A stretch of DNA of 64,000 nucleotides, taken from NCBI RefSeq assembly GCF_035084215.1, contig NC_090354.1, positions 25,048,001 to 25,112,000 of the forward strand, given 5' to 3'. Positions 1 to 64,000 of this stretch are shown here, piece by piece. This DNA is from Heptranchias perlo. Its lineage: Eukaryota. The position numbers and the translations under genes are program-made. How positions within the stretch are numbered: position 1 is the first letter of the stretch; every line of letters starts with the position of its first letter. Below the pieces are notes generated by a model. The model was given only the letters and a program-made list of their open reading frames with translations, did no database searches and was not told the origin of the DNA.

Positions 1-1564
1 CACTGAGTTAGAGTGTTACTATACCTGGTATGAACTCCACATGGTGTAAGACTGTCTACTAGAGGTGGTTTGGCATCTATCGCTCTAACCTCACCCTGAC
101 TCTATTATAGTGCCCCTTCCATCTTCATTCCAATCAAAACCATTTCTGTTCAACTGGAAGTGGTAGTATAACTGAGGCCTTAAACACCATACAGTCTACC
201 TACGGAATATTCTGCTTCTCCCCCTCCACCACAAGATGAACGATTGAGTTTTCAATGAGTGGGGCACAGTTCCCATTGTGAAACAAGACTCTGTGAGCGT
301 ATAGCCTGGAGAGTCCCTCACACACAGGGCAGCGAACAATCCACTGAGCATCTCTTAGGATGTGAGGAAGCTAAGAGATTGAAGACTCACAAAACAGAGA
401 ATTTACTTTAAAAAAAATTAATTATATATTTTTTAATAAAATTGGCAATCTAGCTAAGATTATTCCAGTTAAAATGAAAAGGATAATGCCGGTGTGAAAT
501 AAAACCCATCAGAAAACCTAGGCTTCTATTATTTTTAAAGGGGAGCTGTCTTAGTTCTCCACCCACAGATTGTAAAGTTATTAAACAGTCATGGAGTTTA
601 ATTTGTTCTGTGCACTAATTTTAGCACACTGGTTAACATGATAATGGTACAGTAACTTTACATAGAATTATATAGGATGTACACCACAGAAACAGGCCAT
701 TCGGCCCAATTAGTCCATGCTGGTGTATATGCTCCATTTGAGCTTCCTCCCACCCCTCTTCAGCTAACCCCTTCAACATAACCTTCTAGTTCTTTCTACC
801 TCATGTGTTTATTTGGCTTCCCCTTAAATGCATCTATTCTATTTGCCTCAACCACTGTCGTGCTTGTTATTTTAACAGACTTGTCAACCATTGTGCTAAA
901 CTCACATGCATCATTTCTGCAATAACCTGTCTGGGTTGAGAAAGAGCCATTTTGAATTTGTTGCTGAGGCAGGTGGGTTGCTAAGCAACAGAGTGCAAAG
1001 CAGGTAGCGTGGAGGCTGCGCATTTTCTTGTAATTAATCGTAAAAGTCGTTTTATACTCACTCCCAAATGCCATAAAATTCAAACGCATGTTTCCATTAA
1101 TCTGCATAACCACTGATTGTTTATTTGATGTGTATCTCGCTGAATTTCTTGAGCATAAAATTCTGAGAAAATGTAAATAGCTTTAGAAAGAGACTCAAAA
1201 GTTATGTATATTATTTAAAATTACTTTAAATGAAACCAAATTAAGGATATTGGTTTGTTATTTTAAGGATAGGGCAGTTCTGTTGCATTAACTCTGATAC
1301 TGACTCCCGCCCTCAAATGCAGTGATTTCTAGCCCTGTTCTTAAAAGGAGTGTTGGTGTTAGACTTTTTAACCTTTAACTATAGTGCTGGACACTTCACA
1401 AAGATTAAAGCTTGAAATCTTGTTATCTTAATGTATTTAATTTAAAGTTCAGCATTAAAATACCTAATGTGATAAATAGCCAGTGTTAGCAAAGGGAAGA
1501 GTCTATTTTGGTGCTTATAAGGCTCTAGCTCGTTGACAGGCCTCTGTGTCGAGCTGACCTGTTA

Positions 1565-1885
1565 CAGGCCAGGAATGCCCCAGGTTCAATCCCTGGTCTG
1601 TGCTGAGTGAGCTGGTCTCAGGCAGAGCAGTGCTACGCGCACAGCAGTCGGACTGAGTGCCTCTGGGCTGAGGAAGGAGGAAAAAAAAAAATCAACCGAG
1701 TTTCCTGTTCCTGATCATTGTCCATTGACCCCTGCTGGGATAGAGCACACGTGGACATCAGGGTGAGGACATCGCTAGGGCTCGGCTGCGGTGCCTCCCA
1801 CAGTTGAATAGTTTTGCCCACACTCGGTGTGATGGTTTACTTGGGTGACGGATCTGTGCCGCAGCAGTTTCAGGAGAAAGGGGAA
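1565..1885 (+). mobile_element. LF-SINE-like element
   Basis: CCCAGGTTCAATCCCTGGTCTGTGCTGAGT..GCTG.TCTCAG and GGGTGAGGAC...GGGCTCGGCTG motifs of the LF-SINE consensus. Confidence 0.72.
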
Positions 1886-3067
1886 GGAAATTGGAATATA
1901 TTTATATAAAATTGTGGTTTCTAGTAGGTTGGGTACTTTAATGCTGTACTTGTAGGGCTGATTTTCTGCATACTTGGCCAGTCGGCAGCGAATATCAGAA
2001 AATGGTGGGCCGCACGGCCTTGATCTCCCTATATACGCTGCCGTTGGATGAGGCTCCATGTACTCTGATATCTACCCCCATACTGTGCAACCTCAGGATC
2101 CTCCGACCCTTAGCTGAGCTTCTACTCCACCTCTGGTCAGTTGCTAAGACCATCTTCTTCCACCTCAGTGACATTGTCCGCTTACACCCCTACCTCAGCC
2201 CTCCGTTTCCGCAGCCCTCATCCACTCCTTGCTAGCCTCCGCCCTTCAAAATAAACCTCAGAGCCCTGTGCGCTCGAGTTTTCTTCTGCACAAAGTCCCA
2301 CTCCCCCACCCATCTTTGCTCAGCTCCACTGGCTCCCCAGAAAATTGCACTCAAGATCCTTACTCGTGTTTTCAAATCAGAACGCACCATTTCTTTGACT
2401 TGGGATTATTATCCCCATCCTCTATTCTCCACTAACAAAGCATGATTCCTCAGTCACTACACCTCTGCCCTCAGGAACACTCTTTCTAAATCACTTTGCC
2501 TTTCTACCTCCCTCTCAGCTTACCAAAGCCTCCTAAAAGCCTATCTTTTGATTGTGCCTTCAGTCCCTCCCTTAACAAACTCCTTTGCTTCCTACTTCGT
2601 GTTCCCCCGACCTCCTGGTAAAGCTCATGGTCAATTCTTTCCCTCACTAAGCTTGGCGTCCGCCTCTTCTGCTTGTAAAGTTAGATGTCCCCCTTGTAAA
2701 GCTTCGTGTCTACAACCTCCGCATCCTTGGTAAAACGCACTGAGACTTTTCTCTATATAAATACAAGTTCTTGTATATATTTATATATAAGTAAGATTTT
2801 GTTCAGGAATTGTAGCTTCATCCTCCTTTTTCTATCCTGGCGGTTGCCTCTCTGGTACCTCACTCTTGTTACGTGAATGTATATTAAATGAACGATGGAA
2901 GTATTGAAGCTTTATTGTGCAGTTGAACAAAATGTGTACATTAGCATTTTTCTGTAATAAAGAAATTAAAATGATGACATGCCATTTTTAATGTTTTAGA
3001 ATTTGTTTTAAAACATAAACTGTTTACTACAGTTAATTAATTGCTTTCGTCCTGCCAACCTAATTGA

Positions 3068-4262
3068 AAAAAAAGAAAGACTTGCATTTATATAGCGCCT
3101 TTCACGACCTCAGACTGTCCCAAAGTGCTTTACAGCCAGTGAGGTACTTTTGAAGTGTAGTCACTGTTGTAATGGAGGAAACGCAGCAGCCAATTTGTGC
3201 AGGGCAAGGCCCCAAAACAGCAATGAGGTAATGGTATTTAAAGTGATGTTGGATGAGGGATAAATATTGGCCAGGACACTGGGGAAAACACCCCTGCTTT
3301 TCTTCGAATTGATCTTTTATGTCCACCTGAGACGGCAGATGGGGTTTGGTTTAGGAGGAATAGAAAAGCAGTATATTATTTAAATGGAGAGAGATTGCAG
3401 AACTCTGAGGTACAGAGGGATCTGGGTGTTCTTGTACATGAATCACAAAAAGTTAGTATGCAGGTTTAGCAAGTGATTAGGAAGGCAAATGGAATGTTGT
3501 CATTTATTGCAAGGGGAATGGAATATAAAAGTAGAGATTACAGGGCATCGGTGAGACCTCATCTAGAATACTGTGTGCAGTTTTGGTCTCCTTATTTAAG
3601 AAAGGACATAATTGCTTTGGAGGCGGTTCAGAGAAGGACTGATTCCTGGGACGAGGGGGTTATCTTATGAGGAAAGGTTGGACAAGTTGGGCCTGTATAC
3701 ACTGGAGTTTAGAAGAATGAGAGGTGATCTTATTGAGGGGACTTGAAGGGGTAGATGCTGAGGGGATGTTTCCCCTTGTGGGAGAGACTAGAACTAGGAG
3801 CCACAGTTTAAAAGTAAGGTGTCTCCCATTTAAGACGGAGATGAGGAGAAATTTTTTCTCTCAAAAGGTCATGAGTCTGTGGAACTCTCCCAGAGAGCAT
3901 GGAGGCAGGGTCATTGAATATTTTTAAGGCTGGGTTAGACAAATTCCTGATTAACAAGGGAATCAAATGTTATAGTAGGTAGACAGGAAAGTAGGATTGA
4001 GGTCACAATCAGATCAGCCATGATCTTATCAAATGGCAGAGCAGGCTCGAGGGGCCGAATGGCCTACTCCTGCTCTTAATTCATATGTTCATATGTTTAA
4101 TATCTCATCTGAAAGATGGCACCTCTGACAGTGCAGTGCTCCATTAGTACTGCACTGAAGTATCAGTCTGGATTATGTGCTCAAGTCTCTGGAGTGGGAC
4201 TTGAACCTATGACTTTCTGACTCAGAGGTGAGAGTGCTACTAACGGAGCCATGGCTGACACC
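3068..4262 (-). mobile_element. SacSINE1-like DeuSINE split by the CR1 insertion (3068-3351 and 4097-4262)
   Basis: The two halves join into the same consensus as the intact copy at 10025-10485; tRNA-like head at 4190-4260. Confidence 0.8.
3352..4096 (+). mobile_element. CR1 (HER1-like) LINE 3' fragment inserted into a DeuSINE
   Basis: Decayed ORF2 tail (VRPHLEYCVQFWSPYLRKDI; RRNFFSQKV..WNS) and 3' tail GGCCTACTCCTGCTCTTAATTCATATGTTCATATG. Confidence 0.9.
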
Positions 4263-4319
4263 TGATAATAAGAAATTTCTAAATAATTTCTTCCAGTTTT
4301 TTCCACCAATTTTTAATGC

Positions 4320-4710
4320 TCCTCCTCTCTTTAAGACATTGAATCCTGCCCGGGTACAGTTGCTTGGATATTGGGCACCCTTCGCTATCTCGTCCAGGTG
4401 TGAGCTCTGTCACATATGAGCTTAAACACCACTGAGTGTTGGCATGCTATTCAACCATGGGGGGGGGGGGGGGGGATCACATGAGCCTGAACCTACCTTT
4501 GCCCAATACCCACAAGAACAAGTGCCTCAGGGGTGACAGTGATGAGGAACAGAAGCCATGGCCAACTTTTTACTCCCTAACTCAGGGGCACTGAGGCCAA
4601 TCCCAAAGTGCCCAACCACTAACCCGGCTCAGTTCAGCTAACTCGGCACACACCGGGGATCAAACGGGAACTTCTGCATCTCTATGTCTCAGCAATCCAC
4701 TGTCTTAACC
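4320..4710 (-). mobile_element. LF-SINE-like element
   Basis: Reverse complement of the same motifs. Confidence 0.65.
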
Positions 4711-5034
4711 AGAGGAAGTTTGGTGAAATAACATTAGCAGATGGAAAATACACAAGAGTCCAGGTGAGATTTGTGCTGGAAGTTCAGGCCTCTGATTCAT
4801 TCATTCATAGCTTGTCACTGCAAAACCGCAGCCAGGATCTGGTGTTGTAGCCTGATGGGAAATGACAAAGATCTTGGAGAACTTGATTCCTTTCGAACAA
4901 CAGCCTCCAAGCACTGACCTCGAACGAATACACCGGTGTACTCTGATATGACTGATGTCACACATTGCGGAGCTAGAGCTGGGGTGAAAAAGTTGACAAT
5001 ATGACTAAGGTCTCTGATTTACAAAACCTACGAA

Positions 5035-6000
5035 AAAGACAGATAGAAAAAGACTAGCGGGTCCATCGAACCTGTCCCATTCGGTTGTGTTATAACATGT
5101 CCCCCAGTACTCCCACCAACAGCCATGTAATGTCCTGGGAGAGGCAAAAACACAGATTTAATTTTTTTAAAACACTGCGCCAATTCGAGGAAAAAAGAAT
5201 TCTGGGACCCCTGAAGGTGATTTCTTTTTAATTTGTTCTTGGGATATGGGAGACAACTGGCAAGGCCAGCATTTATTGCCCATCCCTAATTGCCCTTGAG
5301 AAGGTGGTGGTGAGCCGCCTTCTTGAACCGCTGCAGTCCGTGTGGTGAAGGTTCTCCCGCAGTGCTGTTAGGGAGGGAGTTCCAGGATTTTGACCCAGTG
5401 ACCATGAAGGAATGGCGATATATGTCCAAGTCAGGACGGTGTGTGACTTGGGGGGTATTTGGAGGTGGTGATGTTCCCATGCACCTGCTGCTCTTGTCCT
5501 TCTAGGTGGTGGAGGTTGCAGGTTTGGGAAGTGCTGTCGAAAGTGGGTTCCTGGAGATAACAATAACTACGAGGTACATTACCCAGCGTCTCACTAACCC
5601 TTTCTCAGCAGCGATATCAGGGACTATCCAGCCCCCTTTTGTACATTTGCAGTGAAGTGGCACTCACTGCACGAGCCAGCGACTTATTGCAAAGGTCGGT
5701 GACTCTCTGTGAAAAGGAAAACCTCCTGACATCCAAACTAATATTGTGCTGACGTAACTTATACACATGTCCCCTCATTCTCCCTAACTTACCGAATTCA
5801 AATAATCTGTCCACATGTACACAGTCCAGTCCCTTCATTTAAAATACTTCAATCAAATCAAAAGACCCAACTCCCATAGCCAGTTGTGGTATCTGAGAGT
5901 TTTAAAACTAGATATTAATCTAGTGGCCCTCCTCTGAACCTTTTCTAGGGAATCTGTATCTCCCAGCATGTGAAGGGACCAAATATACAAAAATCTGCAC
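5035..6000 (-). mobile_element. Old CR1 LINE 3' fragment interrupted by a different LINE 3' end (about 5222-5545)
   Basis: MKGLD..VDRLF..RGHVYKL..DVRRFSFSQRV motif; inner element encodes SKSWNSLPNS and recurs at 31300, 46850 and 50690. Confidence 0.75.
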
Positions 6001-6096
6001 CTCTAAACATATGGAGTGTCAAGAGCTCAGCTCTATTACAAATACACTTTGGCCCAATAATAGTATGTTTCCAGTACTTTGGGATGTTTGTTTCTT

Positions 6097-8206
6097 AGTG
6101 TGTGAGCCCAGTCACACTGCCCAGTATTTCACAGTGTGTGACACCAGTCATATTACCCAGTGTTTCACAGTGTGTGACACCAGTCATATTACCCAGTGTT
6201 TCACAGTGTGTGACATCGGTCACACTACCCAGTGTTTCACAGTGTGTGACACCAGTCATATTACCCAGTGTTTCACAATGTGTGACACCAGTCATATTAC
6301 CCAGTGTTCCACAGTGTGTGACACCAGTCATATTACCCAGTGTTCCACAGTGTGTGACACCAGTCATATTACCCAGTGTTTCACAATGTGTGACACCAGT
6401 CATATTACCCAGTGTTTCACAGTGTGTGACACCAGTCATATTACCCAGTGTTCCACAGTGTGTGACACCAGTCATATTACCCAGTGTTTCACAGTGTGTG
6501 ACACCAGTCATATTACCCAGTGTTTCACAGTGTGTGACACCAGTCATATTACCCAGTGTTTCACAGTGTGTGACACCAGTCATATTACCCAGTGTTTCAC
6601 AGTGTGTGACACCAGTCATATTACCCAGTGTTCCACAGTGTGTGACACCAGTCATATTACCCAGTGTTTCACAATGTGTGACACCAGTCATATTACCCAG
6701 TGTTTCACAGTGTGTGACACCAGTCATATTACCCAGTGTTTCACAGTGTGTGACACCAGTCATATTACCCAGTGTTTCACAATGTGTGACACCAGTCATA
6801 TTACCCAGTGTTCCACAGTGTGTGACACCAGTCATATTACCCAGTGTTTCACGGTGTGTGACACCAGTCATATTACCCAGTGTTTCACAGTGTGTGACAC
6901 CAGTCATATTACCCAGTGTTTCACAGTGTGTGACACCAGTCATATTACCCAGTGTTTCACAGTGTGTGACACCAGTCATATTACCCAGTGTTCCACGGTG
7001 TGTGACACCAGTCATATTACCCAGTGTTCCACAGTGTGTGACACCAGTCATATTACCCAGTATTTCACAGTGTGTGACACCATTTACACTAACCGGTGTT
7101 TCACAATGTGTGACATCAGTCATATTACCCAGTGTTTCACAGTGTGTGACACCAGTCATATTACCCAGTGTTCCACAGTGTGTGACACCAGTCATATTAC
7201 CCAGTGTTTCACAGTGTGTGACACCAGTCATATTACCCAGTGTTTCACAGTGTGTGACACCAGTCATATTACCCAGTGTTTCACAGTGTGTGACACCAGT
7301 CATATTACCCAGTGTTTCACAGTGTGTGACACCAGTCATATTACCCAGTGTTCCACAGTGTGTGACACCAGTCATATTACCCAGTGTTTCACAATGTGTG
7401 ACACCAGTCATATTACCCAGTGTTTCACAGTGTGTGACACCAGTCATATTACCCAGTGTTTCACAGTGTGTGACACCAGTCATATTACCCAGTGTTCCAC
7501 AGTGTGTGACACCAGTCATATTACCCAGTGTTTCACGGTGTGTGACACCAGTCATATTACCCAGTGTTTCACAGTGTGTGACACCAGTCATATTACCCAG
7601 TGTTTCACAGTGTGTGACACCAGTCATATTACCCAGTGTTTCACAGTGTGTGACACCAGTCATATTACCCAGTGTTCCACGGGTGTGTGACACCAGTCAT
7701 ATTACCCAGTGTTCCACAGTGTGTGACACCAGTCATATTACCCAGTGTTCCACAGTGTGTGACACCAGTCATATTACCCAGTATTTCACAGTGTGTGACA
7801 CCATTTACACTAACCGGTGTTTCACAATGTGTGACATCAGTCATATTACCCAGTGTTTCACAGTGTGTGACATCAGTCATATTACCCAGTGTTTCACTGT
7901 GTGTGACATCGGTCACACTACCCAGTGTTTCACAGTGTGTGACACCAGTCATAATACCCAGTGTTTTATAGTGTGTGACACCAGTCATATTACCCAGTGT
8001 TTTACAGTGTGTGACACCAGTCATATTACCCAGTGTTTTACAATGTGCGAAAGCAGTCACACTGCCCAGTGTTTCACAATGTGTGACACTCGTCACGCTG
8101 CCCAGTGTTTCACAATGTGTGACACTGGTCACACTGCCCAGTGTTTCACAATTTGTGACACTGGTCACACTGCCCAGTGTTTCACAACGTGTGACACCAG
8201 TCACTC
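6097..8206. repeat. Minisatellite, 36-bp unit ACAGTGTGTGACACCAGTCATATTACCCAGTGTTTC, about 58 copies
   Basis: Directly visible tandem array; homogeneous centre, diverged edges. Confidence 0.97.
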
Positions 8207-10024
8207 ATGTTTGTTGTGGGTAGGGTGGCCATATTTGTCTCAGTAAATGTTTGATCCTGGCTACAGCCCTTACTTTTAGTTAACTGCTCACCCTCCCAAT
8301 GACACTTTATTCAGTCTGTTATTTGCCTGGCATATCCAGCAGATGTCGCTGTGCAACACCACAAATTCCTGTTCCTATCCAGTTTACAAGCCAACATGGG
8401 GATTAATTCTGATGTGAAATAAATTTCCTCTGAGAAATTCTCCTGGCAAACTATTTTTCAGTGCAATTATTCTAAAATAACTCACCTATCTATGGTACTG
8501 TAGTTTGGTGGCGTTTTTAATTACACTGGCTGTTTAGAGGGAGAAATATAACATTTGCATGTGACGTGTATACACATTAAAGATGGTAAATTGAAAAAAA
8601 ATGGCAGATCTGATAGTATATAATGTTTTTTTTTCTGTGAAGAATGGGACTTCAGAGCAAAAGTGGCAACCATGGAGCTGAATGGAAGAGCAAGGAATGA
8701 GGGAAAATAATAAACATACTTGTTTGGCTCAATAATTACTAAAGATGTTAAACAGGATATTGCTACTGAGCTGTGTTCCTGCCTCAAGGCAGCAAATCAA
8801 GGCCCAGGCCGAACTGGATAGGAAGTGGAGCTTGGGTAAAGAGGTGGGGCTTAAGATGATTGACAATGCTAAGGCCTGACTTGCCTCAAGGCGCAGGCTC
8901 TTCCTGAGCAGAAGCCTTCAGGCTGAGGGGTGTGGGCTACATGCATGTGGGTGCTGGACAGCAGCATCAAGAAGAAGGCCCACCACCACCTTCTCAGGGC
9001 AACTAGGGATGGGCAATAAATGCCCGTCTTGCCAGCGACCCTCACATCTTGGGAATGAATGAAAAAAATGTTTAAGGGTAAAAGATCTGTTTTCAGGATT
9101 CCTGGAAATACCTATCGTAGAATTGGGGCTCCCGCCGTTTGTTTTGGAATTTTTTTTATCCCTTGTAGCCTTTCCTGTCAGAGTCGCCTCTTGATTTCCC
9201 GATATGCTCTCCCAGAGGGCCAGGCTCTTTGCCAGTCGCATGAACTCAGAAAACTAGCCCCTTTATATCTACTTAATGTGAGTCTCTCATGAGAGAATAT
9301 CAGCTGAGCTGGAGAGAAAAGAACTAAAATGTAGATTGTCGCAATGTATTATTGACAAAATAATAAATTATTTCTTAACTCTTGTTTTTTGCTGTACTAT
9401 TTACTTTATTGAGCCTAAAAATCTGTTATTAATATTAGTGGATAAATGCTTATCCTATTTATAAGACGATGTTTTGTCTGCTGTACTAATGCAGGCGTAA
9501 ACACCTCTGTTAAAGTAGCGGACAAAGGAATGTTGTACAAATGCATAAATTGTATGTCCACTAATACCGCAAAACACTAACTCCTAGGCTTTGCTCTCAC
9601 TGACAATGATATTGTACAAAAATAGCTCTTCATTATTGTAGCTCCTTCAGAGCTTGCAGATTCATCAGATGATGGCTACCTGCATCATCCTGAGCTCATA
9701 CCATTTTCCATCGTGTTCTCTTGGATTCAGGATTTGCCGTATTTCTTTGGATCCCTTCAAGGGAAGAACTTGAGGCCCGTTTGTTTGAGAATGAGGTGTG
9801 AAAGTTCTATCATCATTTCTCTTTAACCTTCATTGTCTCCTTGTTACTATGTCATGCTTCAAAATTGAGGTAAATGAATGAGCTTGCTTAGCAATGCTTT
9901 CCAAGTTCATCTGAAAAAACCTGAAGAGAAAGCACAGCAGCAGCACGTATGGGAATAATGGAGACTGTTTTGTTGTTTTTGGGATCTTGCTGTGTGCGAA
10001 TTGGTTGGTGCGTTTGCCTGGATA

Positions 10025-10485
10025 ACAAGAAAGAACTTGTATTTTTATAGCACATTTCACAACTTTAGGACGGCCCGTATGCTTTACAGCCGATCAAGTA
10101 TTTTTGAAGTGTAGCCACTATTGTAATGTAGAAAACACAGCAGCCAATTTGCGCACAGCAAGCTCCCACAAACAGCAATGTGATAATGACCAGATAATCT
10201 GTGATTTTTTAATGATGTTGATTGAGTGATAAATAATGGCCAGGACTCCCCTGCGAGTAGTTCTTTGAATAGCTCCATGGGATCTTTTATGTCCACCTGA
10301 AAGGGTAGACGGGGCCTTTGTTTAACGTCTCAACCGAATGACTGCACCTCAGACAGTGCAGCACTCCCTCAGTATTGCACTGGAAGTGTCAGCCTGGAGT
10401 TTGTGCTCAAGTCTCCGGAGTGGGCCTTGAACCTACAACCTGCTCAGAGGCAAGGGTGTCACCAACTGAGTCAAGCCTGACACCT
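10025..10485 (-). mobile_element. Full-length SacSINE1-like DeuSINE
   Basis: tRNA-derived head at about 10410-10480, Deu-like body, TATAAAAATACAAGTTCTTTC tail; many paralogs in the window. Confidence 0.82.
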
Positions 10486-11462
10486 GTAACTGAACTTCAA
10501 AGGTAATTCATTGGCTGCGAAGCTGTTTGGAATATCCTGAGGCCAGGATAAGGTGCTATATAAATGCAAGTTATTTCTTTGTTACTCTGCACCTGAAAGA
10601 TGGCTCTGTCACAGTTTAATATCAAGGGCCCACATTTATCTGGGTTGTGCAAGCATTATATTTGTAATGTGTCGTTAGATACGACCGGAGTGTTTAGAGA
10701 CCAGTAACATTTTGTTCTGTTATGGTACACAGATTAATGAATGATTGTTACTCCCATCACAGAGGTTTTGACTGCCTACTGGAGGCCTACGCACACTGCA
10801 CAGGGAGCAATGTTTAATACACAGGAAATGCAAGCGGCTGGGGCAAGAGGTGAGGCCCAGAACGATGCAGCTGGGGTGAAGACAGATCGTGGTTGTGTGC
10901 GGGGGAGGGGGGGAAGGAAGAAGGCTCTGGGAGGGGAGTCAGCTTGGGGATGAAGCAAAGCTCACAGTTTCTTTACATGTTTCCCTGCTTGAGGTATTAT
11001 GTGAGGATGTACACACAATCTGAGTGTAATTATGATACAGCGAATATTCTACGACCCGTTTAGCAGCAAAAAGTTATTAATTTAAAGCCCGAAGCATGCT
11101 GTAGAAAATGTCTTGCATCAAAAATGTTTCTTCTATTAATGAAACAGGTATTTAACGTTGGGCTGGCTCGTACAGGATGTGCTAATTCATTGTCTCACTG
11201 TAGTTAAACTAGATTCAAGAGTTTGTTTGTGGGGAACCTTTAGAGCAGAACAACTTCAACAACTTGCAATTATATAGCGTCTTCAACGTGGCAAAATGTC
11301 CCAAGGCACTTCAGACAAAAATTGGCAGTGAGCTAAAGAAGGAGACATTACGACAGGTGAGCAAAAGCTTGGTCAAAGAGGTAGGTTGTAAGGGGCATTT
11401 CAAAAGAGAAGAGGGAGGTGGTGAGGCGAAGGACATGGAATCCCAACAATGACTTGGCTACT

Positions 11463-11720
11463 TGGGTGGCTCAGTAGGTGACGGCAAGGCCCTCTGTGGA
11501 AAACGAGTCAGGGAGACCAGAAATGCACCAGGTTTGATCCTGGTCCATGCTGAGTTACCCGATTCCAGCCCGGGTGGCAGTAAGGTGCTATAATCTGCCT
11601 CAGTGATTCGCGGACTTTGGGTGAGAACAGGATCAGGCTCAGCTTCAGCGTCAGCCGTGGTCAAATAGCCTGCTAACCCTCCCTGTTTAGGCTCAACGTT
11701 CGAGAATGGTGACGTTTACA
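11463..11720 (+). mobile_element. LF-SINE-like element
   Basis: tRNA-like head GGTGGCTCAGT...CCAGGTTTGATCC; GGGTGAGAACAGGATCAGGCTCAGCT...GGTCAAATAGCCTGC. Confidence 0.7.
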
Positions 11721-14700
11721 AGAGGGCGGCCTCTGGACTAGTACAGAAGTGTCCAAGTTCTTTGATCTGTGATCAATGGAGCCTCAGGAGTCACACGTAG
11801 GATGGGGTTCTTCTCTTCTCGGCGGAAAAGCGGTGGGGGTGGGAACTCCAACCCGCCATTGTGACCCCGCCGTAACCCCGAGTCATTTTCCTGAGCCTGG
11901 AGGTTGTTTGTTATGCCGGGAGGGCTCACCGCAACCGAGTGGGAGCCCACTGCCGCAAGGCCGGGAAATAGTAGCAGTGCTGCAGTGAGACCGCCACTAT
12001 TGCACCTGAAGAGGCGGAGATGAGTTAAAAGGGGAGGAAGAGCCCTGAAGTAGAAAGGTGGAGGTTGTTGTTTAGGCCTCTCCCTCCAGAGGGTGATTGT
12101 GGGCCATTACCGCCACTACCTCAGGGCCTACCGCCACCTTTTCCTTGGCGCTGCGTGGGGATGGCGGAGACAGTGGGGGTAAGCAGGGAAATGGAGGACA
12201 TCTCACCAGGCCTCACCTCCCTGCCAGCATTTGCGTGCCGCAGGCAGACAAGGAGCAGCTGTTGGCCATTGCAGCTGTGGAGGAGGGCAGTGAAATCGAG
12301 GTCTCGGTGTAAATGCAGCAGTGGGCCTCAGCTTTTGGCCCATTTTCCCCCACTATCCTACCTGATCTGGAGCAGGATAGCAGAGGAAAATGCAGCCCAT
12401 GAAGTTTTTAGGTTGAACTAAGTTCTTACAATTCTCTAAACCTTATAGAAAGGAAGGTCCCAGGTTCAATTCTCAATCTGTGTTGAGTTAGCTGATCTCA
12501 TCCACATACAGTACATGGGAATGCTTCAACTGGCCTCACTACTCCTGGGTTAGGGAGGGGGACAAAAATCAGACAAGACTTTCACTCCTGATCACTAATG
12601 ATTACCCTCACTCGAAGTATGTGCGAGTGTGTGCATCCAACCCAACTGCTCTGTTTAAAAAAGAAAGACTTGCATTTATACAGCACCGTTCACGACCTGA
12701 GGACATCCCAAAGCGCTTCACAGCCAATGAAGTACATTTGAAGTGTAGTCACTGTTGTAATGTAGGGAGTCTCGGCTCCCATATGGTGCAGTGCAAAGTG
12801 TCGGAGGGCTTTTGTGAAGCTGCATCCCGAACAGGAGCCAATTGGTGGAGGGGAACATGGCAAATTAAAGATGGTGATCTGAGCGACTGTCTCCCAATTT
12901 AGTGCCAGCGTGTGGCACTTGCTTCCATGGGCCCTCACAGTGGGATATCACGTAGTCAGTGAGAAGCAGTGTTGGAACACACTGACCTGCAATAGAATTC
13001 CCTTTTATCACAGTCCACACATTTAGCAAATCATAGAATCATAGAGCACAGCAGGAGGCCATTTGGCCCATCATGCCTTTGCCGACTCTTTGAAAGAGCT
13101 ATCCAATTAGTCCCACTCCCCTGCTCTTTCCCCATAGCCCTGTACATATTTTCTTTTCAAGTATATATCCAATTCCCTTTTGAAAGTTACAATTAAATCT
13201 GCTTCCACCACCCTTTCAGGCAGTGCATTCCAGATCATAACAACTCGCTGCGTTAAAAAAAAATCTCCTTATCTCCCCTCTGGCTCTTTTGCCAATTATC
13301 TTAAATCTGTCTCCTCTGGATACTGACCGTCCTGCCAGTGGAAATGACCATTACAGGCTCTGATCTGAAACATAAAACCAACAGCAAAGTAGCTCTGGAC
13401 TCACAATAGCACTGCTCCCCCCATGGTCATTTGCCACAGATTCTGACCTGCTCAGGCTGTAGGTTTGTGTTAATTGGAATCACGCAACCCGGGTCTTTTG
13501 GCTGAGTGTGGGGAGTTAATGAAAAACATGCTCTCGGCCTCAGACAATCAATTCAGTCCGAGTTTACAGAGAAAAAGCTGGCGTGTTGCATGAAAGTGTT
13601 TTTACAAAAGTTGTGTCAGTGGGTGATGGGGGGAAGGAGTGGGTGCTGATGTATTTGGATTTAGTGGAGTTGTTCAGTACTGGAGGGGGAGGAGCCTGCC
13701 TTTGCTGTATTGTGCACTGATCCTATTAAAGGCATTAGCAACATTCCAGGGTACCTCATTCCCTCTGCTATCCCACTTCCTGCCTCTGATCTTGTTACCT
13801 TCCCAGCCTGTTAACTGCACCAAGTAAACTAACGTCCTCTGTCTGCCATGCAGCGTGCTCCAGACTTACTGCAGTGGAAGTAACCGTTCTAAAATCTGTG
13901 TGTGAGTAGCTTGCCATCTTTCTGGGTGAGGGTTGGCCCCTCTCTGCCTTGCTTGCCATTGTCTAACTGCCGCTGTGTGCTGATATGCAGGAATTCCTCA
14001 GGATTGCAGCCTCTTAACGCTGAGCTCTGACTTGACTCAGTTGGGTTCTGTTAAACATTGACAGGCCCTTGTAAAACTTTTTTTCTCTCTCTAGGGAGGC
14101 CCAAAGGGTAAGAATACTGTCTGATGTGAGAGTCCTTCGGTCACAGAGTGGGAGTGTTGGAACTAACCCGGGGTGGAGCTGCGATGTGTCCTGGGATGGT
14201 CTCAGGCTGCGGACTCTGCTCGCAGACCGCAGTTTAAGTTGACTTTTTTTTTCCCGAAGGGTTTTGAGCAGGCTGCGGTGTTTGCTGGGCAGGTTTAGGG
14301 CTCTCTGTACTGGTCAGCCTCTGGGTTCTTGGGCTAAACTAGAACAACACTCTCAGTTTTAATGAGGCGGCGCGTTTGAACCAGGACCTAGTGATCTTTG
14401 TGATTTAAGTTGCTTCAGTCTGCGGACAAGTGATTCGACTGTTTCCATATTTGGTTGAAAATTATTTCCAGTAGAACTGCTTTTATTTTTTTCTCTCTTT
14501 CTGGAGCTTGTTCCCTCTCCTCCCAAAAGCATCCCAGGGCACAGGTCCACTGGCTGGGGAGAGGGGCAGTGCAACAACCTCTCAGTGCCTCATCCAAATG
14601 ACCACCTTGGTGTGTGAGCCCGGACACACACAGTATCTTCAACGATCAAGGCAGCACTGCAAAGCCCCCACATACACTTTCCAACGGGGGGTGGGGGGCT

Positions 14701-14751
14701 GTTACTGCAGCCTGATCAGGAGAATGAAGAGTGGCTGATTTCCTCCCTCTC

Positions 14752-15005
14752 CTTGCCAACCCTCCAGGATTGACCTGGAGTCTCCAGGAATTATCGATTA
14801 ATCTCCTGGAAGCTGCTGGGTGCAAAAACCCTGGAGAAAAATCATCGGGGCATTAAAAAGAACTTTTTTAATCATTTTCTTTGAACAGTTTCCTTGATTA
14901 GTTATAAAAATATTGGAGATGCGAAAAAAAGGTTGTTTGACTGGAGGGGGCAGGAGGTCATATGGTGAAACATCCAGGAATAGGTCCAACCGGAGTTGGC
15001 AACCC
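14752..15005. mobile_element. Non-autonomous DNA transposon with (AGGG)TTGCCAAC termini (hAT-like)
   Basis: TTGCCAACCCTCC...GGAGTTGGCAACCC ends; a related copy starts at 63897 (AGGGTTGCCAACTC) and runs off the window. Confidence 0.6.
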
Positions 15006-15774
15006 GAACGGAGGCACTGCCATCAATTGCAGCACTGGCTGTGATCAGGTGACTCAGTCCTGCCACCTTCCTGTCCTGTGTGGGTCTGTTCTGTAATGCG
15101 TGCTGTGCCCACCCACTGGGATGCCCCTTATTTTATTGGGTTTTGTGTGATAGTTTTGCCCGCTATCCCTTTAACACAAACTGGTGCAGACTTAACGCAG
15201 ACTGGTGTCCCCTGCCTGCGTTCGCACTCCGGCAAACCCAGAGACCCCGAGGAATTCAGCCAAGTGAAGGAGTGGATAATGATGCCTGCCCAGGAGTTTG
15301 TGACAGACTGACATCCCCACCACGGGCTTCTGTGAGGTGAGCAGACCCAGGGCTGCTACCTGCACATGTGACAGCAAACTGTCATGCCCAGAGGTTGGTT
15401 TAGTCAGCTGCGATGCCCCTGCCAGATTCTTTACAATCATGCATTTTTCTCCTGGCAAGTAAGAATATAAATGTTGCAGTTACAGGTCGAGATGTTTGGT
15501 TTGACCGCTTAAAAGCAGATTAAAGATTTGTGCAGTGTGGTGAGGTTGGAGAGTACTGCAGGTGCAGGTCAGACAGCAGGGTGGGGTCACTGGTTCAGCT
15601 CATGCCATCCCGTTCTGGTCGGACTTGCTGTTCACTCCAGGGAAGATTTGTTCTGCTAGCTATGTGGGGCAACATTGTAAACACGGGCAGGAAGAATTCC
15701 TTTGGTATTTATACTGGAATTGTAAACAGGTTCTTTTGGAACACACAATGACCACAGCAAATTCCTCCCCTGTT

Positions 15775-18091
15775 ATCATTCAGGGCCTGTGTTCATACTG
15801 TACACAATATCACTCTGGGCCTGTGTTCATGCTGTACTCACTATCACTTTGGGCCTGTTTTCATACTGTATTCACTGTCACTCAGGGCTTGTGTTCATAC
15901 TGTATTCACTCTATCATTCAGGGCCTGTGTTCATACTGTATTCACTCTCATTCAGGGCCTGTGTTCATACTGTATTCACTCTCATTCAGGGCCTGTGTTC
16001 ATACTGTATTTACTCTGTCATTCAAGGCCTGTGTTCATACTGTATTCACTATCACTCAGGGCCTGTGTTCATACTGTACTCACTGTCACTCAGGGCCTGT
16101 GTTTATACTGTATTTACTCTGTCATTCAGGGCCTGTGTTCATACTGTATTCACTATCACTCAGGGCCTGTGTTCATACTGTACTCTATTACTCTAAGCCT
16201 GTGTTCATATTGTGCTCATTATATCATTCTGGGCCTGTGTTCATACTGTACACACTCTATCACTTTGGTCCTGTGTTCATACCATATTCATTATGACTCA
16301 GGGCTTGTGTTCATACTGTATTCACTCTATCATTCAGGGCCTGTGTTCATACTGTATTCACTCTATCATTCAGGGCCTGTGTTCATACTGTATTCACTCT
16401 CTCATTCAGGTTCTGTGTTCATACTGTATTCACTCTCACTCAGGGCCTGTGTTCATACTGTATTCACTCTCATTCAGGGCCTGTGTTCATACTGTATTCA
16501 CTCTATCATTCAGGGCCTGTGTTCATACTGTATTCACTCTCATTCAGGGCCTGTGTTCATACTGTATTCACTCTCATTCAGGGCCTGTGTTCATACTGTA
16601 TTTACTCTATCATTCAGGGCCTGTGTTCATACTGTATTCACTCTATCATTCAGGGCCTGTGTTCATACTGTATTTACTCTATCACTCAGGGCCTGTGTTC
16701 ATACTGTATTCACTCTATCATTCAGGGCCTGTGTTCATACTGTATTCACTCTATCATTCAGGGCCTGTGTTCATACTGTATTCACTCTCATTCAGGGCCT
16801 GTGTTCATACTGTATTCACTCTCATTCAGGGCCTGTGTTCATACTGTATTTACTCTCTCACTCAGGGCCTGTGTTCATACTGTATTCACTCTCTCACTCA
16901 GGGTCTGTGTTCATACTGTATTCACTCTCATTCAGGGCCTGTGTTCATACTGTATTCACTCTATCACTCAGGGTCTGTGTTCATACTGTATTCACTCTCA
17001 TTCAGGGCCTGTGTTCATACTGTATTCACTCTATCACTCAGGGCCTGTGTTCATACTGTATTCACTCTCATTCAGGGCCTGTGTTCATACTGTATTCACT
17101 CTATCACTCAGGGTCTGTGTTCATACTGTATTCACTATCATTCAGGGCCTGTGTTCATACTGTATTCACTCTATCACTCAGGGCCTGTGTTCATACTGTA
17201 TTCACTCTCATTCAGGGCCTGTGTTCATACTGTATTCACTGTCTCACTCAGGGTCTGTGTTCATACTGTATTCACTCTCATTCAGGGCCTGTGTTCATAC
17301 TGTATTCACTCTCATTCAGGGCCTGTGTTCATACTGTATTCACTCTCTCACTCAGGGTCTGTGTTCATACTGTATTCACTCTCATTCAGGGCCTGTGTTC
17401 AGACTGTATTCACTCTCATTCAGGGCCTGTGTTCATACTGTATTCACTCTCTCACTCAGGGTCTGTGTTCATACTGTATTCACTCTCATTCAGGGCCTGT
17501 GTTCATACTGTATTCACTCTCTCACTCAGGGTCTGTGTTCATACTGTATTCACTCTCATTCAGGGCCTGTGTTCAGACTGTATTCACTCTCACTCAGGGC
17601 CTGTGTTCATACTGTATTCACTCTCTCACTCAGGGTCTGTGTTCATACTGTATTCACTATCATTCAGGGCCTGTGTTCATACTGTATTCACTCTCTCACT
17701 CAGGGTCTGAGTTCATACTGTATTCACTCTCATTCAGGGCCTGTGTTCATACTGTATTCACTGTCTCACTCAGGGTCTCTGTTCATACTGTATTCACTCT
17801 CTCACTCAGGGTCTGTGTTCATACTGTATTCACTATCATTCAGGGCCTGTGTTCATACTGTATTCACTCTCTCACTCAGGGTCTGAGTTCATACTGTATT
17901 CACTCTCATTCAGGGCCTGTGTTCATACAGTATTCACTGTCTCACTCAGGGCCTGTGTTCATACTGTATTCACTCTGTCACTCAGGGTCTGTGTTCAGAC
18001 TGTATTCACTCTCATTCAGGGCCTGTGTTCAGACTGTATTCACTCTCTCACTCAGGGTCTGTGTTCATACTGTATTCACTCTATCACTCAG
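15775..18091. repeat. Minisatellite, 32/34-bp unit TCATTCAGGGCCTGTGTTCATACTGTATTCACTC(TA/TC), about 70 copies
   Basis: Directly visible tandem array with a 2-bp length variant. Confidence 0.96.
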
Positions 18092-18092
18092 G

Positions 18093-18770
18093 TAGGAGAC
18101 AGCGAGTAGGGATAAAGTGAATGTACTCTGATTGGCGGGATGTTACAAGTGGTGTTCCCCAGGGATCAATGTGGGCAAGTGCGAGGACATCCACATTGGA
18201 TCCAAGAAAGACAAATTGGAATATTTTCTTAATGGTGAGAGACTAGGAACTGTGGAAGAGCAAAACTATTTGGGTGTCGAGGTATGGAAATCATCAAAAG
18301 CTAGTGCACAGGTACAAAAAGTAATCAAAAAGTCTAATGGAATGTTGGCCTTTATCTCAAGGGGGTGGAATACAAAGTGAAGGAAATGATGCTTTGGTTG
18401 GACAGTGCCTTGGTCAGACCCCATGTGGAGTACTGCGTTCAGTTTTGGGCACCGCATCTCAGAAAGGATATATTATATCTACCCTATCAAATCATTTTAA
18501 CATTTTAAACACCTTGTACAGACACTGCTCAATTTTCTATACTCAAGGGAATACAAGCCAAGTTCATGCAACCTGTCATCATAATTTAACCTTCTAAGCC
18601 CTGATATCATGTAGGCTGCACCCCCTCCAAGGCCAGCATATCCTTAATAATTTGTGTTCTTGGACTCCCAAATCTCTTTGCTGCTCTACGATACCTGGTT
18701 TCTAACCATCTAGAAAATACTCCAATTTATCTTTCTTAGAACCAAAGTGGATGAACTCACACTTGCCTAT
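18093..18770. mobile_element. Two decayed CR1 RT fragments in opposite orientations
   Basis: + strand GVPQGS...YLGV...EYCVQFW; 18480-18770 is the same family on the minus strand. Confidence 0.75.
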
Positions 18771-21289
18771 GATGGCCCCTAAGTGAGTTGTTAAGTCCTC
18801 GCTATGTTAGGATGGTTCTGTGACTTGGAGTGTCCCACCACATAGATATGTTGCAAAGGCCTCACGGCTTCAGTGACAAAACCATCCCTCCGATAGGGTC
18901 CTGAGCAGCTTTGCAATGTACCTGCACAATAGGAATTCACTACTCTTCTGAATTCTGCAGTTTGCAAATGATGAGGCATATCCAAATAAGGATGTGATCC
19001 CAGGCCCGCCTCTGAACAGCTCTTTGAAGGGGTGGGGTTGGATGGAGATCCAAACAAAGCGGCAGCATAAATGGGGGAGATTGGTGCATGGAGCTCCCTC
19101 TCCCAGACTAAAAGAACAAACAAAGAGGTCATATAAAGCCATCTTTAAATAGGGGAACAAGCAGTGACTGAAGGAAACCCGTTCACACACATTTATGATC
19201 ATTTATGCAACAATTCAGTTCAATCCAGTTCACTTTCAAGCTTGGAGTGTGGGAGGGAAGGGAATATTCAGGGAAAAGGAGAAGAGAGTTGGTTAATAAG
19301 TAAATTGTACAATAATTAAATAATTGGAACCGACTTAACATGCATTTAAATTACATGAGGATGGGGTCAGAGCGATTTTTACACAATGCATGTAAAATGG
19401 TATTCAATGCTCATTTATATAGTGTATCATTAGTAACGGTTATATTCACACATAGTATTCGCTTATCATCAAACTGGTTCTTACAAAGCAACAAACCAGA
19501 ATTAAATTCAAATACCTCCAGTTTTCCCTTTAATGAAACCAACACATGTAATATAAACAGACTTATTTGTTTCACCGCTCTGTTTCTTTAAATGGATGTG
19601 GGGAAGCAGTAATCTTTATTTCAAACTCCGCATTTACAATACTGTACAGCATTGCTAGCTCACTCACAGCCCCCTCAGCTCTCCACAGTGGCCGGTACTA
19701 CGTTTGTACAGGTATTTGGTCAGCCTGTGTCCTAGGTGGCTCTATAGTCGGAGTCAATATCTAAGCTAGCTGCTTCAGCCTAGCAACTAACCTTACCACT
19801 TCATGAGATTCAGCTGATATTACACACAGGCGGGAAGCCTGTATAACTCACTCAGAGCTTTGTTGTTTGCTTGTGAATTTTTGGGTTTCCCACGTTTACT
19901 TTCACTCCCATGACATTCTATATTTTTCATCACCTCCTCCTCCCATACATACAAAAGAATTCAGGAAACCTGCTTTTAGGCTCTGACAGGGCTGCTGTCA
20001 CCAAACACTAGGATAGAGTGCCAAAACAAGCTGGGGTAACTGTCCCTCATCTTTAACCCATCCCTGTGTAGATGCACTGAGGAGCTTCAGTCAGGTCCTG
20101 TTAGATGAGATGTGGTGGTAATCACAGGTTGCTTCCTACCAATGCATCGGCACACCCAACGTTTCACACACCCCTTCCCCCTGGGTCTTTCAGATTTGGA
20201 AGCCACTCTGCATCGGTCCCAATTGAGTAACATCTATTTGTACTGATCTACTTCCTATATTGTCCAGTAGTATTATTAGGATTACCGCAAAGCTCGAGGC
20301 CAGATGGGATATCCCAGTGTGTATACATAGCCTTGTGTGCATTGCTACTGTTATGTACTTCCAGGTCAGTGATCCCAGCATTACCTTAATAATGGAATGC
20401 CACTACACTAGTAAACAACACCACTCAACTTACATTTATATTGTTTCCTGCACACATCAAAATGTCTTGAAGTTCTTTACAAAGGGAGACTGGGCAGCAA
20501 ATGGGGAAAACTCTTCACCATTACTGAATTAGAATTCTAATTACATGGAGCAAATAATCATATTGAACACCAATAAATAGACTTCTCAGTCTTTTTTTAA
20601 ATTATTAATCAAAGGATTTGAAAAGAGACTGGAAGAAATTGAGACACCCCATGAGCAGTTTCTGCTGGGAGCTGTCACCGTTTTGTTTGCTGTTGTATTT
20701 CTTAGTTAGCGATTGGGTCAAATGTCAAACCAAGCCTGCGCTGTTTGCTTTCCAAATGATCGGAGCCTGCGCGGAAATGGTTGATCAGGCAGACGACTGG
20801 GGAAAGAATTACAGGTGTTAAGAATTGCAGTCCAGGTAAGAGAATACAATGAAGTAAAAACAGGATATCATCAACAGAGCTTGAAACTCTGACAGGGGTC
20901 GTTTTCTCAGATGAGGCCTGGTGTGTGTGGTTCAAGGGAAGTGCTGACAGACCCGCACTAGATGGAAAGACTTGACTGAATGTATACAGCCTGGAATTTA
21001 TTGCAGAACGATTGTAAAACTATGTCAGCACTGAGTGAACTGAGAGAAACAGAGCAGGTGATACTTTTTCAACCATAAGTGGTTTGGTAGTCAGAGAGAA
21101 AAGCATTGCGACACTGACCTGGAGCTGACAGGCAGGTTCTGCTGATACTTGGAGCAGTAAGTAATGTTTGAGAGAGAAGTGATTTTCAGTTTGTTCGGTA
21201 TATCTGTTTGGCTGGCCTGTCGCTGGCCTGTTACCAAGCTGCCTGTTTGCTGTTACTTCAGAAAATGCACCGCCTGAGGTAAAACTGAA

Positions 21290-21660
21290 CCACGCACACC
21301 AGGAAAGTCCTGCGTTCGCTCGCTAGTCTACGCTGAATTAATTGATCTCAGTTGCAGAGGGGGGCTTCAGGTTGCTTCTGTGTCCCGAGGTTTGGGAAAG
21401 GAGGATTTGGTTGACATTCCCATTCCTGATCATGACGCGGTAACAACTGCTTGAAAGTGGGCACGTGTGGGTGTTGGGTGAGGGCAGGGTCAGGTGCAGC
21501 TTTGATGCCCTCTGTGGTTGAATAGGCCCCTAAACATGCACTGTTAAGGCTCGCATGTTAAGAGCGCCCATGTGGGTGATGTGCCAGATGGTTGCTGGGT
21601 ATCGTGGAACTGTACTTCAACCTGAGTCAGTGTGGTCAGGAGAGGAGAGGTGAAAGGACC
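21290..21660 (+). mobile_element. LF-SINE-like element (diverged, near full length)
   Basis: Collinear motifs through GTGGAACTGTAC...CAGGAGAGGAG. Confidence 0.68.
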
Positions 21661-22039
21661 GAGAAAGTAACCGAGAACTCTAAGATGCCAGTGTTGGTGG
21701 TGTGTTCCAATATATTCTCTGGGAAACTGATTTAAATCAGTGAAAAAAGTCCTGAGGTGATGTTCCATGTTATCGGGCTTTATTGGACCAAGCTCAGTTT
21801 GGGATAATGTAATGACCCAGCAGGTTTAAGTGTTGCTTGCGATGGACTGTATGAAATACTCAAGCCCACTATTTAGTCGGGGGCGGGGGTGGGGGTGGGG
21901 GTTCGGGCAGCGGCATGTTAATGAGGCCGTTACAATCGGCTGGGCCTCCCCACTGCCGCTGTGGGACTGGCCCGGCCACTCGCTAGGTTGCGTTTCCACC
22001 TGGGAGTTAAAATCGACCCCCAGGTGTGACCACACATTG

Positions 22040-22995
22040 GAGCATAGGAACAGGAGTAGGCCATTCAGCCCCTCAAGCCTGTTTTGTCATTCAGTTAGAT
22101 TACGGCTGATCTGTACCTCAACTCCATTTACCCACCTTAGCTCCATATCCCTCGATACCCATATCTAACAAAAATCTATCGATCTCAGCTGTGAAAATTT
22201 CAATTGCTCCAGCCTCCACAGCCTTTTGGGGGAGAGAATTCCAGATTTCCACGGCCCTTTATATGAAAAAGTGCTTTCTGATTTCACTGCTAAATGGCCT
22301 AGCTCTAATGTTAAGATTATGCCCCCCTTGTTCTGGATTTCCTCACCAGAGAAAATAGTTTCTCTGTATTCACCCTATCGAATCGCTTTATTATTAAATC
22401 ACCCCAGAACCTTCTAAATTTAAGGGAATTGAAAACCAAGTTTATGTAACCTGTCCTTATAATTTAGCCCTTTAAGCTTTGGTGTAATTCTGATGAATCT
22501 GTGCTGTAGCTTCTTAAGACCAATATATCCGTCCTGAGGTTCAGTGCTCAAAACCGAATGCGGTTCTCCGGTTTGGGTCTGACCAAGGCTCTGTACAAAT
22601 GAAGCATTAATTCCAGCCCCCTTGAGATAAAGTTCATCATTTCATTAGCCTTTGTGATTACTTTTTGTACCTGAGCACTAGCTTTTAGTTATCTGCGTAC
22701 ATGGACACCTGAACCCCTTTGCTCCTGCACAGCTCCAAGACTCTCACCATTAAGAAAATACTCCGATTTGTCTATCTCGGACCCAAAGTGGATGACCTCA
22801 CACTTCCCCACATTGAACTCCATCTGCCATTGTTTTGCCCAATATGTCCCTTTGTAACTTCCTGCCTGCATGTACACAATTTTCTGTGCCTCCTAACTTA
22901 ACATCGGCTGCAAACTTGGATATACAACTCTCTATCCCTTCATCCAAGTCATTGATATATATGGTGAAAAGCTGAGGCCCCAGTACAGATCCCTG
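22040..22995 (-). mobile_element. CR1 (HER1-like) LINE 3' fragment
   Basis: WAKQWQMEFNVGKCEVIHFG motif on the minus strand; tail CATAGGAACAGGAGTAGGCCATTCAGCCC. Confidence 0.88.
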
Positions 22996-24194
22996 AGTTG
23001 TAAACTTCTATGGCTCAGAGGCTTCCTAGTGAGTTGGTTACACTTACAACAGCAGAGAAGCCTATGTGCAGGTCACTCACTGGTTCTCTCTGCTGGGGAA
23101 TGTGTGAGGGGAGAGTGCACAAAATAAATCATGAACAATCCTGTAAAGTTTTGTACAAGAATTGAGTCTGCGCACCCAAGAGTACATGGTTGTCAACTTG
23201 ATTTGTTACTTGGGAGATGTATCTCTCTGAAGGAGGTTGAAACATGATTAAAGTGTGCTGTTTATAAAGGGGATGATAGCTCCGTGATGGTCAGGGTGTC
23301 TGCACTTTCCTGATATGTGTGACCGGGAGATAGGGCTGCCGTTGGTACCGTGACTTCGTAAAATTGGCCCTTTAAAATTCACACATGCACCATGGGACAG
23401 CTGGAACAAAACCTCAGCGAAATTCAGTGCCTTCACAAGGGGAAGAGTGGGGTGCGGAGAAGGGAATTGTGAGTTACAAGACCTGATAAAGAGTTTCCTA
23501 ATAAGAACTGAATCAAATCCACAAGACTTGCACACTGTGAGCTATGCCACAGGTTGGTAAGACACGGGTCAGTGTCTGTGGATTCTCGTGTGTTTTTTTA
23601 AATTTGTTCATGGGATGTGGGCGACACTGGCAAGGCAATATTTATTGCCCATCCCTAGCTGCCCAGAGGCATTAAGAATCACCACATAGTAGTGGGGGAA
23701 TCAAGAACAAGGGGACATAATCTTAAAATTAGAGCTAGGATGTTCAGGAGTGAAATCAGGAAGCACTTCTTCACACAAAGGGTGGTAGAAATCTGGAATT
23801 AATTTCCCCAAAAGGCTGTGGATGCTGGGAGACAATTGGAGGTTTCAAGACTGAAATCAATAGATTTTTGTCAGGTAAGGGAGCAAAGGTGGGTAATGGA
23901 GTTGAGATACAGATCAGCTATTGACTGGCAGAGTCGGCTGAACAACCTAATCCTATTCCTAAAGTGGGATTGGATTCACATGTAGGCCAGGGGATGGTAG
24001 GCTCTCTTCCCTGAAAGGCTTTCATGGTCATTCCTTCCTGGTGCCAGCACACAAATTACCAGATTAAACATATTTAATTTCACAATTACTACAGTGGGAT
24101 TTGAACTCATAACCTCTAGGTTACTAGTCTAGTACCATCACCACTAAGCTATCATGCCCTCTGTAGAGAATTAAGAAACATTTTTTTTCATCTC

Positions 24195-24555
24195 ACCCTC
24201 CTCTTCCACTGCTGAAGGCAGTGACTCTTGCTGGTGTTACAGTTCAACAGACCCTGGCAGCCCCTCCGCTACCTCACACAAATGGCCATTCCTCACAAGT
24301 CAACCTGGACAGTAAGAGTCCTCTGGATATTCATCCATGATGGGCATCACAGCTGAGCCCAATTCTGTCCTCACCCAGCATCTACACATCTGGCACTTTT
24401 CCTTGAGGAGTCACTGATTTGCAATCAGAAGCACAAACCATGGCTGATTGTTCCCCTTCTCCTTCTCTAGCCCAGTGGCACTGAGGCCAGTTGTAGCTGA
24501 GATTACCTAACTGAGCACAGAGCAGATTTAACCTGGAACCTTCCTGGCCTGTGTT
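24195..24555 (-). mobile_element. LF-SINE-like element
   Basis: Reverse-complement collinear motifs. Confidence 0.7.
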
Positions 24556-24589
24556 CCATTCCACAGCAGAATCACCCAGATGAGTACAA

Positions 24590-25625
24590 TAACACCAACA
24601 ACTTGCATTTATATAGCACCTTTAAAGTAGAAAAACATCCCAAGGCACTTCACAGAAGCATAATCAGATAAAAATTGACCGAGTCAAAGATGGAGATACT
24701 AGGAGAGGTGACTAAAAGCCTGGTCAAAGAGGTAGGTTTTAAGCAGGCTCTTAAAGGAGGAGAGTGAGGTGGAGAGGAGCTTAGGTTTAGGGAGGGAATT
24801 CCAGAGCATGAGGCCTAGACAGCTGAAGGCACAGCCGCCAATGTTGGGTGAAGGAAGTGGGGGATGCACAAAAGGCCAGAGTTGGAGGAACGCAGAGTTC
24901 TTGGAGGGTTGTAAGGCTGGAGGAGGTTACAGAGTTAGGGAGGGAAAAGGCCATGAAGGGATTCGAATACGATGAAATTGTAGGTGTTGAGCTACCAGGT
25001 GCCAATGTAGGACAGTGAGCACAGTGGTGATGGGTGAGTGGGACTTGTTGCAGAGTTTTGGATGAGCTGAAGTTTACATAGGGTAGAGGATGGGAGGCCA
25101 GCCAGGGAGAGCATTGGAATAGTAGTGTCTTGAGGTGACAAATGCATGGATGTGGGTTTTGGCAGCAGAGGAGCTGAGGCAGAGGCGGAGACCGGCAATG
25201 TTACGTAGGTGGAGGTAGGCGGGCTTTATGATGGAGAGATAATGGGGTCAGAATCTCAGCCCGAGGTAATTAGGATTCTGGGATTGTGAACAGTCAGCTT
25301 CAACCTGAGACAGTGGGGGTGATTTTAAACCCCAAGAACGGGTGGGTTGGGGGTGGGTGGGAGTTGAAAATAGTTGTTTTTTGGGTCGCGACCGCAACCC
25401 GGCTTTATTTCCGGGTTTAAAGTCAGCGCGGAAAAGTACAGGCTTCTCACTGGGAATGCAAAGTCCGAATATTTTGCGGTTGCGACCCAAAAAAACAACT
25501 ATTTTCAACTCCCACTTGCTCCCAACCCACCTGTTCTTGGGGTTTAAAATCACCCCCGTGGTGAAGTCAGTGCCGAGGGTACGGAGACTGTGGTAGGGGC
25601 TGAAGACGATGGCTTCGGTCTTCTC
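24590..25625 (-). mobile_element. L2-type LINE 3' fragment (hosts the MITE at 25315)
   Basis: LAGLPSSTLCKLQLIQNSA motif; tail TATATAAATGCAAGTTGTTG shared with copies at 11250, 32900, 46740, 55750 and 56630. Confidence 0.8.
25315..25557. mobile_element. Palindromic MITE (Harbinger-like ends) inserted in an L2-type LINE
   Basis: GGGGGTGATTTTAAACCCCAAGAAC...GTTCTTGGGGTTTAAAATCACCCCC; arms complementary for about 85 bp; short GT/GTG duplication at the flanks. Confidence 0.85.
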
Positions 25626-25657
25626 AAAATAAAAAGCGGCACAAAGCTGAACTCATA

Positions 25658-26255
25658 GGCCCTGATATTTACGGGGAGAGAGTGGGGGAGCGCAGTGGCG
25701 GGGGGAGACCCGGAAATCCCAGTGTCGCGGAGGTCCTACCAAATTTAACGGCAGCACCACATTATCATTTCTTTATTCCATTTTCCACCCGGCAGCCGGC
25801 CAGATTGACAGGCTGGGAGAGATCTGGGCTTGGTGGGTGGGTGGGAGGGTCGCCTGATCGCTGCAGAGGGGAGAGGCCGAAGGTTCGCTCGAGGGGGCCG
25901 GGGGCAAGCACTCCTGCTCCACCTGGCCCACAAGGAGTGCTCTTAAAAGGTACTTATCTCTGCAACCGGCTGCTCCTGTCCCCATTTCGCTGCCGGGTGT
26001 CTCGAGCCCCGGGAAACCCATGCGGCAAGTGTTAAATTTAATTCAGGCACTCTGGGAGCCTGGATTAAATATGTTAATGAAGTGTCTTACCTCTCCAAGA
26101 CGGGACACAGGCACGTCTTGCAACCCACCACCGTATAAAGGGCAAAGGGCACGTTCACGGCGGGGACGCGTTCCCTAATTTTTAATTTTTAAACCCCCCC
26201 CCCTCCGACCCTCTCCCTCCCAACTTGGAGGGGGGGGAACGTTAATGTTGACTCC
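25658..26255. mobile_element. GC-rich non-autonomous Harbinger-like element
   Basis: Left end GGCCCTGATATTT, degenerate right end AATGTTGACTCC, ATA on both flanks (3-bp TSD). Confidence 0.6.
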
Positions 26256-26699
26256 ATAGTGTACACTGTTAAATCAGTACAGCATTCAGTAAAAGAAATC
26301 CAAATCTTTTACTGGATTGAGCCCTGTTAATCTTTTATTAACTCAGCCAAGAAGTGTTTTATGGTTCAGGCAGGATATCTGCACAATGTGAGTGTGGGGG
26401 ATCAGGCCATTACAATTTAATGCTCGGACCTCAATTATTCCTGGATTGAGAATCTCAACTCCACTGCATTTGTTTTCTACCAAGTCCCCACAATGAAAGG
26501 GATTGCTGTGCAGAGATCCGAGCTGCACTGAATAGAAATTTGGCTTTACTTTCTACAGTCACTGGCATATACTTTGTATTTAATTCCATTTCTATAGTTC
26601 TTGGGGTTTCCATGTTTTAAGCCAGAACTCTTGTAGTTTAACCCTTTGAAGGCCAAATGTCTTTTGGAGTTTGCAAAGCTGCTGCTGTAATTTGTTGAA

Positions 26700-27640
26700 T
26701 GGTTGGTTTTGGTCAGTGTGCATGAGGAACTGCAGAGCAGGACAGGACAGGACCAGTTGCATCTGGGTGACCAGAACTGGACACAGTACACAAGGTGCAG
26801 TCTGACCAGTTCACTGTACAGTTTGAGTGTGCCTTTCTCTGACTTATATTCTACTATTTTCTCTATATAATTCAAACTTGTAGAATCATTGAATTTTACA
26901 GCACAGAAGGAGGCCATTTGGCCCGTCGTGCCTATGCCGGCTCTTTGAAAGAGCTGTCCAATTTAGTCCCACACCCCAGCTTTTCCCCCATAGCCCTGCA
27001 AATTAGTCCTCTTCGAGTACATGTCCAATTGCCTTTTGAAAGTTCCCATGGAATCTGCTTCCATCACCCTTTCAGGTAGTGCGTTTCAGATCTTAACAAC
27101 CCTCTGTATGAAAAAAATTCTCCTCATTTCCCCTCTAGTTCTTTTGCCAATTATTTTAAATCTCTGACCTCTGGTTACCGACCCACTTACCAGAGGAAAC
27201 AGTTTCTCCCTATTTGCTCTATCAAAACCCTTCATTATTTTGAATACCTCTTATTAGGTCTCCCCTTAACCTTCTCTGCTCTAAGGAGAACAATCCCAGC
27301 TTCTCCAATCTCTCCATATATCTGAAGTCGCTCATCCCTGGTATCATTTTGGTAAATCTCCTCTGTACCCTCTCCAAGACCTTGATATCCTTCCTAAAGT
27401 GTGGTGCCCAGAATTATACACAATACTCCAGCTGAGGCCTAACCAGTGATTTGTGAAGGTCTAGCATAACTCCCTTGTTTTTGTATTCAGTGCCTCTATT
27501 TACAAAGCTTCTATTGGGTTTGTTGATTGCTGCTCTGCATTGGTTGGACATGGGTTGAGCGTCAAGTCTGCTAAGACACCTAGGTCTCTTTCAACTTCAT
27601 CTCTAGTTATTTGTGTACCAATCATTGAAAATGTGTTGCC
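26700..27640 (-). mobile_element. Nested CR1 LINE fragments
   Basis: LYSELVRLHLVYCVQFWSP and ERDLGVL motifs around an inner CR1 3' end (26880-27510). Confidence 0.75.
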
Positions 27641-27832
27641 CATTTTTCCTTCTGATCTGTAGATAAAAAGTAAAAGAGAAACCTGCATTTATACTAGAAG
27701 TAAAGGGAATTAGGGGTTACGGGGAGCGGGCAGGAAATTGGACATGAATTTAGATTTGAGGTTAGGATCAGATCAGCGGAGCAGGCTCGAGGGGCCGATT
27801 GGCCTACTCCTGCTCCTATTTCTTATGTTCTT

Positions 27833-28195
27833 ATATAGTGCATTTCACAACCTCAGGATGTCCCAAAGCACTTTACAACCAATGAAGTACTTTTGAAATG
27901 TAGTCACTGTTGTAATGTGGGAAATGTGGCAGCCAATTTACGCACAGCAAGATCCCACAAACAACAATGTGATAATGACCAGATAATCTGTTTTAGTGAT
28001 GTTTGCTGAGGGATAAATATTGGCCAGGACACCGGGGAGAACTCCCCTGCTCTTCTTCCAGATAGTGCCTTGGGATCGTTTACGTCCACCTGAGAAGGCA
28101 GGTAGGGCCTTTGTTTCACATCTCATCCGAAAGACGGCACCTCTGACAGTGTTGCGCTCCCTCAGTACTGCACTAAAGTGTCAGCCAGATTTTGG
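27833..28195 (-). mobile_element. SacSINE1-like DeuSINE
   Basis: Aligns by eye to 10045-10400. Confidence 0.8.
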
Positions 28196-28411
28196 TCATT
28201 CGTCCCTCTAGTCAGTGAAAGAGGGACTGCATCCTTCGGCACCGTGTATAAATATGGAACAGTTTTGTCCTGGCTACGCAACAGACATGTGGCCTGGACA
28301 TCTGTAAAGTGGCTCAGGTACTGATATGAGCACTGCATCCCAGGTTCCCAGTGGTGCTGTGTCAAGTGTTTCACATCAGATTGAGTATGTAATTTAAAGA
28401 TGTACCCTTAA

Positions 28412-28891
28412 CAATCAAATTCTGACAATGCATCGATTAGGCTACCATTTAGATCCAGACTGCCAGGAAGCTAAAAGATGGAGTTTGCAAGCAGAGGCTG
28501 AACTACTGTTTATGAAGTTATTTTAAACTGTAGTAAATTACATATTCGACAAAGCTAGAGACGCTGACTAATTCTTCTTAGAGCATTCCCGCTGAAGCTG
28601 GAACCATCACTGGCAACATTGCTATGAGGTCAACGCAGCATTAAAACACTGTCAGGTCTGCAAGGCTCTCGGTTATAGCACTTTTTTTCACTTTCTTTAA
28701 TTCTTCTTCACACTTGTAAAATTCTGATTTTGAACTTGTTCATTATAGTCCAAGATTGAAGGAAAAACAAAGCATTTTACTCTGGTTTAAAATAAATTCA
28801 TAAACAGTAGTTCAGCCTCTGCTTACAAACTCCATCATTTAGCTTCCTGGCAGTCTGGATCCAACTGGTTGACATTGTCAGATACCGATTG
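28412..28891. mobile_element. Foldback/MITE with about 120-bp inverted arms, flanked by TTAA
   Basis: GATCCAGACTGCCAGGAAGCTAAA...TTATTTTAAAC mirrored at 28776-28891; TTAA at 28408-28411 and 28892-28895. Confidence 0.75.
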
Positions 28892-31800
28892 TTAACCTTA
28901 GTAAGGAGAATTAATCAGTGCCATTACCTGTGTGCTAAGACCTGCAGTAGGAGGCTGGTTCCTCTTGGAGCAATAGTGTAAATGCTTGACTCAGGCATTA
29001 GCCATCAAGAAAGGTCCATCAGTGGCCTCCACCATGTGTTTTACTTTACCTGGCATCACTTCCCTTGGATCTGTAGATGGGCCCATTGGGAACATGTCGA
29101 CCTATATTTCTGCACATGCAGGCAACATAAATATGTCATCACGGGCCTCAGTTAGAGTCTGAACATTTTCATTCTTTAAGATATACAGCGTCATGGCGTG
29201 AGATGAAGTATCCCAGCACCACTCGTTAGCCAGATGAGGAGCCAATGAATTTGGTGGTGGCAGCTCACAAAACCCAAGGCTTTCTGCAGCTGCCAGCATG
29301 AGTGGGCAGGGTTGTCCCCTGATTCTGGCCCATATCCCAGAGGCAGGGCCATTTCTTTAATATATTTATTCTCAGAATGTGGGCATCACTGGCGTTTATT
29401 GCCCACCCCTGGTTGCCCTGAGAAATTTTGAGACAACTGAACGGCTTCGTAGACTGGGTAAGGGCAGTAGGTTTCCTTCCTTAAAGGACATTAGTGAAAA
29501 TGTTGGGTTTTTACAACAATCTGATAGCTTAACGGTCACTTTTACTGATACCAGCTTTTTATTTCCAGATTTTTAAAACTGAATTTAAATTCTCAAAGTG
29601 TTATGGCATGATTTGAACTCACATTCTTCAGATTATTAGTTGAGTCTTTCTGGAGTACTAGTTCAGTAATATAACCACTACACTACCATAGCCTGGATGA
29701 TTTAACTAGATCAGGCAGGCACTGGGGCCATTTTCCCTAATGGATTTGGTTGCTCTGCAAACAATTGCATCAGGGAAACAGCCACATTGGCAAAGGGGGC
29801 AAGTTTAAAAACTTTCCCAAAATATTTGGTCAGGGCCAAAGATCAATTTACACTGTGACAAGGTGCTTTAGCGATTTTCTACCCCTCTCACCTGACGCAG
29901 GCACCCCGGTGGTGCTGCAAAAGGTTGGTAACCAAGGGTTGTAACCAAGGGCGGGCTGATGACTTTCCGCCCTTAGGCTGCACCACCATTCTGGCTCACA
30001 TGAATGTCTAGGCTCATAGAATCATACAGCACTGGAGGAGGCCATTTGGCCCCTCATGCCTGTGCTGGTTCTTTGAAAGAGCTATCTAATTAGTCCCACT
30101 CCCCTGCTCTTTCCCCACAGCTCTGCAATTTTTTTCTTTTCAAATATATATCTAATTCCCTTTTGAAAGTTACTGCTGAATCTGTTGCCACCATCCTTTC
30201 AGGCAGTGCATTTGAGATCATAACAACTCGCTGCGTAAAAAGAAATGTCTCTTCATCTCCCCCCTGGTTCTTTTGTCAACTATCTTAAAATTATCGTGTT
30301 TTTACTGCTGACTATACTCTACTAATGTGAACGCACCATAATTGGGGCAGATTCCACAACACTGGCAGCCAAGGCCATGATCCATTGCCTCTATTTGAAG
30401 GAATTCTGTAAGATAAACACAATATCACAGGGTAACCCTAACTCTCTGTGATGTAAAAATGGTCCTCAAAGGGTAAACTCTTCCAGTGCACACAGAGCAG
30501 ACTCTACATTGGAGCGTTTCCAAGACACATTTGAAAGGCTTGTCAGTTGAAAGGGGATGTAAGGCAGGAGCTTGCACAATAACTCCTTAATACTTCGAAT
30601 GTGGAGGTCTTCCAGTTCCTGACTTCTATAGTGAGGTTTGTGAAATGGCAGAACAGAGGGTTTGCTAAAATGGAGAACAACAGAAGGAGCAGGCAGTGGG
30701 GCTTGAGTTAAAATCTGTGATAAAACGGGACTTGATTTTAACAATACATTTCTTACTTACCCCTCCTCCCACCCACACACATCCAGAGCAAACTATGTAA
30801 AGGCGTTCTGCAAAACGATCACCTTAGGTACTAACAATAACCATGTTTAAAAACTGACCTTTGTACAGTTGTAGTGGTCCCAGTTTAAACATAATAAATC
30901 AAGCAAATGCATTGTGATCAATTCCTGCTCTGTATCTTGTGAAATTGTATGAACTGCAGTCAACTATTCCTAAGTTTACAATTGAATTTTTACAGACATT
31001 TGTACCCATATTAAGAGTCTGCACTCACAGAGCAGATGGAAAGTATGCAGGGAGTATTTTACGTGAGGAAATGCTGGTTTATATTTCAGAGGAGTTGTCA
31101 ACAGCTTGAAGAGTTCAGGTATAGTTCCACTGGCTAGACGGTATCCGACAGATGAATGATTAGCTTCTGACTTGGTAAGAATAGGGTGTGGATGGCAATG
31201 TTTAACCATTAGAGGAGGTGAATACATCTTGGTACGTTTTTAGAATCTTAATGTTATTCGGGCACTGAGAGAGCAGTGATCAAGTGGAGACCCGTGACCT
31301 TTTTATTTGTTCTCGGGATGCAGGCAAGGCTACATTTACTGCCCATCCCTAGTTGAACTGAGAAGGTGGTAGTGGGTCTTCTTGAACCACTGCAGGCCGT
31401 GTGGTGATGGTGCTCTCAAAATGGTGTTAGGAAATTCCAGAAAATTGACCCAGCAACGATGAAGCAACAACAGTGTATGTCCAAGTCAGGATGCTGTGCG
31501 ACTTGGAGGGGATGGTATTCCCAAGACAATGGTGGTCTTGTCCTCCTTGGAGGTAGGAATCAGGGGGGAGGGAAGTGTTATGAGTTCCATTCTTCCCATT
31601 GTTCCTCGTAGTGTGCCACCAGCCCCGACATGGGCCAGTTGGAGGCCTAATAGAAGCTGCATTGATGAAGGAGATGTGTCCTCTCCCACCCCCAAATTAT
31701 AAGTACTGTACAGTGATCAGGAATTGGAACTTTTCCCCTCCTTAGCCCAGGGCTTATGAGGCCAACTGCAGATAATCACTGTTGTTGACTGATATCAGAT

Positions 31801-32018
31801 AACTTGGCACAGGTCAGGATTTGACCCTGACGCTTTCCTGGTCTGTATCACTCTGGGTGACACCAGGCCATAGCAAATTCTAGAATACCTAAAACTGTTT
31901 AGGTGACAGACTAAACACAATAAGTTGATTGATATTTGGCAGAAATGTTAGTGTCTAGGATTTGAAGTCATTGATCTCTAAACCAATCCCAGAATAAAAA
32001 AAAAACATTTCAAACACC

Positions 32019-32192
32019 GCGGGTAATTTAGACTTTGGGCGATAGTGTAAAACAAGTGATATTGGATCAGTCGCTCATTATACATCTCTCCCGATTGAAG
32101 TCAATGGAATTGTGAATCGGGAGAGATGTATAACGGACGTTTGATCCAATATCACCGGTTTTACACTATCGTCCAAAGTCAAAATTACCTCC
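32019..32192. mobile_element. Palindromic MITE with central TTGAAGTCAATGG motif
   Basis: GCGGGTAATTTAGACTTTGGGCGATAGTGTAAAAC ... GTTTTACACTATCGTCCAAAGTCAAAATTACCTCC hairpin; a half copy lies at about 37879-37970. Confidence 0.8.
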
Positions 32193-32899
32193 ACTGAGTG
32201 TGGGATCAGCACAATAAATCACATATGCAAATTTATTCAAACAATCCTATCATCAAACCTCAGACCACAAGACAAACCCATCATACTCCACAGAGAGTAA
32301 AAGAATAACTGGGTGCTGGAAAGCTGAAGTGAAGACAGAAAATGCTGGCAAATCAGAGCGGGTTCATCTGCATCCGCAGAGAGAAAGGCCGATAAATGTT
32401 TCAGGTAGAGGCTCCTTGTCAGAAATCTCAGATGTTGCAACAAGATAGGAAACTTAACGCACTTTCTAAAAGAGTCTAAAATGGTGATGCCCAGGCTTCT
32501 TGGCGCATATGTGCTCATCATGGGGCGAATTAACTTTAAATTTTTATTCCCATTAATTTGCATTTACCTTAAATTGGTGACAACAAGAAGTTTTGCTATC
32601 ATGATTTGAGATTTAGCCACCAATATGGCAACAGCATTAGAATGGCCCTTTGGAAAACTGTAGGCCCATGAAATTCAAACATTACAAACCAGTAAATAAA
32701 TAGAACTCACTTGCCAGGACCTCACGGACCAGATTGCTCAGGGCCGCACATGATCTGCGGGTCACAGTTTGGACAACCTGTCCTAAAAGATTGTATTCTC
32801 AATGCTATGATAAGGTGTTATAATTAAGAATCAACATTGATGCACAATAAATAGCTTCTACAGCAGTACAAAGACAACCCACCACTCCCCTCATAGACA

Positions 32900-33235
32900 C
32901 TACAACAATAACAACTTGCATTTTTATAGCACCTTTACCGTAGTAAAACTTCCCAAGGTGCTTCACAGGAGCTATTATCAAATAAAATTTGACACCGAGT
33001 CACATAAGGAGATATTAGGACAGGTGACCAAGAGCTTAGTTAAAGAGGTAGGTTTTAAGGAGCGTCTTAGAAGAGGAGAGAGAGGGAGACGGAGAGGTTT
33101 TGGGAGGGAATTCCAGAGCTTAGGGCCTAGGCAGCTGAAGGCACGGCCGCCAATGGTGGAGCGATGAAAATCAGGGATGTGCAAGAGGCCTGAATTGGAG
33201 GAGCTCAGAGATCTCAGAGGGTTGTAGGGCTGAAG
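32900..33235 (-). mobile_element. L2-type LINE 3' end
   Basis: STIGGRAFSCLGPKLWNSLP motif. Confidence 0.82.
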
Positions 33236-33920
33236 GACAACAAGATAAGAAACATCAATATTTTAGCACAGCTGAAAATACTGTTCTCAACAACAGCATG
33301 CAGCGCAGTAGTTGTATATCCCAGGTTCAGAGACAACTTGGTATTGAATAGCTGGGCCTGTGGCCTCATTGTGCATCCATCACGTGCTTGGTGCCTTGTA
33401 ACTTCCTCGACACTGGCATAAGCTTAATCATTCTCTGCTGCCGATCTCTGTAAGTATGCAACAGGAAACGAGTGGAACTTTGAACAGCAGGTTTCATTCA
33501 AACCATCCATCAAGCCTCATGCTGCTGTGGAAATTCCTCCTACACTGCCATTTTGAAAATGCATGCAACATTACTCAGTGTTAAGCAGTGGTTTGGAATC
33601 ACAGTAATAATTGTAACCAGTCATTAAAACTTTCACATTCTTACTCCACTACAGCATGACAACTAGATGGGTAACTCTGATTCGTTATTTTTCAATCTGA
33701 GCTTTTTCTGATACCACCAATGCCACTGTGATACATGAGGTAATGGCAGCAGCGAGTCTTGTGTAATGAGGAGGTAGGGAAGCTTGGAATGAGTTTGGAG
33801 TTCATGTACAATCTACCCTATCATGGACTCTGCCCTGTCCATTTAATCTCCTCAGGGAAAGTTCTGCATATGAACTTCCTCAACCCAATGTTAATGACAA
33901 TTCCAGAATATACCTTCAGC

Positions 33921-36900
33921 CTCACATCGCACTCTTCACCCTCACATCGTATTCCCCACCCTCACATCGCACCCTTCACCCTCACATCGCACCCTTCACC
34001 CTCACATCGTATTCCCCACCCTCACATCGCACTCTTCACCCTCACATCGCACCCTTCACCCTCACATCGTATTCCCCACCCTCACATCGCACTCTTCACC
34101 CTCACATTGCACTCTTCACCCTCACATCGCACTCTTCACCCTCACATCGCACTCTTCACCCTCACATCGCACCCTTCACCCTCACATCGCACTCTTCACC
34201 CTCACATCGTATTCCCCACCCTCACATCGCACCCTTCACCCTCACATCGCACTCTTCACCCTCACATCGCACTCTTCACCCTCACATCGCACTCTTCACC
34301 CTCACATCGCACCCTTCACCCTCACATCGCACCCTTCACCCTCACATCGTATTCCCCACCCTCACATCGCACTCTTCACCCTCACATCGCACCCTTCACC
34401 CTCACATCGTATTCCCCACCCTCACATCGTATTCCCCACCCTCACATCGCACCCTTCACCCTCACATCGCACTCTTCACCCTCACATCGTATTCCCCACC
34501 CTCACATCGCACTCTTCACCCTCACATCGCACTCTTCACCCTCGCATCGTATTCCCCACCCTCACATCGCACCCTTCACCCTCACATCGCACTCTTCACC
34601 CTCACATCGCACTCTTCACCCTCACATCGTATTCCCCACCCTCACATCGCACTCTTCACCCTCACATCGCACCCTTCACCCTCACATCGCACTCTTCACC
34701 CTCACATCGTATTCCCCACCCTCACATCGCACTCTTCACCCTCACATCGCACTCTTCACCCTCGCATCGTATTCCCCACCCTCACATCGCACTCTTCACC
34801 CTCACATCGTATTCCCCACCCTCACATCGCACTCTTCACCCTCACATCGCACTCTTCACCCTCACATCGTATTCCCCACCCTCACATCGCACCCTTCACC
34901 CTCACATCGCACCCTTCACCCTCACGTCGCACTCTTCACCCTCACATCGTATTCCCCACCCTCACATCGCACTCTTCACCCTCACATCGCACCCTTCACC
35001 CTCACATCGCACTCTTCACCCTCACATCGTATTCCCCACCCTCACATCGCACTCTTCACCCTCACATCGTATTCCCCACCCTCACATCGCACCCTTCACC
35101 CTCACATCGCACTCTTCACCCTCACATCGTATTCCCCACCCTCACATCGCACTCTTCACCCTCACATCGCACCCTTCACCCTCACATCGCACTCTTCACC
35201 CTCACATCGCACTCTTCACCCTCACATCGCACTCTTCACCCTCACATCGCACTCTTCACCCTCACATCGTATTCCCCACCCTCACATCGCACCCTTCACC
35301 CTCACATCGCACTCTTCACCCTCACATCGTATTCCCCACCCTCACATCGCACCCTTCACCCTCACATCGCACTCTTCACCCTCACATCGTATTCCCCACC
35401 CTCACATCGCACCCTTCACCCTCACATCGCACTCTTCACCCTCACATCGTATTCCCCACCCTCACATCGCACTCTTCACCCTCACATCGCACCCTTCACC
35501 CTCACATCGCACTCTTCACCCTCACATCGCACTCTTCACCCTCACATCGCACTCTTCACCCTCACATCGCACTCTTCACCCTCACATCGTATTCCCCACC
35601 CTCACATCGCACTCTTCACCCTCACATCGTATTCCCCACCCTCACATCGCACTCTTCACCCTCACATCGCACTCTTCACCCTCACATCGTATTCCCCACC
35701 CTCACATCGCACCCTTCACCCTCACATCGCACCCTTCACCCTCACGTCGCACTCTTCACCCTCACATCGTATTCCCCACCCTCACATCGCACTCTTCACC
35801 CTCACATCGCACCCTTCACCCTCACATCGCACTCTTCACCCTCACATCGTATTCCCCACCCTCACATCGCACTCTTCACCCTCACATCGTATTCCCCACC
35901 CTCACATCGCACCCTTCACCCTCACATCGCACTCTTCACCCTCACATCGTATTCCCCACCCTCACATCGCACTCTTCACCCTCACATCGCACCCTTCACC
36001 CTCACATCGCACTCTTCACCCTCACATCGCACTCTTCACCCTCACATCGCACTCTTCACCCTCACATCGCACCCTTCACCCTCACATCGTATTCCCCACC
36101 CTCACATTGCACTCTTCACCCTCACATCGCACCCTTCACCCTCACATTGCACTCTTCACCCTCACATCGCACTCTTCACCCTCACATCGCACTCTTCACC
36201 CTCACATCGCACTCTTCACCCTCACATCGCACTCTTCACCCTCACATCGCACTCTTCACCCTCACATTGCATTCCCCACCCTCACATCGCACTCTTCACC
36301 CTCACATCGCACTCTTCACCCTCACATCGCACTCTTCACCCTCACATCGCATTCCCCACCCTCACATCGCACTCTTCACCCTCACATCGTACCCTTCACC
36401 CTCACATCGCACTCCCCACCCTCGCATCGCACTCCTCACCTTCGCATCTCACTCCCCGCCCTCGTGTCTCACTCCCCGCACTCGCATCTCACTCCCCACC
36501 CTCGCATCTCACTCCCCACCCTCGCATCACACTCCCCGCCCTCGTGTCTCACTCCCCGCCCTCGCATCACACTCCCCGCCCTCGCGTCTCACTCCCCGCC
36601 CTCGCGTCTCACTCCCCGCCCTCGCGTCTCACTCCCCGCCCTCGCGTCTCACTCCCCGCCATCGCATCACACTCCCCGCCCTCGCATCACACTCCCCGCC
36701 CTCGTGTCTCACTCCCCGCCCTCGTGTCTCACTCCCCGCCCTCGCATCACACTCCCCACCTTCGTGTCTCACTCCCCGCCCTCGTGTCTCACTCCCCGCC
36801 CTCGCGTCTCACTCCCCGCCATCGCATCACACTCCCCACCTTCGTGTCTCACTCCCCGCCCTCGCATCACACTCCCCACCTTCGTGTCTCACTCCCCGCC

Positions 36901-37180
36901 ATCGCATCACACTCCCCACCTTCGTGTCTCACTCCCCGCCCTCGCATCACACTCCCCACCTTCGTGTCTCATTCCCCGCCCTCGCGTCTCACTCCCCGCC
37001 CTCGTGTCTCACTCCCCGCCCTCGCGTCTCACTCCCCGCCCTCACATCGCACTCCCCGCCCTCGCATCACACTCCCCGCCCTCGTGTCGCACTCCCCGCC
37101 CTCGTATCGCACTCCCCGCCCTTGCATCGCATTCCCCACCCTCGCGTCTCACTGCCCCACCCTCGCGTCTCACCCTTGCA
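33921..37180. repeat. Minisatellite, 20-bp unit CTCACATCGCACTCTTCACC with variants, about 160 copies
   Basis: 20-bp phase kept for about 3.2 kb; shifts to CTCGCGTCTCACTCCCCGCC units after about 36420. Confidence 0.97.
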
Positions 37181-37666
37181 TCGCAGTCTTAATATCTCAT
37201 TCTTCATTTTCACATCTCACCATCCATCCTCAGATCTCACTCTTCATTCCCACATTTCACTCTTCATCCTTACACCACATTCTTCACCCTCACATCTCAC
37301 TATTCATCCCTCGCCTGCTGGTCTCCAGACAATAATCTTGCCCTTGCCCCCATTGCATTATTTGGAGTAATTTCCAGTACGTTAGTGAAGACAAAAAACT
37401 TTGGAATCATTTAGGAGATAACTAGATGCTTTAATGGGAGACTGTGAATTTTTCTAAATGTATAGTCTAAGGTTAAATGATCTTTGAGTCCTACTAGGAT
37501 CGAATTATTGAGGGTTTGAAGCTGAACGATGAATGCCCGTGGTTAAAAACCCGACTTCTCCAGTGATCCATGTGACTTGGCTGTGAGGCCCCCCATGACA
37601 GAATAATCTGATGCTCACTATCGACACTCAGATGAAGAATGCCCATTTGGGTGAGGTACTGGAAGG

Positions 37667-37878
37667 GGGCCAGTGCCTGTGGAACTGTACCCCCGTGAGG
37701 GCCAGTGCCAGTGGAACTTTACCCCGGTGAGGGCCAGTGCCTGTGTAACTGTACCCCCGTGAGGGCCAGTGCCTGTGGAACTGTACCCCCGTGAGGGCCA
37801 GTGCCTGTGGAACTGTACCCCCATGAGGGCCAGTGCCTGTGGAACTGTACCCCCATGAGGGCCAGTGCCTGTGGAACT
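37667..37878. repeat. 32-bp tandem repeat GGGCCAGTGCCTGTGGAACTGTACCCCCGTGA, about 6.5 copies
   Basis: Units start at 37667, 37699, 37731, 37763, 37795, 37827, 37859. Confidence 0.93.
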
Positions 37879-39094
37879 GACTTCAATGGAAATAAAAATG
37901 AGGAGAGATGTAAATGGGCTGCCGACTCGCTATCACCCGTTTTACACTAATCATAAAAGTCAAGATCTGCAGATCTACCTCAATCTATAATTGAGAAAAT
38001 TTACTAATTATGTTGGAATATCTGCTAAATAGTAAAGTCTTGAGAGTCTGTCTTGGCTGCACTGATTTAGCATTTACAGTGCGCTTAGAAGGGACAAATT
38101 CTCGCTCCCTCCCCCAGCACCGCGTCCCCCCTTCCCTCCCGCACTCCCTCCATTAAATCAGCACCAAACCCACTCTTTCAAATGTGACTGGTCTGTACAA
38201 TAGGCTGGGTGGCTCATTTTCGGCTGGTGCGGACACGATGGGCCGAATGGCCTCCTGTGCCATTAATTTTCTATGATTCTATGATTCCTCATCCATATTT
38301 ATCTTGTACCCTTGTGATTTTATTGTACGTCTATCTGTATTGAGTCCCATTCCCAACAAGGTACTTATCCAGCTCCCTTTTGAAGGAGTTAAGCAACTCA
38401 GAATTAACTGATTCTGTTAGGAGTCTGTTCCACATTCAATGCTCGGGATGGACAACACCCAAGTAATATGCAGAAGCACCAAATGCACAACCAGAAATTA
38501 ATGTCCTGCATAAACTATCAACCTGTTTTAAATACTAATATACATTGTATAACTGGAAAAAGCAAATAATTGCAGATCAGTATACGTAAAATAATCCAAC
38601 CTAAATATAACTCACCCCTCCTTTAGACTTATTGCGTTGTTATCACTCAATCAATTATTGGTCCATTGGTTCCTGTTGTTTATTTAGTGGAGTCTCTCCT
38701 GCTGCAGGGCCCTTTACATTGGAGCAGAGAGTTCTCCCGGTGTCCTGGCCAAGATTCCCCCCTCAATCAACGGCACTAAAAAAAACAGGTTAATTATTCA
38801 TCTCATGGCTGTTTATGGGAGATTACTGGCACAGAATGGCTGTCACAATTGACTGCATATCAACAGTCACTACACTCACAAAGAAAATTCAGTGTGTGAC
38901 ATGATTTGAAATGCTTTGATGGCATTATATAAATGAACGCATATCTTTCTTTTTCTTGTCCATGAGGTACTCGATATTGAAGTAAATCTTTCTTATTTGG
39001 ATTTCAGATAAGATGAAGCCATAGCAAAGTGAGAGGACAACGATACAAAGACAGTGGCTCATCCAACTGAAAACATTTTTCCAGTGTTATTGCC

Positions 39095-39225
39095 ATGGAG
39101 ACCGTGGTTATAGTAGCAATTGGGGTCCTTGCAACAATTTTTCTGGCCTCCTTTGTGGCTCTTGTGGTTGTCTGCAGACATCGCTATTGTCAGCCCAACA
39201 ACCTATTGCACCAGTTCGACTCGAA
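39095..39225 (+). CDS. TMEM98: Transmembrane protein 98, coding exon 1 (METVVIVAIGVLATIFLASFVALVVVCRHRYCQPNNLLHQFDS-K)
   Basis: Kozak gccATGG at 39095; N-terminal hydrophobic anchor nearly identical to vertebrate TMEM98; ends at aa|gtaagt donor (phase 2). Confidence 0.97.
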
Positions 39226-39799
39226 GTAAGTGCTAACCAGGCCTGAGGCCTAGTCCATTTTATAATTGGTTCACTTTATTTTAATTCAGTTTTAATATTT
39301 GCTCTGCTGTAAATGACATTGTAAGTACTAAGAGAACATATTAGTTCACAGGAGGGATCTGTCAGTCCAAAGGAGATTTCATAGGTTCAATACAGTGCTT
39401 TCACTACTGTAATGATACTGGGATAGTCCTAGCTCCAAAGTATATGGAAATTAGCTGCCACATTTGCCTACACCAAATCGCTACATTTAAAAGAACTTCA
39501 TTGGCTTTGAAGCAATTTGGGATATCCTGAGAATGTGAAAGGCACTATATAAATGCAAACTCTTTCTTCCTTTCACTTCCTCTCACTGTCCACAGTGGAA
39601 GTGGAAGTTTGCAGGCACAAAGCAGCAGCCTGGGAGATCACAACCTTCAGTTTATGACCCCTACCAACTGCAGGAGAGCTAATAGGCCTGATTCTACTCC
39701 ACTTTACCTGCACCTAGCCCAATACCCAATTAAAGCTAGTAAAGCATCAATGTATTTATACTGCACTTTATGGAGTTTGAGCATTCAATTATACAAGAA

Positions 39800-40017
39800 A
39801 AAGGAAGACTTCCATTTATGTAGCGTCTTTCATGACCTCAGGATGTTCCAAAACACTTTACAGCCAATAAAGTACTTCTTGAAGTGTAGTCACTGTTGTA
39901 ATGTAGGAAACGCAGCAGCCAATTTGTGCACAGCAAGCTCCCACAAACAGCAACGTGATAACGACCAGATAAATCTGATTTTAGTGATATGGTTGAGGGA
40001 TAAATATTGGTCAGGAC
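39800..40017 (-). mobile_element. DeuSINE 3' half in the first coding intron of TMEM98
   Basis: Aligns to 10025-10245. Confidence 0.75.
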
Positions 40018-41549
40018 AATTAAAATAATACCTTTTCCACAAATTTACAAAATGTAACATTAATTTTTGTAAATGTAATTTATGTCTCCAAATGTTTCTT
40101 GGCAGTTGAAAAACAGACTGAAGTTTATTAAAGTGCGGGCTCTGTCTTAAAGGAATCACTTAATGTGCCTGTGTATGGAAAGGCTGTGATTTCTCAAGCT
40201 GATATGTATAGTCTGGAACACACCTCCCAGCTCAGTGTCAGCGAGCTGGGTTAAATATTAGTAAAGCATTGGTAGTTCTGTTTGCTTAAAGTCCTTGGTT
40301 TTCATCTGAGATAAACAATGAATCATGACCCTTAAGTCAAATAATAGACTCTATAATTGGCTCATTGGTGGAGAGTACTCACATGAAAATTCTCAATCGG
40401 GACTAGGAATTCTGAAAATACGAATCTAGCTACAAAAAAAACAAAAGAGAAATCGGATCATTAAAGCGCTAGCACCAGGTTTTATAAACTGCACCAATGG
40501 TTGTTGCAGGACAAATCGCTTTTGCTAAAAACTCTCTTTATGAAGGGAGTGTCTTTCAGGAGATTCTCAGTGTTGCAGCACTTGGTAACGGGCTCCCTCT
40601 GCTGGATGTATAGAAGGAAGGAGCGCAGGTACATCCTGCTCTGATACCGTCGCGGGAGAATCACATACAAACCCCACAAAGGAGCTAATATATTGTCCAG
40701 CTCTGTGGCAATAAATCCACCGGGATTAATGCTAGGATATCTAGTCGCTGTTTATTTCCCCCATCCTGACCAGATTTTCTGGCATTTCATGCTGGTTGGC
40801 AGTTTCAAATGGCAATATACAGTGGCCATTTTTTCTTAATATTGCATGTTATAGCCTTTAACCTGCAACATGTCAGTTTGGCTCAGTTGGTAAGCCTCCT
40901 GCCTCTGGGTTGTGTGTTTGAATCCCACACCAGGCCATGAGGTGATTAATCCGGGCTGACACGCCAGTGCAGCACTGAGGGAGTGCTGCATTGTCAGAGG
41001 TGCTGTTCTTTAGCTGAGACATTAAATTAAGATTCCATCTGCCTGTGCTCTATCTAAAGAAGAGCAGGTGGTTCTCCAGGTGTACTGGTCAACACTCCTG
41101 CCTCCACCAAAATCACTGGACGTTCATCTCATTGCTGTTCACGATTATTTTAATAAAAGTCGCCACTGTATTGTTGATTAAAATTAACCAGCAGAAAATT
41201 CAAAAACCTGTCCCCACCAGTGAAAAAATGACCCTAGCCAATAGTAGCATAACATAATCTGTTGTGAACAAACCCAGGAGCCCATCCTACTCTTTAAACC
41301 ACAGCATAAGTGAGTCGTGTTATACAGGCCGCTCTTACTCTCATCTCAGGAGTTGCCTGACAGTCGTTGCTAGTGAGGCAGCTGGGCCGAAATAGAAGTC
41401 TTATCTCAGACGAGCTGCCTGTGGAGGCGGCCGCTCACCTCCAGTACGTTGATGAGTCCGGGGACCGATTTCCATCAATCCTCGGGCCTCTTGGTTAGGG
41501 CACAGCCTGAAAATGGGCCCAGACTAATTTCTATCCCCAGGTGTTGGAG

Positions 41550-41790
41550 AGATAGTCAACTGCAGCCAAGTCCTATCCTGCCCTTCCTTAACATCCACAC
41601 ACACCCGCTTCCACCAGGGATCATTGGTAGCGGCCCAAGGCTCAGAACCCGTGTCAATTTCCCCTTTCTTAACCCAGGAACACTGAGGCCAATTTTAGTA
41701 TCCTACTTCCACCCCAGCTGAAACCAACTACCTTAGCACAGGCTGGGGATTGATACTTGGTCTGTCTAACTGAGCTACTCACTGCCGTAA
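41550..41790 (-). mobile_element. LF-SINE-like element just upstream of TMEM98 coding exon 2
   Basis: CCTATCCTGCCC...CACTGAGGCCAATT...AGCACAG.CTGGGGATTGA. Confidence 0.65.
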
Positions 41791-41860
41791 CCATTAGCTT
41801 TGCCCCAGTTTATATTATTCCCAGTTTGTGATTTACCTAATGGTTTGTTTTGTCTCGCAG

Positions 41861-41992
41861 GCCTACAGTGGATCTGATTGGCGCAATGGAGACACAGAGT
41901 GAGCCCTCAGAACTGGAGCTGGATGATGTTGTTATCACAAATCCTCACATTGAGGCGATCCTGGAAAATGAAGACTGGATAGAGGATGCCTC
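41861..41992 (+). CDS. TMEM98: TMEM98 coding exon 2 (PTVDLIGAMETQSEPSELELDDVVITNPHIEAILENEDWIEDAS)
   Basis: tttgtctcgcag acceptor, tc|gtatgt donor, 132 nt; peptide essentially identical to human TMEM98. Confidence 0.97.
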
Positions 41993-42582
41993 GTATGTAC
42001 AGAGCATGGACATTTATATCATTGCTGATTTACCAACGCTGTCTGAACAAACACTGAGCTAATCTTTCTCATAAGCTGAGAATATTTTGTATTCCCCACT
42101 AGCCCGAGACCTTCTAAATCCAAACGATGGTGTGTCACCTGCTTTTGGGCGGCCACCAAAGACTTGGCCAGTACTTCAGTGCAGTACTGAGGGAGTGTTG
42201 CACTGCGGGAGGTGTTGTCTTTTGGATGAGACGTTGAACCGAGGCCCCGTCTCCCCTCTCAGGTGGACATAAAAGATCCCATGGCACTATTTTGAAGAAG
42301 AGCAGGGGAGTTCTCCCCAGTGTCCCGGCCAATATTTATCCCTCAACCAACATCATTTAAAAAAAATGACTAGGTCAGTCAGCATCTGTGAAGAAGTTAA
42401 TGCTTTGGATGTGAAGAAGAACATTTTCTGTTTGTGCTTCTATAAAGTGTAGCAAAGTGTGGTTCTTCTGGCTAGTTGAGTGTGTGTGTGTGGGCACACA
42501 TGCACGTGTGTATGTCAGTGAGTATTTGATTGAGTTCTATATGTGAATGTGTGTAACTAAAATAGACTCTTCTCTTTTCTAG

Positions 42583-42616
42583 GGGTTTGGTGTCACACTG
42601 CATTGAGATTCTTAAG
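42583..42616 (+). CDS. TMEM98: TMEM98 coding exon 3 (GLVSHCIEILK)
   Basis: tctcttttctag acceptor, aag|gtaaga donor, 34 nt, frame-compatible with its neighbours. Confidence 0.95.
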
Positions 42617-42927
42617 GTAAGAATTGTGCCAGCTTTTATTGGAAACCAAAGTGAAGAGTCAAGGCTTATATTAGGAACATAGGAACAGGAGTAGAGCCAT
42701 TCAGCCTCTCGTGTCTGTTCCACCATTCAGTTAGATCATGGCTGATCTGTACCTCAACTCTAGTTACCTGCCATAGCTCCATATCCCTTGATAGCCTTAC
42801 CCAACAAAAATCTATCTATCTCAGTCTTGAAAGCTCCAATTGACCCCCAGCATCCACAGCCTTTTGGGGGAAGAGTTTTCCAGATTTCTGCTACCCTTTA
42901 TGTGAAAAAAATGCTTCCTGATTTCCC

Positions 42928-42966
42928 TTCACCTGAGGAAGGAGGAAGCCTCCGAAAGCTTGTGAA
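42928..42966 (+). ncRNA. Minimal type I hammerhead ribozyme motif (copy 1, sense to TMEM98)
   Basis: Core CUGAnGA and GAAA; stem I UUCAC/GUGAA; stem II GGAGG/CCUCC; palindromic AGCU in place of stem III. Confidence 0.7.
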
Positions 42967-43020
42967 TTTAAAATAAAATTGCTGGACTATAACTTGGTGT
43001 TGTAAAATTGTTTACAATTG
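42929..43020 (+). mobile_element. Short Penelope-like element fragment carrying a minimal hammerhead ribozyme motif
   Basis: 92-bp insert interrupting a CR1 3' end, flanked by TCCCT direct repeats; contains TTCAC-CTGAGGA-A-GGAGG-AAG-CCTCC-GAAA-GC-TT-GTGAA. Confidence 0.75.
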
Positions 43021-43673
43021 TCCCTCCTAAATGACCTATCTCTAATTTTAAGATTATGCCCTCTTATTCTGGATTCCCTCACAAGAGGAAAATAGTTTCT
43101 GTGCCTTCAATATCGAACCCCTTTATAATTTTATCGCAGGCCAGCTACAAGAATAGGAGAGATGATGAATTGGAAAGTTGTGATAAATTACTTCAAAAGG
43201 TTAAGTTGGGCACTGTGAAACTAATCGTTACATTGTAAGCAATTGTATCGAGTGCGGCTAACAGTTAGTTAAAGTTGACAAAATGAGATTGCATGCAAAT
43301 GATCCAGACCAAAGATAATTTTCATTCATCATTTGGAGTTTACACCTGTCGAGTCTCTGCTGGCACCTGAACTCATTAGGGCTTTTCTCATGCCAAGAAT
43401 ATAAGTCATAATGTTGCAGAGGAACCGAAGAGTCAATGGGACTGAGGAGCATCATACTGGAACCGATGGTGAGAATGTGTGTATTTGGCAAACCCTGACA
43501 CTGGATGAACGATGTAACAAACACCCAACATTTTTAATTAGAAAAGCAAAATGTGATCTCTGAGGTACATTTTGTTCTGGAATTTTTGAGTGTTTGCTCT
43601 GAGGGTTTAAGAACGGGTGATCTTCACTGTTGTTGATCCTTCTGATCATTTAGATCTACACTTTGTTTTACAG

Positions 43674-43789
43674 ATATGTCATACTCTGACTGAGAAACTG
43701 GTTGCCATGACGATGGGATCAGGGGCAAAGATTAAATCGCCAGCCAGGCTGAGTGACATAATCGTGGTGGCAAAGAGGATTAGTCCAAG
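43674..43789 (+). CDS. TMEM98: TMEM98 coding exon 4 (ICHTLTEKLVAMTMGSGAKIKSPARLSDIIVVAKRISP-R)
   Basis: ttttacag acceptor, ag|gtgaga donor, 116 nt; matches the TMEM98 peptide. Confidence 0.97.
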
Positions 43790-45004
43790 GTGAGAAAAAC
43801 CTATCTCTGGATAGCACAACAGAACAGCTCAAAGCACTTTGTTATCGATGTGTAGTCATTAATAAATAGGATGAGACAGCAGAGCAAATTTTCCCACAGT
43901 GATGGGTTCAAAGGGCCACTGCCGTGAGGAAATAAATTATATGGTAGAAATTGGGTTGGTGCAGTGGGTTAGATACTGGCCTTTCACTTCTGGGATGAGG
44001 AGCATTCCCTGCGTCTCCCGAGTGGCTCGAGAGTAAAGTCCAGCGGCTGTGTCTTCAAGCCAACCTGAGACCACAGGCCCCCGGGAAACCATGAAACACG
44101 CTGGTTCAGCATAAAGAACTTCTCAATTTCCAGCTTATCACTTCCTTTCACAATCGTAAACGCTTGAAACAGGTCTCCCTGCTGTCTCCATCTTCATTTT
44201 TCTATAGAAGATGACTTGAGGTCTGCACCTGTCCTCACAGCACCGTAGTCTTGCACTTATCTCAGTTCACTTTATTTTTGGGTAACGCCTATTCATTAGG
44301 TCGAAAGCTACTTTTGTCTAGAAAATCTTGACCGTGCATTGGAATCTGTAATTCAAAGTGGAAATTTCAGGTAAGGGAAAGAGCCAGGATTTATAAGTAC
44401 TTGCCCCAAAATCATTTTTAAACTAATTTGTTCTTTACCTAAAATGAACTGCAGGCTGCACTGTGGACCCTGATAGGAATTCAGTCAAGTAAATGTGGTA
44501 GGATGATGTGGGCAATCAGGCCGATCTCAATGGAATTGATCTTGTTTAGAGACTAGTCATGGGCTCTTTTCCTACATCAACTAATGATTTACCAATAAGG
44601 GCACAATTTTGGGCACTTCATTATAAGAAGGATATAACAGCGATAGAAAAGGTACAGTGTAGAATCACTAGAATGTTACCAATGATGAGGGGTTGCAATA
44701 GTGAAGAGAGTTGAGAAGTGAGGACTTTGTCACTGGAGCTGCGAAGATTAAGGGGTATCTTCAAGATTATGAAGAGCTATGAGATTGTTTCCACTGATTG
44801 GTGAGATGGTAACAAGAGGGCACAAATTTAAGATAATCACAATCATTTGGCTTTGTAATCCAACGTTCTATTTACTTCTCCACGTAATCTAAACATGATT
44901 ACATTTATTCACTGCTTTCTGTAAGGAGAGAATTCCTCCAGTCCTATCTCCGCCTTGGTAGAGCTTTCAGTAACGCATTTCTTTTCTTTCCCGTTCACTG
45001 TTAG

Positions 45005-45064
45005 GGTGGATGATGTTGTGAGATCGATGTACCCTCCATTGGACCCCAAGCTGCTGGATGCCAG
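45005..45064 (+). CDS. TMEM98: TMEM98 coding exon 5 (VDDVVRSMYPPLDPKLLDA-R)
   Basis: ctgttag acceptor, ag|gtctgt donor, 60 nt; conserved SMYPPLDPKLLDAR motif. Confidence 0.96.
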
Positions 45065-45276
45065 GTCTGTAGCAGGTTCTATTGCTTCTAAAATGTTAAC
45101 ATATCAGCTTTTTAGAACTTTATATAATGAAACATGAGCGACATACCTCTCAATCTGCAATTTGTTGAATGGGTGGAATAACTGCACTTGGATAGGAGCG
45201 CAGTTTTCAGCACAGTTGGCACATCAGCTGACTTTACCTGCGTGGGAGTCTTGCGTCTCACTGGCACTTTTCTCCG

Positions 45277-45367
45277 ATTGTAAACAATTTTACAACACCA
45301 AGTTATAGTCCAGCAATTTTATTTTAAATTCACAAGCTTTCGGAGGCTTCCCCCTTCCTCAGGTGAA
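45277..45367 (-). mobile_element. Second copy of the Penelope-like hammerhead-bearing fragment, inverted
   Basis: Near-identical reverse complement of 42928-43019; motif at 45329-45367 has stem II GGGGG/CCUCC (G-U wobble replaces A-U). Confidence 0.75.
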
Positions 45368-46737
45368 CGTTGTTGAACGTTGCTTTTGTCCGAAGCACTG
45401 TTTAATGTTGGGACGTCGCAATTAAAACAGGCCTTTTGATAGAAGTGTGGTCAACTGTAAGGAGAAATTAGACTCAATGCTTGCTGCTCTTGCTGAAGAA
45501 AAGACAGGAACTAGTGTTCTTCACTAGACATGGAGGCAGGGTGAGGTGCTGACATAAAAGGGAGGATGTAGCACAGTATAGAAGTGAGTGTGGCACTGAC
45601 ACAGAGGTGGGCATGATGCTGATATGGGGATAGGGGTGGTGCAACCATGGGGGCAATTTGTAATGTGGTACGTGGGGGATTGTGGTGGCACGGAGTCAGG
45701 GTTGATGCTGGTATGGGGACTGGATGAGATGGTACAGGTTTGTGTGGAGTGAAGACAATTGCTTTGGTTGGTGACGGTGACATTTTTACACAAGATGCTT
45801 TGGTGTAAAACTAATTCTAAGGAAACTGTGATGAAGAGACAGGAACACAAATAACAATCAGAAAATGTGACGATTATTTGTACAAGAAATCTAATCAATA
45901 AAATCCAACTTCAAGGACCTTTTCACTGAACAGGAACCGATTACTCCTGATATTGCTGTCCCCGGTTGTGAGGATTAGATTGTGTAAATTAATCTGAAGC
46001 AAGTATTTAGCAATGATCCATAAACATACTGCAGGTTAAAGGTCAGATGGTGGTAAATAGTCTGCAGTACTTAAGAATGACCTATATGATCAAGGTTCAA
46101 AGATGGTGTTAAATCATCAGGGTTTATAGGAGTGAGCCACACACACAGGGATTTGGGATCTGATGGTATTGAAAGAGTGATACAGAGCTTGTCGGATTTC
46201 CAGCAAACTATATCATTGAGTGTAAAGGAGCTTGATTCTCTGCACGGTGAGCTCCTCTTTTTAAATGAACGACCTCAGGAAGTGCCAAGCAGAGGCCTCA
46301 AAGGGAGGGAGAGAGAGTCAGTGGTGTAGCTCCTCCATGCCTATTTTGCATATGTCCTGATGGACCATTAAAAGTAGCATTAGTCCAGCCATTGGTGCAC
46401 ATCCTGTCTGTTTTATAATGGCAGAGGCATTGGAACAAATCTCCAGCTCGTATTTATGCTCATGGAAGGAAAAATACAGAAGAAAACAACAGAACTAAAT
46501 TGGAAGATAGGTTATCTGTAGCCCTTAAAATCTGATTCTACTGCTAACACGCTGTCAACTGAAAACTATATGCACTTTAAGACACCTTTATATTGTGCCA
46601 AGGGGTCCTGGGGGGAAAGGGGGACCCGCGATCTTTGTACACAGTGTTGCCGATCCTGAGGAAGATCTGCTGGAAACCAGAGCCTCATAATTCTCGCCAA
46701 TAAAAGTGAGGGTTGCATGTCCGCACTTTTGCTTGTA

Positions 46738-47400
46738 AACAACAACAACTTGCATTTATATAGCGCCTTTAATGTAGTAAAACGTCCCAAGACGCTTCAC
46801 AGGAGCATTATCAAACAAAATTTGACACCAAGCCACATACCTACACATTTTTTTTTATTCGTTCACGGGATGTGGGCATCGCTGGCGAGGCCAGCATTTA
46901 TTGCCCATCCCTAATTGCCCTCGAGAAGGTGGTGGTGAGCCGCCTTCTTGAACCGCTGCAGTCCGTGTGGTGACGGTTCTCCCACAGTGCTGTTAGGAAG
47001 GGAGTTCCAGGATTTTGACCCAGCGACAATGAAGGAACGGCGATATATTTCCAAGTCGGGATGGTGTGTGACTTGGAGGGGAACGTGCAGGTGGTGTTGT
47101 TCCCATGCGCCTGCTGCTCTTGTCCTTCTAGGTGGTAGAGGTCGTGGGTTTGACCAAATGCTTGGTCAAAGAGGTAGGTTTTAAGGAGTGTCTTAAAGGG
47201 GAGAGAGAGGTAGAGAGGTTTAGGGAGGGAATTCCAGAGCTTAGGGCCTAGGCAGCTGAAGACACGGTTGCCAATGGAGCAGCAATGAAAATTGGGGATG
47301 CGCAAGAGGCCAGAATTGGAGGAGTGCAGAGATCTCGGAGGGTTGTAGGTCAGGAAGAGGTTACAGAGACAGGGAGGGGCGAGGCCATGGAGGGATTTTA
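46738..47400 (-). mobile_element. L2-type LINE 3' end with a nested second LINE 3' end (about 46848-47151)
   Basis: Chimeric ORF 46898-47407 joins LHGLAPPCLCNL...KLWNSLP to the other family's tail. Confidence 0.82.
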
Positions 47401-47739
47401 ATATCAAGGCATTGCCAAATCTTTACATTGCGACCCAAACCACAGCTCCTGACTTCCATCACCACTGGAACAAAGAAGGCTGTTGCAGCTGACAGTAAGA
47501 ACCTGCCTAGCATTAAACCTCTGCTTTGCTGTAGTGAGGCTGCTGTACTAAATATGGTAATTTATGTATGCTAATATGTGCTAATGATTTGTGAAAGTGA
47601 CATCATGCACTAGTAACCGTAAAGGCACAAAATGGAGTCAAAAAGGAGACTGAAACCAATGTGTTTTCCAGAATTAAAATTGTTGGGTTTGTGAAATTTG
47701 AGGATGGCTCCTCTGATGGGCCAGCTAATGAGAGCAGTA

Positions 47740-48060
47740 AGTAGCAGAGTTATACAGACCAGAAGATCCCAGACTTGATCTCAAGTCTTTGCTGAATTGG
47801 CTGATTTGAGCTGGTGTGACAGAGGAGGTACAAATAGCCACAGGGTTCCTGGGTTAGGGAATGGAAAATCGGACAAACATCCTGCTCAATTGCTATCCAG
47901 CGACTGTGCTGATTGGTGAGAACAGGCTCAGCAATCATGCTCCCCATGGTGGAATAGTCTGCCAATCCGCATATGAGAAATGGCCACTTAGGCAAGGTGC
48001 CTGTGGAACTGATCCCTAGCAAGGAGTCGATGCCTTCAAGAGAGGAGAAGAGGAAAAAAA
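47740..48060 (+). mobile_element. LF-SINE-like element
   Basis: AATGGCCACTTAGGCAAGG...GTGGAACTG..CCCTAGCAAGGAGTC..TGCCTTCAAGAGAGGAG. Confidence 0.7.
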
Positions 48061-48549
48061 TTGTAAGAAAGAGGATGATAAAAAAATACTTTCCCTTGGA
48101 CTGTGTAGAAAGGAAAAACAAGAAATAGGAGCAGGAGGAGGCCATACAGCCCCCCGAGCCTGCTCCGCCATTCAACGAGATCATGGCTGATCTTCGACCT
48201 CAACTCCACTTTCCTGCCTGATCCCTATATCCCTTGATTCCCTTATAAAAATATTTGCATGGTCCTTAATTTCGGGAAAAAGATCTCTAAAATGTAGACA
48301 GCAGCATTAGACTGCAGAAACCACATCAATAAGGAGCACTCCTCAAAGGCCCAACATACACCAAGGAGGCTCAGTCATCCATTCCCCCTTGCTATCCTCA
48401 GCCACCATTAATGGTAAACCCAGCTTTGGTGTATTGAGCAGAGGTTCAAACTTAGAATGTATAATCATTGCAGTCTTCATTTTCATTCATATTTCACTAA
48501 AGAGTTTCCTTTCTGATGTGTGATTATATTTCTCTTACATTTCTTGCAG

Positions 48550-48757
48550 AACCACTGCCCTCCTGCTCTCCGTCAGCCATCTTGTATTGGTTACCAGGAA
48601 CGCGTGCCACATGACTGGAAGCCTCGACTGGATTGACCAATCCCTCTCCTCAGCTGAGGAGCACATGGCAGTGCTGCGGGAGGCAGCTCTGGCGAGTGAA
48701 CCTGAGAGGAACCTCATGGGGTGTGACAACTTCTGTCAGGAACAGTCTGCAATTTAG
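48550..48757 (+). CDS. TMEM98: TMEM98 last coding exon (TTALLLSVSHLVLVTRNACHMTGSLDWIDQSLSSAEEHMAVLREAALASEPERNLMGCDNFCQEQSAI*)
   Basis: ttcttgcag acceptor; TAG at 48755-48757; conserved C-terminal EQSAI; joined CDS 131+132+34+116+60+208 = 681 nt. Confidence 0.97.
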
Positions 48758-50459
48758 CCCCTGGCTGGTGATGGAACAGGGGGGGAGCCTAGACTTTCCC
48801 AATTTGGACAGCTCAGTTTTAACATACACCTTTTCTATCCACAGCAGTAGCACAGTTTAATCAATCTGTGAACAGTGTGCCTTGAAATTAATTGAAAACT
48901 GGGCTTTACTGTTCAGATGAGTTTGGACACAAAGATCAGATATTAATGTCAATTATAGTCCCAAAGTCTGCTTGATTGTTTACCTGATGTTTACAGTAAA
49001 CACTTATGAGCGTCTTTGACGACAGCGTAGTTACACATTAACTAGTCACGTGCCCCCGTCTGCTGCTTTTTACCTCACTGTTTCCAGCTCTTTGTTTACA
49101 GCAGGTTTCATTAACCAAGTTTCTCCAGCGAATCCCAGGTTTGATGTTTCCTTGAATTGCTGTGCCTGAAAGTTTTAGTCAAAAACCTAAGGAAACAAAT
49201 AAGTCACTGGAAAGAGAAAGTGGGTGTCCTTAGATTTTAACACGCATTGGGTGTGACTGAGATCAATTCTCATCTGCCAGAGAAAAGTTGACTTTAAACA
49301 AGATTAATTATTAACTATTTGTTTTTCTCCATGATAGTGAAAATAGACTTGATGTAGCGTTTACTTTCTGCCATCAGATGTTTCTAGGTTACTTCTAAGT
49401 CTGTTAAGGATTTTAGTGATATTGGAAATTTTTTAAAGCACAACTATTAGCAATATAAGAATTGTATGAAAAGTTGTTTATGTTGAAATTGTGCTACAGA
49501 ATGTTATCAATGAGCACGCTCAAATGAGATACCTTTGCTATTTTACCATAGGTGTCGATCTGTTTTATTTTAAACAGGTTGATGGCTTTAAGATATCAGA
49601 GAAAAGGATTTCTTGAGAGCAGGTTTGTCACTAATATCACATGGTGTGATTTCAACCCAATTAGGTCGTCAGGGTGAATTGTGCGGGGCGGGGCTCACCG
49701 GGAACAATTGAGGGCACTTCAAATTAGACCCACTGCTCCAATCCGTGCTCCCACCAAGCAAATCTCCGATCTGCATTCCCGGGAACCGACACTCCATGTC
49801 CATAGCTTCGTATTGCACAATTACCCTTATTATGTTGTGAGAAAGAGGCCGGAATGTTTGATCCAAAGTGATGGCTAATCAAGAATGTGGCCTTGATTGT
49901 ACCGTTGTTGAATTGTAAGCAGGCTCTCGTTTATTTAAAAAGTGAGCGTGGGAGCCATGAGTGTGAAAGCTTTTACCTTTCTCATTTGGAAGATCCTGGT
50001 AATATAGACGACCGCCTGGACTGTGCAAACACCAGTGGTACTTAAAGTAGTCAGATTGCGATTTGGGCTATTAAGGCAGGCCTAGTGAGTACATCTGTGT
50101 ATGCTAATCATTCTAACTGCTGATAGACTTACTGCGACTTGTTGCCTCTTGTTCCCATTGTTACAGTGTTCAGAATGGAGCTTATGCCTTCTTCCTGATC
50201 TTGTGACATCCTTTCCCAACAGAATTTCTCCTGCTCCTCTACATTTGCTGAATGAACTCTTAAAGGGACAGAATCACCCTTGGGCATGCGTCAGAGCGTT
50301 GGTGCCTGAAATAGACGGGAGCAGCCCTTACACTGCGGAGCTGCCACCCTGAACACTGCAGCACATCTGCACGGCCCCAGTCACTGCACCTACTCCAGTA
50401 CCAAGGTTTTGACATCCCGTTTGTGTCTTTATTCTTTTATTTAAACTACAATTAGAAAC

Positions 50460-50465
50460 AATAAA
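50460..50465 (+). terminator. Candidate polyadenylation signal for TMEM98 (about 1.7 kb 3'UTR)
   Basis: AATAAA after an AU-rich unique stretch downstream of the stop codon; no transcript evidence. Confidence 0.4.
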
Positions 50466-50689
50466 TTTGTCATGGCAGGGGGCCGCTGTGTCCAAACTGG
50501 ATCACATGCAGTCCCCAAGCCATGGCAATGTGATCATCGAAGCTCAGGCAACTCAGCCCTTTTTGCACTTCCATTTTATATTTGTAGTTTGAATGTTGTG
50601 GGCCAGTGGCTTTGGAAAGAATGGTTTTTTAGCACTGTTGCTTCATTGGTGGATAAATCTCAAATCAGAACACCAAGATCTTTTTTAAA

Positions 50690-51165
50690 AATTCATACTT
50701 CAGGACGTGGGCGTCACTGGCAAGGCCGGCAATTATTGCCCATCCCTAGATGCCCTTGAGAAGGTGGTGCTGGGCCTTCTTCTTGAACCGCTGCAGTCCG
50801 TGTGGTGGAGGGTCTCCCACCGTGCTGTTGGGGAGTTCCAGGATTTTGACCCAGCGATGATGAAGGAACGGCCGCTATGTATCCAAGTCAGGATGGCGTG
50901 TGACTTGGAGGGGAACTTGGAGGTGATGGTGTTCCCATGCACCTGCTTCCCTTGTCTTTCTAGGTGGTGGTTGCGGGCTTGGGGAGGTGCTGCCAAAGAA
51001 GCCTTGGCGAGTTGCTGCAATGCATCCTGTAGATAGGACACCCTGCAGTCACAATGCGCCGGTGGTGGAGGGAGTGGACGTTTAAGCCAGTGGCTGGGCT
51101 GTCGATCAAGTGGACCGCTTTGTCCTGGATAGTGTCGAGCTTCTTGAGTGTTAGTATCAGCAACT
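50690..51165 (-). mobile_element. LINE 3' fragment (CR1-group)
   Basis: TLKKLDTIQDKAVHLI...SLHHRR motif; same tail as 5222-5545. Confidence 0.82.
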
Positions 51166-51219
51166 TGAAACGGAAGCAAATTAAATGGGGTCTGAGATTA
51201 AACTTTATATACCATCTTC

Positions 51220-51541
51220 ATAGGAACATTAGGAACAGGAGTAGGCCATTCAACCCTGCATGCCTGCTCCTACATTCAATTAGATCATGGCTGATCTGCA
51301 CCTCGACTCCATTTACTTGCCTTTGACCCATATCCCTTGATACCCTTACCTAACAAAAATCTATCGATGTCTGTCTTGAAAGCTCCAATTGGCCCAGCAT
51401 CCATGTCCGTTTGGGGGAGAGAGTTCCAGATTTCTACGACCCTTTGTGTGAAAAAAGCACTTCCTGATTTTGCTATCTGAATGGCCCAGCTCTAATTTTA
51501 AGATTATGCTTTTGTTCTTGATATCCACCACCAGAGGAAAT
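51220..51541 (-). mobile_element. CR1 (HER1-like) 3' end
   Basis: Tail CATAGGAACATTAGGAACAGGAGTAGGCCATTC. Confidence 0.82.
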
Positions 51542-52291
51542 CGCCCACCAAAGGCAAAAATGCCTGGACACCCCGGCACAGGGGAGCAGGTTAAATCCTC
51601 TACCACTATGACAATGCCCCATGGAAACACACAACGGTGGACAAGAGCCCTGGAATATTCATGAACAGAAGGTAAAAGGAAAAGCGAGAATATTGGACAT
51701 GCACAGCAGGTCGGTCAGCATCTGAACTAGAAAGAGGATTTATCATTTCTGGTGCAAAATTGGGCTCGATTTTCGCACCCCCGAGCGGGTGCGTTCGTGG
51801 CGGGGGGGGGCTGAAAATCGGGGATTCCCGGAGCGGGTCTGGAGCCCGGCTCCAACCCGCCCACTTCCAGGTTCCCCAGTGACGCGCTGACATGCGCGCG
51901 CAGCCCCCGCATGTGGGACGCCGGCGGGGTGCCACTTAAAGTACTCATTGAGGTATTTCAGGTCGTTTAGAGACCTGATTAACATAACATTTTAGGAGGG
52001 GTGAGATTTTGCAAACAACAGGGACTTTTTCCCATACTGGGGGAAACACTCCCAGTTCAAATGGACGTGTTGCAGCCATCAGCCTGTGGCAGCTGCAAAG
52101 GTCCATTTGATGGTTGGGTGGGGAGGCGGGGAGACCCTCACTCATTGCAGGAGGCCACTCTGTCACTTTGGACAAAGTTTGGCCTCCACCACCCTCCTCC
52201 TAACAATAAAATGCACCAACCTGCACACTTACCCCGGGGTCCAGAGACATGTACCCACCTTGCGGACCCCCCGCAAATGTACATCTTCCGG

Positions 52292-52730
52292 ATGGGGGCC
52301 GCCGTAGCTGCAGTCATGACCTCCTCGGAGGACGAACAGCATCACCAGCCTCGCCAGCCATGCCGTCCACCTCTGACACATGGAGCTCCACAACACAGTG
52401 CTGTGACACATCCACCTGCACAACAGAAGGGAGGGCAACGGCAGAGAGAGATGCGTCGCAGAGGGCACTACCCTCACCACAGGGTCTACAGACTGAGGCT
52501 CAGCTTCCTGGACCTCTCTAAGCAGCAGTGCACACGGAGGCTCAGAGTCACTCGACATGTAGTCGTGGACATCTGCAGCCTCCTTCATGCCGAGCTGCTC
52601 CCGGTTGGCCCGAGCACCATCTTCTTACCTGTCGCTGTCAAAGTCACCACTGCCCTCAACAACTTCTCCTCCGCATCCTTCCAGGGTGCCACCGGGGACA
52701 TCGCCGACGTCTCTCAGTCGTCTGCACAAA
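52292..52730 (+). pseudogene. Harbinger (HARBI1-like) transposase N-terminal fragment, truncated before the DDE domain
   Basis: RVYRLRLSFLDLSKQQCTRRLRVTRHVVVDICSLL...LPVAVKVTTALNNFSSASFQGATGDIADVSQSS resembles the HTH region of Harbinger transposases. Confidence 0.8.
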
Positions 52731-53288
52731 AGAGCCCTGCAAATACACCTACACCCACTCTGCAGTGACACAATGGGTGTCATCAGTTGTGGGTCTTCAT
52801 AGTGATCCTCAGGAAAGGGCATTATTGCACAAACCAGACAAGATTCGCAAAGACATGGTGACAATACAATATGTAATGTGAGTTGATCAGAAATTAAATA
52901 TAGGTAAACACCATGACAAACCCTCAAACATCCTTGTGCATCCCCTTCATGCTCACGACACGTTTGCCTTGCGCTTCCTACTGCACATATGTGATGCATG
53001 CCCTGTGGCTGCAGCACAGGTAATGGCAGGTTGGGTGAGGCTGACTGTGAAAGAGATGCATGAGAGGGTGAGTATGAGATGGAGCCATGAGATTGTATGA
53101 GGATTGGGTTGAGTGGTAGTGGTGGGATGAGTACTGGCGAGGTGAGTAAGTGCAGGTAAGATGAGGATGAGCTTTGAGTGGGTGTGAGGGGTGATGTGAT
53201 AGAGTAGTGTTGGCAGTGCAGAAGGAGATGTGGGGTGGGGGCGATGATGTGGCAGACGGAGTGTAGGGGAATGATTAAGTGTACTCAC

Positions 53289-53534
53289 TTCGGCTGACCT
53301 ACTTAGGTCATTGAAGCGCCTCCTGCACTGTATGCAGGTGCGCGACATGTTGGTGGTGCAGGTGACCTCCTCTGCCACCTCGAGCCAGGCCTCCGTGGTG
53401 GCAGAGGCAGGCCGCTTCCTCCCGTCCGCCGGGGGGAAGATCTCTGTCCTCCCCCTCCTCCTCACCCCATCTAATGATACCTGGAGTGAGGCATCATTAA
53501 ACCTGGGAGCAGCCTTTCCGCTGGGCTGCTCCAT
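53289..53534 (-). pseudogene. Harbinger Myb/SANT-like DNA-binding protein, first exon
   Basis: APRFNDASLQVSLDGV...EAWLEVAEEV...SRTCIQCRRRFNDL fits the trihelix Myb/SANT pattern (NAIF1/MSANTD type); followed by a GTGAGT donor. Confidence 0.82.
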
Positions 53535-53826
53535 GCTGTAATTTTTCCTATTTCCTGCAGCATCAGTCAGTGGAGGACTGCCCCTTTAAATAGGGCTCCT
53601 CCAGCTGACAGTCTATGCTGCGCATGCGCAGTCCGCCCGCTGCGCAGCTTTCCAGCGCGAAACCCGGAAGCAAAGGTAAGTGGATCCAATTAGCCTGCAA
53701 TTCCATGCGGAGCACCCCGATTTCACTGGGCGTGTTACCCACGCGCCCAGTCGACCCTCCGCTGCGAAACTGCCGCCCTCCTAATATCGGGCCCTAAATG
53801 TGAGTTATTTAAAGCAGAACATTTTG

Positions 53827-54238
53827 GTAGCATAGTGGATATGATACTGGACTAGAAATCCAGAGAACGTGAGTTCAAATCCCACCATGGCCGTTTGAGA
53901 ATTTTGAATTCAGTTTTTAGAAAAATTTGGAAATAAAAATCTGGCATCAGTAAAAGTGACAACGAAGCTGTCGGATTGTCGTTAAAAACCCAACTAGTTC
54001 ACTGATGTCCTTTTCAGAAGGAAACCTACCATCTTTCCTCGGTCTGGCCTATATGACTCCAGTCCCACACCAACATGGTTGATTCTTCACTGCCCTCTTA
54101 GCCACTCAGTTATATCAAACCGCTACCAGCGGTTCAAGAAGAAGGCCCACTGCCTTTGCAGGGCAACTAGGGATGGGCTGTAAATGTTGTCCTTGCCAGC
54201 GACACTTTAATTCCTGAGAATGACTAATAAAAAAAAAT
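53827..54238 (+). mobile_element. tRNA-derived SINE (MetaSINE/SlmI-like body) with LINE-derived tail
   Basis: A box GGTAGCATAGTGG, B box GAGTTCAAATCC, body GTTCACTGATGTCCTTT..GAAGGAAACCT, tail GGGCAACTAGGGATGGGC...poly(A); minus-strand copies at about 23595-24155 and 29355-29690. Confidence 0.72.
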
Positions 54239-55749
54239 CAAATGCAGAATTCTCTCAGCAAATGGCAACATTTATTGAAGCACAATGAACCTAGTCTAAT
54301 TCTGAAAATAATTCGATACCCACTGGGGCAATAGGAGAGGCTTGGTGAGTGGCATTAGTATCTGAGCATATAGTGTGTATGTAGAAAGTTTAGGCAATCG
54401 CAGAGAAACACATCTTGTTATTTAGTCTGTACTGATGTCTCTTTAGCGTTAAACCTCTGCTTTGCTGTAGTGAGGCTGGTTTAATGTCTGATGCTTGCGG
54501 CAAATGTATTCAAACAGTGTTTACAACTTTTATTCTCTAAAGCATATAGTTTCTTTATTGCACTAGCGTTACTAAATACAGAGAAACCTCTATAAATGTA
54601 ACAACTCTGATCACAGAAGACACTCCAAACAATGTCCATCCTTTTGCATTTTCTAAGAGTTTTTTTAACCCTAAAAGCACCCATTACCTTTGTTATGCTG
54701 TGCATGAAATTCACGTTTATTCAGCAGGGTGAGGATTAAGTGGTCCCCCTTTCTGTGCACACTGACGGCATTTCACTCAAAGGAACATGACTGATCTTTT
54801 AATCCCATGACCACCAGTGCTGGATTTGGTTTTCATGTACAGTATTGCCCTGTTGCATTTGGAGTCATGGAAACAGGATATTTTTCCTATGAAACGGGAA
54901 AGTCCTAGGAAAAGCAGGAGTATTTGGGGTTAAAAGGTGTGGAGCTGTCGGCTGTGCTTTGTGGATCAGCTCAGCTTTCAGGTTAAGTCTTATGGCAAGA
55001 AACTCTGGGAGAAGTTTGAGAGAGGCACAATTGGCAATGGGCTTTGGATGACAACTTTAAATACCTTCTAATCATTAAATATAATAATGTCCAATTCAAA
55101 CAAAATTATAGACAATATAATACACATGTAGGACTTCTACTGATGGCAGTCACCACAAACAAGGAAAGAGGGAGACTAATAATTGTTTAAAAACTCAAGT
55201 CGAGGAGAACAACCTGTATGAAATATAAATCAACTTGCATTAATTTTTATACTTGTGCCTGTTTTTGCCTCTCTCCTGATTCTCTGGTGTTTTTCCTGAG
55301 CATTTTAGCAACCCTCTTGTCTTAATTTCAGTTTTGAATTCTCAAAGCTCATTTTCCCTTCTGTCCCTGGCTCCTTCCTCATTCCTCCCCACACCCTGCC
55401 CAGGGGTCTGTGAAACAGACGGTGGCTGACCTAGATACAGATTTAGCTCCTAAATCTTGATTGAATTGTGTGAACATCAGTGAATGAATGTTCAATGTCT
55501 TCTTGTAAAATTCTTTGGTTCACTACTTCATCTGAGGTGTTAACCCATTTTATTTTAAACTGCTCCGTTAAATAGTGAACAAAGGAATTTCATACCACTG
55601 TGTTAAATGTTGCGGCACTAATATTCACACAGCTTTGTTTTAGGCCCTTAATGTTCCATTCAATAGCGAAGAACAACACAGTATTAAATACGCAAATGTT
55701 TCACTCCATAGGATCAGCTCCTGTAAAAATAAAACTCAGATTTTATCAA

Positions 55750-56112
55750 ATCCCTTCATGGCCTCGCCCCTCCCTAACTCTTTAACCACCTCCAACCCTA
55801 CAACTCTCCGAGAACGCTACGTTCCTCCAACCAAGGCCTCTTGCGCATCCCCCAGTTCCTTCGCCCCACCATTGGTGGCCATGTCTTCAGCTGCCTGGGC
55901 CCTAAACTGTGGAATTTCCTCTTAAAACCTCTTTGCTTCTCCACCTCTCTCTCCTCCTTTAAGACTCTGCTTAAAACCTACCTCTTTGACCGGTCAACTG
56001 TCCTAATGTCTCCATCTTTGGCTCGGTGTCAATTTTTGTCTTATTACGCTCCTATGAAGCGCCTTGGGATGTTTTACTATGTTAAAGGCGCTACATAAAT
56101 GCAAGTTGTTGT
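55750..56112 (+). mobile_element. L2-type LINE 3' end
   Basis: PTIGGHVFSCLGPKLWN...FKTLLKTYLFD motif and TAAATGCAAGTTGTTG tail. Confidence 0.82.
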
Positions 56113-59100
56113 TTACAAGAGTCGACTTTCCTGCTGAATGGAAGGGGAATGTCCATGGGTCTTAAAGTCCATTTGCTATGGACGAGTATCCAGGTTAATC
56201 TATGGCTTTGGGTGGTCTGCTCTTCACATCCTCTGAAGGCAGATTTGGAGGCTGCAGTTTACATGTCAAGCATACAACAGTTTTAAGTGTCGGAGTAACT
56301 GCATTCTAAGGTTATTGGGCTGTTTCACTTATGTCAGGGATTGCTGGCACTTTGACTTGTGTATTACTAAACAGTGCTACCAGAGAGGTTACTATACCTC
56401 TCTCCACTGAACTACCAAGAACCAGGCTGATGCATCACTAACTGACAAAAAACGGCCTACTTCCCCACTGGACTACAGTTTCCTCCTCTTCACCACCCAA
56501 GGCAGTACCAGACACGTGGAAAACAAAATCTAGAGCAGAGGTATTTTTCACAGCCATGCTTTTAAAGGGTGATTCAGCCCAATCGCACTCCTAAGCAAGC
56601 CAAGGTAGCCCCATTCACGCCTGTTAAACTTCCCTCCACCCTCATGCCTCCTTCACCTCCAGAATCAACGACTCCAACGCTCTCTTCGCTGGCCTCCCTC
56701 CACCCTCCATAAATTTTAACTTGGGCAAAACTCTGCCCCACTTATCACCCCTGTCTTCACTGAACTCCATGGCATTGCCCTTCTCATTTCTGCAATCTCT
56801 TCCAGCCCTATACCTCCAACACTCCATTCTTCCATCTGTGACCCTTTGTGCATCCTCCCTCCTCGTTGTCCATTGGCAGCAATGCTTTCAGCCACCAGGG
56901 ACCTACTTTGTGGAATTCCCTCCCCAAACCTCTCCGCCTCTCCAACCGCTCTCAAAGAAAGAACCTCCTTAAAACCCCTATCTCTTCAAATAAACCTTTG
57001 GTCATCCCTCGTAATCTCTCCCTTTTCTGCTTGGCATCTGTTTTTCTCATGCGCATGTTCTTTACATTAAAGATACTACATAAATACGAGCTGTTGTTGA
57101 TCCTAAAGCATGTAACGCAAGTATATACAACAATGTCAGCAGGTAATTATATCAGTGTTTGCTCTGTAAATGGAGTCTTGCAGAGTAATTATTAGTAATT
57201 ACAAGTAAACGCTCTTGCACCTAATTTCTCTGGCCTTGGGTAAGTGGAATAGGCCCCGAGATGAGCACTCCCAGGCCAGGCCAATGGGAACTCAACTTAC
57301 TTTGATTCCACAGTGGTTTGATGTGGCAACTTGATATCACGGTAATGGTTTTCTGAGTGTGTCACATAAACAAAATGTACAACAAATGACCAACATGTGA
57401 ACTCATATATAATTCTGAATTAAAAAATAAAGGATGGGGTAAATACAGTACATTTAGTGAATGGACAATTATGTCAGCTGGGTTCAGAGTTCACATGACC
57501 AGTCATCCCTAATAATCACATTCCTAAAAGCTACTCAAATTAAAAGCTAATGTCAGATTAGTCACTTTAGTTAATCACAAATTCTCACTGCTGAAAGCTG
57601 ATCAAGCATTTTGTACGATGGAATGAATAATTACATTGCGATTACATGCTGAAAGATCAGTAAATGTTTTAGTCACAGTTTCTGAAGGTATGCATTTTTT
57701 TCAGTTTCCAATATCACTCAACACCATAAAAAGCAATACAGTAAAGCAATATGGATAAGGAAATAAAAATATTGCCTGATCTAATTTTCAAAATTCTTAA
57801 GAGACGCTAAATTGACAGTTATTGGGTCTCCTGATCCTTTATACTCAGTCCTGAGCAATTATGAGATTCATTGCTTTGCCTGACCCTACAGGGTGTGAAA
57901 GTCCCTCGTATAATAATTAATAAAGAATTTATGGCAGGCTTCATCTTTGAGCTATACTATATTTAAAGCACTTGCGGCAAGGTTAGAAATTTGAATATTC
58001 TTCTAAATTGGCAGTGGGCAAACGACATCTTTTGATGTGATAACCAAACAAATGTTTGTAACACAAGTCTCATGATATGGACAGATTCAGAGTTCTTGCT
58101 TTCCATGGCGGCCAGTAACAAATTAAATACCATTTTAAATACCTCAAAGATCCCACCATTTTAAAGACCTCAGCACAGTGGCTGTTCAGGGTCAAGATCT
58201 CCACATGGGAAAAACAAGAAGGAAACCAAACTTCAAACTTTTGAACTTTAGTACTCTTACAGATGTTTTATAGCCTGGGGTTACTGTAAATTTCCACCCC
58301 TGCTCATGGTATATATAACATAGTACACTGCATCTTATATTAAATGTTGCTTTTTTGTTCAAAGTTACTTTGTATTACTGATTGTGCCTTATAACAAACT
58401 CGGTTTGAACAGATTAATAAAATAGTTTATAGAACCAGATCCTATGTGAGAGGGTTTCTCTGTGGAATATGTTTTGCCGTAGTCAAAATTTGACTGGTAA
58501 AGCAAAGTTATGTAGCAAGAAATCAAATAGGCTTTTCTCTAGAAACGAGTAAACTTCACACCCAAAATGGTATTATTGCACAACAATAATTTTGCTCCCG
58601 TCCTCTCCTGAGGTACTAATTCTGTCTGGGAACAGTTCCAGACTATTAGAGCTTATGGTGTGTATGGCCAATTTATGGTGTCATTTTCTTGTCAGGTATG
58701 AGCCCAGACAGTCCGTGTTGACAGGTGTTCAATTTTAGTCTGTAGAGGGCATTGCACCGTAGGCCGACCTTTCCACATACATACTTTCCAGCAAAGGGTC
58801 ACTGGCTGATCTTACCCCCTTCCTTGGCCCAGGGGAATAGAGACCAATTCTAACATGCTGCATTAGCTGAGAGCTGCTAACTCAGCAGTTTGTATACCCG
58901 AGTGCCACACCACTACATACAATACCCATAGAGCTCTCAGGGAAGCATGCCCACATTTCATTTTGACATCTATTTAATATATTTTATGGCATTCAGACCA
59001 AGTGGACACACTCCACAGAAATAACATTGCCCAGTTCCGATATCAGACCTGGGCTTAGTTTTAGCATTTCGAAGATGGATTCTAGTAACTCTGGCTTTGT

Positions 59101-59459
59101 CCTCAGAAACACCGATCCCCTTATCCTTTGGCTGCATTTACGGTTATTGGTTGGCCAATGTAGTAAACATTCATCAACAAACCTCTTTTTTGTAATTTTC
59201 TCTCTCTTATCAGCCTCTCCCCATCATGTTTCCAGGACTGCCTGTTCTTCATCTACTTTTGATGCTACTTGGCCTCTCCCTCCCTCCTGAATCATTTCTT
59301 TCTTGATCCCTCCCACCGAGAGGCAGTGTTTCACTTCCATGAATGGCCTGGCTGACATCTGCTGTGAAAGATGTCGATTCATAGCGCCCTCCACTCATTA
59401 GTATAAATGACCCAGTATATCTGGAACCAACAGCATCTGAGACCCACAGCAACGTAGGC

Positions 59460-59622
59460 CTACGACTCTGTGGTCAGGTCAAGCGCTCTAATTATTTGTG
59501 AACTGTTGTTATCTAGGTCAATGCCGCAGGCAATCTGTGCACTGCAAAGTTCCTCCAAAGTAAATGTGGGACCGCAGTCCTCTCTCATGTTGCCACAGCA
59601 CAGCTCAACATTCAATAACCAA
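59460..59622 (-). other. Candidate terminal exon of an unidentified minus-strand transcript
   Basis: Strong acceptor ttttccctcttttatttttcag then a single open frame of 53 codons to TAG; no homology recognised. Confidence 0.35.
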
Positions 59623-59789
59623 CTGAAAAATAAAAGAGGGAAAAACATCACATGAAGGTTGGACTCCTCAGAAAGGAATAGTTTAAAAAAATAAAAGTGC
59701 TTTTAAAAGAGTTTTGACATATAGATTCACCGTTAAGTCTGTGAACCTTGAACTACCCTTTTTACCACCCACAATTTAGAAGAATTTGC

Positions 59790-60232
59790 AATTATTTATA
59801 TGTTCATGTCCTCAGGATGACCCCAAGTACTTCACATCCAATGACTTATTTTTGAAGTGTTGTTACTGTTGTTATCTAGGCCAACATGACAGCTAATTTA
59901 CACACAAGGTCGCACAAACAGCAATGAGAAAAGTGACCAGATCATGTTTTTGGTGATGTTGGTTGAAGGGCACATGTTTTCCAGGACATCAGAAGAACTC
60001 CCCTGTTCTTTTTCGATTGGTGCCATGGAATCTTTTACAATCTGAACAGGCAGACGGGATCTGGGTTTAACATCTCAACCAAAAAACAGCACCTCTGACA
60101 ATGCAGCACTCCCTCAATACTGCACTGAAGTATCAGCTTCGGTTTTGTGGCTAAAAGATCTAGGCTCTGGAGTGGGACTTGAACCCACGACCTTCATGAC
60201 TCAGAGGCAAGAGTGCTACCACTGAGACAAGC
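59790..60232 (-). mobile_element. SacSINE1-like DeuSINE
   Basis: Aligns to 10040-10480 including the tRNA-like head. Confidence 0.8.
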
Positions 60233-61268
60233 CTTATAGTGAACCAAGGCTGCTGAAAGAGATGAGTTTTTTGGTGCTGTTGAATCTTCCACTCTCACAA
60301 TTGCCTTGATAATACCAACCCAATCTGCACTGTACTCTATGAGATGGAACCAGCCCAATGGGAACTTTGATTACAGAAAACATGGCATTCACACAGACCA
60401 ATTTACTCACATCCTTCACAAAATATCTTCATTCAGTTTTAATACGGTGCATATCATAATTGCACTAATAGTTTGATACAGCCTCAACAGCAAAACTTCC
60501 CAGGGACCCTGACAATAAGATTTAAAACTGTACATAGAAAAGAGATTTAAATATCACAATTTCAGGATCCAAAATTTCGAAAACTCTGCAAAATATTTCT
60601 TTGTGATAAACAGCGTTGCTCTGAGGGAATCTCAGAGCCTTGGGTTTGCTTCTTTTAAACCTGCTATTGGTGATCCTGTATGCAGCACGCACACAATCAG
60701 ATCACAAACAGGAACTTAATGAATGCTCTGTGGACTGACAGAGGAATTAATATACTTTCAGAAACCCCTCAAAGTGTACAAAGTTTTTTTTTAAAAAGTA
60801 AAAACTTTAAAAGCTGCATAAGTATAGTGTCCAGTAGTGAGACATTAGAAGGCGCCTTTATATTGGTTTCATGGTGTATTAGTGCTGCTGGCTTACGATA
60901 CTGTGAGATTACACACAATGTGTGTCTTTCCTCATTGGGACTGAGATGGTACTTGCTCCTCACTCTTTATTTCATCACTAAGGCAGCCTGATAAAATGGA
61001 TCGACTGATTTGTCTTGCATCAGGAAGGTGGGTCACTTTAAAGTCAGAGTTGAGGCTCACACGTGAAGAGTAGCCACTTGGATGAGGTACCGGAGGAGCA
61101 GTTAGTGTCATGGAACTGGACTCCAACAAGAGTCAGCGCTTTCAGGAGAGGGGGAGGAAGAGCGGAGGAAGAAAAAACTTCAAAAGAGAATATTATAGAA
61201 AATGGAGCTTCCTCTGAATTCAGCAGAGAGGTGATTGACACAATCCCTTGGAAGCACCGCAGACACTA

Positions 61269-62052
61269 GAGGCTTGATTTTACAATGGTGGTGGGTTGGC
61301 AGCGGGGGTGGGGGGTTAAGGTGCGCGTTGTAAACCCGCATGAACAAAACTTACCATTTCCGACACGATCGCATGTTGGTTGCTGATGATTAACGTCTTC
61401 TCTGGGTTTCAGGCCCGGCAACTAGCCTGATTGACAGGCTGGCTGCCGTCAGGAGCTGCAACGCGAGGGTGGGGGGGTGAGAAAGAGAGAGAGCGCGACT
61501 CGTCATCCGGCGCTGGAACGGAAGATCCGGGGGAAAGAGGGGAAGATCGGGGGGGGGGGGGGGGGAGAAGTGGGGAAGATCGGGGGGTGAAGAGGGGGAT
61601 ATCGGGGAAAATTGGGGGTGAAGAGGGGGACATTGGAGCGGGAGACATCGGACTTCGGAGCAGGGTGCAAAGGGCAGTTAATTTAGTGTTTTCACTTCCT
61701 TCTATGGTTTTTTATTTAATTTATTTAGTTTCTTGTTCCCTGATCTGGCAGCCGTGAATCAGAAGCAGTGGGTAAGCCCCTCAGATAAGTTAAAAATCTT
61801 TCTAATCACTTAATCTGTCACAGGTAAAGTGCCTTAAGTACCTCAATGAGGTACATTTGGCTCTTTAATTGTCATCCTGCCAGCTTTAATTGCCGGCGGG
61901 ATTTCCGGAATCCAGACTCCCGCGCACACGGGTGGGTCTCTGGGAAACTCGGAAGTCGGCGGGTTGTTGCCGGCTTCCAAACGCGAATGGGATTTCCGCG
62001 TTCCTCGGAGCTCCCCCCGCCCCCGCAATTGCCTCCTAAAATCACCCCCCCC
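61269..62052. mobile_element. Non-autonomous Harbinger-like element
   Basis: Ends GAGGCTTGATTTT / AAAATCACCCCC; 61830-61990 resembles the reverse complement of the left subterminal region of the 51762-53794 element. Confidence 0.72.
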
Positions 62053-62156
62053 CCGAGGAGTGAGACATTAGAAGGTGCTTTTACATAGTTTGTTAATGCC
62101 ACTGGTTTATGACACATGGGTCTGGTGCAGCCCCTAAGTAAAGTTGTAAGACTTAC

Positions 62157-62232
62157 TGAGGCTGGCAGGCAGAAAGATCCTTTTTATTAAATATTGTCTC
62201 TTCCGGATGATCGGTCATAAACCCTTCAAGGA
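62157..62232 (-). other. Candidate internal exon of the same minus-strand transcript
   Basis: ttaatccag acceptor, ca|gtaagt donor; open frame splices in phase to the exon at 59622. Confidence 0.3.
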
Positions 62233-63080
62233 CTGGATTAACACATCACACCATAACAAGAAGTTCAACAGGATTCGATTATCTGTGTTCATTCAAACAG
62301 CGGGGCATTAGCAAATAAAGCCTGGAAGCTACTGTGAGCGAGTGAACATTTAGAACAACCCTAGCAAATTCCTTTCTCCACTATGTTAACGGTGATGTTA
62401 ACCTGGCTATTTAAGATACATTAATACCTCTGTTGAAACAGCAGGGAGGAATATTAACATGTACGTTAAGCACTCACACACTAACATCACTCAAAGTAAT
62501 CTCCAACTGTTAATACTGCGCTGATCAACTCAGTATTTGAATGTCATTGAATATCCTGGCAGGTCGGATGGCGACACAACTCTAGGGGTTCGATCAGTCC
62601 TCAAAGGGTTCATCAGCTCACCCTGGTGGGTGTGGGCGGCAGCCAGGCTGGGACCTGTCAACATTTCAAATGGTGCTTAAAACTGGACAAATTCCTTGCT
62701 AACGCTACAGTGCCAGCGATACAGACTCCCAGCATTTACAAAATATAATAAAAAAAGAAATTATAAACACTGACATAAACTTTACATCACAATGCATTAT
62801 TAATCAGAGAGCCTCAAATTCTACATGTAACCTCTGTACAAGTGCATCACCAGTAGGAGAGATTCAGGGGGAGATATACTATAAAGAATACAACATTTTT
62901 TTTTAAAAAGGCCATTCAGCCCATCAAGCCCATTCTTCCACAGTACATGCACAAACCACCTCAATTATGGATTCCCCTCAGTTTCCGCGTTCTATTCCCG
63001 AGCCCCACGTAAATCAAACAGATCTGTTAATATCTCTCTAATCGTCAATCCCCTTTCTCAACTGCTACTGATCCAATTTT

Positions 63081-63895
63081 TTTTTAAAAAGGCAGCAAAA
63101 TATCCAGAATTAACTTTTTTTTCTGCTAGTCTGTTCCACATCTGCTATCTTGTGGGGTAAAATTTTTTCTTAAACTATAACAAGAATAGAGATTATGTAT
63201 TTTGTAATTGCATCTTCGAATTCTGTGTTTCCTGTCCATGTTAAATAGCCCACTTAACTCCGATTTATCCATTAATCTAAAGACCTGTACTGTGTCTCCT
63301 CTCCATTCTCTTTCCAGCAATGGGAATAAACTCAGTCACCAATGTCTTCCTTCATAATTTAGTTGCTCCAAGCCATGGAATTGATAGGCCAAGCAGGTTA
63401 AGGAACTCAGGAGCCAATGAAAATGTACTGAGCTCAGCCAGTAGGGAGGTGTCCCATCAGGCACTGAGCTGGGTCCAATAGAATTAAATCTCAGGGGCAA
63501 AAAAAAAGCATTAAAAGTACAAGGACCCCCCAGCACAGAGTCCCCCATGACTTGGAGGGACTAAATTATGAAGAAAGACATAGGTGATTGAGTTTATTCC
63601 CATTGCTGGAAAGAGAATGGAGAGGAGACACAGTACAGGTCTTTAGACTAATTGATAAGTCAGAGATAAGCGGGCTATTTAACATGGACAGTGATAAGCG
63701 GGCTATTTAACATGGACAGTGATAAGCGGGCTATTTAACATGGACAGTGAACAGAATTTGAGGATGCAATTATAAAATACATAAACTATAACAAGAATAG
63801 AGATTAAGAAAATTAGTTACCCCACAAGATAGCAGATGTGGAACAGACTCGCAGAAAAAAAAGTTAATTCTGGGTCAATTGCTGCCTTTAAAAAA
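63081..63895. repeat. Large inverted repeat made of a duplicated CR1 LINE 3' fragment
   Basis: Arms about 63081-63378 and 63545-63895 are reverse complements; right arm has a 28-bp unit x3 at about 63665-63748. Confidence 0.9.
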
Positions 63896-64000
63896 TAGGG
63901 TTGCCAACTCTGATTGCACGTATTTCTGGAGGTTTTAGCACATGACCTCCCACCCAGTCAAACAGCCTTTTTTCCCCCATCTCCAATATTTTTATAACAA

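Follow-up and report, generated by a model that had tools for sequence, protein, structure and literature searches.

We find that the 92-bp insert lying in sense in an intron of a host gene is almost certainly the hammerhead-bearing pLTR end of a Neptune-like Penelope element. Our preferred reading, to which we give a probability of about 0.7, is that this insert (copy 1) is likely a run-off cDNA of the 5′ end of an uncleaved element RNA, carrying a ribozyme that is predicted to be inactive. The window, that is, the whole analysed stretch of 64,000 nucleotides, also holds an antisense copy (copy 2), and no ORF or further DNA of a Penelope-like element (PLE) was seen in it beyond these two fragments. 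Feature coordinates are collected in Table 1.

Table 1 Positions of the two element copies, the hammerhead parts and the host exons in the window
Feature	Position	Strand	Basis or remark
Host coding exon 1	39095-39225	+	
Host coding exon 2	41861-41992	+	
Host coding exon 3	42583-42616	+	34 nt
Old LINE fragment holding the insertion	42673-43130	-	RT ORF C-terminus and 3′ end
Flank pairing with 42936-42949	42913-42928	+	Sequesters ribozyme core and stem II; folding prediction
Left TCCCT target duplication	42924-42928	+	5 bp; final T fits the element too
Minimal type I hammerhead	42928-42966	+	Sequence, descriptor scan, fold, variant comparison
Stem I	42928-42932 with 42962-42966	+	TTCAC paired with GTGAA
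Copy 1, pLTR fragment of the PLE	42929-43020	+	92 bp; about -33 to +59 relative to the predicted cut
CTGAGGA core	42933-42939	+	Followed by extra A 42940
Stem II	42941-42945 with 42949-42953	+	GGAGG paired with CCTCC; AAG loop
GAAA core	42954-42957	+	Followed by G-C-T-T, 42958-42961
Right TCCCT target duplication	43021-43025	+	Leading TC fits the element too
Host coding exon 4	43674-43789	+	116 nt; between the inverted copies
Host coding exon 5	45005-45064	+	60 nt; between the inverted copies
Copy 2, separate insertion in intron 5	45277-45375	-	Antisense; sequence comparison, descriptor scan
Host coding exon 6	from 48550	+	

The insert and its hammerhead

A minimal hammerhead of the PLE type had been proposed here in a preliminary description, with a cut after CUU at 42961, and both points agree with the sequence. 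Copy 1 has the CUGANGA and GAAA core, a UH cut site and stems I and II, and the G-C-T-T at 42958-61 makes stem III the palindrome AGCU (42957-60) and places the predicted cut after U 42961. The extra base at 9/10.1 is A42940, the G10.1-C11.1 pair is G42941-C42953 and positions 15.2-16.2 are palindromic, which are features of minimal type I hammerhead ribozymes (HHRs; PMC4209133). A descriptor scan found two hammerheads in the window (plus strand, 42928; minus strand, 45362), the rate in 60 Markov simulations being 0.017 per window, whereas an Rfam scan at the gathering score gave no hammerhead match at the locus, and the search proposed earlier is thus positive by descriptor only. The folding energy of the hammerhead is unremarkable (z -1.77; 10 of 200 shuffles fold equally well).

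The insertion itself is well defined. Alignment of three paralogous empty sites leaves 96-97 extra columns here, corresponding to the 92 bp plus the 5-bp TCCCT. In DNA contigs of run X2, the junctions of copy 1 are covered at depths of 10.7 and 11.4 against 9.4 for the flank, demonstrating that the insert is not an assembly artefact. No exact empty-site joint was found among the matches listed for two runs of one sample; a 98-nt skip in the contigs carries a different base in between and fits CR1 paralogs. The flanks of copy 1 match an RVT_1 ORF in tblastn (E 7e-11 and 4e-9) and encode the C-terminus of a minus-strand LINE RT ORF. The LINE fragment, which we take to be of CR1 type, is therefore interrupted at the end of its coding region and not in a non-coding tail, as had been described; the TCCCT duplication given in the same description is present.

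Copy 1 lies in sense inside the 1,057-nt intron that follows the third coding exon of a gene presumed, from its protein motifs, to be TMEM98. The orientation and the intron thus match the preliminary description, and the gene name is a motif-based assignment, Pfam having named no family for the four host exons queried singly. In the RNA-type run X6, from the sample of the DNA runs, a 2,877-nt spliced contig contains exon 2 (bases 339-470) and exon 4 (503-618), and the gap between them matches the 34-nt exon 3. A search for RNA runs sharing at least half of the words of the stretch listed none, a result that carries no weight for or against expression. Elsewhere in the window, a long tandem array with a 20-bp period spans about 33777-37200, and two tRNA-like matches at the Rfam threshold (29.3 bits), at 24093-24152 (minus strand) and 53827-53886 (plus strand), are probably SINE heads.

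A young Neptune-like Penelope family

The preliminary description had listed a PLE terminal fragment among its options, and this option holds: the unit aligns to the pLTR of an element with RT and GIY-YIG motifs. Copy 1 is identical to a long copy (L034) at 90 of 92 bases, and longer copies continue upstream into an ORF with both motifs. At C1:3.122-3.130 Mb, tandem units with a period of 3,088 bp are 99.9% identical and are accompanied by an inverted partial copy, so the linkage to a Penelope RT/GIY-YIG ORF that had been suggested for checking is found both in longer copies and in this tandem. The parent element is about 3.08 kb, with an ORF of 902 aa counted from Met; in the tandem, the ribozyme sits between ORFs and its predicted cut falls 92 nt before the ATG.

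The 902-aa ORF contains the motifs DKG, GTAMG, YIDD and VYLIRCRKGC..YIGET, and Pfam assigns RVT_1 to it (E 3e-10) and calls no GIY-YIG domain. CCHH-like residues accompany the GIY-YIG motifs at residues 791-836, and a CX4CxxC linker, CHGNLCKTC, lies between RT and EN at residue 753. For the EN part, protein-atlas look-alikes score 0.95-0.96 and fall in clusters in which 18-22% of members carry GIY-YIG (PF01541). A CX2-5CxxC linker marks Neptune and is shared with Nematis (PMC8557442), and the only PLEs reported from vertebrates, as far as the accessible part of a 2026 preprint goes, are Neptune and Poseidon (bioRxiv 10.64898/2026.07.22.740005). The parent is thus best described as Neptune-like, the clade being assigned by motif only. 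Neptune EN+ PLEs likewise have a single ORF with RT followed by a C-terminal GIY-YIG, the CX2-5CxxC linker and CCHH-like residues, and show partial tandems, inverted 5′ copies and a tail at one end (PMC8557442). The corresponding features here are the single ORF, tandem and partial-tandem pLTRs, inverted 5′ copies and a 34-bp tail; what differs is that the family is a new one, with a burst in organism A.

Several observations bear on its age. Over the first 100 aa of the ORF, all 150 scored matches (of 2,232 candidates) are identical, and by eye about 133 of the 150 scored ORF matches lie in open frames of at least 860 aa. At 95% likeness, the summed depth of the unit reaches millions in organism A, against 0 in X13 and less than 200 in X14, of which shares of 72% and 55%, respectively, were read; this contrast points to a recent burst.

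Copies were counted by exact pattern searches of the 3.25-Gb genome. The ribozyme 26-mer gives 23,195 exact matches and a downstream anchor 26-mer 47,779, while a 25-mer upstream of the TATA box gives 15,349, about one third of the anchor count. An ORF 26-mer, in a sequence common to other subfamilies too, gives 22,015. A relaxed hammerhead core pattern matches 82,025 times and a control pattern once. The genome-wide count proposed earlier therefore returns tens of thousands of near-identical copies, and the locus itself is ordinary, one among tens of thousands of dead-end fragments. The published counts we compared are about 4,000 in coelacanth and about 9,000 in Xenopus tropicalis, against the 82,025 matches of a single core pattern here; a section title gives up to 120,000 HHRs for axolotl (PMC7229834). 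Hence the copy number is high for 3.25 Gb and is no record. Published minimal HHRs likewise have a short helix I, the extra base, palindromic 15.2-16.2 and a place in the pLTR, and most are solo motifs, probably derived from truncated PLEs (Cervera and de la Peña). The accessible part of the published account of minimal HHRs names no cartilaginous fish, and the 2026 preprint includes one (bioRxiv 10.64898/2026.07.22.740005); the family sampled here is very uniform.

Over 17 distinct variants of the ribozyme, 90.9% of stem cells are paired and four pairs have changed on both sides, against 32-46% paired in slid controls; these loci were chosen by the core pattern, and the core itself stands outside that comparison. 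A set of 78 copies (the first 100 anchored copies minus duplicates, ribozyme-internal starts and three with indels) has seven subfamily-level variable sites, none at the 17 core positions and seven at the 22 others (p 0.012), with all pairs kept. These sites comprise position 7, two bases of loop II, the outer pair of stem II and two wobbles in stem I. Since sequence 3′ of the ribozyme varies no more than the core does, this pattern indicates where variation is tolerated and not a uniquely conserved core. Several more PLE subfamilies on C1 have the same core with differing stems, loop II and promoter (TATATAT-type boxes). At C1:3.93-4.02 Mb (L017-L025), segmental duplicates and nested element insertions in AG-rich simple repeats inflate small-sample counts.

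Ends of the short copies and their origin

The end statistics rest on the first 100 anchored copies on contig C1, and the samples are partly loci selected by pattern. Numbered from the predicted cut, 51 copies end in 3′ at +50 to +66 and 44 at +88 to +104, and the other five run into the next unit. The interval between these two sites is the 34-nt tail, which is 71% A+C and ends at the ATG; copy 1 stops at the first site and lacks the tail. There are 26 inverted pairs, and all 25 with two defined ends combine one short and one long end (23 of 23 after removal of segmental duplicates, p 2e-7). Duplications of 10-14 bp flank 24 of the 26 pairs, and target-site duplications (TSDs) of at least 7 bp flank 13 of 32 solo copies against 6 of 400 controls; the family's usual duplication is longer than the 5 bp of copy 1. 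Inverted pairs with a tail on a single arm have been published already (PMC3846280, PMC8557442), and what the genome data add is the strict short/long asymmetry of the pairs.

At the 5′ side, 56 of the 100 copies begin between -72 and -34, 9 between -73 and -676, 20 reach further and 15 begin inside or after the ribozyme. The density of ends therefore drops about 100-fold upstream of -72, from 56 in 39 nt to 9 in 604 nt. Long copies have a TATAAAT motif 38-47 nt before the core (50 of 162 copies). Its spacing differs between two types of copy, being about 7 nt larger in A than in B, and the short copies that start at TATA+27 to +32 (22 of 45 in A, 13 of 24 in B) accordingly begin at 14-19 nt (A) or 7-12 nt (B) upstream of the core. 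The shift gives a Fisher p of 0.0096 with windows chosen post hoc and a rank-test p of 0.27; ends upstream of this start window number 11 of 45 in A and 10 of 24 in B. The typing set comprised 106 distinct short copies, 37 of which were left out as belonging to other subfamilies or matching over less than 7 nt. Further copy lists, judged by eye, show the same TATA-linked start pattern. With its 5′ end at stem I, copy 1 misses the start position placed in this way by as much as about 12 nt. Among the first 100 of 2,542 copies that start inside the ribozyme, no sharp peak at the cut site was apparent by eye, and starts at 0 to +8 from the cut are mostly AT-rich palindromic junctions. TATA and Inr motifs have been published for rotifer PLE pLTRs (PMC3846280), and a TATA-less internal promoter for the Penelope of D. 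virilis (PMC2377424). Within a limited literature coverage, supplements excluded, we found no published account of this family or of 5′ ends at a transcription start.

The two 3′ sites, the pairs with one of each and the 5′ pile-up about 30 nt past the TATA box suggest a run-off origin, and short copies are probably run-off cDNAs of the 5′ end of uncleaved element RNA. We then propose a mechanistic model, built on sequence features. Pol II would start some 30 nt past the TATA box of the pLTR and a few bases before stem I, a place suggested by the TATA motif. The GIY-YIG domain would nick the target, and RT, primed at an internal RNA position about +56 or +93 relative to the cut, would pass the intact cleavage site and leave the RNA 5′ end after 90-150 nt. 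The cDNA end could then join the target after losing a few bases (up to about 12 in copy 1), or it could join a second cDNA made on the other strand from the other start site, giving head-to-head pairs. In the parent, the ribozyme may be under selection, processing tandem transcripts either in dimeric form or assisted by protein, and the intronic hammerhead would be a promoterless passenger. The broader statement, that most copies of the family are integrated run-off ("strong-stop"-like) cDNAs and that each two-ended insertion uses one start site per strand, we regard as evenly balanced.

Ordinary 5′ truncation is a possible but unlikely alternative. On this view, a long read-through or circular transcript would be copied from its 3′ pLTR, with RT tending to stall or be resected just past the ribozyme, in which case the clustering of ends does not mark the RNA 5′ end. 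Short PLE copies are usually explained in this way (PMC8557442; bioRxiv 10.64898/2026.07.22.740005), and circular templates have been proposed (PMC4209133). It accommodates the 29 of 100 copies that reach more than 100 nt upstream, 20 of them past 677 nt, and a second peak, with 10 of 100 ends at the stem I boundary (-34/-35), to which the class of copy 1 belongs. However, the approximately 100-fold drop upstream of -72 and a 5′ peak that moves with the TATA spacing speak against truncation, and a hairpin would be expected to halt RT on its 3′ side and not once it has been passed. By eye, the second units of rare tandems also often start at the same place.

Poseidon_Ac (PAc) of Anolis has two RT starts that bound an AC-rich tail, as here, and in vitro its uncleaved RNA serves as the template for synthesis on both target strands (Frangieh et al. 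2024; PMC11167929). In PAc, the beginning of the ORF is overlapped by the ribozyme, with RT starting more than 100 nt inside the frame, whereas the cut here precedes the ATG by 92 nt and the second 3′ site coincides with the ATG. In addition, the PAc study saw no difference in start site between strands in vitro (PMC11167929), whereas each of the defined pairs here combines both sites. In Adineta vaga, pLTRs likewise have TATA and Inr motifs, inverted pLTRs with a palindromic junction, a tail on one arm and solo copies, and the TSD is 8-10 bp (PMC3846280). There, solo pLTRs were explained by recombination or deletion, and antisense self-priming was invoked for the inverted junctions, a model that offers another route to inverted pairs; in contrast, many solo copies here have TSDs (13/32 as above) (PMC3846280).

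It is very improbable that the unit of 92-140 bp is a self-propagating non-LTR retrozyme or SINE, spreading by its own ribozyme-cut RNA circles. Short copies do exceed long ones by about 2:1, and animal retrozymes derive from pLTRs (bioRxiv 10.64898/2026.07.22.740005); non-LTR retrozymes are likewise short type I HHR units akin to PLE pLTRs, with monomers chromosome-wide (PMC7229834; bioRxiv 10.64898/2026.07.22.740005). They are, however, defined by tandem HHR units (PMC7229834), and short head-to-tail junctions here number 21 + 29 against 47,779 anchor matches, that is, at least 50 genome-wide or about 0.1%, a lower bound since the search used exact patterns with a 5-35 nt gap. Of 20 tandem loci inspected, most have at most two same-strand cores. 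Furthermore, short copies lack the TATA box, share subfamily variants with the long copies and stop at the two 3′ sites of the parent, being neither permuted nor bounded by the cut site; their flanks differ between copies, segmental duplicates apart. Rfam found no tRNA match at the copy 1 locus, and the whole unit aligns to the PLE pLTR. These results speak against the retrozyme-like SINE that had been offered as the other option. Tandem dimers are missing from the window, where both copies are solo, and small arrays do occur elsewhere: four head-to-tail units (period 143) plus a fifth in inverted orientation (L267; C13:53555200-53556400) and a head-to-tail array of period 137 (L268; C8:35968200-35969200). 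Both are candidate newborn retrozymes able to form a cis dimer.

The PLE transposition cycle and the role of the ribozyme in it are still open questions (PMC11167929, PMC4209133). PLE priming becomes testable in a family as young as this one, which retains many intact ORFs and combines sharp 3′ sites with asymmetric pairs and with 5′ ends tracking the TATA box, and the further subfamilies with other promoters allow an independent look at the TATA+30 rule. If the run-off reading is true, no selection on individual copies would be needed to explain why most minimal hammerheads of animal genomes are solo yet complete, and the cassettes of 90-150 bp would be a genomic record of priming by a dimeric PLE enzyme. 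It is then tempting to speculate that the rare head-to-tail cassettes on C13 and C8 are retrozymes at birth, marking a route from pLTR to retrozyme.

Copy 2 and the host RNA

Copy 2 is 99% identical to copy 1 over 45277-45367 and extends about 8 nt further 5′; by eye, a 7-nt filler and an 11-bp duplication, the latter imperfect, are seen in its flanks. Together, copies 1 and 2 make up an inverted repeat (42928-43018 and 45277-45367) with arms of 91 nt that are 99% complementary and 2,258 nt apart. The repeat encloses exons 4 and 5, together 176 nt, which is no multiple of 3. An inverted repeat around exons is a layout able to favour back-splicing or skipping.

Should the copies affect the host at all, pairing between them would be the more plausible route than ribozyme cutting, and it is compatible with the run-off reading of their origin. 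Exons 4 and 5 would be looped out, leading to back-splicing, skipping or A-to-I editing, an effect that we hold to be doubtful. The duplex of the 91-nt arms is predicted at -154.6 kcal/mol. At the position corresponding to 42992, A>G changes are frequent in RNA-type runs (18,629/316,350 in X5 and 12,887/340,198 in X6) against 60/1,509,421 summed depth in DNA run X1 of the same sample, and may reflect A-to-I editing of dsRNA from inverted pLTR pairs. This signal, however, is summed over all family copies and is not specific to the locus, and no skip or back-splice joint was seen among the matches listed.

The preliminary description had further supposed that copy 1 could cut the host pre-mRNA with a partner in trans, lowering or altering expression, and this is the most improbable of the alternatives. 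Its core is intact and in sense, element sequence is abundant in two RNA-type runs (summed contig depth, unstranded), so that partners may exist, and a lizard PLE ribozyme, that of PAc, cleaves only once PLE protein is added (PMC11167929). Against this, minimal HHRs in vitro are inactive as monomers and of low activity as dimers (PMC4209133), 8 of 9 retrozyme dimers tested failed to cleave (bioRxiv 10.64898/2026.07.22.740005), and lizard RNA reads, in the accessible part of that study, have no ends at the cut site (PMC11167929). Moreover, the antisense copy 2 in the same transcript is able to pair with copy 1. Folding predictions, which take no account of proteins or co-transcriptional order, give stem pairing probabilities of 0.6-1.0 for the isolated unit and, in the intron context, 0.00 for stem I in three of three windows and 0.00-0.30 for stem II. 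In these windows, the ribozyme is predicted to pair with its upstream flank or with other sequence. An active trans dimer is predicted at -20.7 kcal/mol, no more stable than two monomers (-21.6 to -23.4), and the best co-fold of two units (-29.7) is an inactive form. Copy 1 is thus predicted to be inactive as a ribozyme at its intronic site. As the ribozyme is predicted to be unfolded by its flank, nothing in the energies favours the trans dimer and the spliced contig from the same sample connects exons 2 and 4 across the intron, there is very probably no meaningful cutting of the host RNA.
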